Source of the DNA: Bdellovibrionota bacterium
GTDB lineage: Bacteria > Bdellovibrionota_C > UBA2361 > CALJRW01
Length of the DNA: 64,000 nucleotides
Direction of reading: 5' to 3'
Assembly (NCBI GenBank): GCA_041740355.1
Contig: JBGSMD010000063.1
Coordinates: 96,001-160,000 of the forward strand
Within the stretch, counting starts at the first letter, position 1; each line of letters opens with the position of its first letter. Under the pieces are notes generated by a model, which was not told where the DNA came from, searched no databases, and saw nothing but the letters and a program-made list of their open reading frames with translations. The translations under genes and the position numbers were made by a program. This document shows positions 1-64,000 of this stretch, piece after piece.

Positions 1-2
1 GG

Positions 3-605
3 GATAAGGATAAGCTAAATCAGCTTCTTAATACTTATCAAGAAAAAATTTTGGAACGCGATCTTAAATTCCACCCAGACAAAGATCTATTCCTGAAAAT
101 CGGACCAACTTTAGCAAGCTCCAAAGATTCGCCCTATCAAAGCAAAAAAGTATTTGATTACCTAGGTTACCAAATTAGCGACGAAGGACTTATCTTCCTA
201 AAGTCTTATAAATTTAAAAAACTAAAAAAGGATATTAAGAGTAGACTATTCAACTCCTATCGCACATATTACCGTGCTGGACTAAGTAAGGATCTGCAAA
301 TGTCTAATCTGATTAAAGACCTAAATGGTACGATGCGAGATTTAAATTACTATAATCATTTCGCCGATCTTGTCCTATTCACGACTGATAAACCACGACT
401 TAAGGAATTTGATATTTGGATTGCTCAAACAATTATTGCCATGACTCATAACTGTTCTCGCGCTAATGCGTTTGGGAAAATTTCCTACAGACAAATACGC
501 GAGGCAGGTCTATTCTCGATTCTAAATTACAAGAATATTTATCCTAGAAGAAATGAAGTTCTCCGATCTACAAAAAATCTCCAAAGCAGATCAGCAACGA
601 CGTAA
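3..605 (+). CDS. Reverse transcriptase, C-terminal part (5' truncated by window edge)
   Basis: Frame is open from base 3 (DKDKLNQLLNTYQEKILERDLKFHPDK...). LKFHPDK resembles RT motif 6 (L.lh.eK) and VFDYLGYQI resembles RT motif 7 (F.FLGY), followed by a basic thumb-like region. The catalytic YxDD would lie just upstream of the window and is not visible. Confidence 0.8.
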   Translation, partial: DKDKLNQLLNTYQEKILERDLKFHPDKDLFLKIGPTLASSKDSPYQSKKVFDYLGYQISDEGLIFLKSYKFKKLKKDIKSRLFNSYRTYYRAGLSKDLQMSNLIKDLNGTMRDLNYYNHFADLVLFTTDKPRLKEFDIWIAQTIIAMTHNCSRANAFGKISYRQIREAGLFSILNYKNIYPRRNEVLRSTKNLQSRSATT

Positions 606-2787
606 TCTTGTCCGTAAAGGACTAGAGCAGTATGATCTCAGATCCTACTTACGCTACTTAAGGTATCGAATTAAATGGCCAATACTTTTTAAGTTACTTT
701 CTCGACTAATTGTTATTGTTGAAGTGATTCTAATTCAACAACTATTTACTTATAATATTTTTGCAGACTTAACTCTCTATATTTTCATTATTTTTATCAG
801 TCGAAGCGCCCTAAAAGGTATTACTCAATACTATCGTGTGCAACTAATGCCCCTAGCGACGGCAAAAAACATTTCTGGCCTAAATATCGCCCTAAGTAAG
901 GCTCTGATCATAAACATCTTTTCTGCCTTTTTATTAGCCTTGGTCATTAGCATTCTTTGTCTACTCTTAGATTTATCGGATCAGTTAAACACTTACTTTA
1001 TAATTTCCTGGTGCTTATTAATCCCGCTAGAGCAAATTACCACGCAGCTTTGGAATACCGTCTATCTTAATACCCGACTAAGGCGAAGTGCCTTGATTAC
1101 TTTCATTTGCCGCATGCTTCCAATCATTTCACTATTAGCTTTTAGCAGCTTGATTGGCCCCCTAAGTTACATTCTGGGTACATTTATGGCGAGATTATTA
1201 GAAAGTTTTTACTTATCGCGTGTCGCAATTTTAGCATTAAAGTTCAAATTTACATTAAAGAAGAAATCGAGCAGTTTGTTACAAGTTATCGGACAGTATT
1301 TTAAAAATCAAAAGGCGCGCCAATACCTTTACTTTAATGCCATCCTACCCTGTTATTTTTTGGGTCTTGGATTAATCATCTTTGAACGGGGAGTCGGTAC
1401 CTGGATTACAAATATTATTTATTTTTTTATTTTAAATTTTGCAGTTTTTTTTACTACACAAATTTCACGCTCAATTCAATTTGACATCTACTCCTGCTTT
1501 AAAAAAGGGCAGGTAAAAAAAGCAACGTTCTTAGGCAAAAGAATTGTAAAATATACTTTGAACTTTGCTGTAATTCTAGCAGCTAGCTTTATCTATTTAC
1601 TCTTAAATTCCAAAAGGTTTTACCTTTTCATACCAATTAGCTTAGAATATTTTCTATTAATCTTACCCTTGGCAGTAATTGCTCAAACGTTTTTTTTTTC
1701 GATCTATGCCCAAATCCAATCCCTAGCAATCGATCGTTATTTCACCAAGCTAATCTTCATTAGCTTCCTCCTAATAGGCTTACCAATTCAGTTCCTTCTA
1801 TTTCATTATTACCTCGCAAATCTACAAGCGATCTACTGGACTGAAATCCTTCTCTTTGTGTTTGTAGGTACACTATTATATTTAAATTTGAACTTTAATC
1901 TCAGTCCCTTTTTAATAAAGTATATCAAAAGAGAGCGGAAGGCTCTGCCCCTGTGCCAACCAACTGCACTCCAATTAGAGCTCCGAACTAAATATATCAA
2001 AACTGGCTCAGCTTATCTTTACATATTATCTTATTATGAGCGGGATGCTTTCTGGGAACGCATTAAGTATTCACTTCCCCAAACAAAAGATTTCTTAATT
2101 ACCCGGTACTCTGCTGGGCTCTTCCTGCTTTCATCTCATCAACCACTGACGGATCTTGATTTTCGCAACCTAAGCTTTGTTGCCAAAAAGCAAATAGATT
2201 TAAGCCAAGAGCTACTGCAGACTTTACTGGATATTTATACTTTTTACTATTCTCTAGAATTTAGAAATAGCTCATTCCAAAAAATACGTAATAAGTTCTA
2301 TCTTAATAGATCCATCAAAGAAGAATTGTATCAGTTAGCGGAATTAAAGAGGCCAGTAGATCAAATAATATCAGAGTTGCTTGGAGCTCCTAGGATCGTC
2401 TTCAAAAATGGTAAAATTTCTTGTTTGGGCAAAGTCAGTAATAAACTTTATAATTTTGCTTTGAACCAATATTTTTATCCTGACAATAACTTGGCTCCCG
2501 CAATTCAAGGATCCCAATTAACAATCAGAATTAATAATACGGAAACAATTAGTTTCGACTTAAGGCACTTGAATAGTTACCTAATTGGACAAGTTAATAA
2601 AAAGATTTTTTTCCTCAATCAATATTATTATTTTAAGAATATTATTGATCCCCATTTGCCATATGCAGCTAGCATTCAAGATTATTTAATAGCACGGAGA
2701 CTGATTCATAAACATACCCGTCGCTGTAAAACGAGAAAGGCTGACCATTTAGCAGATCTCAATTTTTATAATCATAAATTAGTATGA
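553..2787 (+). CDS. Polytopic membrane protein, MATE/Wzx (MOP flippase)-like N-terminal ~450 aa plus ~290 aa soluble C-terminal domain
   Basis: About 12 hydrophobic segments in two halves, each with a MATE-like amphipathic linker (LATAKNISGLNIALSKALIINIF; CFKKGQVKKATFLGKRIVKYTLNF). Overlaps the RT 3' end by 53 nt. Fold assignment is by eye. Confidence 0.55.
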   Translation: MKFSDLQKISKADQQRRNLVRKGLEQYDLRSYLRYLRYRIKWPILFKLLSRLIVIVEVILIQQLFTYNIFADLTLYIFIIFISRSALKGITQYYRVQLMPLATAKNISGLNIALSKALIINIFSAFLLALVISILCLLLDLSDQLNTYFIISWCLLIPLEQITTQLWNTVYLNTRLRRSALITFICRMLPIISLLAFSSLIGPLSYILGTFMARLLESFYLSRVAILALKFKFTLKKKSSSLLQVIGQYFKNQKARQYLYFNAILPCYFLGLGLIIFERGVGTWITNIIYFFILNFAVFFTTQISRSIQFDIYSCFKKGQVKKATFLGKRIVKYTLNFAVILAASFIYLLLNSKRFYLFIPISLEYFLLILPLAVIAQTFFFSIYAQIQSLAIDRYFTKLIFISFLLIGLPIQFLLFHYYLANLQAIYWTEILLFVFVGTLLYLNLNFNLSPFLIKYIKRERKALPLCQPTALQLELRTKYIKTGSAYLYILSYYERDAFWERIKYSLPQTKDFLITRYSAGLFLLSSHQPLTDLDFRNLSFVAKKQIDLSQELLQTLLDIYTFYYSLEFRNSSFQKIRNKFYLNRSIKEELYQLAELKRPVDQIISELLGAPRIVFKNGKISCLGKVSNKLYNFALNQYFYPDNNLAPAIQGSQLTIRINNTETISFDLRHLNSYLIGQVNKKIFFLNQYYYFKNIIDPHLPYAASIQDYLIARRLIHKHTRRCKTRKADHLADLNFYNHKLV

Positions 2788-4514
2788 AATCCAAAAGTTT
2801 AATCTACTTTATTTTCATTTTACTAAGCTTAATTATTGGACTATCGCTCCACGCTGAGAGAATCGAAATACCTCTTTACGTTCTACGAAAAGCAATTACT
2901 TGTTCTAGTGTTCAAGAGAAAACATTGGAAGTTGTTTTCCAAAACAAGTCTTATTTGATCGCATTTGACCATATTTACAGTACTCCCGTTATTAATGCAG
3001 GTTTAGTCTGTCAACGTTTGATCCGCTACTTAAAAGCAGCGCCTTCGCCCAATTTAATCATCCCTATCTCCAAAAAATATACCAAGTTCGGCCATGATAT
3101 TTATGTCGATGAATCAGGATTTTTAGAAAAAGCTTGCCTAGAACAAGGGCTTTGTAAGCGAAACATCTTGGATACTTTTAAGCCCAAAAAAATACTCCGT
3201 GAATGTCATGGGAAAATTACACTAAACGGCTTATTGGCAAAATCTCGTCCCAAAATTCCTGGCTATCAAACAAAAATCATTAAAGATGTTACAATTAAAA
3301 TTCACCCATTTCATCCATTTATCAATATTCTAAATGAATACCTTCAAGATCCAATTTTAAAGGAAATTCATGCCTCTACTATGTCAATTGGTAATCAAGC
3401 CCTAGACGATATTTCTGCCAGCACGCAAAGCTACAATAAAAAGGCTGTAATTAATTATGATGCCGGAATTTCATTGTTCAATTCTCAACAAGGCCAAATT
3501 GCTAAGGCTATTACTAAGTCACCTAAAGTTCATTTTTTACCAATGACCAGTGGTAATAATTTTAGCCAATTTTATCACATCAAATTTATTGCTAGCCCAC
3601 AAACTAACAAGTCAATGTTGGCCTCAATGAATTTAGCCTCAGTAGATCGAACAGCATATCTCGACCTAAATTTTTTCTTTGAGGATCCTACTATTCGCGA
3701 TGAGTTTTTATCCATCTCAAATAATAATAATCGAAGATTTTGTGATTATTCTGAAGATTATGACTGCTTAGCAAATTTTTATGATGAAAGATCAAAATCC
3801 CATATTCCACTGGTAATAAATAGAAGTTGTCCGACAAGCAATACCGAAACTACTATCAAAAGATCTGGTTACTTTGTAAACTCCGAAGATGATGATCTCA
3901 AACAATTTGTGATAAACTTTATTAATCAAGCAAAACAAGAAATCATTGTAACTTCCTACAAGTTAACAGAAAGAGCCATTGCCAAGGCCTTATTAAACAA
4001 GCAGCAAGAAGGGCTTAAAGTTCACGCCATGTTAGCCTTTAAATCTCCCGCATTGGGCGAATTGAAAAGCCATTTCTACTCGGGGGAAGTTGTTAAGGAA
4101 GAGTATCCTTTTCCTCACATGAAAATTATTATTATCGATCGCCGACTAATGCTATTTGGAACTGCGAACTTCACGATTAATGCTTTAAATAATACAACTG
4201 AATTAATTGGAGTTACTGATAATCAGCAAGCAATTAAAACAGCGTTAGATCATGTCGCAGTTTTTACACAGTCCAAAGATCTGGCCTTAAGTAAAAACAT
4301 TTCCAATACTCCTAAGCAGAAAAATTATGTAGCAGTGACGAGCTCTACGCAGATCAAACCAGTGAATTTACCTTTTACTAAACCGCTTGAGCAGAAATGG
4401 TTATCAAACTACCGAGAGGTAACAAAGGAAGGCGAAAAATTATTAGATAAGTGTGATTTAAGGCACCTTATTTTTATAACTAAGGCAACTTATTTGGAAT
4501 GTCTTAAAAAATAA
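2784..4514 (+). CDS. Exported phospholipase D-superfamily protein with degenerate SNase-like N-terminal domain
   Basis: Signal peptide MKSKSLIYFIFILLSLIIGLSLHA. Two HKD-type motifs: YHIKFIASPQTNKSMLASMNL (Asp missing) and PHMKIIIIDRRLMLFGTANFT. FINQAKQEIIVTSY is typical of Nuc-type PLD. ATGA overlap with upstream gene. Confidence 0.8.
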   Translation: MKSKSLIYFIFILLSLIIGLSLHAERIEIPLYVLRKAITCSSVQEKTLEVVFQNKSYLIAFDHIYSTPVINAGLVCQRLIRYLKAAPSPNLIIPISKKYTKFGHDIYVDESGFLEKACLEQGLCKRNILDTFKPKKILRECHGKITLNGLLAKSRPKIPGYQTKIIKDVTIKIHPFHPFINILNEYLQDPILKEIHASTMSIGNQALDDISASTQSYNKKAVINYDAGISLFNSQQGQIAKAITKSPKVHFLPMTSGNNFSQFYHIKFIASPQTNKSMLASMNLASVDRTAYLDLNFFFEDPTIRDEFLSISNNNNRRFCDYSEDYDCLANFYDERSKSHIPLVINRSCPTSNTETTIKRSGYFVNSEDDDLKQFVINFINQAKQEIIVTSYKLTERAIAKALLNKQQEGLKVHAMLAFKSPALGELKSHFYSGEVVKEEYPFPHMKIIIIDRRLMLFGTANFTINALNNTTELIGVTDNQQAIKTALDHVAVFTQSKDLALSKNISNTPKQKNYVAVTSSTQIKPVNLPFTKPLEQKWLSNYREVTKEGEKLLDKCDLRHLIFITKATYLECLKK

Positions 4515-4521
4515 AAGAAAA

Positions 4522-4651
4522 AAGAGTTGGGCGGAATTTAACGCTTACCTGCTCTATAATATCTGCCGTCAGAACCTGCACCTTTCTCCGAAGGCGTATT
4601 TACAGATCCCCCTTGCGTTTGGAGAAGCCCGAAGGCGACAACCCAACTCTT
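4522..4651 (-). ncRNA. Putative ~130-nt structured ncRNA of unknown family (strand uncertain)
   Basis: Perfect 10-bp terminal inverted repeat AAGAGTTGGG (4522-4531)/CCCAACTCTT (4642-4651). Internal stem 4584-4596/4614-4626. GCC-UUCG-GGC hairpin on minus strand (4627-4636). GC-rich island in AT-rich DNA, with a U-tract after the minus-strand 3' end. Confidence 0.6.
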
Positions 4652-4657
4652 AATTTA

Positions 4658-4687
4658 ATATTACCATAGCAATTTAACGATAAACAA
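4658..4687 (-). promoter_or_regulatory. Sigma70-type promoter candidate for the ncRNA
   Basis: Minus strand TTGTTT (4687-4682), 18-nt spacer, TG-g-TAATAT extended -10 (hexamer 4663-4658). Predicted +1 near 4651, the first base of the terminal stem. AT-rich context makes chance matches possible. Confidence 0.45.
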
Positions 4688-4731
4688 TGATTTATTTTTA
4701 AAGTTCTAAGAAAGGAATGTAATTAAAAGTT

Positions 4732-5310
4732 TTAGTTCGACTCAACCTTTTGCATTTTCTTCATGTGGATTTGATAAAGCTCTTCTTTGCCATAATCTTC
4801 TAACTCACGTGAGCGACTCATTAAGGTTTCTTTATCTTCAATATAAAGTCTTGGATCCGGATGGTGGACTTCGGGGTGAAGTCCCGTGTCCATTCGAATG
4901 GCATCTACTGGGCAGGCTTCCACACAAAAACCACAATAGATACAAAGCAAAGTATCAATCTCATATCGTCTCGGGAACTTTTCAATTTCAGGATCATCGT
5001 GCTCTGCCGCTTCAATGTAAATACACTTTGCCGGACAAGCAGTTGCACAAAGAAAACAGGAGGTACATTTAACACTACCTTCCGATGTAAGAGTTAAACG
5101 ATGACGACCCCGATATCGCTCTGGGTAATCACGGCGCTCATTGGGATATTGAATCGCAACATCAGCAGCAATATTTTTGGCGAGACCAACTGTATGTAAG
5201 ACATGTAAGGAAAAATTCTTAGCAAGCTTGGTGAAAGTGAAGGCAACACCCTTAGCTACCTCAATCAGGTAGATCTTTTCCCAAAAATTCATTTCTTCAC
5301 GACGTCTCAT
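4732..5310 (-). CDS. nuoI: NADH-quinone oxidoreductase subunit I
   Basis: QYPNE..RYRGRHRL plus two 4Fe-4S motifs, CTSCFLCATACP and CIYCGFCVEACP. Confidence 0.95.
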   Translation of the reverse strand: MRRREEMNFWEKIYLIEVAKGVAFTFTKLAKNFSLHVLHTVGLAKNIAADVAIQYPNERRDYPERYRGRHRLTLTSEGSVKCTSCFLCATACPAKCIYIEAAEHDDPEIEKFPRRYEIDTLLCIYCGFCVEACPVDAIRMDTGLHPEVHHPDPRLYIEDKETLMSRSRELEDYGKEELYQIHMKKMQKVESN

Positions 5311-5379
5311 AAGGCAAATTTATAGCCTATTTTTTAAGTGGGAACAACAAGCTCTGGAACATGCAATTAATAAGAATTC

Positions 5380-7533
5380 TTAAAATTCTTGATGATGGCT
5401 CTTGCCTCGGGGCTCGTTCCGATAGGTTCGATCTTTGGGACTTGGCTTACTCGGCTTATGATTTGCTTCTCCTCGTAATAATCCACCAAGCTTCTGTCTC
5501 ACCATTTGAGGCCCATTAGTTTGATACCATTTGGCACTTACTCTAACCCCAAAATGGATCAGTGGGATGAGCTTTGGTTTTTCAGGATCTTTATAAGAAA
5601 CAACATCAAAGGGCATACCACTTACTAAGCGAGTGCCCCGAGGCAAAATGGAACTTCGATCTAAAATCCTTTGTAAATTATCCTGACTTCCCGCGGCGAG
5701 ATAAACAGTGCCTTTGTCAGTTTTTTTAGAACTAAAAAGTGCGTCACAACCAGACCAGATTGATTCTAGGACTGCTTGATGAATTGTCTCGTCCATATGA
5801 CGAATTGGATATTTTTCTAAGTCTAATTTAAATCTGCGAAGTAAAACTTCCTTAAGTTCGGTACAACGTCTCATACTAACAGAGTCAATACCACATTTGG
5901 CTTGTGACTCGGGAGACATGCCAATTGCCGACTGAAATACCAAAGCTTGCGCGATAGCATCAGAATCCTTTTCGTCATCACAAAGTATCTTCCAATCTTT
6001 ACTACTACTATTTACAACACCACCATTTTCTTGAACGACAGCAACATCAATTGCCAAGCGAAGAATTTCGAAATCCTCATAGGCAACAGACTTTTGTTGT
6101 GCCGTGATTAACATCTTTCCAATTCGAACATCCACTGGCAGATTCGCAACAGCCTTTCCTTCTGTTGTAATATGCCCTTTTGGTCCACATAAATTTAAAT
6201 TTTGCAGAACCCTGAAAGTTTCATCCATTCTTTTTTTGGTAATCCTACTTGGAAATGGCAAGCGCTCAATAGCTTCGCGATTTGGCAGAACTGGACTACT
6301 GATTAATCGTAGAAATAAACTTTCCAACCTAGAATTTTGAATATCCGCTGGTGGTTCAGGGTCTAAATAACGATGCGGTGTTTCGCCATGATAAATAAAT
6401 TTTCCCGGATGAGTCCTTCCGGCGCGTCCTTTTTCTTGAGTAAAATTAAATTTAGAAATCGCCATCAATCTTAAACACGGCACGCCATTCTCAACTACAA
6501 TCCGCTTAACTAATCCAGACATAATGACTAAGTCGATATCTGGAATTGTAATACTTGCTTCGGCAACGTTTGTAGCCAAAACAATTTTTGGTACATCATA
6601 TTTCGCCATTGTTCTTTGCTGCTCCGCAGAGGAAAGCTTAGAATGCAGAGGCATAACAGCAGCGGACATCCCTTCTTTCGCTAAGGCGGCATTTATTGCA
6701 GTTTCCATCTGACTAATCTCATGTTTTCCAGGAAGAAAAATGAGCGTATTTTCACCACGCCTCACAGCGTCGACAGCATCCGCTAAAATAGATTTACCTT
6801 TCTCTCTTTCGTCTACTCGAAAAGTTCGACCAGGAACCTTGATCACTGGAGTGGCAAGACCAAAGACTTTTCTCACTTTATCGGTATTCAGTGTTGCCGA
6901 CATAATCACTAATTTAGGCTTAGGGCCTTTAGGATTCTGAAGCTCTTGAAGGAACATGGCTAGTAATGTTTCCATGTACATGTTTTTTTCGTGAGCTTCA
7001 TCAATCACATAAACGGTACCTTGATCCGAACCTCTATGCCCACCTAATTTTTGTGCTAAAAGTAAACCATCTGTTAAATATGTTACCTTACTAAGCGCAT
7101 TGCAGCATTTGCCGAAACCATGCTGAAAGCCGACTTCCTCTCCAAGTTCTGTGCTGTTCTTAGCTGAGACGTAGGTTGCTAAGTTAACAGCCGCCATTCG
7201 ACGAGGTTGTGTCACCACGACTCGATAACCAAGATCGGCCAGAAACATTGGTACTTCGGTGCTTTTCCCAGAACCAGTTTCTGCTTGAATTACAGTCACG
7301 TTATTATTTAATACCGCACGCTGAATTCTGGCTTTGTAGGCCATGATTGGCAGCTCGCCATTTGTTGTAATAGGTTCAATTTTTGGTTTTACAATATCGC
7401 GAGCAGGAAATCGACCTTGGATTTCACGTGGATTTGGGAAAGTAATCCGGGGGATATGATACTGTGTATGTTTAGGCTGATTTCTTTTACTGTCCCTTAG
7501 GGCTCTTCCACCCTGAGTATTAACTCCTGCCAT
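5380..7533 (-). CDS. DEAH-box RNA helicase, HrpA/HrpB-like
   Basis: AETGSGKST, TQPRRMAA, IDEAHE, MSAT, IFLPG, ATNVAEASITIPD, QEKGRAGR and HA2-like LPVDVRIGKML. Confidence 0.9.
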   Translation of the reverse strand: MAGVNTQGGRALRDSKRNQPKHTQYHIPRITFPNPREIQGRFPARDIVKPKIEPITTNGELPIMAYKARIQRAVLNNNVTVIQAETGSGKSTEVPMFLADLGYRVVVTQPRRMAAVNLATYVSAKNSTELGEEVGFQHGFGKCCNALSKVTYLTDGLLLAQKLGGHRGSDQGTVYVIDEAHEKNMYMETLLAMFLQELQNPKGPKPKLVIMSATLNTDKVRKVFGLATPVIKVPGRTFRVDEREKGKSILADAVDAVRRGENTLIFLPGKHEISQMETAINAALAKEGMSAAVMPLHSKLSSAEQQRTMAKYDVPKIVLATNVAEASITIPDIDLVIMSGLVKRIVVENGVPCLRLMAISKFNFTQEKGRAGRTHPGKFIYHGETPHRYLDPEPPADIQNSRLESLFLRLISSPVLPNREAIERLPFPSRITKKRMDETFRVLQNLNLCGPKGHITTEGKAVANLPVDVRIGKMLITAQQKSVAYEDFEILRLAIDVAVVQENGGVVNSSSKDWKILCDDEKDSDAIAQALVFQSAIGMSPESQAKCGIDSVSMRRCTELKEVLLRRFKLDLEKYPIRHMDETIHQAVLESIWSGCDALFSSKKTDKGTVYLAAGSQDNLQRILDRSSILPRGTRLVSGMPFDVVSYKDPEKPKLIPLIHFGVRVSAKWYQTNGPQMVRQKLGGLLRGEANHKPSKPSPKDRTYRNEPRGKSHHQEF

Positions 7534-7763
7534 ACGACCACTTCCTCTTTACGACAAAACATTTCTAAAAACTCGGTAAGTTTTGAAATGTTTTTGGTTA
7601 AATCTGGAAGAAAAAATCTGCAAGTCTAACCCTACTAAGATTCAATCTTATTAAAAGTTCTATATTGAATATGATCACTAAGCAAGATTTATTATTTTGT
7701 GTTTAGCTAAAAAAAATGTTGACAGAAAAATCAAAAGTTCAAGATTTTAAGTGAATGATTCTT

Positions 7764-7898
7764 TAGTTATGACAAAAAGTAATTTCCAAATATTTCAAAG
7801 GTAGTTTTTTGTCATAACTATATGATATTATTATCCCTCCGGGGGATAGTAAGCCCCAAAAAGTAATTCCAAACAGAAATTACTTTTTAGGCTTACTA
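7764..7898 (+). repeat. Dispersed ~135-bp three-hairpin repeat, copy A
   Basis: TAGTTATGACAAAAA..TTTTTGTCATAACTA, TATCCCTCCGGGGGATA and TAGTAAGCC..GGCTTACTA. Homologous to copies at 11004, 37525 and 45648. Confidence 0.85.
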
Positions 7899-7916
7899 AA
7901 TTTGTCCTTGATTAAA

Positions 7917-8807
7917 CTACAAACACTCTTGTAATTTTTTTAGTAACTTCATTGCGGCAACTGGAGTTGGTCCACAGATCAAATGATAACCAACCACATA
8001 ATCTTTGCAAGCAACAGCAATGTCTCGACATAATTTAAAAGAAAACTCTCCAAGATCAGCTTCTGGATCTGCTTCCGCCATCGCAATTAGCTCCGGTGAA
8101 ATTTTAATTCCGGGAACATTTTGAAAAGCCAAAGCATTGCGCCCCTTGCGAAAAGGTAAGAGTCCAAGAAAAAGTGGCACTCCAACTTCGCTAGCTGCTT
8201 TGAAAAAACCAACAGCTTGATCAACATCAAAGACTGGTTGACTGAGTGCATACTGCGCTCCAGCTAATTTTTTCTTTTCTAACTTTCTAAGTTCTGGTCC
8301 TGGGTTGCGAACATTTGGATTCACAACACAACCAGGGATGATAGCCGGCGCACCTTCTAGATCATTCCCGGCTAAATCCTTGCCAGCATTAAGAGTCTTA
8401 ATGGTATCTAGTAATCCCACAGAGTTAACTTCGAACACACCCTTACAATCTTTGTTATCACCAACACTGATCGCATCACCAGTTAGGGCGATAATATGAT
8501 TAACCCCCAAACTACCAGCGGCAAGCAACTCTCCTTGCATGGCAATTAAATTACGATCTCGACAGGAGAGGTTAACCATCGTCTCAACTCCATAACGCTC
8601 TTTAAGTTTAGAAGCGAAGACAATTGGGTTCATCCGCATGCGAGCTAGAGCCGAATCGGTAACATTTAAATAATCAATTTGGCCAAGATACTTATCAAGC
8701 CTAGCAAACACCTCATCTGAGGAAATTCCCCGAGGGGGATTCACTTCTAGGCAGAATAGCTTTTTATTTTCTTGAAAATTTAAGGATTTAGGGGAGAAAT
8801 TGCTCAT
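7917..8807 (-). CDS. metF: Methylenetetrahydrofolate reductase (YitJ C-terminal type)
   Basis: EVNPPRG, NVTDSALARMRM, SCRDRNLIAMQ, ALTGD, GVFEVNSVGL and SQPVFD. Confidence 0.9.
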   Translation of the reverse strand: MSNFSPKSLNFQENKKLFCLEVNPPRGISSDEVFARLDKYLGQIDYLNVTDSALARMRMNPIVFASKLKERYGVETMVNLSCRDRNLIAMQGELLAAGSLGVNHIIALTGDAISVGDNKDCKGVFEVNSVGLLDTIKTLNAGKDLAGNDLEGAPAIIPGCVVNPNVRNPGPELRKLEKKKLAGAQYALSQPVFDVDQAVGFFKAASEVGVPLFLGLLPFRKGRNALAFQNVPGIKISPELIAMAEADPEADLGEFSFKLCRDIAVACKDYVVGYHLICGPTPVAAMKLLKKLQECL

Positions 8808-8984
8808 TTCTGAGTAAATAATACAGAGAGGGCGAAAAGTCTATTAGCCACTGATAGTTAGCTATCTGAGTAAATTCTGTTATTTGAAAAAGACCTTAAT
8901 GGAGATTATACTCAAAAAGCATTGTAATCTTCGAAAAATGAAAGTATACAATATGACGTGTCATTTTAAACATTGTGTATTTTC

Positions 8985-9593
8985 ATGAGCTTACAAGTTG
9001 AAGTTTTTTATTCCTTTCAGAGTCCTTACTCTTACCTAGCCTTAGAGTCGATCTATAATCTAGAAAAAAAGTATGATATCGACCTTTTGTGGCAACCATT
9101 TTCTGCTAAAGCTAGCGGTCAACAAGCTCCCTCAGGGATGACTGTCTTGCCTGAAAAGTTCTCCTATCTTATTGAAGATACTAAGAGATTTGCTACTAAG
9201 ATGAATTTACCGCTGGAATTTCCAGAAAATTGGCCTAATGAAGAATTCGATCCAGGTCGAGTTTGTCGTGGAGCACTCGTTGCAAACGATCTTGGTGTCC
9301 TAATGGAATATAACTATAAAGTTTTTCAGTGTTGGTGGGGAGAAGGTCGCGATCCAAATACAGACGAATTTACTTCTGAACTATGTGAAGACTTAGACAT
9401 TGAACTAGGTGATTACATCAGTAAGTCTTCTGCTAGTGAAATCCGTCAAAGACTGAAAGCTATTTACCACCGTGGACGTAAAATGGGTGTATTTGACACT
9501 CCAACTATTGTTATCAACCAAGAAAGATTCTACGGAATCGACAAAGTTCCATATGTTGATGAATATCTTAAATCTCTTAACTTAGGGATTTAA
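8985..9593 (+). CDS. DsbA-family / 2-hydroxychromene-2-carboxylate isomerase-like protein
   Basis: FYSFQSPYSYLA and GVFDTPTIVINQERFYGIDK. ATG at 8985 preferred over TTG at 8973. Confidence 0.85.
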   Translation: MSLQVEVFYSFQSPYSYLALESIYNLEKKYDIDLLWQPFSAKASGQQAPSGMTVLPEKFSYLIEDTKRFATKMNLPLEFPENWPNEEFDPGRVCRGALVANDLGVLMEYNYKVFQCWWGEGRDPNTDEFTSELCEDLDIELGDYISKSSASEIRQRLKAIYHRGRKMGVFDTPTIVINQERFYGIDKVPYVDEYLKSLNLGI

Positions 9594-9599
9594 TCGCAC

Positions 9600-10319
9600 G
9601 TGCCCTCCCGAATCTTTGTTAACTCACTTAATAGTTGGCAAAGCGGTGAGGGCATTTTATTATCTAAAGATCAGACACATTACCTTACTAGGGTTCTTCG
9701 CCTTAAGGAATCAGATCAAATTGAAGTGGTTAATAAATCCACTGCCCAAGTATTTTTAGCTGAGCTTCTTCCGGCGGAAAGCACAGCGATCCTTACCTCT
9801 GAAATTTCAAACTCCAAATTTAACACTAAATTAAATCTAATTTTTGCTTACTGCAAAAGTGATAAGAATGAATTAATAATAGAGAAAGGCACGGAACTAG
9901 GAGTTGATAATTTTATTATCTATCAAGCAAAACACTCCATCGCCAAGCTAAGTCCCAATAAGTCAGAACGTTTAGAAAAAATTGCCGAAGCTGCTTCTTG
10001 CCAGAGCAAAAGAAACACCCTACCCAAGATACACTTAGCGGAGAGTCAAACGAAATTACACACAAGCTTACAGGCTTTAACGATTGGAAGATCGCTCTCA
10101 CTAATCGCCTCGTTGGAAGTAAAGCAATTACCCATACCAAACAATATAAGCGACTACTTAACAATTAATTTTGCAGTTGGACCAGAAGGTGATTTCACCA
10201 CAGAGGAGTACAAACTTTTTAAAGATTTTGGATTTCTGCCGATTAGCTTAGGTAGAAATATTCTAAGATCAGAGACAGCCGCAATTGCTGGGATCTCCTA
10301 CATAAATATTCTCAGATAA
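9600..10319 (+). CDS. rsmE: 16S rRNA m3U1498 methyltransferase
   Basis: HYLTRVLRL, KGTELGV, VGPEGDF and LGRNILRSETAA. Confidence 0.95.
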   Translation: MPSRIFVNSLNSWQSGEGILLSKDQTHYLTRVLRLKESDQIEVVNKSTAQVFLAELLPAESTAILTSEISNSKFNTKLNLIFAYCKSDKNELIIEKGTELGVDNFIIYQAKHSIAKLSPNKSERLEKIAEAASCQSKRNTLPKIHLAESQTKLHTSLQALTIGRSLSLIASLEVKQLPIPNNISDYLTINFAVGPEGDFTTEEYKLFKDFGFLPISLGRNILRSETAAIAGISYINILR

Positions 10320-10321
10320 GA

Positions 10322-10804
10322 TTAAGTTATATTTTGGTAATCTAAAACCTTAAAAAGCTCCTTCATTTTTTGATATCGATAATCAAAAATGTTCTTAAGC
10401 TGATTCTTTACCAACAACTCTCTCGCTATTTGACCAAAGATGCCACAAGGCATTCCATAATGAACTAAATCTTCTACCACCAAGCCTTGATCTGTTTTTC
10501 TAAATGAATGTTGATGGTGCCAAAACTTATAAGGTCCAAAGCGCTGCTCATCTATAAAATACTCCCGATCTTTAACCTGGGTAATTTCCGTCACCCATTG
10601 CATTGGGATTCCAAGTAAAGGATAGACTCGATACTCTATTATCTTGCCAGGATATATTCTTCCATCTTCTGCGCCAGATATAAATTTAAAGTTTAAAAAC
10701 TCAGGTGTAATAATCTTCAGATTCATCGGATTACTAAAGAAGTCCCAAATAGTTTCCAGATCTTCATTTAGGATAAATCTTTCTTTGATCTGATAAATTT
10801 TCAT
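10322..10804 (-). CDS. SRPBCC/START-like family protein
   Basis: WDFFSNPMNLKIITP and FIDEQRFGPYKFWHHQH. Confidence 0.85.
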   Translation of the reverse strand: MKIYQIKERFILNEDLETIWDFFSNPMNLKIITPEFLNFKFISGAEDGRIYPGKIIEYRVYPLLGIPMQWVTEITQVKDREYFIDEQRFGPYKFWHHQHSFRKTDQGLVVEDLVHYGMPCGIFGQIARELLVKNQLKNIFDYRYQKMKELFKVLDYQNIT

Positions 10805-11003
10805 AAAATATTGCTTTGATTATAATACTAGCCACTTTACTGATGAATCTTTTCAAATAAAGATTACTTACTAAATTAAGTATCTATGACGTAAGAACTA
10901 GATTAAATTGCACAACTTTTCTTAGATTAGGATATTCAAATTCAATCGCTGTCCAAGTAAATTTGCAAACTGCCAAAAAGTGTATCGCTGCGGATGAGTT
11001 TTA

Positions 11004-11145
11004 TAGTTATGACAAAAACTAATTTCCGAATATTTAAAAATTAGTTTTGTGATTTTTGTCATAACCGTATGATTTTATAACGCTTGCGGGGGATAGTAAG
11101 CCCCAGAAAGTAATTCCTATTGGAAATTCCTTTCTGGACTTACTA
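11004..11145 (+). repeat. Dispersed three-hairpin repeat, copy B
   Basis: Begins TAGTTATGACAAAAACTAATTTCC and contains GGGGGATAGTAAGCCCC, as in copy A. Confidence 0.85.
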
Positions 11146-11408
11146 TAGTATATTTATTTTGCTCAGATTCTAAGTTTATTTTATAAGGTCTAGAGACTTA
11201 TGCGAACCCCTTGGGTCACATCAAGCACTTTATGCTTGAGATACGAGGCAACCAGATCTTATTAAGGAAAGTTTCAATGTCGCCTAGTATATTCTTGGAT
11301 TTAGACTAAAGCTGGACTATTTGAGCTTAAAAATTAATGTTTGTTAAATATAATGTCGAACAATTATTAGCTTTCAAATTTAACTTAAACGACTTAATAA
11401 ATACAAAA

Positions 11409-11962
11409 ATGAAACTCCAAAACTCTAAAGCTCTAAAGCTCAACATAGATTTACCTTAGTTGAGCTTTTAGTAGTTACTGCAATTATTGGTATCCTAGCC
11501 TCAGTCAGTGTGGCCAACTATGATGAATATAAAGCTAAGGTAAATGATACTCGGGCTGAGTTAACTGGTAGAAATTTAATTACGGCGGGAGAAGTCCACT
11601 TGAATGATTTAAGAGATCTACAATCGACGAATTCCCTGACATCGTCAGTTGCCTATAGCCCAATGGAGGGTAATGAATATTTAACATCAGGAGGACATTC
11701 TCTAGACATCAGATCCCTAATCTCACCAGCCCTACTTCAAGGAAACGATCTATTCTTTAATATGATGGTCGAAATGCGCAGCGCATCTCATGCCGCTAGC
11801 AGTGCAGGATTAAGAGAAAGTATTCTAATTAATATTCTAGCTTGTGGAGGAAATAATCTTTTCCATATGAATCATACGAACTTATATAATCACAATACAA
11901 TTCACCTAGATAGCTCCCCAGGAAGTACAGTTCCGGCATTAAGATCTATGTTCTGCGGTTAG
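11409..11962 (+). pseudogene. Type IV pilin-like gene with frameshifted leader
   Basis: FTLVELLVVTAIIGILASVSVANYDEYK begins at 11450, in frame with ORF 11510-11962. ATG 11409 is out of frame because of a tandem CTCTAAAG duplication (11423-11438). The -1 residue is Arg (AGA), not Gly. Confidence 0.75.
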
Positions 11963-12071
11963 TTTCTAAATAGCTTGTATTGTTAAGTTATTTTAAAGAT
12001 CGATAATTTTACCTCTCTAACGACTTGTAAATAGGTATTAAATTTGCTAATTATCCCAGTCTACAAAGTTT

Positions 12072-12144
12072 GCCCAGATAGCTCAGTTGGTAGAGCAAAG
12101 GACTGAAAATCCTTGTGTCGACGGTTCGATCCCGCCTCTGGGCA
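12072..12144 (+). tRNA. tRNA-Phe (GAA)
   Basis: Cloverleaf GCCCAGA/TCTGGGC, anticodon arm AAGGA-CTGAAAA-TCCTT, GGTTCGATCCC. CCA not encoded. Confidence 0.97.
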
Positions 12145-12590
12145 CTTTTTCACAATTTTATTGTGAAAAAGTGCATAGCTATTTTCGTAGAAAATAGCTG
12201 GGCCATACATCTAAAGGATGTTGCATAATAATTTTGAGTCATAGATACAGTCTTTTTCTTAACCTAATTCTCAAAATTATTGGGCTACTTTCGCCTAGCG
12301 AAATAAAGTGCATAGTAATTTTCTGAAAGAAAATTACTGGGCAATTACCAGAATGGTGTTGCATAGCTATTTTCGAAGAAAATTACTGGGCAATTACCAG
12401 AATGGTGTTGCATAGCTATTTTCGAAGAAAATAGCTGGGCATTATCCGAAGGATAATGTTTAGTAGTTCTTCCTAAAACTACTAAACCCGAGCACCGCGA
12501 GGGTTAATAATTCTGATCTCAGAATTATTAAGCAATCATCCGCAGGATGATGCTAAGTAGTTTAAGGAAAAGCTACTTGGCACCGAGTTC
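12142..12590 (+). repeat. tRNA-linked array of hairpins
   Basis: Five units of TGCA-[palindrome]-TGGGC alternate with other short palindromes. Includes a ~49-bp tandem duplication (about 12327-12424) and further hairpins to about 12590. Confidence 0.85.
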
Positions 12591-12724
12591 TTTAAAATTC
12601 AAAAGAAAACACTGAACCCTAAGCAAACATAATCTAACCCCACTTGCTCAAAACCTACTAATAATAACGACTAGGTACTACCTCACCCCTTTTTCCTCCC
12701 CCACTCTTGCGCTATGCTACCCCC

Positions 12725-13735
12725 ATGTCCTCTAAAGAAATAATTGAAAAAATTAAAGTGCTGGCAACTCAACCAACACCCCCTCGACAAATCGCAATAA
12801 TTGCTAGCGATCGCATACTCCGAGAACGCACATTAAATAGCTTTGCGGAAGAACTAAAACTCCAAGCAGAGGGTAAATGGAAATATGATATTAAGCGAAT
12901 TAAATTATCTCAAGCCAAAGACCAGGATTTAAAAACTTTTATCTTTGAATCTAATGCCCAATCTTTTTTTTCTAAGAAACAAATTTTCTTAATTGAAGAA
13001 CTAGAAAAAGTTAGCGGTCCACAAACAGATATTTTGCTAAGCTTATTTAAGCAAAGACAAACTGAAAATTATTACTTTTTTCTGGGCACCGGGTTACTCA
13101 GTACTAGTCGTTTAATGAAGCAATTTAAAGAGCAGAACTCTGTAATCACACTGCCCAATTTGAAACTGCCGGAATTTAAAAATTGGATCAAAGGAGAGTT
13201 TAATTCTAAAAATCTTTTGCCTGAGCCTAGAGTGATTGATCATCTAGCTCAAAGCTGTGAGCTTTTAACTGACATCGCCCTAGCTAAGATTGAGCAACTA
13301 GAATTATTTGCAGATACTCAGAAAATCACACTTAGTATGGCAGAAGATCTTTTTCCAAGTGAGCTAGCTTTAAAGAAGTTTGCTTGGTTAGATGCCATCT
13401 CCTCTGGCAACAAGCTATTAGCTCAAAAGCTTGTTAGTCAAGCACTGTCTGAAGGTAAAGAAGCACTAGGGCTGACTGCACTTATTCAAGGTAATTACTT
13501 AAATTATTATTTAATTATCTCCCTTCGAAATCAGGGTTACTCTCAACAACAAATTAAAGCTTCCTTGAAAATAGAACCCTGGCTTTTCGATTTACAATAT
13601 TCCACAGCTTCCCAAAAAGACTTAAAAAGATTAATTAAAGACTTAAAAGTACTCGTACTCGCTGATAGTAAATTAAAAAATAAGTCTCTAGGTAGCGAAG
13701 CTGTTTTGCACGAACTAATTAATTCTTTATCTTAA
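12725..13735 (+). CDS. holA: DNA polymerase III subunit delta
   Basis: Size and AQSFFSKKQIFLIEELEK, EQLELFA and C-terminal ADSKLK..L pattern fit HolA. ATG at 12725 preferred. Confidence 0.75.
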   Translation: MSSKEIIEKIKVLATQPTPPRQIAIIASDRILRERTLNSFAEELKLQAEGKWKYDIKRIKLSQAKDQDLKTFIFESNAQSFFSKKQIFLIEELEKVSGPQTDILLSLFKQRQTENYYFFLGTGLLSTSRLMKQFKEQNSVITLPNLKLPEFKNWIKGEFNSKNLLPEPRVIDHLAQSCELLTDIALAKIEQLELFADTQKITLSMAEDLFPSELALKKFAWLDAISSGNKLLAQKLVSQALSEGKEALGLTALIQGNYLNYYLIISLRNQGYSQQQIKASLKIEPWLFDLQYSTASQKDLKRLIKDLKVLVLADSKLKNKSLGSEAVLHELINSLS

Positions 13736-13745
13736 ACATCGACTA

Positions 13746-14666
13746 ATGATCAATTTTGGAAAACTCCTGCTGTTTGCATTTATCCTAATTACTCAACAAG
13801 CTTGTGCTCAATATTCCAAACAAGAGATACAACAAGCTAAGGTAACAACTCTAAGTTACGAACAAAAACTCAAAACTCTTCCTACCCTCCCTAAAGGTTA
13901 TAACTTTAAAGGGTGGAATTATGTTGCCGCTCGGTTAATTCAAGATGGCGTACCAGAAAGAGAAGTTATTAAATTCTATACTCACCCGAAGCTTCCTAGA
14001 TTTGAACCAGTAACTTTTAGTTTGAAACCGAAGGAAGGTGCGGGGATGTATCAGGGGTTTCTTAGTAAAAAGAACTTTGCCTTAGGAAGACAATTTATTA
14101 ACGAGAACAAAAGAATCTTTGACCGAGTAACTAGCAAGTATCAAGTTCCCGCCGAAGTAATCGCTGCAATACTCCTCGTAGAATCGTATTATGGCAAAAA
14201 CACTGGAAAGGAAGTGATTGCTTACCGCCTGTCACGTTTAGCTAACATTAGTGATCCAATAAATTTAAAGCAAAATTTAGTCCGATTAAAGAAGGATGAC
14301 CGCCGGGTTACTTGGGAACAAGTAGTTAACCGTGCTCAGTACTTAGAAAATACCTTTTTACCAGAAATTATTGCGGCTTTTGATATTTGTAAGGTCAATA
14401 ATATCGACCCTTTTGATTTTCTAGGATCCTCAGCAGGAGCCTTTGGTTGGGCACAGTTCTTACCTAGTTCCTATCTAAAATATGCAGTTGATTTTGATGG
14501 TGACGGCAAGCGTTCCCTTTACAACAAAGCTGATGCAATTGCCTCGGTCGCTAATTATTTTCAGGCTCATGGCTGGGGTAAATTACCTGATCATGATGTT
14601 ATCTGGAAATATAATAAGAGCGAACCTTATATTAAAACAGTATTAGGGCTAGCTAAAGGATTTTAG
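13746..14666 (+). CDS. mltB: Lytic murein transglycosylase B (SLT_2)
   Basis: IAAILLVESYYG, GSSAGAFGWAQFLPSSY, AVDFDGDG and DAIASVANY..HGW. Confidence 0.92.
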   Translation: MINFGKLLLFAFILITQQACAQYSKQEIQQAKVTTLSYEQKLKTLPTLPKGYNFKGWNYVAARLIQDGVPEREVIKFYTHPKLPRFEPVTFSLKPKEGAGMYQGFLSKKNFALGRQFINENKRIFDRVTSKYQVPAEVIAAILLVESYYGKNTGKEVIAYRLSRLANISDPINLKQNLVRLKKDDRRVTWEQVVNRAQYLENTFLPEIIAAFDICKVNNIDPFDFLGSSAGAFGWAQFLPSSYLKYAVDFDGDGKRSLYNKADAIASVANYFQAHGWGKLPDHDVIWKYNKSEPYIKTVLGLAKGF

Positions 14667-14853
14667 ATAAACTTTCAGCCTTTTGCGGGTCTCGAAAGAA
14701 AAAATTGTTAAAATACTCGCGGTAAGACTTGTACACCTGCGTTTTTACCCTTTTTTTCTTTCGACTGCCACTCAAACTCTAAACGGATATTTTATTGATT
14801 TCTTGTGCAAAAAGATACTGTAAACATGTTATTTTTCTTGCTATACTTTTTTT

Positions 14854-15231
14854 ATGTCTACTAAAATTGTCAAAAATGTTCTCGTTGTCGAAGATGATGC
14901 TGATGCACGCCATCTATTAACTATGATGTTACAAACTCTTGGTTATAATCCTATTGGGTTTGACTCTGGTCAATCTTGCTTAGCGAAAGCTGCTGAACTT
15001 AATGTGTCAATTATTCTTCTGGATGTGATGATGCCGGGAATGAATGGCTATCAACTTTTAGAGCAACTTAAAAAATTAAGACATTTAGCTAAGGTTCCAG
15101 TAGTAATGGTCACAGCTAAAGACCAAGATGATGATATCATGGCCGGCTATCAACATGGCGCGGACTATTACATTACAAAGCCCTATACCATGAACCAGAT
15201 TCAATACGCCTTGGAATTATATGCTGGTTAA
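14854..15231 (+). CDS. Single-domain response regulator (receiver)
   Basis: VLVVEDD, LLDVMMPGMNG, MVTAK and YITKPY. Confidence 0.92.
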   Translation: MSTKIVKNVLVVEDDADARHLLTMMLQTLGYNPIGFDSGQSCLAKAAELNVSIILLDVMMPGMNGYQLLEQLKKLRHLAKVPVVMVTAKDQDDDIMAGYQHGADYYITKPYTMNQIQYALELYAG

Positions 15232-15895
15232 ACCTTCCCAAATTAAATCTTTAAAGAAACCAAATGGTTTTATTGTTATAGAAGGTGTTAATGGTGCAGG
15301 AAAGAGTTCACTTCTAAAAAAAATTTCGAAGTATCTGAAATCCAAAAAAAAACAATTCCTGCTTACGAGAGAACCAGGAAGCGGAGCATTAGGAAAGGAC
15401 CTGCGAGAATTAGTTTTAAACAATACCGAGAAACTTCCTCCCTTAGCTGAATTATTTTTATTTGCCGCTGATCGTAATTATCATGTTAACAAAATTATCC
15501 TACCGGCTTTAAAGAAGAAAAAATTAGTTATTTCTGATCGCTACTATTATTCCACGACAGCCTTCCAGGGTTATGGTCGAAAAATTGATCTAAAGAGTAT
15601 TAATGTAATCAATCAACTAGCGATTGAAGATCTTCAACCAGATCTAGTTTTATTACTGGATCTTGATCCACTAATCGGACTTCAAAGAAATCGCAAAAGT
15701 GACAAAGAGCGAGATAGTTTTGAAGAAGAAGAGCTCAGCTTTCATCAGAAAATTCGTCAGGGATTCTTAAAGCAAGCAAAGTCCTTGCCAGAAAAGTTTG
15801 TACTGATCGATGCTTCGCAAAGTGCCGATCAAGTCTGGAAAAATACCAAAAAGATTTTGGACTTATACTTACATCAACTAAAGACAATTAAATGA
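15221..15895 (+). CDS. tmk: Thymidylate kinase
   Basis: FIVIEGVNGAGKSS, TREPG and ISDRYYYSTTAFQG. Confidence 0.96.
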   Translation: MLVKPSQIKSLKKPNGFIVIEGVNGAGKSSLLKKISKYLKSKKKQFLLTREPGSGALGKDLRELVLNNTEKLPPLAELFLFAADRNYHVNKIILPALKKKKLVISDRYYYSTTAFQGYGRKIDLKSINVINQLAIEDLQPDLVLLLDLDPLIGLQRNRKSDKERDSFEEEELSFHQKIRQGFLKQAKSLPEKFVLIDASQSADQVWKNTKKILDLYLHQLKTIK

Positions 15896-16842
15896 TTATT
15901 GGTCATCAGGCGATCCGAAAAATTTTAAATAAATTATATACGGAAGCAAAATTACCTCATGCTATAATGCTTGCTGGTAGTGCTGGAATCGGCAAAAAAT
16001 TAGTTGCGGAGGAAATTGCACAGTCTTTAGTTTGTATTAATAATGTTTATGGTGGCTGTGGATCTTGTACTAACTGCTTACCATTCCTAGCTAGGAACTA
16101 CCCTGATATTCACCGACTAGATTGTCAGGATAAAGAACAAGTTAGCGCTGAAGCAATTAGACAGATTATTAACTTACTCTCACTAAAAGCTTTTGGCGGA
16201 CAAGCGCGTATCCTGATTTTTGAAAATGCCGAGTCACTTTCTGTTACCAGCTGTAATATTTTATTAAAGTCACTTGAGGAACCAAGACCGAATACTTATT
16301 ACATTCTAATATCAGCGAACCCTTCTTTTATTCCAATTACAATTCGCTCCAGATGTCAGACTTACTACTTGCCTGATCTAACAGACTTAGAATTAGAACA
16401 AATCATTGCCGGTAGCGATTTAAATAATCAACTCCCCGATAATCTTACTTGGGAATCAATTTTACAGTATTCCTCTGGTAGCTTAGTAAGTATTCATAAA
16501 ATCATTGAAAAACCTGAGCTCTGGGCCAAAACTAAGTCTTTCTTAAGTGATTTTTTCACTGGCAAAGTCTACTCTTTAGTCGAAACAATCATGCCTTTTA
16601 AAAAAGATAGAGAAGGCTTGATTGATTTTCTTTTTTTTGCAGAAATTATTACTAGACGACAGATGTTGCTTCAAAAGAGTCCTGAAAAACAGCAGATGTT
16701 TGCTCTGTTGCTTAATAATCTCCTCCTTTCTAAATACTACATTACACAAAGAAATATTCATGCCATTAGCCTCTTAAGTGCAATATTCGCCGATACCAAC
16801 TTCAATTTGGAGCAGGAAGATATTGAAAATTATCTGACCTGA
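15892..16842 (+). CDS. holB: DNA polymerase III subunit delta'
   Basis: LPHAIMLAGSAGIGK, CGSCTNC zinc motif, NILLKSLEEP and TIRSRCQ. Follows tmk. Confidence 0.93.
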   Translation: MIIGHQAIRKILNKLYTEAKLPHAIMLAGSAGIGKKLVAEEIAQSLVCINNVYGGCGSCTNCLPFLARNYPDIHRLDCQDKEQVSAEAIRQIINLLSLKAFGGQARILIFENAESLSVTSCNILLKSLEEPRPNTYYILISANPSFIPITIRSRCQTYYLPDLTDLELEQIIAGSDLNNQLPDNLTWESILQYSSGSLVSIHKIIEKPELWAKTKSFLSDFFTGKVYSLVETIMPFKKDREGLIDFLFFAEIITRRQMLLQKSPEKQQMFALLLNNLLLSKYYITQRNIHAISLLSAIFADTNFNLEQEDIENYLT

Positions 16843-16905
16843 AAAGCTTAACTGCTTAGTCCGATACTAATGACAAGAAATAGTTTCTAAGATAAACTCC
16901 CCTCC

Positions 16906-17283
16906 ATGGAAATAGAAAACACTCCCGAAATAACAGCCGAACCAGTTAAAGCTAATTTAATTTCAATTGATGACTTTGCAAAAATCGAATTGCGAGTTGC
17001 TGAAATTTTATCAGCCGAACCACTCCCAAAATCTAATAAGCTGATGAAGCTTCAAGTTACTCTGGGCGAAGCGCTGGGCCAAAGACAAGTACTAGCGGGA
17101 ATTGCTAAGCACTACACTCCGGAAGATTTAGTAGGTCGTAAAATAATTATCATAGCGAATCTACAGCCAGCAAAGTTAATGGGCGAAGAGTCTCAAGGTA
17201 TGCTTTTAGCGGCGGATGGCATTGATGATATTATTTTACTTGCACCATCAAAGGATGCTCCAGTTGGTGCCAGAGTTAGATAG
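16906..17283 (+). CDS. Stand-alone tRNA-binding OB-fold (MetRS C-terminal/beta domain, Trbp111-like)
   Basis: ISIDDFAKIELRVAEI, RQVLAGIA and ANLQPAKLMGEESQGMLLAA. Confidence 0.92.
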   Translation: MEIENTPEITAEPVKANLISIDDFAKIELRVAEILSAEPLPKSNKLMKLQVTLGEALGQRQVLAGIAKHYTPEDLVGRKIIIIANLQPAKLMGEESQGMLLAADGIDDIILLAPSKDAPVGARVR

Positions 17284-17285
17284 TC

Positions 17286-18065
17286 ATGATTATTGATTCC
17301 CACATTCATCTGATAAGCCAAGAATATCGGGAACAACTTCCTGAGTATTTGTCGGAAGCCGAAGATCTTGGCGTTAAAGCATTTATTAATATTGGTGCCG
17401 GGACAGGTTTAGACTCGGCGGAAGAATCAGTGAAACTTGCTGAGAAATATTCTAATGTTTTTGCAGTCGTGGGAATTCATCCACTAGAAGTTAGTAATAA
17501 AATTGAGCTGGAAACAATTAAAGATCAAGTCCAACATCCAAAAGTTGTTGCTATTGGCGAAACAGGACTCGATTACTATTATCAGAAAGATAATGCCAAA
17601 GACCAAATTAAAGTTTTTCGTCAGCAAATTGAATTGGCGCATGAATATAAAAAACCACTAGTGATTCATTCTCGAGATGCCGCCGATGTTTGTTTACAGA
17701 TTTTAATTGAAATGGAAGCTAAGCTAGTTGGTGGGGTCTTTCACTGCTTTAGTGAAGATGCCGCCTTTGCTGAAAAACTGGCCGATATTAATTTTATGGT
17801 ATCCTTCCCAGGAGTAATTACCTTTAAAAATGCTGATAAAACAAGAACTGCCGTAAAAGAAATTCCAATTAAGCAAATAATGCTAGAAACAGATGGTCCG
17901 TATTTAGCCCCTGAACCTTATCGCGGGAAACTTTGCAAGCCTTCATATATTGCTGAGACTGCTAAAAGATTCGCCGAATTAAGAAATTTATCTACTCCGG
18001 AGTCTAATAAAATAATTTATAATAATACTATTAACTTTTTTCGCCTGCCATTAAAAACAATTTAA
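17286..18065 (+). CDS. tatD: TatD family DNase
   Basis: IDSHIHL, GIHP, AIGETGLDY, IHSRDA, VFHCFS and LETDGPYLAP. Confidence 0.95.
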   Translation: MIIDSHIHLISQEYREQLPEYLSEAEDLGVKAFINIGAGTGLDSAEESVKLAEKYSNVFAVVGIHPLEVSNKIELETIKDQVQHPKVVAIGETGLDYYYQKDNAKDQIKVFRQQIELAHEYKKPLVIHSRDAADVCLQILIEMEAKLVGGVFHCFSEDAAFAEKLADINFMVSFPGVITFKNADKTRTAVKEIPIKQIMLETDGPYLAPEPYRGKLCKPSYIAETAKRFAELRNLSTPESNKIIYNNTINFFRLPLKTI

Positions 18066-18069
18066 TTCC

Positions 18070-18864
18070 ATGAAAGTCAGCTTACACAACTTTGGAAATT
18101 TTAAACTAGATGGTGGCACCATGTTTGGTCCGGTCCCCAAACCTGTCTGGTCAAAACTTTGTCCAGCGGATCAACAAAATCGTATATTAATGGCCTCCAA
18201 TACTTTATTAATTGAAACAAACGATCGTCGAATAATTCTTGATCTAGGAATGGGCAGTAACTTCACTGATAAGATTAAAGAGCGCTACGCAGTTACCGAT
18301 CGATTGGAAATTTCAAATCCTGAAACAATTACAGATATAATCTTTACTCATTTACACTTTGATCACACTGGTGGATTGTTTGTAATGGATAATAACCAAA
18401 CAAAAGCTATTTACCCCAATGCTCGCTACCATCTTCAAAAGCAACAATGGGAAGAAGCACAAAAACCAAGTCTAAAAGAAAGTAATGCTTACAATGCTGA
18501 GGATCTTAATTTCCTTAGTAAGCAAAAGTTGAACCTCATCCAGGGAGAAAGGGAAATCATTCCGGGGATCACAAGTGTGATCTCTAATGGTCATACGCGA
18601 GGATTACAATGGTTAAAAATTAGAACAAATCGTTTAACAATCGCTTTTGTCAGTGATCTAATTCCGACCTCACATCACTTAAACTTAGCCTATCACATGT
18701 CCTATGAAATTAATGCTGAAGTACTTTTACAAGAAAAGCAAAGGTTTCTAACGGAAGCAATTAGAGAAAAATATTTAGTAGTCTTTCAACACGATCCAAG
18801 TTTTGTGGTTGGTCAAATCATCCAAAATGCTGGTGAATATCAATTAATGAAAGGCACCTTATAA
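18070..18864 (+). CDS. MBL-fold metallo-hydrolase (YtnP-like)
   Basis: LDGGTMFGPVPK, THLHFDHTGG, GHTRG and FQHDP. Confidence 0.9.
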   Translation: MKVSLHNFGNFKLDGGTMFGPVPKPVWSKLCPADQQNRILMASNTLLIETNDRRIILDLGMGSNFTDKIKERYAVTDRLEISNPETITDIIFTHLHFDHTGGLFVMDNNQTKAIYPNARYHLQKQQWEEAQKPSLKESNAYNAEDLNFLSKQKLNLIQGEREIIPGITSVISNGHTRGLQWLKIRTNRLTIAFVSDLIPTSHHLNLAYHMSYEINAEVLLQEKQRFLTEAIREKYLVVFQHDPSFVVGQIIQNAGEYQLMKGTL

Positions 18865-18874
18865 AAATTAAAAA

Positions 18875-19192
18875 ATGAAAGAAATAACACCTAAAGATTT
18901 AAAGACAATGCAGGCTGCGGATGAAGATTTTATCTTAATTGATGTCCGCGAAGAATCAGAAAAAGCTGTTGCGGATATTGGTGGCATACTAATACCACTT
19001 AGTACCTTACCAATGAATCTACCCGAAGCTGATAAGAATCAGAAGATTATTGTCTACTGTAAGAGTGGTGGAAGAAGTGGAAAAGCTACGGAATATTTAG
19101 AGCAAGTAGCAGGATTTACTAATGTCCACAACCTAAAAGGTGGGATCCTTGCCTGGTCCGATCAGGTTGATCCAAGTGTTAAAAAGTACTAA
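18875..19192 (+). CDS. Rhodanese-like protein
   Basis: LIDVRE, YCKSGGRS and NLKGGILAW. Confidence 0.92.
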   Translation: MKEITPKDLKTMQAADEDFILIDVREESEKAVADIGGILIPLSTLPMNLPEADKNQKIIVYCKSGGRSGKATEYLEQVAGFTNVHNLKGGILAWSDQVDPSVKKY

Positions 19193-19274
19193 TGTGGTAT
19201 TCTCCTCTTTTGTGACGCACTGCATTACTGTAGTAAATTGTCTTTGAGACAGGCGTCTCAAAAGGGAAGAATCT

Positions 19275-19347
19275 ACGCTAGTAGCTCAATTGGTAGAGCA
19301 TCGGATTCCAAATCCGAGGGTTGGGGGTTCAAGTCCCTCCTGGCGTG
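19275..19347 (+). tRNA. tRNA-Trp (CCA)
   Basis: ACGCTAG/CTGGCGT acceptor stem, TCGGA-TTCCAAA-TCCGA anticodon arm, GGTTCAAGTCC. CCA tail not encoded. Confidence 0.95.
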
Positions 19348-19419
19348 TTCTCCCCTTTTGGGTCACACGGCATCGAACCATTTAAATACCTCGATGTATT
19401 GTGACCCAAAAGGGGAGAA
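19348..19419. repeat. Long inverted repeat directly after tRNA-Trp
   Basis: Perfect 20-bp arms TTCTCCCCTTTTGGGTCACA/TGTGACCCAAAAGGGGAGAA plus inner CATCGA/TCGATG. Confidence 0.9.
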
Positions 19420-19498
19420 TGGGGTTAAAATACAACTACATATTTACTATAGAAAAAATAAATATAATAAAAGCGAATTAATCGCGTCTAAGACAATT

Positions 19499-20053
19499 AT
19501 GAAATCCCAAGAAGGAATTAGTTTTTTTCACTCACAACTTGATGCCACCATCGGCTGGGCACGTAAGTATTCTCTATTCACGTATCCTTTCGTAACAGCT
19601 TGTTGTGGCATGGAATACATGGCTGTTAGCTGTGCGCATTACGATACAGATCGATTCGGAGCAGCGTTACCAAGATTTACACCTCGCCAATCAGATTTAT
19701 TAATGGTTGTAGGAACTGTAAACCATAAACTTGCTCCAGTATTACTTCGAGTTTATGAACAAATGGCGGAACCTAAATATGTTGTTGCATTTGGTGCCTG
19801 TGCCTCTTCTGGTGGGTTTTACGACAACTACACTACGGTAGCCGGCATTGATAAAATTATTCCTGTAGATATGTACATCCCTGGTTGTCCACCAAGACCG
19901 GAAACAGTTTTAGATGCTTTAATTAAACTTCAAGAAAATATTAATAATTCTCGCCAACCACTTGTTCCAAGTCATGGTGGCACTCAACCTAGACCTGAGC
20001 TTCCAGAATTACTGGGTGAACCTATTGATTCTAAACTAACTAGAGTCCTTTAA
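19499..20053 (+). CDS. nuoB: NADH-quinone oxidoreductase subunit B
   Basis: WARKYSL, TACCGME, PRQSDL, YEQMAEPK, GACA and IPGCPPRPE. The true start is likely ATG 19499, because the longer ORF runs through tRNA-Trp. Confidence 0.95.
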   Translation: MKSQEGISFFHSQLDATIGWARKYSLFTYPFVTACCGMEYMAVSCAHYDTDRFGAALPRFTPRQSDLLMVVGTVNHKLAPVLLRVYEQMAEPKYVVAFGACASSGGFYDNYTTVAGIDKIIPVDMYIPGCPPRPETVLDALIKLQENINNSRQPLVPSHGGTQPRPELPELLGEPIDSKLTRVL

Positions 20054-20066
20054 TTACTCTTAATTT

Positions 20067-21197
20067 CTAAATAATTCCTAAGGTTTCATTTAGAAATTTC
20101 GCCACTGGCATAATTGTTACCCCGGACTCGTTGCGCATTTCAGTACCAAGATACAATAAGTAAGCCTTCGCTTGAGGGTAATCTTGTTTAAATAATTTTA
20201 AGCCCTCAAGATCACCACTGCGATATGTAGTTGCCCGCTTCACCTCAATCGCATGAAATCCTCTCTCTCCGTAAAGGACAAAATCAACCTCTTGCTTCTC
20301 ACGAGTTTGCCAAAAAAATATCTGGTACCCTAAGTCTTGATTATCATTAATTGCCTTTAGTTGCTGAAATACAAGTGTCTCTAGGGCAATCCCTTCTATT
20401 TCAGAATTGTGATCTAGTGGCCCAAGTGGTCGAATTGCACGATAAACACCTGAGTCAAAGAAATAAAATTTTGGGTGGCTAATAAGTTTTCGTTGTGCTT
20501 TCCTAGTAAAGACAGGCAAACGACAAGCAATTAATAAATCCTCTAAGAGAGTAAAATAGTTAGTCACAACTTTTCGCTCGACAGCACACTCGGCAGCAAC
20601 ATTTGTAATATTTAAAACTGATCCTTGGGAGAAAGAAGCCGCTTCTAAAAACCTAGCAAAGCCTGACAAATTACGAACTAATCCTTCCTGTAATACCTCT
20701 TCTTTTAAATAAGTTGCAACATAACTTTTCAAATAATCTTTAGGACTTGGTTCAGAGAATATTGCCGGTAAAAATCCAAACTCTAGTGAAAAATTTAAGT
20801 TGAAATCTGCTTTAAGTTCTAGGATAGTTAATGGATGAAAATTTTTACTATATGCTCGGCCAGCTAAAAGATTAACCCCTTTAGATCGTAATTTTCGAGC
20901 ACTAGAACCAGTTAAAAGAAAATTGTATTTTTTTTCTTCGATTAATCGATGAACGGTATTTAATAGGTTGGGAACTTTTTGAATTTCATCAATTAAAATA
21001 ATCTTTTGTGGATTATTGATATAAGTTTCCAATCTGTCAGGATTTGCTAATAATTCAGTATAGGTCTGATCGACTAAGAGATTGATATAATCTGATTCAG
21101 GATATGTCATCCTTAGCCAAGAGGATTTTCCCGTCCCCCTAGGTCCCAGCAAAAAGTAACTTTTATTAGGTATTATTTTAATATTTCTGCCGTACAT
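20067..21197 (-). CDS. AAA_14 ATPase with DUF4143 (PD-(D/E)xK-like) C-terminus
   Basis: GPRGTGKS, IDEIQK, TGSSA, LAGRA, PKFYFFDSG and EVDFV...IEVK. Confidence 0.9.
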   Translation of the reverse strand: MYGRNIKIIPNKSYFLLGPRGTGKSSWLRMTYPESDYINLLVDQTYTELLANPDRLETYINNPQKIILIDEIQKVPNLLNTVHRLIEEKKYNFLLTGSSARKLRSKGVNLLAGRAYSKNFHPLTILELKADFNLNFSLEFGFLPAIFSEPSPKDYLKSYVATYLKEEVLQEGLVRNLSGFARFLEAASFSQGSVLNITNVAAECAVERKVVTNYFTLLEDLLIACRLPVFTRKAQRKLISHPKFYFFDSGVYRAIRPLGPLDHNSEIEGIALETLVFQQLKAINDNQDLGYQIFFWQTREKQEVDFVLYGERGFHAIEVKRATTYRSGDLEGLKLFKQDYPQAKAYLLYLGTEMRNESGVTIMPVAKFLNETLGII

Positions 21198-21301
21198 AAT
21201 TCCATTTTTACATGATTTTTGGAAGTAGGCAATCCATTTTACAAACCTTAAAGTTCAAGAATTACTAAGTAGCTAATTTCATTGGGAGAATATTCAATTT
21301 T

Positions 21302-21862
21302 TCAAAGGTTCGTTTTGGAGGAATCCAACCATTCCTCTCGTAGCAATCCATAGATTTTTTCATCATGAATCTTGCTCGTTGCTCGACATCTTACTGCTTG
21401 GCGAAGTAAGCCTTCAAATTTGAAACCAAGCTTTTCTGCCAGCATTGCTGATGCTTGATTCTCAGCAAATACACGAATTGTTAGTCGACGTAAGTCTAGT
21501 TCTTGAAAACCGTAAGGTAATATTGCCCTAACAGCCTCAGATATATAGCCATTCCTCCAGTAAGACTCACCAAGCCAATAACCTATCTCGGCAGTCTGGT
21601 TAATGAGATTGATTGCATAAAAAGAGACATGCCCAACAACTTCAATACTTGGCTTAACTAAAAGAGCAAATGTAATTTTTTCACTTGAGTCACGTCCAGA
21701 AACGCAGTTATTTACCCACCATGTCGCGTCGGAGTCGGTGTATGGAAATGGAACCACTGTGAGATAGCGCGAAATGTTAATATTATTAATGTTGGTCTTA
21801 ATGTTGTCAGCATCAGATAATTCTACCGGCCTAAGAGTAAGTCTTTCCGTTTCAATAATCAT
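21302..21862 (-). CDS. GNAT acetyltransferase, RimJ/RimL family
   Basis: IETERLTLRP, AEIGYWL..YWRNGY, NQAS..LAEKLGFKFEG and YGLLREEW. Confidence 0.92.
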   Translation of the reverse strand: MIIETERLTLRPVELSDADNIKTNINNINISRYLTVVPFPYTDSDATWWVNNCVSGRDSSEKITFALLVKPSIEVVGHVSFYAINLINQTAEIGYWLGESYWRNGYISEAVRAILPYGFQELDLRRLTIRVFAENQASAMLAEKLGFKFEGLLRQAVRCRATSKIHDEKIYGLLREEWLDSSKTNL

Positions 21863-24577
21863 CTAGCGCATTTTCTTTCGTAATTTTTTTCTTTCTAAAA
21901 GCTTAGCTCGAGCATCTTCCGGATCTTTTGGCTGAAAAGATGTAATCTTTCCTTCCTCATCAGCCTTGTCCTCCACTCCTGCTAATTCCATCTGACGCTG
22001 GATTTCTTCCCGGCGTTGATGTTCTGCTAATATATGGTGGACTAACTTTTGTAAGTCTTCCGCTTCAAAATAAGCCAGCTTACGAACTACTTCGGCTTTA
22101 AACTTATCAAGCATCACAGTGAACAATCCATAACCCTCTTTTTGATATTCATGGAGTGGATTCTGCTGAGCATAGCCACGAAGCCCGATACCTTCCCGCA
22201 AAAAATCCATCTGTTGCAAATGAGCATTCCAGTTATGATCCAATAACTCCAAAACAGTTTCTTGTTCAACGGTAGGGAATTTAAAATCAAAAGCTTTGCC
22301 GGATTCGGTTAGCGAAAGATTAATGTTTAAATTTGGATTCTTCTCCATGAAATCATCCATTACTTCCTGCTGAATGATAGCTTTTGCCTGATAGAAATCT
22401 TTAGCTTCATTTCGAAGAAAATCAAAAACTGCCTGTTGATCTGTTTTAATTTTCTCCGGAATCACAACATCCTGATTAAATAGGAACTTATAACGTTCCT
22501 CTAAGGCAGCTAAATTCCACTGATGCGGCTTTAATTCTTCAGAGCAAATTCCTAAAACAGAATCTTCGATTAGATCATCAATCATTAACAAAATTTCACT
22601 GCGAAGATCCACTCCATGCAGAACTTTATTTCGCAAGTTATAGATTGCTTTTCTTTGCTTATTAAGAACGTCATCATACTCCGTTACTTGCTTACGGCTT
22701 TCAAAGTGATGTCGCTCAACTCTGGCTTGGGCATTCTCAATAGTTTTGCTAATAATTCGACTGTCAATTGCTAAACCTTCTTTCCAACCCATCTTCTCCA
22801 TTAGCCCCTGATAGCGATCTCCACCAAAACGCTTCATTAAGTTATCTTCAAGTGAAATGTAGAATAAAGATTTTCCAGGATCTCCCTGACGACCGGCACG
22901 TCCTCTTAACTGATTGTCAATGCGGCGAGACTCATGTCGCTCCGTACCAATAATATACAAGCCTCCCGCTTCGAGCACTTGCAATTTTTCTTTTGCGCAA
23001 GTTTCCTTAGCTTCAATAAATGCTTCTTCAAACTCAGGAGTGCCCTTCTTGGCCTTAGAACTAGCTAAGTATTCTGGATTACCCCCTAAAACGATATCTG
23101 TTCCACGCCCCGCCATGTTCGTAGCAATAGTAACTGCTCCATATCTTCCTGCTTGAGCAACAATCTCAGCTTCTTTCTGGTGATGTTTAGCATTTAAAAC
23201 ATGATGCGGAATCGATTTTTGAACTAGCATACTAGAGAGCAATTCACTTTGTTCAATATTTGTTGTCCCCACAAGAGTAGGTTGACCCTTAGCATGAACT
23301 TCTTCAATCTCTTCGATTACTGCTATGTATTTTTCTCGATTTGTTCGGTAAACAACATCGGAAAGATCAAGTCTGGCAAGCTTTAAATTAGTTGGAATAA
23401 CAGCGACATCTAATTTATAAATTGTTTTGAACTCGGCAGCTTCAGTCATCGCTGTTCCAGTCATTCCCGAAAGCTTATTATACATTCGAAATAGATTTTG
23501 AAAGGTAATCGATGCTAAGGTGCGATTCTCCCGAGCAATTTTCACACCCTCTTTTGCTTCAATAGCTTGGTGTAATCCATCAGACCATCGTCGTCCAGGC
23601 ATTAAGCGACCTGTAAATTCATCAACAATAATCACCTGGCCATTCTTTACAACATAATCAATATCCCGGTGCATGGTGTTATACGCTCTTAAGCTTTGAT
23701 TAACATGGTGAAGAGTTTCAATCTCAGCGGGATCGTATAAATTTTCTACACCTAAAAGTTCTTCCGCTTGAGCAATTCCAACTTCATTTAAAGTCGGATT
23801 CTTTGTTTTTAGATCGACTTCGTAATGCAAATCAATTTTAAGTTTTGGAATAATTTTATTGACCTTGGAATAAAGTGCTGAGGAATCTTCGGCTGGTCCA
23901 GAAATAATTAACGGAGTTCTAGCCTCGTCAATTAAAATGGAATCGACCTCGTCAACTAGCGCATAATTATGCCCACGTTGCATCAAGTCTTCTTTATTAA
24001 ATTTTAAATTATCTCTGAGGTAATCAAAACCAAACTCGTTATTTTGTCCATAAGTAATATCAGCTTGATATGCTGCACGTTTATCTTCTTCGGGCATTCC
24101 AGAATAGATCACACCGACACTCATGCCTAGGAAATTATATATCTGCCCCATCCACTCAGCATCACGTTTTGCTAAGTAATCATTAACAGTTACAACATGA
24201 ACTCCTTTACCAGTTAGGGCATTGAGATAAACCGGCAAAGTTGCCATTAGAGTCTTACCTTCCCCAGTTTTCATTTCGGAAATCATTCCACTATGCAACA
24301 CCATTCCACCAATTAACTGAACGTCATAGTGTCTCATCCCAAGGGTTCTTTGCGCCGCCTGACGAACAACTGCAAAAACTTCTGGTAATATCTGCTCTAA
24401 TGTTTCCCCACGGTCCAAGCGTTCTTTGAAAACTAAAGTGTGCCGTCGCAAATCTTGGTCATTTAATTTAGCGAACTCAGGCTCTAATTGATTAATCTTA
24501 GCAACGTTTGGGGCTAAGGTTTTGAGGAAACGATCATTAGACGTTCCAAAGACTTTTTTAAAAACTGAATTTAACAT
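21863..24577 (-). CDS. secA: Preprotein translocase ATPase SecA
   Basis: MKTGEGKT, VTVNDYLAKRD, DEVDSILIDEARTPLIISG and RIDNQLRGRAGRQGDPG. Confidence 0.98.
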   Translation of the reverse strand: MLNSVFKKVFGTSNDRFLKTLAPNVAKINQLEPEFAKLNDQDLRRHTLVFKERLDRGETLEQILPEVFAVVRQAAQRTLGMRHYDVQLIGGMVLHSGMISEMKTGEGKTLMATLPVYLNALTGKGVHVVTVNDYLAKRDAEWMGQIYNFLGMSVGVIYSGMPEEDKRAAYQADITYGQNNEFGFDYLRDNLKFNKEDLMQRGHNYALVDEVDSILIDEARTPLIISGPAEDSSALYSKVNKIIPKLKIDLHYEVDLKTKNPTLNEVGIAQAEELLGVENLYDPAEIETLHHVNQSLRAYNTMHRDIDYVVKNGQVIIVDEFTGRLMPGRRWSDGLHQAIEAKEGVKIARENRTLASITFQNLFRMYNKLSGMTGTAMTEAAEFKTIYKLDVAVIPTNLKLARLDLSDVVYRTNREKYIAVIEEIEEVHAKGQPTLVGTTNIEQSELLSSMLVQKSIPHHVLNAKHHQKEAEIVAQAGRYGAVTIATNMAGRGTDIVLGGNPEYLASSKAKKGTPEFEEAFIEAKETCAKEKLQVLEAGGLYIIGTERHESRRIDNQLRGRAGRQGDPGKSLFYISLEDNLMKRFGGDRYQGLMEKMGWKEGLAIDSRIISKTIENAQARVERHHFESRKQVTEYDDVLNKQRKAIYNLRNKVLHGVDLRSEILLMIDDLIEDSVLGICSEELKPHQWNLAALEERYKFLFNQDVVIPEKIKTDQQAVFDFLRNEAKDFYQAKAIIQQEVMDDFMEKNPNLNINLSLTESGKAFDFKFPTVEQETVLELLDHNWNAHLQQMDFLREGIGLRGYAQQNPLHEYQKEGYGLFTVMLDKFKAEVVRKLAYFEAEDLQKLVHHILAEHQRREEIQRQMELAGVEDKADEEGKITSFQPKDPEDARAKLLERKKLRKKMR

Positions 24578-24854
24578 CGAGGCGAATTAGGAAAAAATCT
24601 AGATTGATCTAGCAATAAATGTGTAATTCCTCAATCAATTTTGGGGAATACTACTTTAAATAAGTCTCGTTTTCTTTATTTTCAATACTGCTATCGGAAA
24701 ATACAAAAATAACTTATCTTAATGAGGACTTGAAAGATACAACTACAAAATATAGCTGACAATCTTTAAAATAAACCCTCCTCTCTGATTATTTTCGATA
24801 ATAAGAGTTATAAAGGTGATTTTTGTACTTTTTCTACGATAATGACCTCAAATA

Positions 24855-25250
24855 ATGAATAAAAATAGCCGATTTTTAGCAATTCGTACAGTGATGCTGC
24901 CAAAAGACACTAATTATATGGGACATATCTTTGGTGGGCATATTTTAAGCATGATTGACTTAGCTGCTGCTCAACACTCCACCTTGATTGCTAATCAAAA
25001 ATTTGTAACAAAACTCTTTAAAGAAGCTAATTTTGTTGCTCCGGTGTTTGTCGGTGATGCCGTAAATTTCTTCACGGAAACAGTTAAAATTGGGAATACA
25101 TCAGTAATGGTTCGGGTGACAGTAGAGGCTCAGCGACATAATAATCCAACTCAGATCGATCAAGTTACCACTGCTGAAGTTTTAATGGTTGCTGTTGATC
25201 AAGACAATAAACCAACTAGGATTATCGCAAATAATCCCCTTCCTTCGTAG
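24855..25250 (+). CDS. Hotdog-fold acyl-CoA thioesterase (YciA-like)
   Basis: PKDTNYMGHIFGGHILSMIDLAA and GNTSV. Confidence 0.9.
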   Translation: MNKNSRFLAIRTVMLPKDTNYMGHIFGGHILSMIDLAAAQHSTLIANQKFVTKLFKEANFVAPVFVGDAVNFFTETVKIGNTSVMVRVTVEAQRHNNPTQIDQVTTAEVLMVAVDQDNKPTRIIANNPLPS

Positions 25251-26214
25251 CGATAAAAGCATCCTCTGACTCAATCTTCTCACTGTTTCCACTCTTAAAG
25301 GCAATGGAGGCCATTTGTGAATTAAAAAAGAAAACCGGCTTTGCACCTTTGGCAATTAAAATCATTGCCCCACCCTTACCCTGACATTTACGTCCTAGTT
25401 CCGAAAACTCATTTTTTAAAATTGTCATTAATTGTTCGGGTTGCTTCTGAAAGATTTCAACGTCAGCTCTTAATTTGTCGCGAATACCGGCAATCACAAA
25501 TCCTGAAATTTGTGATTGTAAAAATGATTCCCCATTACCAGTCGTTGACAGTCCACAGATATCACTATCCGCGAAAACTCCCGATCCAATAATCGGACTA
25601 TCTCCAATTCTTCCGTTTCGTTTCGTATTCACACCACCAGTGCAGGTTCCAGCAGCGATGTTACCAACTCCATCACGCACCACACAACCGACAGTTCCAT
25701 GAGTTGTTCCACCACCAGCAAACTCCGCCTGATTCTCTTTCAACATCTCAGTTACATACGGAGAGAGTAAATCTTGATGGTTAGCAACCCAACCATAACG
25801 CTCTTTAATCTCCGCGTTACAATTATCTGCTTTTTCCATTAGCTCTTGAGTCCAAACAGAAACTAAAGATCTTTCCTCACTTAAAAGATCTAGTGCCACA
25901 GCGGATGGATGAATAATTTTTCTAATGTTTAGCAAAGAAACAAAATTTAAGTTTCCCCTCATTAGTCCAATGTCTTGCAGAACAATACCGTTTACATTCG
26001 GATATCCACCATAGCCCGCATTAAAGTATTCTGATTTTTCCATTACCCGAATTGCAGCCACAACGGCTTCTTCCGCTGTACTTCCTGCTAATAATTTTTT
26101 CCAAGCAGCTTCCCGTGCTTCAATTAAATAAGGGACTTTTTTTATTACACGCTGATGATTCAACGTGCCGGCTCCACCGTGCAAAATTACAGAGAAATGA
26201 TGACTTTGATTCAC
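25222..26214 (-). CDS. iaaA: Isoaspartyl peptidase / L-asparaginase (Ntn hydrolase)
   Basis: LHGGAG, FNAGYG, HGTVGCV (catalytic Thr), TGG, GRIGDSPIIGSG and TTGNGE. Confidence 0.9.
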   Translation of the reverse strand: MNQSHHFSVILHGGAGTLNHQRVIKKVPYLIEAREAAWKKLLAGSTAEEAVVAAIRVMEKSEYFNAGYGGYPNVNGIVLQDIGLMRGNLNFVSLLNIRKIIHPSAVALDLLSEERSLVSVWTQELMEKADNCNAEIKERYGWVANHQDLLSPYVTEMLKENQAEFAGGGTTHGTVGCVVRDGVGNIAAGTCTGGVNTKRNGRIGDSPIIGSGVFADSDICGLSTTGNGESFLQSQISGFVIAGIRDKLRADVEIFQKQPEQLMTILKNEFSELGRKCQGKGGAMILIAKGAKPVFFFNSQMASIAFKSGNSEKIESEDAFIATKEGDYLR

Positions 26215-26249
26215 TTGATTTTATTGAGAATTGTTCATAATGTTATCTA

Positions 26250-27551
26250 GTGACTATAGAATATTTGCCAAGGTTTAGAAAAGCTTTAAACCTGCCCCCA
26301 AATCATTATTTTCTGCACATCGCTGATATTATCAGCTCTCCTAATCGCGAGCAGTTTTTTAAGCCTGAAGCTCAAGGTAGCAAACCACATACACATGCCG
26401 CTCGTGCCTTACCAATAGCGGAATCCAGTGACATTGTTGTTTTAAGTGCGCCCCTTAATCAAAGCTACTACCAGTGGCTCAGATCTCATGGATTAAGCAC
26501 TGAGCATGTTTATAGTTATAACTTAGAAGATACAACCAGCTCGCTTGCTGAAATTATTTCCAGTAATCCCCAGCCTGTCCTTGATTTAATTCAGTCCCAA
26601 TCTGGCACTGCCGTATATTTACCTTTTTATGGAAGTGAGCAGGATCAAATTACTGCAGAACAAATACTAGGGATAAAATTCTATGGAAGTGAAGAAAAAA
26701 TAACTCTTCAATATTTTGATAAATTAATTTTTAAAAATATCTGCACCGACTTAGGGATTGAAATGGTTGAGGGTGACACCCACGACTTGGAACCATATTC
26801 TACACTGAACCGTAAAGAGCTTGCTCAAACAGTTAAAAACCTCTTAAAGAGCTATGAAAAATTAATTATCAGGGGCACTATTGGCTCTGCTGGCAGGTCT
26901 CTTTTTACGACAGACAATGCTGACATTAAAGATATTTATAAGGAGTTACTTTTAAATAATGATCAGCAAGTATTAATTGAACCACTTTTAAATGTAATCT
27001 CTTCACCTAACGATCAATGGATCATTGACCTAAGTGGTGAATGTCGCCACCTCAGCCTGACAGCTCAACTCTTTCAGGGATTAAAGCATGCTGGAAACAT
27101 TTCCGGGCAATATTATTCTCCAAGAATTCAAAATTACATCTTAGAAATATCTGAAAAGATCGTTAAACAGATGGCGGGGGTAGGCTATCGTGGTGTTCTA
27201 GGCATTGACTACATCGTTAGTGATCAAGGTATTTTCCCAATTGAAAACAATGCGCGAGTTAATGGCTCGACTTACGTTCACGCCCTAGCTGAACAATTAG
27301 AAAAAAGCATTGGGAAAATTGAGTGTTGGAAATTTTATAAGGCAAAAACTATTCCAACTACTTTCGATCAATTTAGATTAACAATTTCTGAGGTTATCTA
27401 TGATGGAAAAAGAATTAATTCTGTGTTTCCCTTTGACTGCGATCTGCTAGAAGAAAAAGGAGAGCTAACAATTTTGATCTTTGCCGAAGATGTTTACCAT
27501 ATTGATTATCTGCAAGATGTTTTGAGTCAAAAAGGGATTATTCGAAAGTAA
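26250..27551 (+). CDS. ATP-grasp ligase with pre-ATP-grasp domain (PGM1-like)
   Basis: GSAGRS loop, LIEP, YRGVLGIDYIV and FPIENNARVNGST. N-terminal HAARAL...DIVVL pre-ATP-grasp-like region. Confidence 0.75.
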   Translation: MTIEYLPRFRKALNLPPNHYFLHIADIISSPNREQFFKPEAQGSKPHTHAARALPIAESSDIVVLSAPLNQSYYQWLRSHGLSTEHVYSYNLEDTTSSLAEIISSNPQPVLDLIQSQSGTAVYLPFYGSEQDQITAEQILGIKFYGSEEKITLQYFDKLIFKNICTDLGIEMVEGDTHDLEPYSTLNRKELAQTVKNLLKSYEKLIIRGTIGSAGRSLFTTDNADIKDIYKELLLNNDQQVLIEPLLNVISSPNDQWIIDLSGECRHLSLTAQLFQGLKHAGNISGQYYSPRIQNYILEISEKIVKQMAGVGYRGVLGIDYIVSDQGIFPIENNARVNGSTYVHALAEQLEKSIGKIECWKFYKAKTIPTTFDQFRLTISEVIYDGKRINSVFPFDCDLLEEKGELTILIFAEDVYHIDYLQDVLSQKGIIRK

Positions 27552-27552
27552 T

Positions 27553-27622
27553 ACTCCCCTTTGGGGACGCCCGCCATTTTTGCAAATATTAGCCCCCAAC
27601 TAGGCGTTCCCAAAGCAGAGAA
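27553..27622. repeat. Imperfect inverted repeat related to the tRNA-Trp hairpin
   Basis: CTCCCCTTTGGGGACGCC...GGCGTTCCCAAAGCAGAGAA, between convergent genes. Confidence 0.55.
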
Positions 27623-27684
27623 CAGGTTCTGTAAACGTTATTGAACAGTATTTAAATAGATAAAAATTGCTTCGGGTAGAACTG

Positions 27685-27942
27685 TTACAGCCCGCAAGTC
27701 TGTGCGGTTTCTGAACAGGATGGCTCTTTGGCATGATCGCATTTCTTACACTCACATTCCTTTCCTTCTTCGCATTTTTCACCACAATTGCACTTTTCCC
27801 CATCTTTATGGCAACTTTTTTCTTGATTCTGTGGCGCTGCCTTAGTCTCAATAGCGCTAGCTGAATTAATAGCGATCATTCCCACAACAATACCAAACAT
27901 CAGGCCCAAAAGAGTATAAAGAATTGTTTGTTTATTTTTCAT
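27685..27942 (-). CDS. Small exported Cys-rich (metallothionein-like) protein
   Basis: Signal peptide ending SASA, then 9 Cys and 2 His in the last ~42 residues (CxC, CxCxxC). Confidence 0.6.
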   Translation of the reverse strand: MKNKQTILYTLLGLMFGIVVGMIAINSASAIETKAAPQNQEKSCHKDGEKCNCGEKCEEGKECECKKCDHAKEPSCSETAQTCGL

Positions 27943-27991
27943 ATAAATTCTTCAAAAAAAATTACGCGAAGCAAAAAAACTAAATTTTTAC

Positions 27992-28054
27992 CGCTTCATA
28001 GCATATCCTACGATGACGGGCTTGCCACGTCATAGCACGAAGTGCGACGACGGG
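27992..28054. repeat. Tandem pair of REP-like palindromes
   Basis: CCGCTTCATAGCATATCCTACGATGACGGG followed by CCACGTCATAGCACGAAGTGCGACGACGGG. Confidence 0.55.
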
Positions 28055-28146
28055 TTACTAGAAACTAAATGAGCAGGAAGAATATGATCTATACCATATC
28101 CAGCCCATTTCGGAAACACTCGTCGAGACTATTTGATTTAAGGCAG

Positions 28147-29211
28147 TTACAAAGGACGGAAGTCTGTCTTAGCCTGAATCTTGCAAACAAATTCTACTAG
28201 CAATTTCACTGTATTATCAATATCTTGTAAAGAAACGACTTCAGCATTGGTATGCATATAACGACAAGGAATCCCAATGGAGGCAGTTGCCTTTCCTCCC
28301 CGACTGAGTTGCATAGCAGAAGCATCTGTTCCGCTTGGCATTGGGTAAAGGTCAACTTGTGTATTAATTTTAGCATCCTTAGCAGCCGCTTGTAGTCGCT
28401 GCTCCACCACAGGGTTTGTATTCAAACCACGGCTTATAGTAGGTCCATAATTTACAGCTATAGTTGTATCCTTTAAATCATTGGCGCCAGGATTATCAGT
28501 AGCATGAGTAACATCAATCGCAATCCCAACCTCCGGATTGATACTGTAAGATGCTGTGATTGCACCACGTAGACCTACTTCTTCTTGCACTGTACTAGCA
28601 GCATAAAGGGCCACTGCTAATTTGCGCTTACTACACTCTTTTAAAGTTTCAATTGCAACATAACAACCAACACGATCATCCATTCCTGGACCAGCAATCA
28701 TATTATTTGCTAGCTCTGTGATATTTAAGTGATAGGTTACTGAATCTCCAATTCCGATCATTTTTTCGGCTTCAGCTTGATCCTTAGCACCAATATCTAA
28801 CCAAAAGAATTTCTCTCCTAGCTTCATCACTGCGCGATCATCCTTATCTTGTAAATGAATTGGACGACGGCCAAACACTGCACTGACTGGTCCATTCTTT
28901 GTGTGCACCGTTGCTTTAGAGCCAGGAACGACGCCAAAATCGATACCTCCAATTGGGGCTACATGCAAACAACCATCTTTAGAAATATAACGAACCATAA
29001 ACCCAATTTGATCACAATGACCGGCAAGCATTACCTTTTTTGTTGCTTTGACATTTAAGCCAGCAAGCAAATTGCCATGGAGATCAATCTCAACAGTATC
29101 AGCATACGGAGTAATATATTCCTTAATTACTCTTTGGATTGGAATCTCGAACCCAGAGACGGAAGGAGTTGTTAATAATTTGTATAAAAAGTCTTTAGAT
29201 AGTTTATTCAT
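28147..29211 (-). CDS. M42 family aminopeptidase
   Basis: SVSGFE, AGHCDQIG, MDDRVG, VQEEVGLRGA, IAIDVT, GTDA and RYMHT. Confidence 0.95.
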   Translation of the reverse strand: MNKLSKDFLYKLLTTPSVSGFEIPIQRVIKEYITPYADTVEIDLHGNLLAGLNVKATKKVMLAGHCDQIGFMVRYISKDGCLHVAPIGGIDFGVVPGSKATVHTKNGPVSAVFGRRPIHLQDKDDRAVMKLGEKFFWLDIGAKDQAEAEKMIGIGDSVTYHLNITELANNMIAGPGMDDRVGCYVAIETLKECSKRKLAVALYAASTVQEEVGLRGAITASYSINPEVGIAIDVTHATDNPGANDLKDTTIAVNYGPTISRGLNTNPVVEQRLQAAAKDAKINTQVDLYPMPSGTDASAMQLSRGGKATASIGIPCRYMHTNAEVVSLQDIDNTVKLLVEFVCKIQAKTDFRPL

Positions 29212-29214
29212 TGT

Positions 29215-29988
29215 TTAATTAAATTCTCGGCGTGAAAAAAAGTGACTGGCAAGGATTATTGCTAACGTGGAATAACCCAAGGCGTAAACTGAATTCCAAA
29301 TGAGAACCTCAAATGGAACAGGGAAATTATGAACTACTTTATTGCTAATATCAACTAATGCTAGATTCGGTAACGCATAATATATTGATTTAGAAAATAT
29401 TTCCATTATTCCTTGAAACTGGAAAGACTCAATCATCTTTAAGATCACATCAGCAGAACGACCTATTAGAAACAATCCAAAAGTAATTGCGCCACTTAGG
29501 AATGGTGTAACAAAAATACTGGATAAAAGAATCACCAAGGCACAAACCATCACTACTTGTAAAAATACTGAGTAACTTGCTAAAATTAGATTTAAATCAA
29601 TTGTTGAATTATAAAAATATAAGAATACAATTAAGGCAAGGCTCATCATCCCGAGCATTAAGAAAAGTGTCATTAACATACCTAAGTATTTCCCCCAAAT
29701 AAACTCGGAGCGTTTAATTGGCTTAGCTAAGATGTTGAAGATAGTTTTTCTACTTAATTCCTTAAAGAGTAATGCCGAACCAGTAATCACTACATAGGCG
29801 ACACCAAAAAGATTCAAGGCTAATAGTCCAAAATCTTTAAGTACTTTAACTTTATCTCCAATTGTTACTAGGCCGAAAACCGACGATGCAATCATTACAA
29901 GCAAAGTAAACATGACAATACTATACAAGATTTTACTACGAATCGATTCTCTAAAGGTGTTTTTTGCTATGATATAGACTTTACGCAT
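29215..29988 (-). CDS. ABC-2 type permease, PilI-like
   Basis: IAKNTFRESIRSK and ELSRKTIFNILAKPIKRSEFIWGKYLG. Six TM segments; pilus-locus context. Confidence 0.85.
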   Translation of the reverse strand: MRKVYIIAKNTFRESIRSKILYSIVMFTLLVMIASSVFGLVTIGDKVKVLKDFGLLALNLFGVAYVVITGSALLFKELSRKTIFNILAKPIKRSEFIWGKYLGMLMTLFLMLGMMSLALIVFLYFYNSTIDLNLILASYSVFLQVVMVCALVILLSSIFVTPFLSGAITFGLFLIGRSADVILKMIESFQFQGIMEIFSKSIYYALPNLALVDISNKVVHNFPVPFEVLIWNSVYALGYSTLAIILASHFFSRREFN

Positions 29989-30000
29989 TTCCTAACTCCC

Positions 30001-30924
30001 TTAAGATTTGTTTGTTTGTTGTAAAAATAGTTCCTCTAATCCACCGTGAACAAAACGAAATTCTTCAACTATCGCACCTGAATCAACAGAAAGCCGAAGT
30101 GCTCGTTCCGCAATATCCTTTTGCTCAAAGGTTAAATACAAGAACTTATCTTGATTATTAAAATTATTAGTCAAAGCTATTAATTGATTCTCAATCTGGG
30201 AATAGTTCTTAATCTTTAGTGAATAGTGGCCGGGTAATATTTGGGGTAATTCTTTTAAATCAAAAATACCCTTCAAAAATCCTTGTTTCATAATCGCCAC
30301 ACGATCGCAAAGAAATTCAATATCACTTAAAATGTGTGAGGAAATAAAAATTGTTGTGCCATTTTTTTTAGCCTCAAACAATAAATCAGCGAACTCTTTT
30401 CGTCCGATTGGGTCCAGCCCTGAAAACGGCTCATCCAAAATTAATATCTTAGGATTTCCAACTAGTGCTTGAGCCATGGCCACCCTTTGAACTTGTCCCT
30501 TAGAAAGATTCCTAAGTCTAGCATTAGACTTATGCTCAATTTTTACTTTTGCTAATACACGCGCAACCTCATTCCTAATCTCCGAAGAAGGAAGTCCTTT
30601 TAAAACTGCGGCCATCTCAACTACTTCGGAGGCCTTAATATTATCGTAAAAATAAGGTTGCTCTGGTACGAAACCAATGTCTTTTCGCGCTAAGGGATTC
30701 CTAGAACTTTGACCGAAAATTAGCACTTCGCCCTTCGTCGGTTTTGTTAAACCAACTAAACACTTGATCGATGTTGTTTTCCCCGCTCCATTGTGACCCA
30801 AGAATCCAAAAGACTCACCTTCGCGAACCACTAAATTCAAATCATTAACAAATGTCTTGCTTCGAAAAGTCCATTCACTTTGATAAGCATAAAAAAAGTT
30901 TTTAAATTCAATTGCATTATTCAT
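30001..30924 (-). CDS. ABC transporter ATP-binding protein, PilH-like
   Basis: GHNGAGKTT, LSKGQVQR, LDEPFSGLDPIGR and SSH. Confidence 0.9.
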   Translation of the reverse strand: MNNAIEFKNFFYAYQSEWTFRSKTFVNDLNLVVREGESFGFLGHNGAGKTTSIKCLVGLTKPTKGEVLIFGQSSRNPLARKDIGFVPEQPYFYDNIKASEVVEMAAVLKGLPSSEIRNEVARVLAKVKIEHKSNARLRNLSKGQVQRVAMAQALVGNPKILILDEPFSGLDPIGRKEFADLLFEAKKNGTTIFISSHILSDIEFLCDRVAIMKQGFLKGIFDLKELPQILPGHYSLKIKNYSQIENQLIALTNNFNNQDKFLYLTFEQKDIAERALRLSVDSGAIVEEFRFVHGGLEELFLQQTNKS

Positions 30925-31840
30925 TTTTTTCTTCTTTTTCTAATGGTAATTTTGGGTCAGCAGCTAATTTAGCTTCATGCTCTTTTTCTTCTTTAGTTTT
31001 AAACAAAGAAATTCGTTCTTTAATTTGTTTTGATGCCAATGCACCTTTTTCATCGATCCGATAAATTTCTCCATTTGGATCTAGAAGCTCGGTATCTAAG
31101 GCCCCAACTGATTTTAAGTCCTTCACTGATTTTGGAAGTGACTTAAACTTTTCCTGATATTGATCCCGGTAGGCTTCTAACTTTGCGATACTGATTTCAT
31201 TAAGGGTTTTTTTAAGGTGTTCTTCTAAAGCTCTTTTCTGATTAGGATCTTTAGCATTCTCAATCATCTCGATCAGAAAACTGACTGCTGTTTCTGGATT
31301 ATTAAGATTAGCAATCTGCTTTGTTGCTAAAGAGTTAACGAAAAATGGCGCATCGGGAGCTTTGGAGGCAGCAATAAAATCATCCCTAGCTGCGACTTCA
31401 TCCTTATCAAACATGACATGATTCATTCCGCGAAGATAATAGAATCTCCAATATTTAGGATTAAACTGAATCCCTTTTGATAATAGCTTTTGTCCAGCTA
31501 CTGTATTCTTATTCTCCCAGGCCACTAAATAAGAACAAAACTCATAGAGTTCTTTATGATAAGGATCTAAGTCAGTAATCACATTACACATGTGACTCAG
31601 CCAATAATAATTTTGGTCCTCGCGATAATGCTTCCCAAAATAATTTACTGTTTGAAACCAAAGATAGTTAGATAATGCATTTTGAAAACCAAAAGAGACT
31701 GCTTTTAAATGTTCGCCTTTAGGGAAATATAATAATTCTTGTTCCGGACCAAGAATTGGCGGTAAGTTCTTAGTCTCCAACTGTTGATAGGAGTGAACAC
31801 AACAAAACAATAATATAGCGCTTATTAATAATTTATACAC
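30917..31840 (-). CDS. TPR-containing exported protein (pilus-associated ABC accessory)
   Basis: SFGFQNALSNYLWFQTVNYFG, ITDLDPY and KGIQFNPKYWR. First gene of the ABC operon. Confidence 0.7.
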   Translation of the reverse strand: MYKLLISAILLFCCVHSYQQLETKNLPPILGPEQELLYFPKGEHLKAVSFGFQNALSNYLWFQTVNYFGKHYREDQNYYWLSHMCNVITDLDPYHKELYEFCSYLVAWENKNTVAGQKLLSKGIQFNPKYWRFYYLRGMNHVMFDKDEVAARDDFIAASKAPDAPFFVNSLATKQIANLNNPETAVSFLIEMIENAKDPNQKRALEEHLKKTLNEISIAKLEAYRDQYQEKFKSLPKSVKDLKSVGALDTELLDPNGEIYRIDEKGALASKQIKERISLFKTKEEKEHEAKLAADPKLPLEKEEKNE

Positions 31841-32447
31841 AGAGATTTAATTTTAATTTACTACTAGATACATCTAAATCTTCTAATTTTTTGACGAGAC
31901 GATTCTATTGAATATTCTAAAAAAAATAATCATTTTTAGACGATTCGCCAAAAAATACTCAAGGAACAAAAAGAGTCAAAAAAAGATTCCCGTTTAGGAA
32001 GTTTTTTTCAGGCTCAGGCCGTAGCATTTAAATTCTGATTTTAAAAAATCAAAATTTATTGGCTTTTCATATCTGAGATTCCCCCTCTTTTCCTACACCA
32101 CTAAAGCTTCCAATTACGCTTTTCCTTCCATTTTCGCTTAAACTTTAGCGAACATAAAAGCTACCTTGGACAAGTCGTTGGAGTGGTATCCACTTACTTC
32201 CTGTAAACAACAATTAGAGTAGACCACTCATATGTCATTTTATATATTATGTAGTGTTTAATATAAAACAAAAAACTATTTGTAGCTTCTGCTATTACGT
32301 TCACACCATTCTAGAAGATCAAAATCTAACTCCATATTTTATAGCTATTCTGAGTAAAGGACAATCACAAAAGATTAAAATGACTATTAAAACTTAGTAA
32401 GTTTTGCGCTATGGCTTGATTGAAGACCTTACTTGTAGCTAGACATA

Positions 32448-32473
32448 TCCGCCGAAGCTTAAAGGAAGGTGAA
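32448..32473. repeat. REP-like palindrome, diverged copy in reverse orientation
   Basis: TCCGCCGAAGCTTAAAGGAAGGTGAA matches the reverse complement of the copies at 36351 and 36459. Confidence 0.65.
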
Positions 32474-32889
32474 ATCGCAAATGAAAACTTCAGCAAAGCA
32501 GGATGCATTTATACCCAAAACAGTTTTAGTAGATTGATTTCCACAATTATTAAGCTTATCAATAGACCCAGCAGCTCTCGGGGGCTCACTTCGAGTACCT
32601 TGAGCTTGGTATCCTAGGCGAGTAGATAAAAATCGGTAATTTTCAATGTCGCCTAATAAAGTCCTGAGAGTTCTGCGGGTAAATTAGTTCGATACAAAAA
32701 ACTTGCCTAAATTCTTCGCCTTTTATGTTCGAAGGGGCCACTCACTATTGGTCCTTATAGTCAAAAAATTTAATTAAGATTTTCCTAAAGGAAAAGACTT
32801 CAAGGAGTAATCTTAGTTTATTAAACACTATTGGCTTTCCTAAGCCCTTAGGTAATACTTAATTGATATAAGTATAAATTGCAGTAAGC

Positions 32890-34440
32890 ATGACCTTAAA
32901 TTACAAATTTTTGCACAAATTTCCCCCAACAGCTTATCTTTTCTTGCTTTCTACATTAATTTTCCTGCCAACTCTTAACTATTCCTTTACCTATGATGAC
33001 ATACGCCTAGTTCTTGTAAATAATTATATCACTTCCGAGCTAGGACTACTGGATATTCTTAAAATTTTTACTCTCCCAACACATCCTGGGGATCTTTATC
33101 GTCCACTCACAGTGTTGAGCATCAAGCTTAACTTTTTAATGTCCGGCCTAGATCCTATTTCATACCATGCCACAAATATTTTACTGCATAGCCTCGCGAC
33201 AACAGTCATCTATAAATTTATTTTATTACTAACTAAAAATTGCAAATTATCTTTTTATAGTTCTTTGATTTTCTTAATACATCCAATTCACATTGAAGCA
33301 ATTGCTAATATTTATAATCGTTCGGAGATTTTGGTAGCAATCTTTGGGCTATTGGCTCTTATTTGCTTTTATCGACTCTTAGAAATACCAACTTTAACGA
33401 ACTATCTCTTATACCCAATCTTCTTATTTCTAGCATTCTTAGCTAAAGAATCTGCGTTAACGCTAGTTGGGGTATGTCCACTGATTTATTTTTTTTATAC
33501 AAAAAAAAATTACTCACCAAAAACAAAGACTTTAATCTACTCTTCACTTATTACTATCGTTACGGTTATTGCTTATTTAATAATTCGAATGTTAATTTTA
33601 GGAACTAAGTTCCTAATTTATGTACCAAATCAAGGCTACTTCATTGAGAATCCCTTACTTCACCAAGACTTCATCTCACGAATATTTCCCGCCAGCTACC
33701 TCTTGGGCGAATACCTCCGATTAATAATTCTACCACTTAAACTTTCCGCGGATTACTCTTTACCCCATAAATATTTTCTTGATATCCTATCTTCTTGGCC
33801 TGGATACTCGGCTATGTTATTGGCTCTAATTTTTATTTTCTTTACGGCGTTCTTTGCATATAGAAAGTCGGTTTTAGTCTTTTGGGCGCTTTGGCTGTTA
33901 GTTACTTTTAGTTTAACAATAAATTTACTTACACCGATTGGAACTTTTATGGCAGATCGCCTAGCCTATGTACCAAGTATTGGTCTAATTGTGTTAATTG
34001 CAAGCTTAATACTCAAGCTGCCAAAATATAGGACTTATTTCTCAGTATTATATATCTTACTCCTGTTATTTCATACTAATGTTCGTTTACCTATTTGGAA
34101 AAACAACATTACTCTCTTTCGTCAAACAATGGATGATAATTCAGTATCACCTAAAATACCCCATAATTTAGGAACTGAATTTTACTTAATTGAAGAGTAT
34201 CAGAAGAGTATTCTTTTTTATAAGGAAGCAATTTTTCGAGATCCTACTTATAGTTTCCCCGTAAAAGGTATTATCTATAACTATCTAAAACTAGGTGACT
34301 GGAAAAGATTTAAATATTGGACGGATAAGTACTTAATTTTTCACCCCGGGGATCAAGAAATATTAGATCTACAAGCAAAATTTAATCAAGCATTACAAAG
34401 TAATGTTTCGCCTCAAGTGTCTAACAAATTACCAGAATAG
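32890..34440 (+). CDS. TMTC-like (GT-C) membrane glycosyltransferase with TPR
   Basis: FTYDD, LYRPL, HPIHIEAIANI..RSEIL, LAKE, LSADYS, ADRLAY and C-terminal TPR. Confidence 0.8.
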   Translation: MTLNYKFLHKFPPTAYLFLLSTLIFLPTLNYSFTYDDIRLVLVNNYITSELGLLDILKIFTLPTHPGDLYRPLTVLSIKLNFLMSGLDPISYHATNILLHSLATTVIYKFILLLTKNCKLSFYSSLIFLIHPIHIEAIANIYNRSEILVAIFGLLALICFYRLLEIPTLTNYLLYPIFLFLAFLAKESALTLVGVCPLIYFFYTKKNYSPKTKTLIYSSLITIVTVIAYLIIRMLILGTKFLIYVPNQGYFIENPLLHQDFISRIFPASYLLGEYLRLIILPLKLSADYSLPHKYFLDILSSWPGYSAMLLALIFIFFTAFFAYRKSVLVFWALWLLVTFSLTINLLTPIGTFMADRLAYVPSIGLIVLIASLILKLPKYRTYFSVLYILLLLFHTNVRLPIWKNNITLFRQTMDDNSVSPKIPHNLGTEFYLIEEYQKSILFYKEAIFRDPTYSFPVKGIIYNYLKLGDWKRFKYWTDKYLIFHPGDQEILDLQAKFNQALQSNVSPQVSNKLPE

Positions 34441-34518
34441 AGCTAGACCGATCTAGCAGACTGCAAGCAGAAGGAAGAAAAGGTACTAACAAAGATTAAC
34501 TCAACCTCCAAACTGCAA

Positions 34519-36156
34519 TTACTTAATTAAGTCAATTTTTTGTGCATACATTTTATAAATTTCGAAATTTCGAAATTCTGTAGGTAATTCTTGACTAATC
34601 GTTTTAGCAGCTTGGTAATCTCCGCTCTCAACTGCCAATGCGAAAATGCCAATCTTTGACAATGCAAATTCAGGAGAAACAGCGAGCGCTCTGGTGAAAT
34701 AATTGTAGGAATCTTGATATTTTCCTAAATTTAATGTTGCCCAACCACAGGCATTTAAAATCTTTAGGTCATTAGGCTCAATTTCTAATAACTCTAGCCC
34801 AAGAGATTCTGCTAATTCAAACTGTTTGTTCTTTAAATATAAGGCCTGAAGTAGTTTTTTTGCGCCTAAGTACTCCGGGGAAATTCTCAGCGACTCCTTG
34901 GCATGTTTAATTGCCTCCGAATATTTTTTTTGACCATAAAGATATTGAGCATATGTATGCTGTACTCTAGAACTTTTCGGTGCCACAAGAATATCACTAG
35001 CGATTAAATGATCCAAGTTTTTCCACCTGGCAAGATTGTTAAGTGTAGCTAAATTAATAAGTAAGAAAAAGGTAATAAGGATTGGGGTTCTAACTTTCAC
35101 CAGTCCCTTAGCTGCTAGCAAGGCAAGTCCAATCGAAGGCAAATACAATAATCTCTCAGCAAAGATAGTTCCGATTGGAAAAAAAACATTCGCCGTAATC
35201 ATAAAGCCAATAAAAAACCAAAGTCCTGAAAAGACAATAAGCTTAGACTTATTATAATTTCGAGAAATTATTAAAATTATTCCAATTAAAAAAATGAGAT
35301 AGGTAAGTGTCTCCTTAAACGGCCATTCTTTAAAAGTTGCTATCTGACCAAAGGAGTAATCAGAGCTTAGGTTGATTGGCAGGCAATAAGTATATAGATA
35401 CTTTCCTAAAAGTAGGGTGGCCGTATAAATACGTTCGATCGTAGAAACATCAATAAGAATATTATCAATATTACTGGAATACTCCTGGGCAACTTGTAGA
35501 TCAAATAATACGAGACTTCGGATGATCAAATAAATTAGGGCGCTTAAAAAGATAGTTATCAAAATCTTGATATCTAATTTTTTAAATAAAGATAAAGTTA
35601 GCGGCAGCAATAGGCAAAAGACCAGACCGCTTTCTTTAGATAAAAAACTAGCTAACAACAACAATCCAATCTGAAAGCATCTAGCAATTGAAAGCTGGGC
35701 TGAGATTAAACTAAAATTAATCGCTAGTAATCCAAAGAAGGCTACAAGGATTTCTGATTTACAACTAATATTAGCTACGGTTTCGCTATGAACTGGATGT
35801 AACACAAATAAGAAAGCTGCTAAAAGTGCAATCTTTTGATTTGTAATTTTCAACAATAATGACAGCAGAGCTACCCCTGTTAAGGCGTGCAGAAAAACGC
35901 TAAATAAATGAAAGGGGATGGGATTTGGTCCAAAAAAACTGTAAAGAAGATTATCAAAAACAAATGGAATTGGGCGATAAAGATTTCCTGGCCATGTAGG
36001 CGAAACTATTCCGATTGGAAGTTTGTCTATTTGATCAATAAAATTATTCTGAAGTATTCTTGGATTATCATCTCGTGTAAATTCATAACTAATAGTTGGA
36101 GAAAATAAACAAAAAGCACATATAAAAAGGAGCACTAAGCAAGTGGAATTTTTCAT
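34519..36156 (-). CDS. TMTC-like (GT-C) membrane glycosyltransferase with TPRs
   Basis: FTRDD, LYRPI, HPVHSETVANI, SKESG, LSSDYS, AERLLYLPS and several TPRs. Confidence 0.8.
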   Translation of the reverse strand: MKNSTCLVLLFICAFCLFSPTISYEFTRDDNPRILQNNFIDQIDKLPIGIVSPTWPGNLYRPIPFVFDNLLYSFFGPNPIPFHLFSVFLHALTGVALLSLLLKITNQKIALLAAFLFVLHPVHSETVANISCKSEILVAFFGLLAINFSLISAQLSIARCFQIGLLLLASFLSKESGLVFCLLLPLTLSLFKKLDIKILITIFLSALIYLIIRSLVLFDLQVAQEYSSNIDNILIDVSTIERIYTATLLLGKYLYTYCLPINLSSDYSFGQIATFKEWPFKETLTYLIFLIGIILIISRNYNKSKLIVFSGLWFFIGFMITANVFFPIGTIFAERLLYLPSIGLALLAAKGLVKVRTPILITFFLLINLATLNNLARWKNLDHLIASDILVAPKSSRVQHTYAQYLYGQKKYSEAIKHAKESLRISPEYLGAKKLLQALYLKNKQFELAESLGLELLEIEPNDLKILNACGWATLNLGKYQDSYNYFTRALAVSPEFALSKIGIFALAVESGDYQAAKTISQELPTEFRNFEIYKMYAQKIDLIK

Positions 36157-36329
36157 TACAAGTACAGAGGAAAGAGAATCAAAAAAATGATTTTAATTAT
36201 GAAATTATTATTCGAGGCTCATGGTCTACATTTAAAGATGAGATTCCTCACGATATTTAGTTTTAGGAAAAACTCTAACTAACTAGCTCTAAAAATGCTA
36301 TCGGTAAATTTCGATATCTATAAAGTAGG

Positions 36330-36620
36330 AGATTTTAGGCGAGTAAAGCTTCCACCTTCGCTAAAGCTTCGGCGGACGAGTCGGCGGTCAAGAGGAATTT
36401 GTCACTGCCTGAGTAAGATTGAATCAAGGCGGGATAAAATTTAGACCAAAAAAAAGCTTCCACCTTCGCTATAGCTTCGGCGGACAAGGGGCATTTGCCA
36501 TTGCAACTTCGTTGCTTGGCTCCCCACATATCATGTTCGACTTAGGTTTCCATCGAATACAAGATTTTTTACGATAAAGCTTCCTTTAAGCCATTGCAAC
36601 TTCGTTGCAAACGCTCGGCC
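36330..36620. repeat. Cluster of REP-like palindromes and terminator duplicates downstream of pilA
   Basis: TCCACCTTCGCTA(A/T)AGCTTCGGCGGAC at 36351 and 36459; GCCATTGCAACTTCGTTGC at about 36497 and 36590. Confidence 0.8.
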
Positions 36621-36667
36621 ATATGATTTTCAACACCTCAAACCTAGACCGCACTAGATTTTAGGCC

Positions 36668-36698
36668 AAAAAAAAGCTGGGCATTTGCCCAGCTTTTT
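36668..36698 (-). terminator. Rho-independent terminator of pilA
   Basis: AAAAAAAAGCTGGGCA-TT-TGCCCAGCTTTTT, about 17 nt after the pilA stop. Confidence 0.9.
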
Positions 36699-36714
36699 AC
36701 CGTAATAATTACAA

Positions 36715-37083
36715 CTAAGGTTGTAATCCACCGTTAACAGAATTCCATACAAACGTTGTACTTGTTCCATTTCCAGACAAGCTTGTTCCTGTAAACGCAG
36801 TAGTTCCTCCAACCATGGCTAGAGTAACACCCGAAGAAACCGCTTGAAGACCATCTAATAAACTTACGCAGTTTATAGCGCTAGTACAAGTTACATATCC
36901 ATCATTGTCAATGAAATATGCTTCTTCTGCAGTAGCAGCATTTCTTAAATCTGATTTAGCACCAGAATCATATCCACGCTGACGATATGCTTGGAATTGA
37001 GGAATAGCGATTGCAGCCAAAATACCGATAATGGCAACTACCACTAGAAGTTCGATTAATGTAAATCCACTCTCTTTACGCAT
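36715..37083 (-). CDS. pilA: Major type IVa pilin
   Basis: MRKESG|[31 protein letters not shown] before ATG 37083; upstream sigma54 promoter and own terminator. Confidence 0.95.
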
Positions 37084-37196
37084 TGTTTTCTCCAAAAAAG
37101 TTAAACTGTAAACCTAAGTAAACAAGTTCTGTATATTTAATAAGGTATTTGATGAAGCAATCTTCTGAAAAGATTCAAAAAACCTAAACACATCTA

Positions 37197-37213
37197 TGCA
37201 AAAACCATGCCAA
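37197..37213 (-). promoter_or_regulatory. Sigma54 (-24/-12) promoter of pilA
   Basis: Minus strand TTGGCATGGTTTTTGCA fits TGGCAC-N5-TTGC. Confidence 0.85.
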
Positions 37214-37285
37214 GACTTAGGACAGTCTTAAAACTAAAATAAAATCATAATTACCAAAAATAAACATCAAATTGTTCAATCTTGG

Positions 37286-37330
37286 GTAACAATAATTGTC
37301 AAAGGCCAAGAATCTGACAAATTTTGTCGC
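37286..37330. promoter_or_regulatory. Paired putative PilR enhancer sites
   Basis: AACAATAATTGTC and GACAAATTTTGTC palindromes about 75-115 bp upstream of the -24 box. Confidence 0.65.
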
Positions 37331-37524
37331 ACATAGCATTGTAATTTCAAGTCAAAATGCTAGTTCTTGGGAATCAAAGATAATAAACGAAATTATACAA
37401 CTTCTTGTACCCTATTTGCCAACTATCATTTAATCCAATGCTAATTTAACTGTAATATTTAATTCTGAATAGACATAAAAGATCTTATTCAAACATTGTT
37501 ATATAAATAGTCTAATTTAGATTA

Positions 37525-37666
37525 TTGAAAGTCCAAAACGTAATTTATGAAGTGAAGCTACTTTTTAGGGCTTTCTATCCCTTGGAGGGATAGTAAAATC
37601 ATATAGTTATTACAAAAAAACAAGTTGCTCTATTTTTTATGCCTAATTTATTTGGGGGGATAACTA
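37525..37666 (-). repeat. Dispersed three-hairpin repeat, copy C (reverse)
   Basis: GAAAGTCCAAAACGTAATTT..GGGCTTTCTATCCCTTGGAGGGATAGTAAAATCATATAGTTAT..ATAACTA. Confidence 0.8.
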
Positions 37667-37781
37667 TATTAGCTCTCTTTACTAAGCAAGTGTCCGGATC
37701 ATTTAAAGATGCTTGGCGTATAAGATATTACTATAGATAGTTAGCCTCGAACCAGATTAAGATCTTATTAATCTTCTGTGG

Positions 37782-39755
37782 TTATTCCTGACTTAATCCA
37801 AATTTCTGTAATCTATATCGAAAAGATCGGAAATTCATTCCAAGCAGCTCAGCCGCTTTAGTCTTGACTCCTTGCGACTCGTCCAAAGCTGACTCTAAAT
37901 ATCTTCGTTCAATCTTAGCTAGATGCTCATCAAGACTGAATTGATCGTCAAATATTGCTAACGATGCTTCCATAATCTGGGTTTCATTTGGAATTTCTTC
38001 CGAGGCAAGTCCTTTAGTCAAATTTGAGGGTAGATGTTCTGGTAATATTGTATTACCACCAATAACGATTGCATGTTCTAAAATATTTTCTAATTCTCTT
38101 ATATTGCCGGGATAATTGTAATTAGATAGCAGTTGTAAAGTTTCTGGAGGAATAACAACATTCTCCCCTACGGCCAATTTCTTTACTATAAAGTTAATTA
38201 GTAACGGCAGATCTTTCTTACGTTCCCTAAGCGGAGGAAGTGAAATGCCAATTACATTTAATCGATAATATAAATCTTCTCTAAATTGATTTTCTTTAGT
38301 TAAAGTTTCCAGATTTCTATTAGTTGCTGAAACGATACGAACATCAATCTCAATTTCTTTCTCACTTCCAACGGGACGAATCTTTCGTGTTTGAATTGCT
38401 CTAAGTAATTTAGTTTGCAAATGTAATGGCAATTCCCCGATTTCATCCAAGAAAATTGTTCCTGTATGGGCTTGTTCAAAATAACCTTTAAAGTCAGCAG
38501 TTGCGCCAGTAAAAGATCCCTTGCGATGCCCAAATAGCTGAGACTCAATTAAACTTTCTGGAATTGCGCCACAGTTCACTGCCACAAAAATGTCTTCTTT
38601 GCGCGGACTAGAACTGTGTATTGCACGAGCAACCAGCTCTTTTCCTGTCCCTGACTCACCCGTTACTAAGACATTAGCATTGGAGGGAGCTACTTTAATG
38701 ATTGTATCAAAAATACTTTTCATTTCGGAACTTTCGCCCACGAAATGATCATTAAAATCAAACTGTAGATCTTTTCGATCGTTTTTTGTTGCTAATAATC
38801 TAGCAAATTGATTTTGCTGCTCAACTTGATTTTTTGCTTTTAGATAATCAGTAATATCTTGAAAGATTAATAACTGATTGCCATTTTGATATTTGGCTAA
38901 CTTAAACTTCAAGCTTAATTCCCGAGTTTCATCTCGATCGACGATTGAAATATCACGACGTGAGTCGCTTTGTTTAAATAACTCTTTGTACTGAGGAATT
39001 AGATTTTGTAAAAACTTTTCATGTAATTCATGATCTTCTACATTTAAAAGTCTTTTAGCACATTCATTGGCCTTTAATAATTTATGATTCTGATCGTGGA
39101 AAAGAATTCCTAAATCTACACTATCAAGCAATGCTAATTCTTCTGAGGATAATTGCTCTAATTCATAGCGTGCTTGCTTAAGTTCTAAATTTTTACTACT
39201 CAAATGTCTTTTCAGATATGAAACAGCACAGCTCATTAAAACCATTGAAGAAATTAAGCCTAGAAATTGCGACTTTAATCCTTGGGGAGGGACGCTGATT
39301 GGATTAGTTAAAACGGAAATTTCAATCCAATTATGGATTTCATTTTGAATCATCAACAAATATGTTGTCACACAAACCATTCCAATCAAGATTCCATAAC
39401 TACGATCGTTTATAATCGAAGCAGCCATTACTAAGGGCAAAAATAAAACCAACCAGGGACTTACGGCAAGTCCTGTATTATAAATAATTAAAGAAATTAA
39501 TAATGTATGAAAAAACATTTCAATTGTTGCAAACCACTGCCCCGCATTAAAATGTGATAAATAAATCCCACTTATTGCTGTTACCCCAAAAAATAGGGCA
39601 ACACCAACAAATAAACTTTCCGAGGTTATTCCATAAACAAAATGATTATAGGAAGCGAGGAAAAGCATAATCGAGAGAGTAACAATCCTGATGTACAACA
39701 ACAGGGCTGTTCCTTCCTCTAGTATAAGTGTTTTTGCCGGCTTCCTAATTCTCAT
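37782..39755 (-). CDS. PilS membrane/PAS region fused to PilR-type sigma54 AAA+ activator and HTH
   Basis: About 6 TM segments, then PAS (LLDSVDLGILFHD..ANECAKRLL..FQDIT), then GESGTGKEL, GHRKGSFTGA, FLDEIGEL, YPGNIRELEN and KAAELLGMNFRSFRYRL. No H-box, HATPase or receiver. Confidence 0.88.
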   Translation of the reverse strand: MRIRKPAKTLILEEGTALLLYIRIVTLSIMLFLASYNHFVYGITSESLFVGVALFFGVTAISGIYLSHFNAGQWFATIEMFFHTLLISLIIYNTGLAVSPWLVLFLPLVMAASIINDRSYGILIGMVCVTTYLLMIQNEIHNWIEISVLTNPISVPPQGLKSQFLGLISSMVLMSCAVSYLKRHLSSKNLELKQARYELEQLSSEELALLDSVDLGILFHDQNHKLLKANECAKRLLNVEDHELHEKFLQNLIPQYKELFKQSDSRRDISIVDRDETRELSLKFKLAKYQNGNQLLIFQDITDYLKAKNQVEQQNQFARLLATKNDRKDLQFDFNDHFVGESSEMKSIFDTIIKVAPSNANVLVTGESGTGKELVARAIHSSSPRKEDIFVAVNCGAIPESLIESQLFGHRKGSFTGATADFKGYFEQAHTGTIFLDEIGELPLHLQTKLLRAIQTRKIRPVGSEKEIEIDVRIVSATNRNLETLTKENQFREDLYYRLNVIGISLPPLRERKKDLPLLINFIVKKLAVGENVVIPPETLQLLSNYNYPGNIRELENILEHAIVIGGNTILPEHLPSNLTKGLASEEIPNETQIMEASLAIFDDQFSLDEHLAKIERRYLESALDESQGVKTKAAELLGMNFRSFRYRLQKFGLSQE

Positions 39756-39757
39756 CT

Positions 39758-40978
39758 TTAGCTTACAATTGATCCCATCTTAAAGATCGGTAAATACATT
39801 GCAATTACAAGACCACCAATTACTGTTCCCAACACTAGGATCATAATTGGCTCAATTAATTGCTTCATAGCTCCGACCGCATTGTCCACCTCTTCTTCAT
39901 AGAAGTCAGCAATTTTTATTAACATTGTATCAAGCGCTCCCGACGTCTCTCCAACCTCAATCATTGACACTACCATTGGTGGAAAAATACTTGAGTCTGC
40001 TAATGGCTCAATCATTGATTTACCTTCGGAAATTGATAAGCGTACTTGATAAATTTCATTCTCCACAACTTTATTACCGGAAGTTTTGGCACAAATAGCA
40101 AGCGCATCAAGAATTGGAACCCCCGAGGCTAACATCGTGGCCAATGTTCTAGTAAATCTCGCTACGGCAACTTTACGAATAATGTCACCAAAGACTGGTA
40201 ACTTTAAAAAGATTGGGTGTAAGACCTCTTGACCTCGAGGAGTTCCAAGTGCTTTAAAAAAAGACCATAATAAAGCACCAGCTCCACCAAAAATTAAATA
40301 CCAATAAGTCACAAAGATGTCTGATAAATTCATTACGATCTGAGTTGGCATTGGTAACTCTGAACCGAAGCCCGAAAACATTTCGGCAAATGTTGGAATT
40401 ACAAAAATTAATAGTACTGAGGTAACAATACAGGCGGCGCTGACTACCACACTTGGATAAATCATGGCAGTTTTAACTTCACGTTTTAACTTCATGGCTT
40501 TTTCCATTTGAATAGAAAGTCGCTCCATGATTATATCTAGAATACCACCGTTCTCACCAGCTCTAACCATGTTGGTGTAAAGTTCGTCAAAGCACTTTGG
40601 TTGTTTGGCCATCGCATCTGCTAGGGTCATCCCCGTTTCAACATTGTTTTTGACATCGGTTAAGCTTTTCTTAAAAGCTGGATTATCACTACTACTTGCA
40701 ATAATTTCGATACCTTTAATTAGGGGCAAACCAGCATCAATCATTGTTGCAAACTGTCTTGTGAAAATTACTACATCACGAGGCTTAACCTTTGGACCAA
40801 ATCCTGGAATTTTAATTTCCATGTTAAAACCAGCTGCTGCTTCCACGACTTTTGAAGCGTCCAGATTAATTCGCTGTTTCTTAAGATAGTTGAAGGCTTC
40901 TTGTTTAGTATTTGCTTCAATCACCCCGCTAACTGACTTTCCAGATGGACTGGTGCCTTCCCATTTAAACTTTGCCAT
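39758..40978 (-). CDS. pilC: Type IV pilus platform protein
   Basis: FTRQFATMIDAGLPL, AGENGG, AMIYP, VGETSGALD and IEPIMI..AMYLPIF. Confidence 0.96.
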   Translation of the reverse strand: MAKFKWEGTSPSGKSVSGVIEANTKQEAFNYLKKQRINLDASKVVEAAAGFNMEIKIPGFGPKVKPRDVVIFTRQFATMIDAGLPLIKGIEIIASSSDNPAFKKSLTDVKNNVETGMTLADAMAKQPKCFDELYTNMVRAGENGGILDIIMERLSIQMEKAMKLKREVKTAMIYPSVVVSAACIVTSVLLIFVIPTFAEMFSGFGSELPMPTQIVMNLSDIFVTYWYLIFGGAGALLWSFFKALGTPRGQEVLHPIFLKLPVFGDIIRKVAVARFTRTLATMLASGVPILDALAICAKTSGNKVVENEIYQVRLSISEGKSMIEPLADSSIFPPMVVSMIEVGETSGALDTMLIKIADFYEEEVDNAVGAMKQLIEPIMILVLGTVIGGLVIAMYLPIFKMGSIVS

Positions 40979-41156
40979 ATTATTTCTCCACTATCATTTA
41001 GTGATTTCAAAAACAGCCAAAACTATTTTTGAAATATTATAAAAATTAGCTACAAGAAGAATCTACTATTAATAGATTCCTCCTCTTGATTTCGCCAAAC
41101 TTCCTACCAAACTAAAGTTTTGGCAGGAAAAAACTTCATTAACTACTATAATTCAC

Positions 41157-42869
41157 TTAATCTACAGTAGTAACCCTTAGAACTTCCTCTAAGGTGGTAC
41201 CACCTTGCATTAAATGCAAAAGTCCTGATCTTCTTAAACTAATCATTCCATTTCGCTCGGCCTCTCTTCCTAATTCCATCGCAGATGCACCGTTTAGAAT
41301 GAATTCTTTTAATGGCTCAGTAATCAACATCACTTCGTAAAAGGCAATTCGCCCCTTGTAACCTGTTTTGCCACAAGTTTCACATCCGGCGCCACGTCTC
41401 AAATTGCAAGTCTTAGCTTCTTCTTCGGAAAGTCCCGCGGCCATTAAAGTTTTAATATTACGATCGGGATCAGGCTCAGAACAGGCTGCACAAACTTTCC
41501 GACCAAGTCTTTGCGCTACAACCACACTCAATGAAGATGCCACAAGAAATGGCTCAACACCCATATTTAAAAGTCGACTGACTGTTGCGGGTGCCGAGTT
41601 TGTGTGGAGGGTTGATAAAACTAAGTGACCAGTGAGTGAAGCTTTAATACCAATTTCGGCAGTTTCATAATCACGAATCTCCCCCACCATGATAATATCT
41701 GGATCTTGTCGTAAGAATGCTCGCAAGGCGGAGGCAAAATTATATCCAATATCATCGTGCATCTGTGCTTGGTTAATTCCAGGTAAGTTAAATTCTACTG
41801 GATCTTCCGCTGTACTAATATTTGTACCAATTTGGTTTAATTCGGATAATGCTGAGTATAAAGTTGTTGTCTTACCAGAACCTGTTGGTCCCGTTACTAA
41901 AACCATTCCGTGAGGTTTGTTAATAGCACTTTTAAAATCTGCTAATTGTTCCGGAAAAAATCCTAACTTTGTCATATCTAACTGCAAGTTAGATTTATCA
42001 AGCAAACGCATTACAACCTTCTCACCAAATAATGTTGGTAGAACGTTAACCCGAAAATCCATTTCCCCTTTGCCTTCTGGCAATCTCAATTTAATACGAC
42101 CATCCTGTGGCAAGCGACGCTCAGAAATATCTAAACGGGCCATAATTTTTAACCTTGAGGTCATCGCATTTTTTAATTTGATTGGTGGCTTCATAATTTC
42201 TTGTAGCACACCGTCCACCCGAAATCTTACTCGGAAACTTTTCTCATAAGGCTCGATATGAATATCTGATGCGCCACGCTTCATGGCATCATGTAAGATA
42301 GCATTTACTAATTTAACAACTGGAGCATCTTCTGATGCTTTTTCCAATTCTGTTAAATTAATTTCGTCTTCTTCTACTACCTCAAGTTCCTGCATCTCTT
42401 GGTCGTTTAAATCTCCCATGATTTCCGAGAGATTTAAATTTTTGCTTTTATTGATATTTTCCTGCTTGGCTTTGATTGCTCTTTCGGAAGATAAGGTTAC
42501 CTGAACATCTAGTCCGGTAATAAACTTTACTTCGTTTAAAGCATTAACATTGGAAGGGTCGAACATAGCAACCGTAAGAAACTTTTCGTTCTTAACAATT
42601 GGTAACAGACCATGTTTGTTAGCTAAACTCTCCGGTATTAATTTCAGTAGTGTCTGGTCTAATTCCAGCTCTTCTAATTCTGTGACCGGCATTCCATATT
42701 GGGAAGCTAGGGCATCAACAAAATCATGCTCGGTCATGAACTGTTTCTCGACCAACAATGTTCCAATAAATTTTTCTTGAAAGCTTGGTTCCTCTAATAC
42801 AGATTGAAACTGTGCTTGTGTGATCACATTTGCTTTAACTAGTAATTCACCAATACGGGTTGAGGACAT
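41157..42869 (-). CDS. pilB: Type IV pilus assembly ATPase
   Basis: RIGELL N-terminal domain, ASDIHIEP, RLPQDGR, GPTGSGKTT, LRQDPDIIMVGEIRD and tetra-Cys motif. Confidence 0.97.
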   Translation of the reverse strand: MSSTRIGELLVKANVITQAQFQSVLEEPSFQEKFIGTLLVEKQFMTEHDFVDALASQYGMPVTELEELELDQTLLKLIPESLANKHGLLPIVKNEKFLTVAMFDPSNVNALNEVKFITGLDVQVTLSSERAIKAKQENINKSKNLNLSEIMGDLNDQEMQELEVVEEDEINLTELEKASEDAPVVKLVNAILHDAMKRGASDIHIEPYEKSFRVRFRVDGVLQEIMKPPIKLKNAMTSRLKIMARLDISERRLPQDGRIKLRLPEGKGEMDFRVNVLPTLFGEKVVMRLLDKSNLQLDMTKLGFFPEQLADFKSAINKPHGMVLVTGPTGSGKTTTLYSALSELNQIGTNISTAEDPVEFNLPGINQAQMHDDIGYNFASALRAFLRQDPDIIMVGEIRDYETAEIGIKASLTGHLVLSTLHTNSAPATVSRLLNMGVEPFLVASSLSVVVAQRLGRKVCAACSEPDPDRNIKTLMAAGLSEEEAKTCNLRRGAGCETCGKTGYKGRIAFYEVMLITEPLKEFILNGASAMELGREAERNGMISLRRSGLLHLMQGGTTLEEVLRVTTVD

Positions 42870-42902
42870 TAATTTAACCTAAAGAACCTTATAATAAGCC
42901 AT

Positions 42903-42960
42903 AACAAATATCGTCAGCTAATTGAATAACTTGAGTCGCTTGGACAAATTTTGTCAGCTA
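42903..42960. promoter_or_regulatory. Second pair of PilR-like palindromes upstream of pilB
   Basis: AACAAATATCGTCAGCTA (42903) and GACAAATTTTGTCAGCTA (42943). The second has the same 13-bp core as the site upstream of pilA. Confidence 0.6.
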
Positions 42961-43228
42961 TAGATATTTTGATGCAAATCTGAAGGAATTATCTTCAAAT
43001 TATGAGCCACGTATTGGCCCATAACATTAAGATCGATGGCAAACCATATTATTTACTAGTTTGCTAATTTAATTAAAAAACATGTGTCTTTGCGATAAGT
43101 TAAGAGAAATTCTTTCTTGAAAGGAAACTTTACAACAAGAATTAAAATGCTTAAAAACTAGGGCATTTTGGATAAAATCTTCGTTTCAGGTTATAGTTGT
43201 CAAAATTTGCCTATCTTGATTCCATAAA

Positions 43229-44140
43229 TTGGTTAAACAGAAAAACTTCAGTCCTGTTGTCTCTAAAAATCCCCCCAAGACAAATACTAATACCCAAGTT
43301 GTCCCCTATGATCCCTTAAGAGCATATTTACGTGAAATTCGGCAAATCCCTAAGCTTTCCGTAGATGAAGAAAAAGCCTTGGCAATTAATTTTCTGAAGG
43401 ATGGTGATTTACAAAAAGCTTACAAACTTGTTTCCTCTAATCTGTGGTTAGTTGTTAAAATTGCTCGTGAATATGAAAAAGTTGCCAAAAATATTCTAGA
43501 CTTAATTCAAGAAGGGAACATTGGCCTGATGGAGGCCGTAAAAAACTTTGATCCCAATCGTGGTGTCCGATTACCCTCTTATGCCTCTTGGTGGATTAAG
43601 GCCTATATTATTAAATACATTCTTGCCAACTGGCGAATGGTTAAAATTGGAACTACTCAGGCCCAAAAGAAATTATTCTTTAATCTCAGTAAAGAAAAAG
43701 CCAAATTAGAAAGAGAGGGATTCTCAGCAACGCCTAAATTATTAGCAGAAAAACTTAATGTTAAAGAATCCGAAGTTATTGAGATGCAACAGCGCCTTGG
43801 TAACTCGGAATTGTCCGTCGATGCGCCCTTAGCCGATGACGAACACAGCGATTTGCACTCCGTCCTTTCCACTCAAGCTCTGAATGCTGAGCAACTGTTG
43901 CTAAGAGATGAGTTGGATGCTCTAATTAAAAAAGCATTAACTGAATTTGCTGTTTCAATCAATCAGAACCAAAGAGTAATATTACAAGAACGATTGCTGC
44001 TGGATAACAAAAAAACTTTACAGGAATTAGCCGATCAATTAAATATAAGTGTCGAGCGAGTCCGACAGATTGAGAATCAAGTTAAGGACAAGCTAAAAAC
44101 ATTTCTTAAAGACAATTATCAAAATATCGACTTTGAATAA
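43229..44140 (+). CDS. rpoH: RNA polymerase sigma-32 family factor
   Basis: DLIQEGNIGLMEAVKNFDP, RpoH box TTQAQKKLFFNL and SVERVRQIE. Confidence 0.88.
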   Translation: MVKQKNFSPVVSKNPPKTNTNTQVVPYDPLRAYLREIRQIPKLSVDEEKALAINFLKDGDLQKAYKLVSSNLWLVVKIAREYEKVAKNILDLIQEGNIGLMEAVKNFDPNRGVRLPSYASWWIKAYIIKYILANWRMVKIGTTQAQKKLFFNLSKEKAKLEREGFSATPKLLAEKLNVKESEVIEMQQRLGNSELSVDAPLADDEHSDLHSVLSTQALNAEQLLLRDELDALIKKALTEFAVSINQNQRVILQERLLLDNKKTLQELADQLNISVERVRQIENQVKDKLKTFLKDNYQNIDFE

Positions 44141-45491
44141 AATCCTAATTCTTCTTTTCTTATTACTACTGACAGCCGCGGGTGGTGTAGGATATATCGG
44201 TGGCGCAAGTTACCTGCTCGATCGTGATGGTCCCGAGATTGAAATCATTGATTCACCAAAAGCCTTAAGCAAAGAACCCTTTCCACTGAAAATAAAATTA
44301 ACAGACGAATCTTCGGGCTTATCTGGATATTCACTACGCGTAATCTATCGTAATAAATTAAATGATATTTTAAAGAAAAGTTTTAATGGTGAGAAATCAC
44401 TTGAAGAGACTGTTTTAGTTGACTTAACAAAATTCAACTTCCCTCAAGGAGCAATTGAATTTGAACTAAGAGTTTTTGATCGAAGTTTTTTTAGTAACTT
44501 TTCGATCAAAAAATTTTCAGCGACAATAGATTATGATGCCCCTCAAATTAAAGCTGTGTCTGCTCAACACAACACTATGTCAGGTGGAGTTGAGCCAGTA
44601 TTCTATCAAGTGACTGATAAATTTTTAGCTTCTTCCGGTGTGGAACAAGGTGGTAAATTTTACCAAGGTTACCCAGCAAGACTAGTTGATATAAACTTTC
44701 GCGATCCAAATTTATTTATTGTCTTCTTTTCAATTAACCCAGAGGACCAATCGGCGCCACGCCTAGTAGCGATGGATCAAAGTGGTAATAAATCAACAGC
44801 AGGTTTTACCTTCAACTTGATGCCTCGTAAATTTGGTCTTCAAAAAATTAAAGTAGATCAAGCATTTTTGGATATAATTTTAAAAGCTACGAACTCCCAA
44901 TCATTTACTGAGGCAGCAAAAAACTATTCCGATCTTGCAGCTCGGGAGCAGACACAAATTAATCAAGCTTTGAATAAAGCTACTTCTGGAAAAATGCTTT
45001 GGTCTGGTAGTTTTTTACAGGCGGAAGGAGTTGTGAACTTTGCTTTTCATGACAATTTAAAATTATCATTTGAAAGCCAAGACTTTATGGATTTTAAATA
45101 TCCGGGGTTCTTCTTAAATACGAAAACAGATCATCCCGTACTTTCCCTACAAAGAGGTGAAGTAATTTTTGTGGGAGACATGGCGCTACGCGGTAAGGTT
45201 GTGATTCTTAATCATGGCCTAGGCGTCAGTACACTCTATTCTCACCTCCAGGAAGCACTAGTAGAAGTAGGGCAAACAGTAGAGAAAGGATTAGAAATTG
45301 GCTTATCAGGTCAAACTGGACTAGCTCGCAAGCTTGGCTATGGTATTGAAATATTAATTTCTGGAAATCAAATCAATCCCTTAAACTGGTGGGATCAGAA
45401 ATGGTATGATGGTCATATTGAAGAGAAAATCTTAGAGATTAAACGCCTATATAACATTCCAGTTCTCGAAAAATACACAGATAAGAGATAA
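44133..45491 (+). CDS. Membrane-anchored M23/LytM-domain protein, probably catalytically degenerate
   Basis: GKVVILNHGLGVSTLYSHL..VEVGQTVEKGLEIGLSGQTG. The HxxxD and HxH positions read YPGFF and KLGYG. Confidence 0.8.
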   Translation: MNKILILLFLLLLTAAGGVGYIGGASYLLDRDGPEIEIIDSPKALSKEPFPLKIKLTDESSGLSGYSLRVIYRNKLNDILKKSFNGEKSLEETVLVDLTKFNFPQGAIEFELRVFDRSFFSNFSIKKFSATIDYDAPQIKAVSAQHNTMSGGVEPVFYQVTDKFLASSGVEQGGKFYQGYPARLVDINFRDPNLFIVFFSINPEDQSAPRLVAMDQSGNKSTAGFTFNLMPRKFGLQKIKVDQAFLDIILKATNSQSFTEAAKNYSDLAAREQTQINQALNKATSGKMLWSGSFLQAEGVVNFAFHDNLKLSFESQDFMDFKYPGFFLNTKTDHPVLSLQRGEVIFVGDMALRGKVVILNHGLGVSTLYSHLQEALVEVGQTVEKGLEIGLSGQTGLARKLGYGIEILISGNQINPLNWWDQKWYDGHIEEKILEIKRLYNIPVLEKYTDKR

Positions 45492-45647
45492 GAGCTGGCG
45501 CCCCAAGGATCGCGTGAAGCACTTCGTGTTTTCTATCCCCCAGCGTGATAGTAAAATCAGATGTAGAGAACCCTTAAAACAACAAATATAGTAGGCCCAA
45601 CAAGAATTCCGAAAAAGCTTTTCGGAGATTCATTCTTGGGTTGACTG

Positions 45648-45774
45648 TAGAAAGTCCAAAAAGTAATTTACGTAAGGAAACTACTTTTTGGGGCTTTCTA
45701 TCCCCCGCAAGCGTAGAAAAATCATATAGTTATTACAAATAGCAAATGGATCTATTTATTTTTGGTCATCACTA
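45648..45774 (-). repeat. Dispersed three-hairpin repeat, copy D (reverse), with partial copy at about 45528-45566
   Basis: GGGGCTTTCTATCCCCCGCAAGCGT is nearly the reverse complement of copy B (ACGCTTGCGGGGGATAGTAAGCCCC). Confidence 0.85.
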
Positions 45775-45876
45775 ACTACTAAACGACAGGGTGTTTATTA
45801 ATTGATTGTAAAGAATTATTGCAGAACTCTTCTGATCAAAAGTTCTGTCTGTTCAGCATACTTTATTGATTTAGAA

Positions 45877-46500
45877 TTATCGACGACGACGCTTACTCTG
45901 CTCGCCCTCTTCGCCTACAACTGGTCGCTCGCTTTCATCTAAATATCTAAAAGTAGTAGCTTGGCAATTAAATTGTAAGACAATTTCTTCTCCCGCTTCT
46001 TTTAAAACATTCAGACTTATCTTATCAATATTCACAATTCTTGGTAGATGAGCCACCTCATCAAAGAATGTTAATAGTTGGTGAAACGTTCCCTCTAACT
46101 TTATTTCTACCGGGAGATTCGCTAAATAATCCACTTTCTCTTCAGGAAGTGGTGTAAACTCTAGCACCTCTAAACCAGTGTCAATTGCTAATACGGAAAT
46201 CGATCTTAAAAACCCCTCAATCTCTTTACGATCAGGAAGTTCCCGCAACACATTTGCTAGTAATTCATCTTGCTCCTTAGCCTCTGCTTGATATTTCTCA
46301 AGATTACGTGAAATCTTTCTCTCTTGAAGAATCTTAGTTTCTAAACCATCGACTTCTTGTTCTAACTCAGAACTTTTAATTCTTAAATCTGTGTATAAAA
46401 ACTGCCAGAAGCCAGCAAACACTAAGATAACCAAAATTATTGCTATTCCAATTCTATGTAATATTGGCAAATTAGCTAACTTATCAAGATATTTTTTCAT
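45877..46500 (-). CDS. pilO: Type IV pilus alignment protein PilO
   Basis: Single TM, coiled coil, LPDRKEI, GTFHQL..FFDEVAHLPRIVN and ATTFRY. Confidence 0.93.
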   Translation of the reverse strand: MKKYLDKLANLPILHRIGIAIILVILVFAGFWQFLYTDLRIKSSELEQEVDGLETKILQERKISRNLEKYQAEAKEQDELLANVLRELPDRKEIEGFLRSISVLAIDTGLEVLEFTPLPEEKVDYLANLPVEIKLEGTFHQLLTFFDEVAHLPRIVNIDKISLNVLKEAGEEIVLQFNCQATTFRYLDESERPVVGEEGEQSKRRRR

Positions 46501-46541
46501 CGTTAAATTTTATATAACTATATTCTAAAAACTAAAGACTC

Positions 46542-47276
46542 CTACAAATCTTCTAACTCCGCCAATTCTGGAAACTGAACTTCTTCTTCCTCAGCAACTT
46601 CATCTTTTCTTGCGGCCTTCATGCCCGCATAGCTAAATTCGGCCATAATAATAAATTCCTTAACTCGGACGTTATTTTCAGATATTGCTCCGCTACGAAC
46701 GACATCCTTGTTCCGACTAGAAAATTTACCAGCGCTATCTTTCGCGGCTTCATCTGGAGAAGAACTAAACGTTCCCAACTTCTTAGAAAAATAAACTTGC
46801 TTAGATTCCTTTAAGTCAACATTAGTAAAGTAATTCGACTCTTGGATTTGCTTAATAAAAAGTGCGATGTTTTGGTTGTCCAAGGCACGCCCTTTAAGCT
46901 CTAAGCTTGTCCCTTCTCCTTCTTTTACAGACTGTAACCAAACTGTTTCTGGTAAGGAAATATTTAAATCATTTAAAACCTTAACTGGACCCATCCGATT
47001 TTTACGTAACTTCGCCAAAACTAATAATTTCGCACGAATTTCAGCTTTCTTCACTTCTAAATCTTTAACAACTTTGGTTCTCTTCTCCAAGGTCGCTAAT
47101 TGCTCTTTTAAACTAGCCATCTTCAAATTGTACTGGGTAATTTCAAGTTGTGTTTGATTATACAATCGATAACAAATCACTAATGTGAAAAGCAGCATTG
47201 TAGCAAAGCCAAATATCAAGAAACGATTGGTATGGTCAATTTTTGTGGTATCACCTAATAGGTTAATCTTAATCAT
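46542..47276 (-). CDS. pilN: Type IV pilus alignment protein PilN
   Basis: MIKINLL N-terminus, TM, LPETVWL and LKGRALDN. Confidence 0.92.
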   Translation of the reverse strand: MIKINLLGDTTKIDHTNRFLIFGFATMLLFTLVICYRLYNQTQLEITQYNLKMASLKEQLATLEKRTKVVKDLEVKKAEIRAKLLVLAKLRKNRMGPVKVLNDLNISLPETVWLQSVKEGEGTSLELKGRALDNQNIALFIKQIQESNYFTNVDLKESKQVYFSKKLGTFSSSPDEAAKDSAGKFSSRNKDVVRSGAISENNVRVKEFIIMAEFSYAGMKAARKDEVAEEEEVQFPELAELEDL

Positions 47277-47284
47277 GACAGCTT

Positions 47285-48370
47285 TTATTTTTTAGGTTTA
47301 ATTCGATCGCCGGCTTGTCTGATTCCCAGACCAACCGCAACAGTAAATAGTGGTGCTAATTCAGCCAAGGAGGATTCATCAATATCCAGATTTATCTCCA
47401 TGACACGAAAGGGATCAAACAAATAAACATCAGTTCCCGAAACACTCTCTAATGCCTGTTTAAATCCACTTATTAAACTACCACCGCCAGTTAAAAATAT
47501 TTGATTGATCTTGCTTTCTGCACCCGAAGATCCCCAGAATAAATTTAATTGTCGAGAGAAGTCTTTAGCTAAAGTGGAAACTTTCGCTGAAAGAAATTCA
47601 ACTATTTGCTTCTGTAAAGCTGGATCCTCAATGCTACGATAGTCAAATTTATATTTTTCAGCATCAAACTTTTCTAGTTCAAAACGATTAACGAGTTCAT
47701 CTGTTATCTCTTGTCCACCAATTGAAACATCTCCCGCATATAAGATCTCATCATTTTGACGCAGGATAATATTAGAGAAACGACTACCCACATCGATAAT
47801 TGCAATTAATTCTTGTTTAAGTTCTGGATAGTTTAGTTCAAAAGCATTGTTAATAGCATAGTAATCAATATCAATAACTGCCGTATCAACACCGGCTCCC
47901 TCTAAAGACATTAAATAACTATCAACTACTTCATTCTTAACTGCGACAACTAGCACGTCATAAGAATTTTCTTGAGAAGTATCAAGGATATGATAATCAA
48001 TCATTACATCTTTAATACTACCAGGCAAAATACTAGCGGCCTCTAACATAATCTGCTCTCTTAAAGCTGTAGCTTTAGTTTTAGGAATTCTGATTTTTTT
48101 CATTAGGGCTGCTGGACCTGGAACACAAATATTTGCCCGTAATTTTTTTAATTCATTATCTTTATATAAGGAGCGAATTGCCTCGGAAACAATTTCTTTT
48201 TGAACGATAATGTTATTACTAAAGACGTTATCATTAAAATTTACGATGGAAAGTTTCGTTAAATGGGGCTTAGAGCCACTCACGTCAATTTCTAACATCT
48301 TAATATTCCCGGAACCAATATCCAATGCGACTAATTGTTCTTTGGGGACTAATAAATCTTTAATACTCAT
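47285..48370 (-). CDS. pilM: Type IV pilus actin-like protein PilM
   Basis: VALDIGSGNIK, IIDVGS, LTGGGS and VAVGLGIR. Confidence 0.93.
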   Translation of the reverse strand: MSIKDLLVPKEQLVALDIGSGNIKMLEIDVSGSKPHLTKLSIVNFNDNVFSNNIIVQKEIVSEAIRSLYKDNELKKLRANICVPGPAALMKKIRIPKTKATALREQIMLEAASILPGSIKDVMIDYHILDTSQENSYDVLVVAVKNEVVDSYLMSLEGAGVDTAVIDIDYYAINNAFELNYPELKQELIAIIDVGSRFSNIILRQNDEILYAGDVSIGGQEITDELVNRFELEKFDAEKYKFDYRSIEDPALQKQIVEFLSAKVSTLAKDFSRQLNLFWGSSGAESKINQIFLTGGGSLISGFKQALESVSGTDVYLFDPFRVMEINLDIDESSLAELAPLFTVAVGLGIRQAGDRIKPKK

Positions 48371-49023
48371 GAAATTAATATTTTAATAATTTAAAACTAA
48401 TAGATTTTAAGTTTTATAGTAATGATAAAAAATAATTTACCTAAGTAAATTAAATGCAGTCATTATGGCTAATCTAATCTTGAATTTCTCCCTTCGCCAA
48501 TGGAGAACAAATATCCAAGTTTACTTCGCTATAACAACATCAATCGTGAGTCCGAGCAAAAGCCTTAGTTTTTAAAGTGATTTTGTGGACTCAATCTAAT
48601 ATCGCCAGTTATTTTTAAATCTTTAATAATTGGCAAGCAGTGCTTTAATCTCAATTAAACTACCGACTAATAGTTAGACCTTAATGACTAGCTAATCAGT
48701 AAATTCAATATGTTATCAATCAAAAGCTAATTTTTACAGACAAATTTAGCGATGGATTTACGGCACTACACTTTCAGTATGATTCTAATCTGTTATAATT
48801 AGTTGCAACAGTTAATAAATTCATATTTCAGAAAATAAGACACTTGGAGATTTGGCTCTTAAAGCTTATTGATGGAACTGCTTTTACTAGAAATATTTTT
48901 TCTAGATTGACTTCTGTGGTATCAATCGTTAGCTAGATTGTTTTAACAATAATCACTTAATAATAAATTTAAAGAATTCTAATCCCAGAGCGACAAGCAT
49001 TTCCTGTAAAACATAGTTTTAAT

Positions 49024-51246
49024 ATGCAAATAGTTAAGATCGCCATTTATCCCTTCGAAGCACCATTTTCCTATCAGGTATCAGCAGAACTTGCCGAGAC
49101 GCTCAGTGTCGGTTCTAGGTTAAATGTAAACTTTCGAGGAAAATTGAAAGAAGGAATTATCCTAGAAACGAACTGTGCTTTGGATCCGACTGCTAATTAT
49201 AAATTAAAAATCATTCCGGACGAAACCCCAAGTCACCAATGCTTAAATCCGGAACAGTTTAAATTCCTTTCTTGGATGACAAACTACTACCAAGAAAGTC
49301 TAACTCGAATCCTACCCCAAATCATTCCTAGTTATTCAGCAGCAACAATTAAATCATTTGTAGAAATCATTGATCGCAAAACTACTATCAAAGGAAAGAC
49401 TCAAATTAAAATCGTAGACTTTCTTAAAGCGCAAACAGCAGCAATAAAGAAAGAAGACTTAATAAAGTTATTTCCAACTGCACGTCCAGCATTAAAAAAA
49501 TTACTTGAGAATAAAATTATTAAGATCAGCCACGAAAAACAAAAGGTAATTTTTGATGGTGGCAAATATGCTAAAGAATATCCCAGTAAAGTAATTGAAT
49601 TAAATGCCGATCAAACTAAGGCATTTGAGGCTATTAATGCCTCTCTGACTGCTAGCACTTTCCAGGCTTTTCTCTTATTTGGGGTGACCGGGAGTGGGAA
49701 AACAGAAGTCTATTTAGATCTCTGTGAAGAAGCTTTAGCTCAAAATAAAGGGGTGATGTTACTAGTTCCTGAGATAGCATTGACTCCCCAACTAATTGAT
49801 CGTTTTGCGAGCAGATTAAAAACTAACTTTGCAGTCTTACATAGCGATCTGGGATCTAAGAATCGTTGGCATGCCTGGCAAAGTTTATTGGAGGGGGAAA
49901 TTCAAGTCGTCATTGGAGTGCGCTCGGCAGTTTTTGCTCCTGTTCCAAATTTAGGTTTAGTAATTGTTGACGAAGAGCATGATGGCTCTTACAAGCAGTC
50001 AGATAACTTTCGTTATCACGGGCGTGATCTGGCAGTAAAGCGTGCCCAACTTTGCAACTGCCCAGTAGTTTTAGGATCCGCTACTCCGACTCTGGAATCT
50101 ATTTACAATTTTAAACTTGATAAATATCAGGTTCTTAAACTTCGTAAAAAGCATAGCTCGGCTAGAGAAAATCAAATTAAGATTATTGATCTTAGTAAAT
50201 TAAAAAAGAAAGATTTTGCTTCAGCAAATATTTCCAAACAGTTAGCGGAAGAAATTGCCTATAACTTAAAAAATAATCAGCAAAGTTTTATTCTTTATAA
50301 TCGCCGTGGCTTTGCCTCCTATCTCGAATGTGAATCTTGCAACGAATCACTGAAATGTCCCCACTGTGATTTAACCTTAACTTACTATCAACATAAGACA
50401 CTCTTACTTTGTCATGCCTGTGGCTACCAAAGTCCGATTCCTGACCGCTGCCTGGCATGTAAGAAAACGAAATCAATCCTAGAGCACCCGCTATCTGGCT
50501 GGAGACTTCGAGGGTCGGGAACTGAAAAAATTGATCAAGAACTTTCCGATCTTTTCCCTAATGCACAAATTGCTCGGCTTGATCGCGATTTAGTTAAATC
50601 TTCCAGTGAATACCGAACAATTCTGACAAAAGCCCGCGAGAATAAGATTGATATCCTTATTGGAACTCAAATGATTGCCAAAGGACACGATCTACCAAAT
50701 GTTACATTAGTCGGAGTGATAGATTGTGATGTTGGTTTAAACTTCCCCGACTTTCGAGCCAGTGAGCGAGTCTTTCAATTACTGACTCAGGTAGCAGGTC
50801 GTGCGGGACGAGGAGACCTCCCCGGAAAAGTTTTTTTTCAAACGCGACAACCCTCTCATCCTAGCATTCTCTATGCCAAGAATGATGATTACTTAGGATT
50901 TGTAAATAATGAACTCCAAATCAGAAAAACTTTGAGCTATCCACCTTTCTGTAAGATTTTACGAATTGTAATTAGCTCTGAAGATGAGGCTTCCATCCCA
51001 AAATATCTACAACAACTTCAACCCCGACTGATAAAGTTAATCGAGTCTCACAAAATGCAACTTAGCCTTCTGGGACCAGTAACCGCACCAATCGCCAAGG
51101 TTAGGAAACATTATCGCTGGCATTACCTTTGTAAATCCTCCAATATTTCCCAACTCCAATTAATTATGAGGTTTTTTCAAAATGAAAAAACTACTAACAA
51201 AAAGATTCGGATTAGTTTAGATTTAGATCCACAAGATTTGCTATAA
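49024..51246 (+). CDS. priA: Primosomal protein N'
   Basis: GVTGSGKTEVY, VPEIALTPQ, DEEHD, NRRG, four CxxC motifs, GTQMIAKG and QVAGRAGRG. Confidence 0.97.
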   Translation: MQIVKIAIYPFEAPFSYQVSAELAETLSVGSRLNVNFRGKLKEGIILETNCALDPTANYKLKIIPDETPSHQCLNPEQFKFLSWMTNYYQESLTRILPQIIPSYSAATIKSFVEIIDRKTTIKGKTQIKIVDFLKAQTAAIKKEDLIKLFPTARPALKKLLENKIIKISHEKQKVIFDGGKYAKEYPSKVIELNADQTKAFEAINASLTASTFQAFLLFGVTGSGKTEVYLDLCEEALAQNKGVMLLVPEIALTPQLIDRFASRLKTNFAVLHSDLGSKNRWHAWQSLLEGEIQVVIGVRSAVFAPVPNLGLVIVDEEHDGSYKQSDNFRYHGRDLAVKRAQLCNCPVVLGSATPTLESIYNFKLDKYQVLKLRKKHSSARENQIKIIDLSKLKKKDFASANISKQLAEEIAYNLKNNQQSFILYNRRGFASYLECESCNESLKCPHCDLTLTYYQHKTLLLCHACGYQSPIPDRCLACKKTKSILEHPLSGWRLRGSGTEKIDQELSDLFPNAQIARLDRDLVKSSSEYRTILTKARENKIDILIGTQMIAKGHDLPNVTLVGVIDCDVGLNFPDFRASERVFQLLTQVAGRAGRGDLPGKVFFQTRQPSHPSILYAKNDDYLGFVNNELQIRKTLSYPPFCKILRIVISSEDEASIPKYLQQLQPRLIKLIESHKMQLSLLGPVTAPIAKVRKHYRWHYLCKSSNISQLQLIMRFFQNEKTTNKKIRISLDLDPQDLL

Positions 51247-51258
51247 TAATCAAAGCTC

Positions 51259-51819
51259 ATGATGTATCAATTAATAAAAACTTTTTGCTTGTTACTACTT
51301 TGCGCAAGTAATATTGCTTTAGCAGATCCTCCTTTTCCGCTACCAGATCCAGGTGAATTAAATAAAGTCCGTGGGGCAATCATTAGAACAACTGCCGGTG
51401 ATTTGTATATTCGTCTTTACCCGAAAGATGCTCCCTGGCACGTGGCAAATTTTAAATACTTAGCTGATCGTAATTATTACCGAAATTCACCTTTCCATAT
51501 TTTCCAGAAAGACTACTTAGCTCAAGCAGGAGCAGCAAATTCTGATCCATCAAGTGGGCCAAAATATTCTATCCCTGCTGAATTTAATGAACGCAAACAT
51601 AAGCTTGGCGCTCTCTCCATGGTTCGAAAGCCTGATTTCTTAGATGTTAGTCATAGTCGCAATTCCCACAGCAGCCAATTTAGGATCCTACTAGCTGATG
51701 CTCCTCACATGGATGGACAGTTCACCGTCTTTGGGAAAGTTGTAAAAGGAATAGATCTCTTGTCACAACTTCTTCCTAAAGACCGAATTATAAATATTCA
51801 AGTATTTGTCAGGGAATAG
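51259..51819 (+). CDS. Exported cyclophilin-type peptidyl-prolyl isomerase
   Basis: APWHVANF, HKLGALSM, SQFRI and PHMDGQFTVFGKV. The usual FHR motif reads FHI. Confidence 0.85.
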   Translation: MMYQLIKTFCLLLLCASNIALADPPFPLPDPGELNKVRGAIIRTTAGDLYIRLYPKDAPWHVANFKYLADRNYYRNSPFHIFQKDYLAQAGAANSDPSSGPKYSIPAEFNERKHKLGALSMVRKPDFLDVSHSRNSHSSQFRILLADAPHMDGQFTVFGKVVKGIDLLSQLLPKDRIINIQVFVRE

Positions 51820-51848
51820 TAAAATTTAGCTACCTGTCACCTAATCTG

Positions 51849-53390
51849 CTAGTGCTTAACGATAAACAAAGACTTCATTACAACTTCCTGACCCGGCATT
51901 TCATAATCTAAGTCTCTAATTGGTGAAGCTTCAATCCTTAATCCGGTAAGTTTTAAATTATAAATTTCTTCTTGAAACTTACGGTCATCCCATTTTTCCA
52001 AATTAAGTGAAAACAAGATTCTACCTTTAGGAGCAAGAATTAAATAAAGTTCCTTAGCCAGATCTTTGAAATCTCGATCTAACTTAAAAACGCCCTGTTT
52101 GTTCCTTGCAAATGAAGGGGGGTCACAGATAATTAAATCAAACAGTCGATCTTTCTTTTTGGCACCAGCAATAAAATAACGGGCATCTGCTGCCCAGAAC
52201 TCATATTTCTCCGGTTCTAAATTATTCGCCTTGAAATTTTCTTTCCCCCAATCAAGTGTTGCTTTACTGGTATCAACACTAACTACCTCACTCGCACCGC
52301 CTAGTGCGGCACAGACACTAAAGCCAGCTGTATAACAAAAAAGATTTAATACTTTTTTGTTTTGACTATTCCTTTGAACCCAAGCTCGATTCTGTCGTTG
52401 GTCTAAGAATAACCCCGGAGAATTACCTTGTTCTTTCTTAAAAACATAGTTCACTCCATTCTCTTTTCCTATCCACTCAGCGACGTCAATTGTTGATAAG
52501 TTGTGCTGCGCCACCGGAACTTGTCCCCTATTCTCCATCAGCTGAACTTTCCAACCTTTAACATTCACAACTTCTGCTAATTTTTTAATTCTAAGTAAAT
52601 CTTTTTCTGCTGGTAATTGCTCATCAAACCAATAGCACCACAGATATTCCCCTAGTAAGTCAGCTGACATTCCCCAACCCTGATTATGAATCAATCTAAT
52701 TGTATTAGTGCTATCTAACTTCCAATCGAACAGTCTTTGGCGTCTATCTAACGAAGAAAAATATTGGGCCAAAGTTAGATCGCCAAGAATCTCAGTGGAG
52801 TTAAAAGATTCTGGTAATACCGACTGATGACCAATTAATTGACCTTGATACTTAAAAGACAACTCTGCCGAATGAAGCATCAATCGGGGAAAGTTTGTTC
52901 CCCCGTGTTCAGAGTCCCCTAAAATTGCTATCCCTAAATCCTTAGCATGAAGTCGAATTTGGTGTGTCTTTCCCGATTCGGGATAAGCCTCCCAGACGGT
53001 AAACTTTCCTAATTCGCAATGCTTTTTAAATTTAGTTTTGGAATTAGGCTTAAGCGATTTCTGAGATAGAAAACTATTACCTTTTTTGATAATCTCAGAT
53101 TCAATTTGCAACTCATTTAAATTTGGAGATTTTTGATCGGTAACAAATAAATACTTTTTTTGAACTTGATGCTTTTCAAATAATTCGGCAACAGCCGCCG
53201 CTACTTCTTTTGATTTAGCAAATAAGATTACTCCAGAAGTTTCCTTATCTAAACGATGACAAACAAAAAGTTTAGTATTTAACTTAATCGACAGATACTC
53301 TACAAATCCAAGAATCTTTGAATCGGGACTATGCGTAGAAATTCCCGTTGGCTTGTCAGCAAATACAAATGCTTCTTCTAGTCCACTCAT
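51849..53390 (-). CDS. RluA-family pseudouridine synthase fused to RlmI/RlmK-type SAM methyltransferase
   Basis: N-terminus: DKPTG, HRLDKETSG, GKTHQIRLH, ILGD, LMLH. C-terminus: GLFLDQRQNR, VLNLFCYTAGFS, IICDPPSF. Confidence 0.92.
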   Translation of the reverse strand: MSGLEEAFVFADKPTGISTHSPDSKILGFVEYLSIKLNTKLFVCHRLDKETSGVILFAKSKEVAAAVAELFEKHQVQKKYLFVTDQKSPNLNELQIESEIIKKGNSFLSQKSLKPNSKTKFKKHCELGKFTVWEAYPESGKTHQIRLHAKDLGIAILGDSEHGGTNFPRLMLHSAELSFKYQGQLIGHQSVLPESFNSTEILGDLTLAQYFSSLDRRQRLFDWKLDSTNTIRLIHNQGWGMSADLLGEYLWCYWFDEQLPAEKDLLRIKKLAEVVNVKGWKVQLMENRGQVPVAQHNLSTIDVAEWIGKENGVNYVFKKEQGNSPGLFLDQRQNRAWVQRNSQNKKVLNLFCYTAGFSVCAALGGASEVVSVDTSKATLDWGKENFKANNLEPEKYEFWAADARYFIAGAKKKDRLFDLIICDPPSFARNKQGVFKLDRDFKDLAKELYLILAPKGRILFSLNLEKWDDRKFQEEIYNLKLTGLRIEASPIRDLDYEMPGQEVVMKSLFIVKH

Positions 53391-54496
53391 TTGTTATTTA
53401 ATATTCTAGAATATAAACTTTGATAATTCTTAATCATAGTTTCTGCTGTAAACTTATTTTGAAAATCCTGTTTAGCTTGATTTCCAAGTTTCGTTTGTAA
53501 TTCAATATTTCCTGCTAATAAAATAATCTTCTCCGCTAGTTCTTGGATATTTCCGGAATCAACTAGGAAACCATTGTGGTTATTAGTGATCACTTCAGGT
53601 GCCCCGCCAACATTGGTGACAATTGCTGGCAAGCCCTGACTCATAGCTTCTAATAATGCTAAGGAATGTGCTTCGGAAAGTGAGGGCTGAACAATAAAAC
53701 TAAAGTTCGACCAGTATCGCCCAACATCCCGAAGCTCTCCTAGTAAGCAAACATTATGCGATAAGGAATACTTCGCAATTAATTCCTGTAACTTCGACTT
53801 CTGTTCTCCGTCTCCAATGAAAAAGGCATAAACCTTGGGATTAGACTTAACTACTAAGTTCATCGCCTCCATCAATAGTATTGGGTTTTTTACCGCGCGA
53901 AATGTGCCTAAGTATACAATTAACTGGGAGTCGACTGGCAGTTCAAGTTGTTGATACAAGTTTATTGGATCACCTACTTCTGGTGTCTTTATTCCATTAT
54001 AAATTACTGAAATTTCCCCGGAATATTTTTCCTTATCCTTTAGGGCTAGTGCTGAGAAATCACAGACAGCAGTTACCGCCTCAGTTTGCTTCCATAGCAA
54101 CTGATTAACTATTTGCCGCTTTCTAGAAACAACGTCAGGAAAATGCCGTCCATGTTCCGTAAAGATTAACTTTGCAAATGATACACGACATAATTTACAA
54201 ATAGCTGCAAAAAAGAAGGGCGTATACTGATGCGCATGAACAATCTCTGGCTTAAAACTTTTAATAATTTTAAAAAACTCTAGGAAATTTCTTAGCTTCC
54301 AACCAGGAACCCGATTGATTGTATAAATCGGAATGCCTGTTTGCGCTAACTCTTCACCAATCTTACCAATAGAATCAAGTGCTAGAATTGCGACTTCGTA
54401 TTTACCAGAAAAATGTTTAGCTAAATTAGCTACTAAAATTTCAGTTCCACCAACATTTAAACTATGAACTATGTAAAGCAATTTAGACATAATCAA
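53387..54496 (-). CDS. GT4 glycosyltransferase
   Basis: LNVGGTE, FTEHG, IYNGI and PSLSEAHSLALLEAMSQGLPAIVTNVGG. Confidence 0.92.
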   Translation of the reverse strand: MIMSKLLYIVHSLNVGGTEILVANLAKHFSGKYEVAILALDSIGKIGEELAQTGIPIYTINRVPGWKLRNFLEFFKIIKSFKPEIVHAHQYTPFFFAAICKLCRVSFAKLIFTEHGRHFPDVVSRKRQIVNQLLWKQTEAVTAVCDFSALALKDKEKYSGEISVIYNGIKTPEVGDPINLYQQLELPVDSQLIVYLGTFRAVKNPILLMEAMNLVVKSNPKVYAFFIGDGEQKSKLQELIAKYSLSHNVCLLGELRDVGRYWSNFSFIVQPSLSEAHSLALLEAMSQGLPAIVTNVGGAPEVITNNHNGFLVDSGNIQELAEKIILLAGNIELQTKLGNQAKQDFQNKFTAETMIKNYQSLYSRILNNK

Positions 54497-54498
54497 TT

Positions 54499-56304
54499 CT
54501 ATAGGTTTTGTAGCTTACAATACTGGGCAAACCTTTCGCCTTTAGCAGTTAACTCTTCAAATGTTCCCACTTCTTGAATTCTTCCCTCTTCCAGAAAAAC
54601 AATTTGGTCAGCGTTTCTGATTGTTACCAAGCGGTGAGCAATAATTATCACTGTTCTATCTGGCAGAATTGATTTCATAGCCAACTCTAAATTTCGCTCA
54701 GTTTCAGCATCAAGCGCACTTGTTGGTTCATCCAAAATAAGAATGTCAGGATTGGCAATAATAGCGCGAGCGATACAAAGTCTTTGGATTTCTCCACCAG
54801 AAAAATATGCTCCCTGCGTACCAACTTGGGAATCTAAACCCATGGGTAATTTAGCAATTAAGTCTTTTAGTTGCGCTTGTTCTAGTGACTTATTAAGTAA
54901 TTCATTACTCACCTCGCCCAAACCATAAGTAATATTGCCTCTAATCGTATCGTTAAATAACATTGCCTGCTGGCTAACAATTGCGATTTTTTTGCGATAG
55001 GTAGCTAATTGGAATTCCTTGATATCAATTCCATCAATCTGAATCCTGCCTGCTTGAGGATCATAAAAACGAGGGATCAAGTTCACTAAAGAAGTTTTAC
55101 CAGCTCCACTTGGACCAACAATTGCAGTGATTTTATTAGCTGGGATAAATAAATTGATGTCCCGAACAATCTGAGTTTGTGTGTCATAGGAAAAATCAAC
55201 TTTCTCAAATTGAATCCCAGCTTTCATAGTTGAGTATCTTTTATTTCCATCAATTATTGGATTAGGTTCTTGATAGTCTAAATAGTCGACGACTTTTTTT
55301 AGCATTGGCATCTCGGCAACTGACTGCACGTAAGTCCCGGAGAGCTGTTGAATATTACTGACAAAACGTCTTAGGCTTACAAAGAAAACTAAAAGTCTAC
55401 CAATTGAGAAACTGGAAAAAGACAAGAAAACAAAAATACTAGCAGTAACCACTAAGAGCGTTCCTGCCGCATTAAAAACATCAACTATCGCTGGCACATA
55501 ATAGCCTCGTAACTTAACATTTGCTAAATTCTTGGAAAGTGAATTGGCATTCTTAGTAAACTTCTTAATTTCATTTCCCTGATTACAGGTTAACTGTACC
55601 AGGCCAATATTCCTAAAAACGTCATCAACTTGATTATTGATATCTAGTAAATTCTGCTCAGCATTCTGCGCTGAAATTTCTATTTTCTTGATAAAGAAAT
55701 TAGTAATTAAGTGAATTGCTGGCAAAAGCAACAAGGCAATCAACGTTAACTGCCAAGAAATCATAAACATTAAAAACAGAAAAATTACCGAGAAAAACAA
55801 TTGGGTAATAATATTGGTGACATTATTATTCGTCCTTGAAACTGACCCTAGGAAGTTGGTTAATACCGTATTAATCTCGACTGCTTTTTGTTCCGCAAAA
55901 AATGAGCGCTTAATATTGATATACTTTTCAAAGATTTGCGTTCTTAGTTGAGAATTGAACTCTTTTTCAATCAAAATTGAAAAATAACGCCCTAAAAGCA
56001 ATGTAATATTTTCCAGCACTACCGCCACAAAGATAATCGCTACCATTAATAAGAAAATATTATGGTTAGTTGGGGCAAATGGGAGGTTACGAATGAGTAC
56101 ACCAAGGACTGGGGCCGTCACAATCCCATAAAATTTAGTTTCATCAACTAAAGCGTTTAAAACTGGAATCACAAGTCCTAGTCCGAGCATCTGAAATACT
56201 GAAGCTAGGAGAATAAAGAAAATTCCGCCAACTAACAGACTGCGACTTACTTTTGCTTGTTTAAACAAGCTGAAAAATATGTTAAATAATTGAAAATATG
56301 ACAA
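54499..56304 (-). CDS. MsbA/HetA-like ABC exporter (TMD+NBD)
   Basis: GPSGAGKT, FSGGEIQR, LDEPTSALD and IAHRL. Located in the glycan cluster. Start uncertain. Confidence 0.9.
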   Translation of the reverse strand: MSYFQLFNIFFSLFKQAKVSRSLLVGGIFFILLASVFQMLGLGLVIPVLNALVDETKFYGIVTAPVLGVLIRNLPFAPTNHNIFLLMVAIIFVAVVLENITLLLGRYFSILIEKEFNSQLRTQIFEKYINIKRSFFAEQKAVEINTVLTNFLGSVSRTNNNVTNIITQLFFSVIFLFLMFMISWQLTLIALLLLPAIHLITNFFIKKIEISAQNAEQNLLDINNQVDDVFRNIGLVQLTCNQGNEIKKFTKNANSLSKNLANVKLRGYYVPAIVDVFNAAGTLLVVTASIFVFLSFSSFSIGRLLVFFVSLRRFVSNIQQLSGTYVQSVAEMPMLKKVVDYLDYQEPNPIIDGNKRYSTMKAGIQFEKVDFSYDTQTQIVRDINLFIPANKITAIVGPSGAGKTSLVNLIPRFYDPQAGRIQIDGIDIKEFQLATYRKKIAIVSQQAMLFNDTIRGNITYGLGEVSNELLNKSLEQAQLKDLIAKLPMGLDSQVGTQGAYFSGGEIQRLCIARAIIANPDILILDEPTSALDAETERNLELAMKSILPDRTVIIIAHRLVTIRNADQIVFLEEGRIQEVGTFEELTAKGERFAQYCKLQNL

Positions 56305-56930
56305 ATTTGGCTACCAAAATAAAGACTGAAGCTAGTGCAAATATTAGTATTAATCGGTCTGCTTGTCTAAGGAGTATTTGGAATATCAGCTTAGCTACGC
56401 TCTTGCTAATCCTGTTTAGCCCAGTGATGTTAGCAATTTATCTAATACTTCTTACTACAAAAATTAAAAATCCAATTTTCAAACAAATTAGAGTCGGAAA
56501 AGATGGTCGTCACTTTGTAATTTACAAATTTCAAACGATGTACGATGGTGTAACCAATTCAGGGCCATTTATCTGTGAATCTTATACTGACAATCGTATT
56601 ACCCCGATTGGTCAATATTTAAGACGCAAGAAACTAGATGAAATCCCACAATTATTTAATATCCTTAAGGGTGACATGAATTTTGTTGGGCCCCGACCAG
56701 AAATTCCTCATTTTCACCATGAAAACGTTTTAAAAATACCTAATTGGGCCGATCGTTTACTAGTTAAGCCTGGCATTACTGGTCCAGCGCAAATCCACCC
56801 AAAAGTTTCCCATAACCCAGCAGAAAAGATTATTTTAGATCTAGAATATATTAATAACCGATCCTTCCTGTTAGATCTTAAGATTATTTGGAAAACTGCT
56901 TACTCTTGGCTAACTAGAAAGTCTCTTTAG
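56298..56930 (+). CDS. Priming sugar (phosphoglycosyl) transferase
   Basis: FKQIRVGKDG, YKFQTM, RITPIGQYLRR.KLDEIPQLFNILKGDMNFVGPRPE and KPGITG.AQ. Confidence 0.93.
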   Translation: MTNLATKIKTEASANISINRSACLRSIWNISLATLLLILFSPVMLAIYLILLTTKIKNPIFKQIRVGKDGRHFVIYKFQTMYDGVTNSGPFICESYTDNRITPIGQYLRRKKLDEIPQLFNILKGDMNFVGPRPEIPHFHHENVLKIPNWADRLLVKPGITGPAQIHPKVSHNPAEKIILDLEYINNRSFLLDLKIIWKTAYSWLTRKSL

Positions 56931-58079
56931 TTTAATCTGAATCATAGCTCCTACTACATCTACACTGAATTTTTCTTGTATAAAACTAATCGCATTTCTT
57001 GAAAGCTCTTCTCCTAAGGCAGGATCTGTAAGAAGCTTTTGTATTTGATTAGCAAATTCTTCAGCCGAATCAGCAACTAATAATTCACAATCAATTTTGG
57101 CATTAATTGTCTTAGCTACTTCGGTTGTAACAACAGTGGGAACTCCAAGTGACATCCCTTCTAGTACTTTATTTGGTACTCCAAAGACAGACTTCAGTGG
57201 CACTACCACAATTAATGACTCCGCAACTATATTTTCAATATTAGCGACTTCTCCCGTAAATGTCGTATTTTTTGAGCTATTAATTAATTCTTCAGTAGGA
57301 CTCCGACCTGCTACCTTAAATATAATATTAGGGTTCTTTTTCAAAACTAAAGGCATTACTTCCCGATCAAAGAATTTTACTGCTTCGATATTAGGAGAAT
57401 AATTCATTTGCCCCGTGAAAACTATTTGTGCCTGTTTAAGGATTGGATCTGTGGTTGGCATTCTTTCAATAACCTGAGGTAACACAAAAACTTGATCTAA
57501 GTTTACCTGTTTGGTTTGAAAGCGATCTAATTCTCTTTGGCTTATTATAGAAACCAACTCGGCAAAATCAATAATTTTTTCTTCGGCAGATTTAATTAGC
57601 TTTGCTTCTCTCTGGTAAAGCAATCGTTTCCACCAACTTGCGTCTTTGGCAAACCTTGCCCATTTTAAAGAATCAAAATCTATTAAATCCCAAAATACTT
57701 TAGTCTTATGCTTATGGAAAATCGGAATCAAGTAATCAAAAGCTGATGAAAAAACTACTACGAAGTCATAGTTTGTTGCTGTTAATTTTAGCTGAAGTGC
57801 TTTAACAAAATCTGCGCTTTGAAAGTGCGCGCTACTAAAACTCTTATTAAGTAATAAGTTCTTGATCATCCTTGTAGCTGTACTTAGTTTCTTAATTTTA
57901 AATATTTGATCCTGACCAGGACTGAACTTTTCAAGGACTACTGCTTCCCGTGAATCTAAGCATATTAAATCGATTTCAAATTTTAAGTATTCAAAGATCT
58001 TAATAACCCGGTGAACTCTAATTCGATCTCCTTTATCATCCGGATAAGGATAGTTTGGACTAACTATTAAGATTTTCAT
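56910..58079 (-). CDS. GT4 glycosyltransferase (PEP-CTERM/exosortase-associated sugar transferase-like)
   Basis: PYPDDKGDRIR, DLIDFDSLKW, FTGQMNYSPNIEAV and GVPNKVLEGM. Confidence 0.85.
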   Translation of the reverse strand: MKILIVSPNYPYPDDKGDRIRVHRVIKIFEYLKFEIDLICLDSREAVVLEKFSPGQDQIFKIKKLSTATRMIKNLLLNKSFSSAHFQSADFVKALQLKLTATNYDFVVVFSSAFDYLIPIFHKHKTKVFWDLIDFDSLKWARFAKDASWWKRLLYQREAKLIKSAEEKIIDFAELVSIISQRELDRFQTKQVNLDQVFVLPQVIERMPTTDPILKQAQIVFTGQMNYSPNIEAVKFFDREVMPLVLKKNPNIIFKVAGRSPTEELINSSKNTTFTGEVANIENIVAESLIVVVPLKSVFGVPNKVLEGMSLGVPTVVTTEVAKTINAKIDCELLVADSAEEFANQIQKLLTDPALGEELSRNAISFIQEKFSVDVVGAMIQIKLKRLSS

Positions 58080-59391
58080 TGTCCTTACTTGTAATATTTT
58101 TTAAGCTTATTGCTACAGTAACATAAAACCAAATTATCTCGGTGTGAAAAGTATTTACGAAAATGCTAGCTATTAAAAAGCCGATTAATCCAATCGGAAT
58201 AAAACTTATAATATTATCTAAGCGTTGTTCCGGGTACTTAATTCGAAGAATTTTTAAACTCGTGTAGTAATATTTAAAGCAAGTAAGAATAATCGCTAAA
58301 AATAAAAAAGTTCCTACAAATCCAATTTCTGCCAGAAGTTGAAAATACAAACTATGAACAGCTCTGTGTTCTCCATAAATACCATCACTAAAATCATATT
58401 CATGAAAGCGATCCTGATATTTCTCAATTCCAACTCCCCAAATTGGGTTATCCGTAGCCATCAGCCAAGCAACCTTCCAGAAGTGAATTCTTGATTTACC
58501 AGATTCATCTTCTTCTGGCTTATTAAATAGTGTTGATATCCTAGCTTGAAATGAATCAATAGTCTGGCGAACAGGGTTGTCAGTTTGGAAATCACGATCA
58601 AAGGAGTACTGCTCTAAACTGATAAATTGATTAGTGTCATAGGCATAATAGCCGAAGATAGCTAACATTAATAAAAGTGGAATCAAAAGCTTAACTCTTA
58701 TTTTTAATACTAACAGGATAATTACTGCTAACAAGGCCAGAAACCCACCACGGGAAAAAGTTAACATGATTGCTAGCGCTGTTCCGAAGGAAAGAAAAAG
58801 GCTAGCAAGCTTAAAGTACCAGCCTCGTGCTGAAAAAATTAATCCAATTGTTAAGGGTAATGCTCCGACAAGTACTGCTGCATAAATATTATTATCTCCA
58901 ATTCTCCCTGTTCCGCTAATTGATTGTGAGCCAGCAAAGAGTCCGAATACTCCATAATAAAATGCCAAGAAACTAATAATTACAGTAACAAAGGAAATGT
59001 AATATTTTAAATAAACACGATTAGGAATTACTATTGGACTAATGATTGCGACAAAAGCACTTTTTAAGAGAAATTCACTTGTATAGATCATAGCATTCCA
59101 TGTTTGGCTATGTTGAAAAGCCATGGAGAGCAGAATATGTACCAAAAATATTATTACCAACCAGGTCAGCGCATTCATGATAAATATTTTTTTATAATGC
59201 AAAAATGCGGTGACAACAAAAATAGCTCCAGCTATTAAGGAAAGCCTCGAACCTTCTAGGATTCCATATGTTAATTCCAAAGGTGAGAAAAAAGAGTACC
59301 AATGATAGAGTAGCATTCCCCAAAAAGGATTAAAGAGACTCGCGGTTGCTCCTAAACAGGTGAAAAGTACTACTAGGGAAGCTCGTAACAC
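58060..59391 (-). CDS. O-antigen ligase/polymerase-like protein (exosortase-associated O-glycosylation ligase type)
   Basis: PFWGMLLYHW, GDNN, TFSRGGFLAL, SRIHFW, NPIWGVG and HSLYFQLLAEIG. Confidence 0.85.
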   Translation of the reverse strand: MLRASLVVLFTCLGATASLFNPFWGMLLYHWYSFFSPLELTYGILEGSRLSLIAGAIFVVTAFLHYKKIFIMNALTWLVIIFLVHILLSMAFQHSQTWNAMIYTSEFLLKSAFVAIISPIVIPNRVYLKYYISFVTVIISFLAFYYGVFGLFAGSQSISGTGRIGDNNIYAAVLVGALPLTIGLIFSARGWYFKLASLFLSFGTALAIMLTFSRGGFLALLAVIILLVLKIRVKLLIPLLLMLAIFGYYAYDTNQFISLEQYSFDRDFQTDNPVRQTIDSFQARISTLFNKPEEDESGKSRIHFWKVAWLMATDNPIWGVGIEKYQDRFHEYDFSDGIYGEHRAVHSLYFQLLAEIGFVGTFLFLAIILTCFKYYYTSLKILRIKYPEQRLDNIISFIPIGLIGFLIASIFVNTFHTEIIWFYVTVAISLKNITSKDNENLNS

Positions 59392-59449
59392 CTAAATAAC
59401 TCCCAACTTAATAACTTCTTTGTTGCTTATAAGAATATAAAGATTTGTT

Positions 59450-59854
59450 TTAGTTCTCACGATAGATTTCTTGAAAGTTGCTTTGACTAAAGTCAATTAT
59501 TTGTCCTTGATCTTCAAGCCAGGCGTGAGCTTGGAACCCAGACTCTTGGTTAACCCCTAGTTTGATTTCCAAATTAGGGAAGGTATTTTTAAAAACCGTA
59601 AAAATTGCCAACGTCCAAACTAAGCAATTACTAAAAATTTCAAAAGTTGTATATATTCGATAAGTTAAATCCTGCAAAGCCTCAAACGAATATGCCTGTT
59701 TAGTAGTTTTCCGGGATATAATTCGAAACACACTTAACGTCTGTTGATAGCTAATAAGCTTAAGTGAAACTTTGATTAGCAAGGCGAAAAATAGCAGTCT
59801 GATTAGCAACTGCTTCTCAGGGAAGTTCCAAAAGTTTCTGATAAAACTGGTCAT
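59450..59854 (-). CDS. Lasso peptide B2-like transglutaminase-fold protease
   Basis: NCLVWTLA...IKLGV...FQAHAWLE, with Cys and His catalytic residues retained. Confidence 0.8.
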   Translation of the reverse strand: MTSFIRNFWNFPEKQLLIRLLFFALLIKVSLKLISYQQTLSVFRIISRKTTKQAYSFEALQDLTYRIYTTFEIFSNCLVWTLAIFTVFKNTFPNLEIKLGVNQESGFQAHAWLEDQGQIIDFSQSNFQEIYREN

Positions 59855-59970
59855 CTGATTTTATTAATAAAGAATACTAAAGTCTGAGAAGTAGCGTAAA
59901 AGAGAAGTTGCTTTTTTGACTCTTAATATGATGCTATGCTTTTCTTAACTTTCTGGACATATTAAAAACA

Positions 59971-60255
59971 ATGCTTATTAACTTAAACAGTAAAATTGAC
60001 CCCATTTCAGGAGTACACGTAAGCCAACTAAGTGATTCTGCGGTAGCACTCAATTTAAATAATGAAAATTATTATGGGTTAAATCCCACAGCTTTTAAAA
60101 TGTATCAAACCTTAATTGCCAGTAAGGATATAAGCGAAGCCCTAGATCAGCTAAGTGCTGACTTTTTAGTAGCGGAGGAAGAGCTAAAAACAGATCTACT
60201 AGATCTAATTACAGAACTAGAAACTAATGGCTTAATTTCAATTAGCCTAATTTGA
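59971..60255 (+). CDS. PqqD/RRE family protein (lasso B1-like)
   Basis: AVALNLNNENYYGLNPTA..LSADFLV....LKTDLLDLITELETNGLI. Confidence 0.9.
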   Translation: MLINLNSKIDPISGVHVSQLSDSAVALNLNNENYYGLNPTAFKMYQTLIASKDISEALDQLSADFLVAEEELKTDLLDLITELETNGLISISLI

Positions 60256-61838
60256 ATAGTTTTCTCTTTCTTCAATCAACCCGAATTAAGGACTGGCAAG
60301 AATTAATTGCTAGTGGAGTTCCTACTTACCAAAATTCTAATACTGCTATTTATTCTGAGCAACTACAAAAAACGCAAAATGGTTTTGTGGTTATTAATTC
60401 ACCTATTAATAAAGTTTTAAGCACAAATGATTTAAGCTCCTTTGCTATTCATGACCCATCCTTTCTAATTGGACTAGAAGCTGCAATTCTAAGTTACGAT
60501 TCTGTAACTCAAAAAACATTGATTGCCCGTGATTTTCCAGGTACTGAAACGATCTATTACTACCACACTAGTGAAGATTTAATAATTTCTGATAATTTCA
60601 AAGCTTTCCAAGATCTAAAACTAACAAAAGATTTATCAAAACTAAAAACCCTGGAATATCTCACTGCTGAATTTTCCAATTCCAACTTAACTCTTTGGGA
60701 AAAGATTTTAAAAGTTCTTCCTGGTGAAATTATTGAATTTGAGAATTTCCAAATCAAATCAAAAACTAAGTTACACCCAAAAGATCTTTTAAATTTAGCT
60801 CCCAGTAAGGCTGATTTAAACCAAACACTACAGCACTCTCTCCAGAAATATCATCCTCAAATTAACGCCGAACTTAGTGGTGGACTAGATTCCATGACAC
60901 TAGCCGACTTAACTTGGAAATTACTCGGCTCAGAGTCACTCAAAAGTTACTCGATCCTATTTCCTGAAATGATTTGTGATGAAACTTTGCAAATTAATAA
61001 CTTCTTACAACTTCGACCTCATCATAATCAAAAATTAAATTTTTCAATAATTGAGGCTAAGGAACTTCAAGCCTTAGCTTCAAAGATTGCTTACTTTCCT
61101 GATTATCCAAACAGCCTCTCCTCTGTCAGCTATCTTAAGAACTTGGCCAACAAAAACCAGGAAATATTAATTGATGGTTTTGGAGGTGATCAATTATTTA
61201 ATCTCTGGAAAACAAAAAAAGAATTTACTAGTTTTGACTATTTAAAATCAAAGTTATTAAATGATTTAAAGCTGCGAAAAATATTTAGAAAAAGAGTTTT
61301 CCCGTGGATTAATATTAATGCTGAGTGTCAGCTTCTGACTCATTTAAATTCTCATTCAGAAATTTATCCTAAAAATCTTAAGACTCATCAACTAGCAATG
61401 TTACAGCAGTTATTTTCTTCTGATTTTTCTGAGTATTTAGAATCTGCCTGTTTAGTTGCCAAAGCGCATGGTGCTTACCGTAGCCATCCCTATCTTCGCA
61501 AAGAAATAATCTCATTAGCTTTAAATCTTAACCTTAATGATTTAGCCAAGAAGCGTTTCTTGGGTAATAATCTTCAACAATCATTAGGTGCGAACTGGAA
61601 AGGGGCTAAAAAAGCTGACTTTTCAGAAACATTTATAGCTTACGCCCAACTACCAGATTACCTTCAAATGATCCTAAATGCTAAAAATCGCTTTAAAGAA
61701 CTAATTGACCTGCAATCATTTAAAGATTTAGCGCATCTTAAAAATCGTTCTAGCAAACAAGTACTTGTAAACTGGAACCTGATTGGGTTAGAAATGATTA
61801 TAGCTTCAAGCCACACTAATAACCTGAATTCGACATAG
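60252..61838 (+). CDS. Asparagine synthetase-like protein (lasso cyclase C-like)
   Basis: IARDFPG..IYY, ELSGGLDS, IDGFGGDQLF and HPYL. No N-terminal Cys of a glutamine amidotransferase. Confidence 0.8.
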   Translation: MNSFLFLQSTRIKDWQELIASGVPTYQNSNTAIYSEQLQKTQNGFVVINSPINKVLSTNDLSSFAIHDPSFLIGLEAAILSYDSVTQKTLIARDFPGTETIYYYHTSEDLIISDNFKAFQDLKLTKDLSKLKTLEYLTAEFSNSNLTLWEKILKVLPGEIIEFENFQIKSKTKLHPKDLLNLAPSKADLNQTLQHSLQKYHPQINAELSGGLDSMTLADLTWKLLGSESLKSYSILFPEMICDETLQINNFLQLRPHHNQKLNFSIIEAKELQALASKIAYFPDYPNSLSSVSYLKNLANKNQEILIDGFGGDQLFNLWKTKKEFTSFDYLKSKLLNDLKLRKIFRKRVFPWININAECQLLTHLNSHSEIYPKNLKTHQLAMLQQLFSSDFSEYLESACLVAKAHGAYRSHPYLRKEIISLALNLNLNDLAKKRFLGNNLQQSLGANWKGAKKADFSETFIAYAQLPDYLQMILNAKNRFKELIDLQSFKDLAHLKNRSSKQVLVNWNLIGLEMIIASSHTNNLNST

Positions 61839-61890
61839 GAATTCAAACACTTTGCTTATCTCGTAACGAATCTTAGGTCGAACTCAGGTT
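61821..61890. repeat. Imperfect inverted repeat (MITE/REP-like) overlapping the stop of the cyclase-like gene
   Basis: AACCTGAATTCGACATAGGAATTC...GAATCTTAGGTCGAACTCAGGTT. Confidence 0.6.
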
Positions 61891-61916
61891 AATAAAATTT
61901 AATATTTACTTTAACT

Positions 61917-62231
61917 ATGTTTATAACTAACACTGAGTTTATCCCCGGAAAGCAAATTGTAACAATGTTTGGACTTGTTTCTGGAAGCACGGTGAGATCA
62001 AAGCACGTTGGCAAAGATATTTTTGCGGGTTTAAAAAATATTGTTGGTGGTGAACTAAAAGCTTATACTGAGCTACTAAGTGAATCTCGAGAAGAAGCGA
62101 CAGCCAGGATGATCGCTGAGGCAAAGGATCTAGGTGCAAATGCTGTAGTTAATGTTCGTTATTCAACTTCCTCAGTTGCAGCTGGAGCTGCCGAACTTTA
62201 TGTTTATGGCACTGCCGTTTTTGTAGAATAA
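61917..62231 (+). CDS. YbjQ/UPF0145 family protein
   Basis: GKDIFAGLKNIVGGELKAYTELL..SREEA..RM and GANAVVNVRY. Confidence 0.93.
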   Translation: MFITNTEFIPGKQIVTMFGLVSGSTVRSKHVGKDIFAGLKNIVGGELKAYTELLSESREEATARMIAEAKDLGANAVVNVRYSTSSVAAGAAELYVYGTAVFVE

Positions 62232-62233
62232 AA

Positions 62234-62677
62234 ATGGAATTTATCATCCTAGCAGTTCTATTTTTTTCAGGTCTAATCTTTGGCACTCTTAATGAGCGTA
62301 AACATTATCGTTCAATTCACAAACGGGAAGCTGAATTAATTCAGAAACCAATTATTACTTTTGGGAAAAACTATAATCCTGAGTATCAAGATTATCATGG
62401 CGAGTTAGTCTCAGCGAATGTGGTAATTTCAATTGATTACTTTAAGAAATTTGTAGCTAATATTTCTAATCTAATAGGTGGAAGACTTGTTAGTTATGAA
62501 ACGCTCTTAGATCGTGCTCGCCGGGAAGCAATCCTACGCCTCAAAGAATCATGTCCCGAAGCAGATTTAATTATTAATACACGTCTGGAAACTTCTTCTA
62601 TTACCCAAGCTGGCAAGAACTCAGTTTCCTGTGTTGAAGTTTTAGCCTTTGGAACAGCTTTATATCGTGTTAATTAA
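62234..62677 (+). CDS. Membrane-anchored YbjQ-like protein
   Basis: N-terminal TM, IGGRLVSYETLLDRARREAILRLKE and EVLAFGTA. Confidence 0.85.
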   Translation: MEFIILAVLFFSGLIFGTLNERKHYRSIHKREAELIQKPIITFGKNYNPEYQDYHGELVSANVVISIDYFKKFVANISNLIGGRLVSYETLLDRARREAILRLKESCPEADLIINTRLETSSITQAGKNSVSCVEVLAFGTALYRVN

Positions 62678-62679
62678 TT

Positions 62680-63471
62680 GTGGGAATTACATATCAAGGG
62701 AAAATACCCACGCAAAATCATAATGTCAGTCAACAATCCTTAATTACCAAATCATTTCAAATAATTTTCAGCCTCTTTGCTTTTATTATTTTTTTCTCGC
62801 TGGCAATTTATTTTAGTCTTGGAATTTTTATTAGCTATGCTCCAATTAATTTTGGAAGAACTCTAGGTGAAACATTACTAAAAACTTTTGAAGCAGATAC
62901 CCTAAAAACTAAGTATCCCCAACAAGAACAAATCGAAGCAATCTTTAATAAACTAAAAGAAGCTTCTCCAGAATTAGAGAGTCTAGATTTAAGAATTATT
63001 AATAATCCAGATTTCAAAAATGCCTTTGCACTACCAGGTGGAATTATAATCATTGGAACAGGGCTCATAAAAGAACTTAGAAGTGAGCAAGAGATTGCCA
63101 TGATTCTTGGACATGAGATTGGTCATCAAGTAAATCGGGATGCCCTAAGAAGGCTATCTAAGGGAGTAATTTTCATGCTCTTTTACTCTAGCTTAGCCAT
63201 TAGTGGTGGGGAGGTTCCGGTTGCCTCTAGTCTTAATAATCTGCTGGATTTAAGTTTCTCCAGAAAACAGGAATTAAATGCCGATGAATATGGTTTAGGA
63301 CTGTTGCAACAAGCCTACAAATCACCTTCCGGTGCAGTCGAAGCTTTTGAATCAATCTTAAAAATTGAGCAGGACTCTAAAGTAAATAATTATTTAGATC
63401 TAAGCTTTCTTAAAACTCACCCAGATACTAACTACCGCATCAAAAAACTCAAAGAAATGGTTAAAGAATGA
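62680..63471 (+). CDS. M48 family zinc metallopeptidase
   Basis: NAFALPGG, LGHEIGH, FSRKQELNAD and THP..RI. Confidence 0.93.
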   Translation: MGITYQGKIPTQNHNVSQQSLITKSFQIIFSLFAFIIFFSLAIYFSLGIFISYAPINFGRTLGETLLKTFEADTLKTKYPQQEQIEAIFNKLKEASPELESLDLRIINNPDFKNAFALPGGIIIIGTGLIKELRSEQEIAMILGHEIGHQVNRDALRRLSKGVIFMLFYSSLAISGGEVPVASSLNNLLDLSFSRKQELNADEYGLGLLQQAYKSPSGAVEAFESILKIEQDSKVNNYLDLSFLKTHPDTNYRIKKLKEMVKE

Positions 63472-64000
63472 TCTCAAAGATTAAACTAAGTCCTTACTGG
63501 ATCTACTTAGTGTTATTTATATCTTCCTTTGCACTAAATACTAGCCTAGTACTTTATTTAAATCCCCAACCAGCTATTTATGATGAGTTTGCTTATTTAA
63601 TTGGAGCTGACTTATTTAGCCAAGGAAAAATTTGCGCCGAACAACATCCTTATTGGAAGCACTTTGAAGCTTTCATGATAATTAGCCAACCAGTCTATTG
63701 TTCTAAGTATTTACCTCTACAAAGTCTAATCTTAGCTCTTGGCCAAGTTCTATTTCAGAAACCAATTCTAGGCGTCTGTTTAATCTACGCCCTAACAGTC
63801 AGTCTGTCATTTTGGACTTTTCAAGCATTCCTAAGTAGAAAATGGGCACTAGTAGGAAGCCTCTTACTCCTAATTAATCCAACTTTAATTCATAATGTTT
63901 CTCTAACTTTTATGGGTAGTGCTGGCGCTTTATTAGGTAGCTTCTTAATCTTTGGAAGCTTCGGACGATTATTAGATAAACTTTCACTGCCCCCTTCAAT
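63468..64000 (+). CDS. Membrane protein, GT-C glycosyltransferase-like (3' truncated)
   Basis: Not in the ORF track. ATGA overlap with the M48 gene; MISKIKLSPYW..PQPAIYDEFAYLIGADLFSQG..HFE..YCSKYLP, several TM segments, open to the window end. Confidence 0.65.
   Translation, partial: MISKIKLSPYWIYLVLFISSFALNTSLVLYLNPQPAIYDEFAYLIGADLFSQGKICAEQHPYWKHFEAFMIISQPVYCSKYLPLQSLILALGQVLFQKPILGVCLIYALTVSLSFWTFQAFLSRKWALVGSLLLLINPTLIHNVSLTFMGSAGALLGSFLIFGSFGRLLDKLSLPPS

Follow-up and report, generated by a model that had tools for sequence, protein, structure and literature searches.

The left end of the window (the whole 64,000-nucleotide stretch of DNA analyzed here) very probably carries one of three paralogous copies of a previously undescribed four-part module, which consists of a structured ncRNA, a reverse transcriptase (RT), a MOP-superfamily transporter and an exported PLD-superfamily enzyme. 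As parts of this same highly probable identification, we take the RT to be a catalytically intact member of an unclassified clade whose nearest relatives are UG26, UG17 and the group-II-like RTs, the MOP protein to have a 12-helix transporter fold with a cytoplasmic C-terminal domain, and the PLD protein to be an exported, disulfide-rich, two-HKD phosphodiesterase; the core of the module should be the ncRNA, RT and MOP genes, kept across at least five phyla, with the PLD gene an add-on in Bdellovibrionota-type lineages. The architecture suggests that reverse transcription is linked to some event at or across the cell membrane. The direct evidence comprises the genes present and their co-occurrence, the protein folds and catalytic motifs, covariation in the RNAs and a hydrophobic segment in natural fusion proteins; any cDNA, transport substrate, PLD substrate or biological role goes beyond it as inference.

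Gene content of the locus

Three plus-strand genes overlap by 53 and 4 nt (ORF calling in the window), exactly as the initial annotation had it. They are the RT gene (3..605), a 5'-open ORF that encodes the C-terminal 200 residues and starts upstream of the window, the gene for a 744 aa membrane protein (553..2787), and that for a 576 aa PLD-superfamily enzyme (2784..4514). A structured element follows the last of these. The genome contains three RT, three MOP and three PLD genes of these families, all of them inside exactly three paralogous modules with no orphans, and two copies of the ncRNA, each beside one module. The RTs of the three modules have diverged to 30–36% identity.

The reverse transcriptase

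Addition of the upstream DNA completes an RT of 472 aa from a GTG codon, or of 442 aa if it begins at the same ATG as in the congeneric genome G001 (L002:11187 or 11277, equivalent to window positions -813 or -723). The catalytic motif FYVRYGDD lies in this upstream part, as had been anticipated when the first ORF was called an RT with its N-terminus beyond the window, and the protein matches Pfam RVT_1 with an E-value of 1.4e-19 (71 bits; cutoff 29.6). Residues F229, Y230, R232, G234, D235 and D236 are invariant among 31 RT homologs.

The best PADLOC profile is RT_UG26 (9e-33, 112 bits), followed by RT_UG17 (2e-25) and Drt9 (7e-24). RT_UG26 is also the top PADLOC match in 31 of 31 members of the family, although its best value (7e-48) is level with the 1e-46 of the generic RT model and the 1.6e-42 of the model for Cas1-associated RTs; the placement near UG26 is thus a matter of profile scores, on which RT_UG26 does no better than generic RT models. 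There is no family-level match to the DRT profiles (PADLOC Drt9 83 bits, Drt3a 71 bits and Drt2 67 bits; NCBIfam Drt3a 64 bits, under its cutoff of 200). Retron profiles score very low (NF038233 34 bits against a cutoff of 235; PADLOC retron RT models at E-values of 1e-9 to 1e-11), and the best NCBIfam match, the group II intron RT/maturase model TIGR04416, reaches 107 bits against a cutoff of 300.

The membrane protein

The second gene had been read as encoding a flippase-like protein with an added soluble domain, and its predicted structure bears this out. In the AlphaFold2 model (pLDDT 87.3, pTM 0.85), residues ~25–455 form two six-helix lobes that superpose on MATE1 (Z 29.6 over 425 residues, rmsd 3.8), WzxE (Z 21.8) and MurJ (Z 21.5), which places the protein structurally in the MOP superfamily, and Foldseek likewise finds MATE structures with E-values down to 2.8e-7. 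A soluble alpha/beta domain follows at ~465–720; this C-terminal region of ~280 aa has weak GGDEF-like and GAF/PHY-like fold matches (Z 6–7). The protein has no Pfam, PADLOC or NCBIfam match (no Pfam family at E<=0.1, including MatE, Polysacc_synt and MurJ), and five of its relatives match no Pfam family at E<=0.01. It thus has in common with the MATE proteins and the Wzx, MurJ and TacF-type flippases a fold of ~430 residues, but differs from them in its lack of a Pfam match, its extra C-terminal domain and its operon with an RT. E57, R175 and P190 are invariant in 25 members of the family, and among the charged residues of the transporter domain R39, R95 and D311 are nearly so. The divergent Bacteriovoracaceae membrane proteins belong to the same family (hhalign probability 96.7%, E 3e-10). 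A fold shared in a predicted model does not prove transport, and the MOP proteins whose structures are matched here are known to carry small drugs or lipid-linked glycans rather than nucleic acids.

The PLD-family protein

The third gene product has a signal-like N-terminus with a hydrophobic segment at residues 6–24, a small N-terminal domain, and a bilobed catalytic core at ~160–500 with two HKD-type motifs (model pLDDT 87.3). PLDc_2 matches at 377–486 (E 2.4e-16; 60.2 bits against a Pfam cutoff of 27). The best fold matches are a bacterial PLD (Z 26.0 over 298 residues), PssA (Z 24.2) and PLD4 (Z 23.7); together with two HxK(x)4D-type motifs in a bilobed alpha/beta fold, these make it a member of the PLD superfamily. 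The two motifs, H265/K267 and H445/K447/D452, are invariant in 13 homologs, the first having proline in place of the canonical aspartate, as are N283 and seven cysteines, and all 13 have a signal-like N-terminus. Since the YGDD motif is invariant in 31 RTs and both HxK motifs in 13 PLDs, both enzymes are judged by sequence to be active. The description as an exported PLD/SNase protein therefore holds for its export signal and its two motifs; its SNase part comes down to a weak SN-like/extended-Tudor resemblance of residues 25–127 (Z about 5).

The protein shares its bilobed two-HKD fold and its His/Lys pairs with Nuc/NucT, DrmC, the PLD3/PLD4 ssDNA exonucleases and PssA/Cls, but differs from them in having a signal peptide, an extra N-terminal domain, invariant cysteines and a first motif that lacks the canonical Asp. 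It falls under all NCBIfam equivalog cutoffs (NucT 42.5 vs 297, DrmC 40.4 vs 133, cardiolipin synthase 20.3 vs 290). Identity with the Nuc/NucT nucleases, single-HKD homodimers of ~150–180 aa, was rejected on that score and on the two motifs in its single 576 aa chain, and identity with DISARM DrmC on the NF038319 score (40.4 vs 133 bits) and on the zero PADLOC matches among 19 neighbors of this genome's three loci, where a DISARM locus would have DrmA, DrmB and methylase genes; DrmC models are its best PADLOC matches, weak ones (5.7e-13). Two natural MOP-PLD fusions occur, P0026 (1316 aa) and L096 (1400 aa), and both retain a hydrophobic segment between the C-terminal domain of the MOP part and the PLD part, which in our reading puts the PLD across the membrane from the C-terminal domain.

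Structured RNAs

An element at 4522–4651, within a putative ncRNA of ~140 nt (4516..4657, probably minus strand) with a 10–11-bp closing stem, has a perfect 10-bp stem between its ends and starts 8 nt past the stop codon of the PLD gene. Single-sequence folding is modestly better than that of shuffles (z -2.75 on the plus and -2.07 on the minus strand), and we accept it as a real structured RNA because of its conservation and covariation rather than its folding. In G001 an element 80.6% identical over 160 nt lies likewise at the 3' end of the PLD gene, where one arm overlaps the final PLD codons and the following gene differs. A second, paralogous copy in this genome lies upstream of RT-b and is turned the other way with respect to its module, and these are the only two copies in 3.27 Mb. 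The closing stem has three double and one single compensatory changes, and the minus-strand reading alone shows a UUCG-to-GAAA tetraloop swap; two-sequence alignments of the element have no double-sided compensatory change on either strand. A search of 17 kb against Rfam found no family and no group II intron RNA domain at E<=1. The element that had been noted after the PLD gene is thus real, closed, conserved and covarying, but it is probably a minus-strand ncRNA, antisense to the operon and transcribed toward the PLD gene.

We think it quite unlikely that the element is something other than the cognate ncRNA of the RT, be it the operon's own 3'-UTR or terminator structure on the plus strand or an unrelated repeat or small RNA. 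Its start so close behind the PLD stop codon, the overlap with PLD codons in G001, the nearly equal folding of both strands and the two-sequence alignments would fit such an element. They are opposed by the lack of a T-run terminator on either strand, by the position of the second copy, which is not at a 3' end, by the confinement of both copies to the flanks of modules, by the strand specificity of the tetraloops, and by the stem-closed, RT-sense ncRNAs upstream of the RT in other lineages.

These other RNAs are as follows. The Actinomycetota and Myxococcota loci have their own covarying, stem-closed ncRNA upstream of the RT gene; its model has 15 matches, all in the RT sense, 14 of them at or just upstream of the RT start and one ~600 nt upstream, with double-sided changes in 26 of 30 pairs and 96.8% of cells paired (38–50% when the partners are slid). 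In Bacteriovoracaceae, an upstream RNA in the RT sense has a 15-bp closing stem and double changes in 11 of 41 pairs. Those RNAs lie upstream in the RT sense, unlike the downstream, probably antisense copy here, and RNA models R2 and R3 give no cross-detection between the RNA of this genus and those of the other lineages. The three ncRNA families with covariation support, the invariant catalytic and cavity residues and the natural fusions are testable parts.

Distribution and gene neighborhood

A MOP-family gene lies directly downstream in 54 of 56 evaluable RT homologs of other species (49 plus 5 rescued). By their record titles, the homologs come from at least five phyla, among them Bdellovibrionota, Myxococcota, Actinomycetota, Pseudomonadota (Legionellales, Coxiellaceae, Francisellaceae and Rickettsiales) and the planctomycetes, with one anammox bacterium. 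G001, G067 and G082 have the same RT, MOP, PLD order, their genes likewise overlapping or abutting, and so does G055, where the RT and PLD genes are cut at contig ends; in G058, RT and MOP genes precede an ORF without identity that is cut at the contig end. The expectation that RT homologs keep both neighbors thus holds for the MOP gene, but the PLD gene is third only in Bdellovibrionota-type records (fused to the MOP gene in two cases). Outside them there is no conserved third gene, and downstream genes encode, for example, ArgRS, enolase, Tex and GH18. GT-C glycosyltransferase genes abut the module in two loci only, G082 (PMT_2) and G001 (GT87), and the cassette has no conserved neighbor gene for a sugar-activating enzyme or an initiating transferase. 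tRNA genes adjoin some cassettes.

No defense-island signature surrounds these loci; PADLOC matches at E<=1e-10 occur in 8 of 137 neighbors (18 loci), all generic domains, and in none of the 19 neighbors of this genome's three loci.

Relationship to known systems

The pairing of an RT with a MOP protein or flippase is not described in the literature searched, nor in the PADLOC, Pfam or NCBIfam models. With an RT palm upstream of the window, RT homologs that co-occur with the two neighboring genes and no match to a described system, interpretation of the locus as a candidate new RT system, as the initial annotation proposed, is supported.

The nearest comparison is with the class 2 UG/DRT systems (DRT2, DRT9, DRT10, UG27 and UG26, the last, a class 2 UG/Abi RT of Mestre et al. 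2022, having the nearest profile), which likewise have a stand-alone RT of ~400–500 aa with no fused domains and a structured ncRNA beside the RT gene, as a rule ahead of it on its own strand. In the passages of PMC9226505 on UG26, 9 of 35 members have a YcjD/Vsr-like endonuclease, and no membrane or PLD partner is reported. The present module differs in its obligate partner, a MOP-fold transporter, and in its lack of defense-island context, and no Vsr-like domain occurs among 37 downstream proteins scanned.

In retrons the a1 and a2 repeats at the two ends of the ncRNA form a long closing stem. The module resembles them in its three parts of RNA, RT and accessory protein and in the long stem that closes the ends of its ncRNA. 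Some retron effectors are membrane proteins, according to the available part of PMC8632793. The partner here is a 12-helix transporter rather than a 2-TM protein, the retron RT models score very low, and msDNA and a branching G are retron features whereas this module is known from sequence. The parts of PMC9226505 and PMC8632793 that bear on them describe an RT coupled to a functionally needed membrane protein in DRT1/UG5-large (small TM proteins) and UG17 (SLATT). Those partners are small predicted pore-formers of 2–4 TM segments, and their RTs are large nitrilase fusions or of other clades, whereas the partner here has a full MOP fold and a 280-aa soluble domain.

Possible roles of the module

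Domesticated bacterial RTs and their ncRNAs (retrons and DRTs) have given new biology and tools, each partner class with a new use of cDNA, and the present module puts reverse transcription beside a trans-membrane step. The reading that we tentatively favor over abortive-infection defense, as a serious possibility rather than a probable one, couples the RT product to transport and to extracytoplasmic processing by the PLD. The MOP protein would receive the RT product, or a conjugate of it, and carry it across the membrane, or would be gated by it; outside the cytoplasm, at the outer face of the membrane, the PLD, tethered to the transporter (and in some species fused to it), would cleave or transfer this phosphodiester-linked product. 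Export as such is purely inferred. We count in favor of such coupling the three modules without orphans, the RT-MOP linkage, the clear MOP fold with its conserved charged residues, the invariant catalytic motifs of RT and PLD, the RNAs beside the modules, the absent defense-island signal and the abutting GT-C genes, and, for an extracytoplasmic PLD coupled to the MOP protein, the fusions, the signal-like N-termini and the seven cysteines. We count against it the downstream antisense position of the RNA, the lack of cross-detection by the RNA models and the weak DrmC matches of the PLD; that known MOP substrates are not nucleic acids weighs against export, and the lack of a conserved third gene outside Bdellovibrionota-type records means that an extracytoplasmic processing enzyme is no general requirement.

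A more specific version, which we think unlikely, makes the module a dedicated pathway for placing reverse-transcribed DNA outside the cytoplasm. At the membrane the RT would make DNA from a short template in its ncRNA, perhaps with a lipid, a protein or the RNA itself as primer; this anionic phosphodiester polymer, or a conjugate of it, would cross the inner membrane by way of the MOP flippase, much as lipid-linked glycans and teichoic-acid precursors do by way of its relatives; and the tethered periplasmic PLD would trim the DNA or transfer it onto an envelope acceptor. If true, predatory and host-associated bacteria would produce surface or extracellular DNA from an RNA template, by a route resembling that of teichoic acids.

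Abortive-infection or other antiphage defense is the main competitor of the coupled RT-transport reading, and we regard it as possible though somewhat unlikely. In it the ncRNA and RT would act as sensor and cDNA producer, like those of retrons and class 2 DRTs, and the RT product made on infection would activate the MOP protein (and here the periplasmic PLD) as envelope-damaging effectors, so that the membrane is depolarized or degraded, or incoming DNA is degraded in the periplasm. Base rates favor it, since the characterized ncRNA-dependent relatives of the RT (DRT2, DRT9, DRT10 and DRT3) are all antiphage systems according to published abstracts. The nearest RT profiles are those of class 2 DRT/UG and CRISPR-associated RTs, RT systems with membrane partners exist (DRT1, UG5-large and UG17), the PLD matches DrmC and NucT best in PADLOC and NCBIfam, and the patchy spread across phyla, the diverged paralogs in one genome and the tRNA genes beside some cassettes all point the same way. 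Such a role fits poorly, however, with the lack of defense-island context, with a MOP protein that has no PADLOC match and, unlike a small pore-former, shows a complete 12-helix transporter fold whose intramembrane charges are conserved, and with an exported PLD, which could not reach cytoplasmic phage DNA. The cassettes are moreover present in MAGs of Coxiellaceae, Legionellales and Rickettsiales, lineages with few defense systems. Either outcome would be new, as a defense system with a transporter-type effector or as an export or display route for RT-made nucleic acid.

We consider a conventional envelope-polymer pathway very unlikely; in it an ordinary precursor, a lipid-linked glycan or something like a teichoic acid, would be flipped by the MOP protein and transferred or trimmed outside by the PLD, with the RT and ncRNA only a regulator or assembly factor that has no exported product. 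The best fold matches of the MOP protein include Wzx and MurJ, those of the PLD include PssA-type and PLD-type transphosphatidylases, and GT-C genes abut the module in G082 and G001; but glycosyltransferase neighbors are limited to those two loci, no sugar-activating or initiating transferase gene accompanies the cassette, and the strictly conserved RT active site and the covarying RNA indicate a real polymerase function. That the locus is a remnant of a group II intron or other selfish retroelement with chance neighbors is effectively refuted: the maturase model is the best NCBIfam match of the RT, but it scores far under its cutoff, the 17 kb searched hold no intron RNA domain or Rfam family, and the MOP neighbor is kept in 54 of 56 loci.

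Gene organization and the reverse transcriptase

The left end of the window carries three plus-strand open reading frames (ORFs). ORF 1 (positions 3–605) is open at its 5′ end and encodes the C-terminal part of a reverse transcriptase (RT), ORF 2 (553–2787) overlaps it by 53 nt and encodes a MOP-superfamily (MATE/Wzx/MurJ) membrane protein, and ORF 3 (2784–4514) overlaps ORF 2 by 4 nt and encodes a PLD protein with two HKD motifs. The ORF listing of the window bears out this arrangement, described in the initial annotation, for which the RT palm lay out of view upstream of the window. That palm is present; when the contig is extended to the left, the complete RT ORF measures 472 aa if it starts at a GTG and 442 aa if it starts at the ATG used by the congener. 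It contains FYVRYGDD and matches Pfam RVT_1 (E 1.4e-19). Its sequence is firmly that of an active-looking enzyme.

The top PADLOC model for this RT is RT_UG26 (9e-33, 112 bits), which is tied by the generic RT model (1e-32) and closely followed by those for Cas1-associated RT, UG17 and Drt9. All NCBIfam scores are below their cutoffs (group II intron RT, 107 vs. 300 bits; Drt3a, 64 vs. 200; retron RT, 34 vs. 235). RT_UG26 is likewise the top PADLOC model in 31 of 31 diverse relatives, the best at 7e-48 against 1e-46 for the generic model. Because the RT_UG26 scores hardly exceed those of the generic model, we treat the RT clade as unclassified and neighboring UG26, UG17 and G2L, any UG26 membership being putative. 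UG26 itself is described by Mestre et al. (2022) as a class 2 group; nine of its 35 members have a YcjD-like endonuclease, and prediction of a defence role for it was inconclusive. The part of that paper available here mentions no PLD or large membrane partner, unlike the present module (PMC9226505). Similarly, the available part of a 2021 FEMS review mentions small transmembrane partners of RTs alone, whereas the partner here is a 12-helix-type MOP transporter (PMC8632793).

The MOP-family membrane protein

The ORF 2 protein has no match in Pfam, PADLOC or NCBIfam. Built from an alignment of 25 family sequences, its AlphaFold2 model is confident (pLDDT 87.3, pTM 0.85), and in it residues ∼25–455 superpose on MATE, Wzx and MurJ with Z scores of 29.6, 21.8 and 21.5, respectively; the Foldseek match has an E value of 2.8e-7. 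Residues E57, R175 and P190 are invariant in the 25 family members, with R39, R95 and D311 almost invariant. As modeled, the protein is thus firmly predicted to have a genuine transporter fold, and charged residues are conserved within its transporter domain. Residues ∼465–720 are modeled as a soluble α/β domain, whose GGDEF-like and GAF/PHY-like resemblances are weak (Z 6–7) and insufficient for naming it, and a protein atlas search with this domain gave no usable match. Complex prediction for the RT and this C-terminal domain gave a score of 0.00, which, as a run without controls, neither supports nor opposes binding.

Distribution of the module

When 61 related genomes were searched with the MOP protein, it turned up only in the window's genome, which has three copies, and in the genus's one other species. 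All three copies stand in RT–MOP–PLD modules, and family totals in the genome are exactly three RT, three MOP and three PLD genes. The three genes are co-oriented in one paralogous module (contig C11), and the PLD gene is divergent from the RT–MOP pair in the other (contig C16). The three modules are old, because identities between paralogs are low (RT 30–36%, MOP 25–28%, PLD 35%). A type IV pilin-like gene (N-terminal GFTLVELLV; L016:11667–12092, minus strand) lies convergent to one of the paralogous PLD genes, PLD-c, and overlaps its 3′ end by 4 nt.

Across the phylum, MOP profile matches were found in six of 124 genomes, including that of the window. The RT, MOP and PLD genes have the same order in two of the others, G067 and G082, where they overlap, and in G055, where the contig is cut at both ends; in G058, RT and MOP genes precede an unidentified ORF that the contig end truncates. 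A word-indexed protein search with the MOP protein matched only the congener's ortholog. An exhaustive HMMER search of 1.84 billion proteins with a four-sequence profile gave 28 MOP representatives, a number that understates the family, since RT-anchored loci gave many more members; among the 28 is a natural MOP–PLD fusion of 1316 aa.

Those loci come from a scan of 185,579 species genomes, with the RT alignment as query, that found 73. By record title they belong to Bdellovibrionota, Myxococcota, Actinomycetota, several Pseudomonadota (Legionellales, Coxiellaceae, Francisellaceae and Rickettsiales) and an anammox bacterium. A MOP gene lies directly downstream of 54 of the 56 evaluable full-length RT genes. 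This figure is corrected from 49, obtained with an iterated MOP profile, as five of the seven initial exceptions were start-offset filter artefacts in high-GC genomes where strong MOP matches are present; the other two are L083 and L075, the latter with an unmatched membrane ORF of 11 segments at a contig end. The ∼620-aa membrane proteins of Bacteriovoracaceae are divergent MOP family members (hhalign 96.7%, E 3e-10). An apparent partner swap in Actinomycetota (a 912-aa ORF with 0.1% hhalign probability to MOP) was rejected: that ORF is an artefact of reading the wrong frame in a high-GC genome, and the gene truly downstream of that RT encodes a MOP protein (E 1e-131). RT homologs therefore keep the same neighbors, with RT–MOP in the loci just counted and RT–MOP–PLD in all three modules of the window's genome, and the very tight genetic linkage of RT, MOP and partners is firmly established.

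A PLD gene follows the MOP gene in nine of 60 strong RT loci, whose titles are all of Bdellovibrionota type or, for the congener, "MAG: bacterium"; a PLD also occurs in L064, a locus with a split RT, and as part of a second fusion protein in L096. Elsewhere MOP is followed by unrelated genes, among them those for ArgRS, enolase, Tex, GH18 and peptidase S9. Because of this, and because PLD is limited to Bdellovibrionota-type records, the system's core is RT plus MOP, with PLD a lineage-specific third part. In L064, a Bacteriovoracaceae module, the RT occupies two adjacent ORFs of 310 and 206 aa (7734–9287), through either a frameshift or an assembly error, and the MOP and PLD genes look intact. 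Four Saccharibacteria and Magasanikbacteria MAG contigs (L097–L100) encode ∼330-aa RTs distantly related to the clade, followed by ∼870–1120-aa proteins with zero hydrophobic segments by a crude count and, in L097–L099, without a Pfam match; a sister system that uses another partner is a possible reading.

The exported PLD protein

The PLDc_2 match of the ORF 3 protein exceeds the Pfam cutoff, and its structure model is confident (pLDDT 87.3), with a complete bilobed PLD fold at residues ∼160–500. The best Z scores of this fold are to a bacterial PLD (26.0), PssA and vaccinia F13 (24.2 each), the ssDNA exonuclease PLD4 (23.7), PPK1 (22.4) and Nuc (16.2); the modeled fold does not tell a lipid from a nucleic-acid substrate. 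The N-terminal domain resembles an SN-like fold at a Z of about 5, too weak for a name. In 13 homologs, H265, K267, N283, H445, K447 and D452 as well as seven cysteines are invariant, and all 13 have a hydrophobic, signal-like N-terminal segment. In both MOP–PLD fusions a hydrophobic segment separates the MOP C-terminal domain from the PLD part, which therefore puts the predicted location of PLD on the opposite side of the membrane from that domain, in agreement with the signal peptide and conserved cysteines. These features firmly mark the PLD protein as a predicted exported, active-looking protein, either fused to the transporter or tethered to it.

A structured RNA element in this genus

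A structured element with a perfect 10-bp closing stem lies downstream of ORF 3 at positions 4522–4651, probably read from the minus strand. Over 17 kb around the locus, the element included, Rfam had no match at E≤1, and a tRNA search of the same 17 kb found none. The element folds modestly better than shuffled sequences on either strand. In the congener it is 80.6% identical over 160 nt, which is high relative to the 58–71% protein identity of the three adjacent genes, and it lies there at the 3′ end of the PLD gene, with a different gene next to it. A covariance model made from these two copies matches at full length in the intergenic stretch that precedes RT-b, a paralogous RT gene; relative to its module, this copy is in the opposite orientation to that of the window. 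In the three-sequence alignment, three double changes and a single one leave the closing stem paired, and a 3-bp hairpin keeps its stem where the loop changes from UUCG to GAAA, which are stable tetraloops on the window's minus strand only. This conservation argues that the structured element noted after the operon is real and evidently belongs to the module.

By the improved model, the 3.27-Mb genome has exactly two copies, each adjoining a module; the congener has one, and G058, G067 and G082 have none. The first model (R1) found the element in two of 124 genomes of the phylum and not in the other 122, and across 62 loci the congener's copy was the sole match of model R2. Promoter and terminator scans around both copies gave nothing informative. 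Of the sequencing runs listed, three DNA runs from a single study, and no RNA run, contain the stretch. The RT-b copy has the usual upstream, same-sense place, and the window copy and its ortholog have moved to the operon's distal end and are inverted.

RNAs of other lineages

Seven Actinomycetota loci share a ∼140–165-nt block just upstream of the RT gene and in its sense. A 13-bp stem closes the block, inside which there are three helices, and an A-rich single strand ahead of the 3′ arm is conserved; the block's G-U/G-C alternations fit the RT-sense strand alone. A search of both strands of 926 kb with the corresponding covariance model (R3) gave 15 matches, all RT-sense, of which 14 are at or just upstream of the RT start and one is ∼600 nt upstream. 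Among them are matches at each cassette of a two-cassette Polyangiaceae locus and at other Myxococcota loci. In that Polyangiaceae MAG contig (L043) the RT–MOP cassettes are in tandem at 2889–6119 and 8076–11,350, each preceded by its own R3 match (E 0.0045 and 6e-4). In the model-guided alignment, double-sided changes occur at 26 of 30 pairs and 96.8% of cells are paired, figures inflated by fitting the alignment to the structure; partner-slid controls gave 38–50%, and none of 500 shuffles reached the observed values. Five Bacteriovoracaceae loci, of the PLD-bearing lineage, also share a block upstream of the RT and in its sense (∼180 nt), with a 15-bp closing stem, double changes at 11 of 41 pairs and 92% of cells paired.

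R3 had no match at E≤1 with default filters in the loci of the window's genome, and searches with the RNA models across lineages gave no cross-detection. We regard the covarying ncRNA beside the RT as firmly established and conclude that a stem-closed ncRNA is a general part of the system, with homology among the lineage RNAs only putative. The RNA models found nothing at the G000c (a paralogous module of the window's genome), G082 and G058 modules. Inverted repeats just upstream of RT-c (L016:9618–9828), the G082 RT (L027:7060–7201) and the G058 RT (L029:6763–6927), with arms of 14, 9 and 21 nt and spacings of 183, 124 and 123 nt, respectively, look like further stem-closed elements of 140–210 nt; as single-sequence observations near chance level they are leads only. 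A conserved inverted block in Coxiellaceae loci was rejected as a system RNA, being a tRNA-Arg(CCU) gene, and Rfam at gathering threshold found tRNAs and nothing else in eight other loci.

Possible function and genomic surroundings

No described system was matched among the PADLOC and NCBIfam models and the accessible literature, in keeping with the initial view of a candidate new RT system; within the openly readable full texts, we found no paper that links an RT to a MOP, MATE, Wzx or MurJ protein. By these comparisons the ncRNA–RT–MOP(–PLD) module is a real, conserved and apparently undescribed one, whose function is predicted only. It joins an RT and an ncRNA to a partner in the known manner, with an unprecedented class of partner.

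We tentatively favor a mechanism in which the RT product would be coupled to the MOP transporter and, in this lineage, would be processed outside the cytoplasm by the PLD protein. The main rival is abortive-infection defence with envelope effectors, which base rates for such RTs favor but which we rate as slightly less likely, given that the partner is transporter-like, the PLD is extracytoplasmic and a defence context is missing. Regarding that context, PADLOC matched none of 19 neighbors of three loci in the window's genome, and only eight of 137 neighboring proteins at 18 loci matched at E≤1e-10, all eight through generic domains.

Neighbors of the window's module include genes for topoisomerase IV subunits, an SspB-like protein, a NuoI-like ferredoxin and a DEAH helicase. 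The ferredoxin gene (4732–5310, minus strand; 2×[4Fe-4S]) is directly downstream of the DEAH/HrpA-like helicase gene (5380–7533, minus strand), and there is no other nuo gene among 9 kb of ORFs. Upstream of the window, a 778-aa multi-helix membrane protein without a Pfam match is encoded at L002:7815–10151, and its ortholog is also near the module in the congener (L017:812–3088). GT-C glycosyltransferase genes abut the module in G082 (PMT_2) and in the congener (GT87). tRNA genes adjoin some cassettes and may be island integration sites; tRNA-Arg(CCU) lies ∼250–450 nt upstream of the RT in three Coxiellaceae MAG contigs (L046, L051 and L085), in an orientation that varies by genome, and tRNA-Gly lies upstream of the L042 cassette.

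Follow-up and report, generated by a model that had tools for sequence, protein, structure and literature searches.

A conserved structured element beside a bacterial reverse transcriptase operon is most likely the RNA partner of the enzyme in a system not yet described

Directly 3' of a three-gene operon encoding a reverse transcriptase (RT), a polytopic, transporter-like membrane protein and a phospholipase-D-like (PLD-superfamily) protein, and on the opposite strand, the window (the whole stretch of 64,000 nucleotides analysed here) carries a structured element of about 130 nt. Sequence comparison with related loci shows that this element is conserved, that it accompanies this subfamily of RTs and that it lies inverted here relative to its counterparts. 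It is most likely the RNA partner of the RT in a system not yet described. The fuller reading, which we hold to be probable though far from secure, is that positions 4651 to 4522 form the gene of a structured non-coding RNA (ncRNA) cognate to the adjacent RT, which would be expressed from its own promoter, act in trans and be copied by the enzyme. The features on which an initial annotation of this DNA had drawn, namely a closing stem, an inner stem, a hairpin, internal repeats and the ATCTG/CAGAT pair, were all found again at their coordinates. The parts of the locus are given below with their strand.

1 to 605, plus strand: 3' part of the RT gene, which starts 726 nt before the window (L009 11274-12605, 443 aa)
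553 to 2787, plus strand: polytopic membrane protein of 744 aa, its gene overlapping the RT gene
2784 to 4514, plus strand: PLD-superfamily protein of 576 aa with two HxK motifs, an N-terminal hydrophobic segment and conserved cysteines
4503 to 4521, minus strand: U-rich tract UUUUUCUUUUAUUUUUUAAG, directly after the P1 3' arm and abutting the PLD stop codon
4522 to 4651, minus strand: structured RNA element of about 130 nt, read 5' to 3' from 4651 to 4522
4533 to 4570, minus strand: variable 3' region, ending in the single-stranded tract GUUAAAUUCCG (4532-4542) beside the P1 3' arm
4580 to 4595, minus strand: apical hairpin P5, GCCU-UCGGAGAA-AGGU, with its loop at 4584-4591
4602 to 4610, minus strand: 5' strand of P4, GGGAUCUGU, with its partner GCAGGUUCU at 4571-4579
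4621 to 4626, minus strand: pyrimidine 6-mer UUCUCC after P2, in a predicted pseudoknot with GGAGAA of the P5 loop (4584-4589)
4627 to 4636, minus strand: P2 hairpin GCC-UUCG-GGC
4641 to 4651, minus strand: 5' arm of P1, AAGAGUUGGGU, with its partner at 4522-4532
4658 to 4687, minus strand: promoter-like stretch, recognised by eye (TTGTTT 4687-4682, 18 nt, TGG-TAATAT 4666-4658, 6 nt, then P1 at 4651)

In the proposed fold, the closing stem P1 would enclose the tetraloop hairpin P2, a long P4-P5 hairpin and then the variable 3' region, and the apical loop of P5 would pair with the pyrimidine 6-mer located 3' of P2 to form the pseudoknot. The closing stem joins AAGAGTTGGG (4522-4531) to CCCAACTCTT (4642-4651) with 10 of 10 positions complementary, and reaches 11 bp when a terminal G.U is counted. 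Four of the nine P4 pairs are G.U in the descriptor output (see below). A competing pairing of UUCUCC with GGGGGA, suggested by RNAalifold, gave way to P4 and the pseudoknot, since in every element GGGGGA forms the 5' strand of P4. The inner imperfect stem (4584-4595 with 4615-4626) spans 12 nt with 83% complementarity, ATCTG (4561-4565) and its complement CAGAT (4603-4607) are both present, and ACCTGC occurs at 4547 and again at 4574. A further 13-nt inverted repeat (4503-4515 / 4691-4703) lies outside the element.

Eleven systems combining an RT, a membrane protein with the MOP fold and a PLD protein (RT-MOP-PLD systems) were examined, namely those of the window, of a same-genus genome (G002), of two further contigs (C11 and C16) of the source genome (G000, 3.27 Mb), of two same-class genomes with one system each (G009 and G024) and of the MAG loci L017, L020, L022, L033 and L085, where the third gene matches PLDc_2, weakly so in L022. 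Ten of them contain an element with the P1 / P2 / Y6 / P4[P5] / pseudoknot architecture, Y6 being the pyrimidine 6-mer, which bears out the earlier proposal that a structured RNA belongs with the adjacent RT. Complementarity between the 6-mer and the P5 loop amounts to 5 or 6 bp in all 10 elements, a helix equivalent to P4 is also found in G002, C11, C16, G024, L017, L022, L085, L020 and L033, and the position of P2 is occupied by GCC-GAAA-GGC in C11 and by GAGC-GCAA-GCUC in G024. The exception is G009, where the three genes are present but no recognisable element was found on the 10.8-kb contig; a look-alike hairpin (L066 2917-2940) was rejected there, its partner sequences being missing. The element lies upstream of the RT ORF and on its strand in 8 of the 10 systems, at a distance of 44-339 nt in seven of these eight, while the L020 element overlaps an RT ORF whose called start is too early. 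The elements of the window and of G002 lie downstream of the PLD gene and are inverted. An RT tree places the PLD-bearing RTs on one side of a branch (SH-aLRT 89; 11 of 14 rows) and nests the RT of the window among systems with an upstream element, so the inverted downstream position is taken as derived. A 12-bp repeat upstream of the RT of G002 (L013 5228-5239 / 5462-5473) was discarded as a candidate element, since it enters the ORF and has an AT-rich interior.

MAFFT alignments of the elements misregister helix strands by 1-3 columns, and for this reason a helix descriptor, rather than a formal covariation count over ten elements, was used for the comparison of all elements. Since this descriptor was derived by eye, partly from the same near-relative sequences, and L017 had been viewed before the run, its independent tests are L020, L022, L033 and L085. 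None of 26 antisense strands produced a match, and among 4000 dinucleotide-shuffled interiors 2 did. Unanchored, it has a background of 95 matches in 1.84 Mb, and with a loose P1 it is unspecific in the AT-rich source genome (72 matches in 6.5 Mb); the architecture combined with a GC-rich P1 occurs in only three copies in the source genome, each at an RT system. In L014-L058, 41 RT loci showed no PLD gene; at these, the 300 nt preceding the RT on its strand gave no descriptor match.

Conservation in close relatives points the same way. An 86-nt core of the element (4566-4651) is identical at 80 of 86 positions (93%) in G002, against 72% for the RT gene, 64% for the membrane protein gene, 66% for the PLD gene and 64% for the flank; better conserved than three genes and the flank, the core appears to be under selection, which counts as evidence for the reading preferred here. 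Contigs of 151 nt from two other-study runs (X6 and X8) match only 4569-4650, with one differing letter in 52 nt for X6 and four in 82 nt for X8, and are divergent on both sides; divergence sets in from position 4569 on. Contigs of a further run (X2) end at 4525 and restart at 4671, a coverage hole that proves nothing, an inversion polymorphism included. Within the helices, P5 is kept in G002 by changes from G.U to G-C (columns 94/109) and from C-G to U.G, and a U-A pair of the pseudoknot in the window is C-G in C11 (columns 64/102). In an alignment of four sequences, 8 of 8 P1 pairs are kept, four of them changed on both sides; overall 91.6% of cells are paired and five pairs are changed on both sides, values reached by 0 and 1 of 500 shuffles, respectively.

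Searches by sequence alone do not connect the paralogous elements. The best nhmmer cross-match between paralogous elements has a non-significant E of 0.13, a covariance model built from the four sequences (R1) found nothing beyond its own training sequences over 822 kb and gives the G024 element 7.2 bits, and the 3.27-Mb genome contains one match to the element at E<0.01. Rfam 15 at E<=1 over positions 1-12000 of the window holds no family for the element (a chance snoU85 match falls elsewhere in the window), and in eight related loci the sole match at gathering score is one tRNA in L033. Three of the four checks set in advance by the initial annotation as capable of overturning it consequently came out in its favour: the element has no Rfam match, is single copy in the genome and is present near RT homologues.

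The strand of the element is not settled by thermodynamics, folding z-scores favouring plus here both for 151 nt (plus -3.13, minus -1.42) and for 130 nt (plus -2.67, minus -1.57); in the paralogue C16 the antisense strand folds far better as well (-76.5 versus -53.6 kcal/mol). Comparison supports a reading on the minus strand, towards which the initial annotation had leaned: the architecture descriptor matches only the minus strand of the window element, the four G.U pairs of P4 become A.C mismatches if read on the plus strand, and every helix common to the systems forms on the minus strand. The G.U that favours plus sits in a stem extension, which by eye is not seen in the C11 paralogue. The notion that one part folds as RNA and another as its cDNA is not supported, nor is it needed.

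Of the promoter claimed for the minus strand, what stands is a weak-consensus match seen by eye; a consensus scan of 4300-4900 called neither a promoter nor a terminator, and the match is described in these terms because that scan was empty. By eye again, a -10-like hexamer lies 4-7 nt 5' of P1 in the window, G002, C11 and C16, the G002 sequence being TGA-TATCAT 7 nt 5' of P1, and where the promoter-like stretch would be, the X8/X6 contigs have ..TATGGTATTCT.. at their loose end. The U-tract reported at the far end is confirmed as the U-rich run 4521-4503 past the other arm.

The RT carries a Pfam RVT_1 domain (1.4e-19) and a YGDD motif that is invariant in the RT alignment, yet its scores place it in no characterised DRT family, and its analogy with these families is one of kinship, not membership. 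The best PADLOC model is RT_UG26 (9e-33, about 110 bits), and RT_UG17 (87 bits) and Drt9 (82 bits) score no better than UG26 or CRISPR-RT models; 16 members of the RT family reach PADLOC scores no better than that of the window's RT. Retron membership is not supported, the NCBIfam model retron_St85_RT giving 34.4 bits where the cut-off is 235. Among NCBIfam models, that of the group II intron RT/maturase scores highest, again below cut-off (107 bits against 300), and Drt2 matched one of three RTs scanned, that of G024 (58 bits against 390), and not the RT of the window. Among PDB sequence matches, the longest coverage is that of a 499-aa RNA-dependent DNA polymerase (9ioa, 9nlv), which we take to be DRT9, and the top ones include group II intron RTs of solved structure. 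The family comprises 388 cluster representatives at E<=1e-30, outside all named groups, and P0004 is a 52%-identical relative; scanning metagenome contigs with the RT alignment found no relative. Family members are always coupled to the MOP-fold membrane protein, and one branch adds the probably exported PLD protein and the predicted pseudoknot RNA. Loci of the wider family are mostly MAGs that record titles assign to Bdellovibrionota, Myxococcota, Coxiellaceae, Legionellales and Rickettsiales, i.e. predatory or intracellular lineages.

The membrane protein matches no Pfam, NCBIfam or PADLOC family. In an AlphaFold2 model (mean pLDDT 72.6, about 90 over residues 1-450), a transporter fold of the MOP superfamily (MATE/Wzx/MurJ) is predicted for residues 1 to about 450, and the ~290 residues at the C terminus are of unknown fold. 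Foldseek searches of the PDB with this model place MATE, WzxE and MurJ on top, with E down to 1e-6 and a TM-score to the target of at most 0.67, and the ESM Atlas again returns MATE/Wzx/MurJ families. Homologues measure 600-830 aa with 6-12 segments, and 33 of them contain no Pfam family of note. The PLD protein (PLDc_2, 2.4e-16) is DrmC/NucT-like with scores below cut-offs, and H265, K267, H445 and C573 are invariant in 10 homologues; its one hydrophobic segment in a Kyte-Doolittle scan suggests that it is probably exported.

The nearest known systems are found among class-2 UG RTs, where DRT2, DRT9 and DRT10 require a template-bearing structured ncRNA of similar size, according to the available parts of three reports (PMC12632851, PMC9226505, bioRxiv 2026.04.29.721553). 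The Eco3DRT10 ncRNA is described in excerpts of two of them as 137 nt long, with one large stem bearing small stem-loops (PMC12632851, bioRxiv 2026.04.29.721553). As far as these excerpts go, the system of the window resembles DRT10 (UG17) and DRT9 (UG28) in having an ncRNA of similar size, intergenic beside an RT of ~430-500 aa, with a membrane effector in the operon, and in the weak conservation of the ncRNA sequence between subtypes; UG17, Drt9 and UG26 are also among the best PADLOC matches of the window's RT. It differs in that the RT scores (about 80-110 bits) are far below membership, that a MOP-fold protein of roughly 650-800 aa and a PLD protein stand as putative effector in place of SLATT, that the RNA has a predicted pseudoknot, no Rfam match and no A-B-A' template found, and that in the window its gene lies downstream on the other strand. 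In DRT10 and DRT9 the template loop, with an A-B-A' pattern or a U-run, comes after a stable stem.

Retrons offer another comparison. As in msr-msd, terminal inverted repeats close the RNA (here 10-11 bp, kept by compensatory changes in paralogues), which lies beside the RT (here upstream and sense in 8 of 10 systems), and in the five closest elements a G occurs, by eye, 0-3 nt after the 5' arm, where retrons have the branching G of their 2'-5' linked msDNA. Unlike in retrons, no such G is seen by eye in the more distant elements L017, L018, L021, L022 and L025, the RT falls outside the retron clade and no Rfam retron family is matched; to our knowledge, no retron effector set resembles these accessory genes. 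Group II intron and G2L RTs are close to the RT by NCBIfam model and top PDB sequence matches, but its score is far below the intron cut-off and Rfam detects no intron RNA domains. G2L RTs are described, in the available part of one source, as lacking an associated RNA structure (PMC8632793), whereas the present family has one. The DRT10 report, in its available part, draws a connection between telomerase and the class-2 UG RTs with their ncRNAs (PMC12632851), and the closing helix, the pseudoknot and the single-stranded tract beside a stable stem recall the telomerase RNA core; the resemblance is one of layout only, with a predicted pseudoknot and no known template or repeat product.

By analogy with DRT2, DRT9 and DRT10, the cognate RNA would be trans-acting, a scaffold and probably also a template. 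Transcribed from its own promoter, it would be bound by the RT through its conserved 5' two-thirds, and a short stretch would be copied into DNA as in these related RTs, the membrane and PLD proteins possibly forming the effector arm. The candidate template region is 4533-4570, which is 62% identical with indels in G002 and whose closing tract has by-eye counterparts in many family members, where a 'CAAAUU..CC'-like sequence precedes the 3' arm.

Other readings have to be set against this one. There is a small but real chance that the RNA is a partner of the RT without being its template, namely a scaffold, regulator or antitoxin-like molecule that restrains the RT or the effectors, beside an enzyme that primes and polymerises without copying it. 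Some prokaryotic RTs work template-free (AbiK-type), the best-conserved part of the element is the structured 5' two-thirds and not an obvious template, and no general A-B-A' repeat marking a template was identified across the elements (short patterns of 2-5 nt, noted by eye in the 3' region of several elements, were rejected as too frequent by chance in AU-rich sequence). On the other hand, the relatives DRT2, DRT9 and DRT10 use their ncRNA as template in the portions of the reports at hand, and the variable 3' region beside a stable stem resembles the poorly conserved template loop of DRT10 in the available part of its description (PMC12632851). A leader or attenuator acting in cis on the RT operon, displaced here and decaying or reused, would agree with the position just ahead of the RT, in the same orientation, in 8 of 10 systems, but is improbable: the displaced, inverted copy is the best-conserved sequence of the locus (93% versus 64-72%), the element is also conserved in the third variant represented by the X6/X8 contigs, no second copy was found upstream of the window's RT, and action in cis is impossible from the opposite strand 5 kb downstream. 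A purely cis-acting leader is argued against because the element has been relocated and inverted away from the RT leader, and this naturally relocated copy speaks for action in trans.

Two further readings take the element as something other than a minus-strand RNA. It is quite improbable that it is a plus-strand feature, either a 3' UTR with structure or an atypical terminator, perhaps working in both directions, between convergent genes. The flanking genes do converge in both G000 and G002 (in G000 the neighbour of the PLD gene is a NuoI-like ferredoxin gene), P1 is flanked by A-rich and T-rich runs and the z-score is better on plus, but the scan found no terminator, termination needs no 110-nt interior conserved at 93%, the shared architecture forms on the minus strand only, and the element is found with the operon in both G000 and G002, although a different gene follows it in each. 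Very slight is the likelihood that the element acts as DNA, whether as a MITE, i.e. a small mobile element, or as a site of recombination or inversion. Its 10-bp terminal inverted repeats, the flanking 13-nt inverted repeat and the change of place and orientation relative to paralogues would fit, but it has one sequence copy in 3.27 Mb, its three copies by architecture and GC-rich P1 each sit at an RT system, its internal helices show compensatory changes, and no transposase or recombinase is adjacent.

Each of the RT and ncRNA defence systems (retrons, DRT2, DRT3, DRT9 and DRT10) has proved to make DNA in its own, unforeseen way. Here Rfam has no family for the RNA, PADLOC, Pfam and NCBIfam give the protein families weak matches or none, and comparison yields an RNA model (P1, P2, P4, P5 and pseudoknot), its strand and ten natural variants. 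No description of an RT-MOP-PLD-RNA system was found in the literature covered. If the RNA is a template, it would widen the known range of programmed bacterial DNA synthesis and, as far as the literature search showed, link such synthesis for the first time to an extracytoplasmic effector arm. A bolder version, which we regard as unlikely, is a telomerase- or DRT10-like particle of RT and RNA whose DNA would serve no purpose within the cell but be passed to the MOP-fold (flippase- or exporter-like) protein, and the exported PLD protein with its two HxK motifs would process it or attach it beyond the cytoplasm; were it true, RT activity would drive a route to DNA that is exported or linked to the envelope. 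In that version, read-through from the operon would pair with the RNA of the convergent, inverted gene and tune its level.

Direct repeats bear on how a template might be used. In DRT2, according to the available part of one report, the ncRNA lies upstream of the RT and short repeats at the template ends let the cDNA jump back, which produces concatemers (bioRxiv 2026.04.29.721553). The 9-nt repeat CCGAAGGCG of the window, at 4588 and 4629, i.e. 41 nt apart, could serve the same role in DRT2-like template jumping; unlike the DRT2 case, the window's RT has no Drt2 match, and repeats of this kind are no general feature of the RNA class. Repeats of at least 9 nt arose in 11 of 500 mononucleotide shuffles, and G002 carries the same substitution in both copies. 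Five of eight other elements have no repeat longer than 6 nt, the 7-nt repeats of L033 are no longer than in shuffles and a clearly longer repeat occurs in C16 only, so that only the window/G002 lineage and C16 have long direct repeats. The 41-nt unit contains no stop codon in any frame of the cDNA sense in G000 and G002, an outcome that we estimate to be expected by chance in about 1 of 7 cases.

The element at window positions 4522-4651, read on the minus strand from 4651 to 4522, is shown by comparison of loci to be a conserved structured element specific to one subfamily of reverse transcriptases (RTs), that of the systems which combine an RT, a MOP-fold membrane protein and a PLD-superfamily protein (RT-MOP-PLD), and to be relocated and inverted in the window. 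The repeat finder returned the closing stem of the initial annotation (P1) as a 10-bp terminal inverted repeat without mismatch (4522-4531 / 4642-4651), its inner imperfect stem at 4584-4595 / 4615-4626 (83%) and its direct repeat as the 9-nt CCGAAGGCG at 4588 and 4629; the ACCTGC copies at 4547 and 4574, the minus-strand cUUCGg hairpin and both members of the ATCTG/CAGAT pair are also present. The proposed minus-strand promoter is visible by eye (TTGTTT-N18-TGGTAATAT, six bases before the stem), as is a U-rich run beyond the other stem end, but a consensus scan called neither promoter nor terminator at the element. It is a single copy in the 3.27-Mb genome, not one of the dispersed copies of a MITE, and has no Rfam match at E<=1.

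The window begins within the RT gene, and the DNA upstream reveals three overlapping genes:

RT, 443 aa, RVT_1 with invariant YGDD
membrane protein, 744 aa, second gene of the operon
2784-4514 (+), PLD-superfamily protein, 576 aa

Among NCBIfam models the RT scores best with that of the group II intron RT, at 107 bits, below the cut-off of 300. Its best PADLOC models (UG26, CRISPR-associated RT, UG17 and Drt9) all score ~80-110 bits, as in 16 RT relatives. Among solved structures, sequence comparison puts the RT nearest to group II intron RTs and to a 499-aa RNA-dependent DNA polymerase (9ioa/9nlv), at E ~1e-19. Judged from sequence, this RT, whose family comprises 388 cluster representatives at E<=1e-30, belongs to no named group. 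The membrane protein and 32 homologues match no family in any library searched; its AlphaFold2 model (pLDDT ~90 over residues 1-450) matches structures of MATE, WzxE and MurJ, with E as low as 1e-6 and a TM-score to target reaching 0.67, and the ESM Atlas gives the same superfamily. Two HxK motifs, a hydrophobic segment at the N-terminus and conserved cysteines mark the PLD protein as putatively exported. The second motif is HxK (PHMK) in closer homologues versus HHER in more distant PLD-bearing loci, and the two branches may differ in chemistry. The literature searched describes neither an RT accompanied by a MOP-like and a PLD protein nor the RNA of such an RT, and the system is placed outside every named family by its sequences.

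In a genome of the same genus (G002), the same operon again carries the element directly 3' of the PLD gene, with a different downstream neighbour.

Identity between the genome of the window (G000) and G002
RT gene, 72%
membrane-protein gene, 64%
PLD gene, 66%
core 4566-4651, 93% (80/86)
4532-4565, 62%
3' flank, 64%

Short contigs from two freshwater-sediment runs of another study match 4569-4650 only; there they differ at one to four positions, and their sequence to either side does not resemble that of the window. Contigs of run X2, which shares its study with the likely source, stop at 4525 and resume at 4671, either side of the element; no inference is drawn from this. The minus-strand neighbours, a NuoI-like 4Fe-4S ferredoxin protein at 4732-5310 (-) and an HrpA/HrpB-like DEAH helicase at 5380-7533 (-), are not beside the operon in G002. 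A 13-nt AT-rich inverted repeat (4503-4515 / 4691-4703, 92% complementary) flanks the element and its promoter-like stretch; it may be chance, or could mark an inversion that flipped the RNA gene.

A search of the phylum with the membrane protein and with the RT alignment found further RT-MOP-PLD systems: contigs C11 and C16 of the same genome each carry one, as do two same-class genomes, G009 and G024. At the 46 named-MAG loci, the gene after the RT almost always encodes a protein of 600-830 aa that has 6-12 hydrophobic segments; a PLDc_2 protein is added at L017, L020, L033 and L085, and weakly at L022. A fast maximum-likelihood tree of 48 RTs, which left out seven truncated or outlying rows, places the 11 PLD-bearing RTs all on the same side of one branch (SH-aLRT 89, 14 rows), with the window's RT nested among them. 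The genome of the window thus holds three paralogous systems, each with its own element, the other two being:

L064 4703-4837 (+), paralogous element
L065 10622-10822 (-), paralogous element

The stems of the three elements differ in sequence, which suggests that in each system RT and RNA are specific for one another. In C16 the RT and PLD genes are divergently oriented, with the element between them.

In C11, C16 and G024, the intergenic DNA upstream of the RT contains GC-rich islands on the RT strand, bounded by terminal inverted repeats of 9-10 bp. Read 5'->3', they share their order of parts with the minus-strand window element: P1, then a short hairpin whose loop is of a stable kind (UUCG, GAAA or GCAA), a pyrimidine 6-mer, and a helix (P4) that encloses a small hairpin (P5); the 8 nt of the P5 loop are complementary to that 6-mer. 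A descriptor was built from these close relatives and L017 had been viewed beforehand, so that L020, L022, L033 and L085 are the independent tests. Anchored after P1, it matched the five close elements, L017, L022 and L085 on the sense strand, 0/26 antisense strands and 2/4000 shuffled interiors. Freed of P1 it gave 95 matches in 1.84 Mb of loci, including L020 and L033 on the RT strand directly before the RT gene; the L020 closing stem (11 bp) is overlapped by an ORF call with too early a start. Matches before the RT and on its strand occur in exactly eight PLD-bearing systems (C11, C16, G024, L017, L020, L022, L033 and L085), while the window and G002 match after the PLD gene on the opposite strand; G009 has no match. 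When P1 is loosened, the descriptor is no longer specific in the AT-rich own genome (72 matches), and GC-rich helices occur only in the three matches at RT systems. In a four-sequence alignment (A3), pairing holds in 91.6% of cells and both sides are changed in five pairs, the structure being derived from the same sequences; shuffles equalled these values in 0/500 and 1/500 cases.

Thermodynamics is indecisive on the strand, z-scores favouring plus in the window and antisense in C16. The G.U that had seemed to favour plus does sit in a stem extension, but this extension was not seen by eye in C11. The earlier leaning towards minus is borne out: the shared architecture forms on that strand only, P4 has four G.U pairs there, G002 substitutions preserve P5 (G.U to G-C, C-G to U.G), and in the window, G002, C11 and C16 a -10-like hexamer can be seen by eye to end 4-7 nt ahead of P1 (at that place in the sediment variant, TATGGTATTCT, also by eye). 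The architecture, with these features, therefore decides for minus as the putative RNA strand.

The element is placed within a known kind, the RT-associated structured ncRNAs, and would work most like a DRT9/DRT10-type ncRNA. The ncRNAs of DRT2, DRT9 and DRT10 contain templates that are delimited by a stable stem and have short repeats at their flanks (PMC12632851; PMC9226505; bioRxiv 2026.04.29.721553), with size and layout similar to the element. By this kinship, the element would be transcribed on its own and its RNA would act in trans, binding the RT through the conserved 5' two-thirds and supplying its template; the MOP-fold protein and the putatively exported PLD protein would form the effector arm. 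One candidate template is the 3' region after P4, variable between relatives; another is the 41-nt unit between both CGCCUUCGG copies, which lacks a stop in the cDNA sense in G000 and G002. Both copies bear the same C-to-U change in G002, each change being also compatible with local structure, and such a repeat is not general among elements of this RNA class. The C16 element carries, in a 70-nt insertion, the 12-nt direct repeat GCUAACUACUUA twice, 17 nt apart (L065 ~10682-10699, minus), a possible A-B-A' template pattern; shuffles gave a repeat as long in 0/500. Upstream of the G002 RT lies a 12-bp inverted repeat, AGGGTTAAGGTT/AACCTTAACCCT (L013 5228-5239 / 5462-5473), an arm of which resembles the C16 closing stem GGGTTAGGG; its 3' arm is within a 164-aa ORF and its interior is AT-rich.

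Across the wider RT family, closing helices of at least 12 bp occur in 9/49 300-nt pre-RT windows, drawn from non-independent loci (three near-identical), versus 12/490 control windows. Eight of 13 aligned upstream elements, all from loci with no PLD gene seen, show by eye a long YGCG-capped hairpin. An upstream element of a different form stands at these loci, where again no PLD gene was seen:

L018 2894-3014, second-form upstream element
L023 9311-9456, second-form upstream element
L025 9674-9812, second-form upstream element
L037 9821-9945, second-form upstream element
L044 4840-4966, second-form upstream element
L047 9582-9726, second-form upstream element
L035 482-612, second-form upstream element
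L053 9590-9684, second-form upstream element

These consist of a closing stem of 9-14 bp, a first hairpin and then a long one with GAGNC-YGCG-GNCU as its cap, and belong to RT-MOP loci, mostly of Myxococcota MAGs. They appear to be a second class of RNA for this RT family. By the helix excess and the YGCG hairpins, a long-stem-closed structured element, in at least two forms, goes with the family at large. The Polyangiaceae MAG contig L018 carries two RT genes of this family (3040-4317 and 8125-9501), 4 kb apart.
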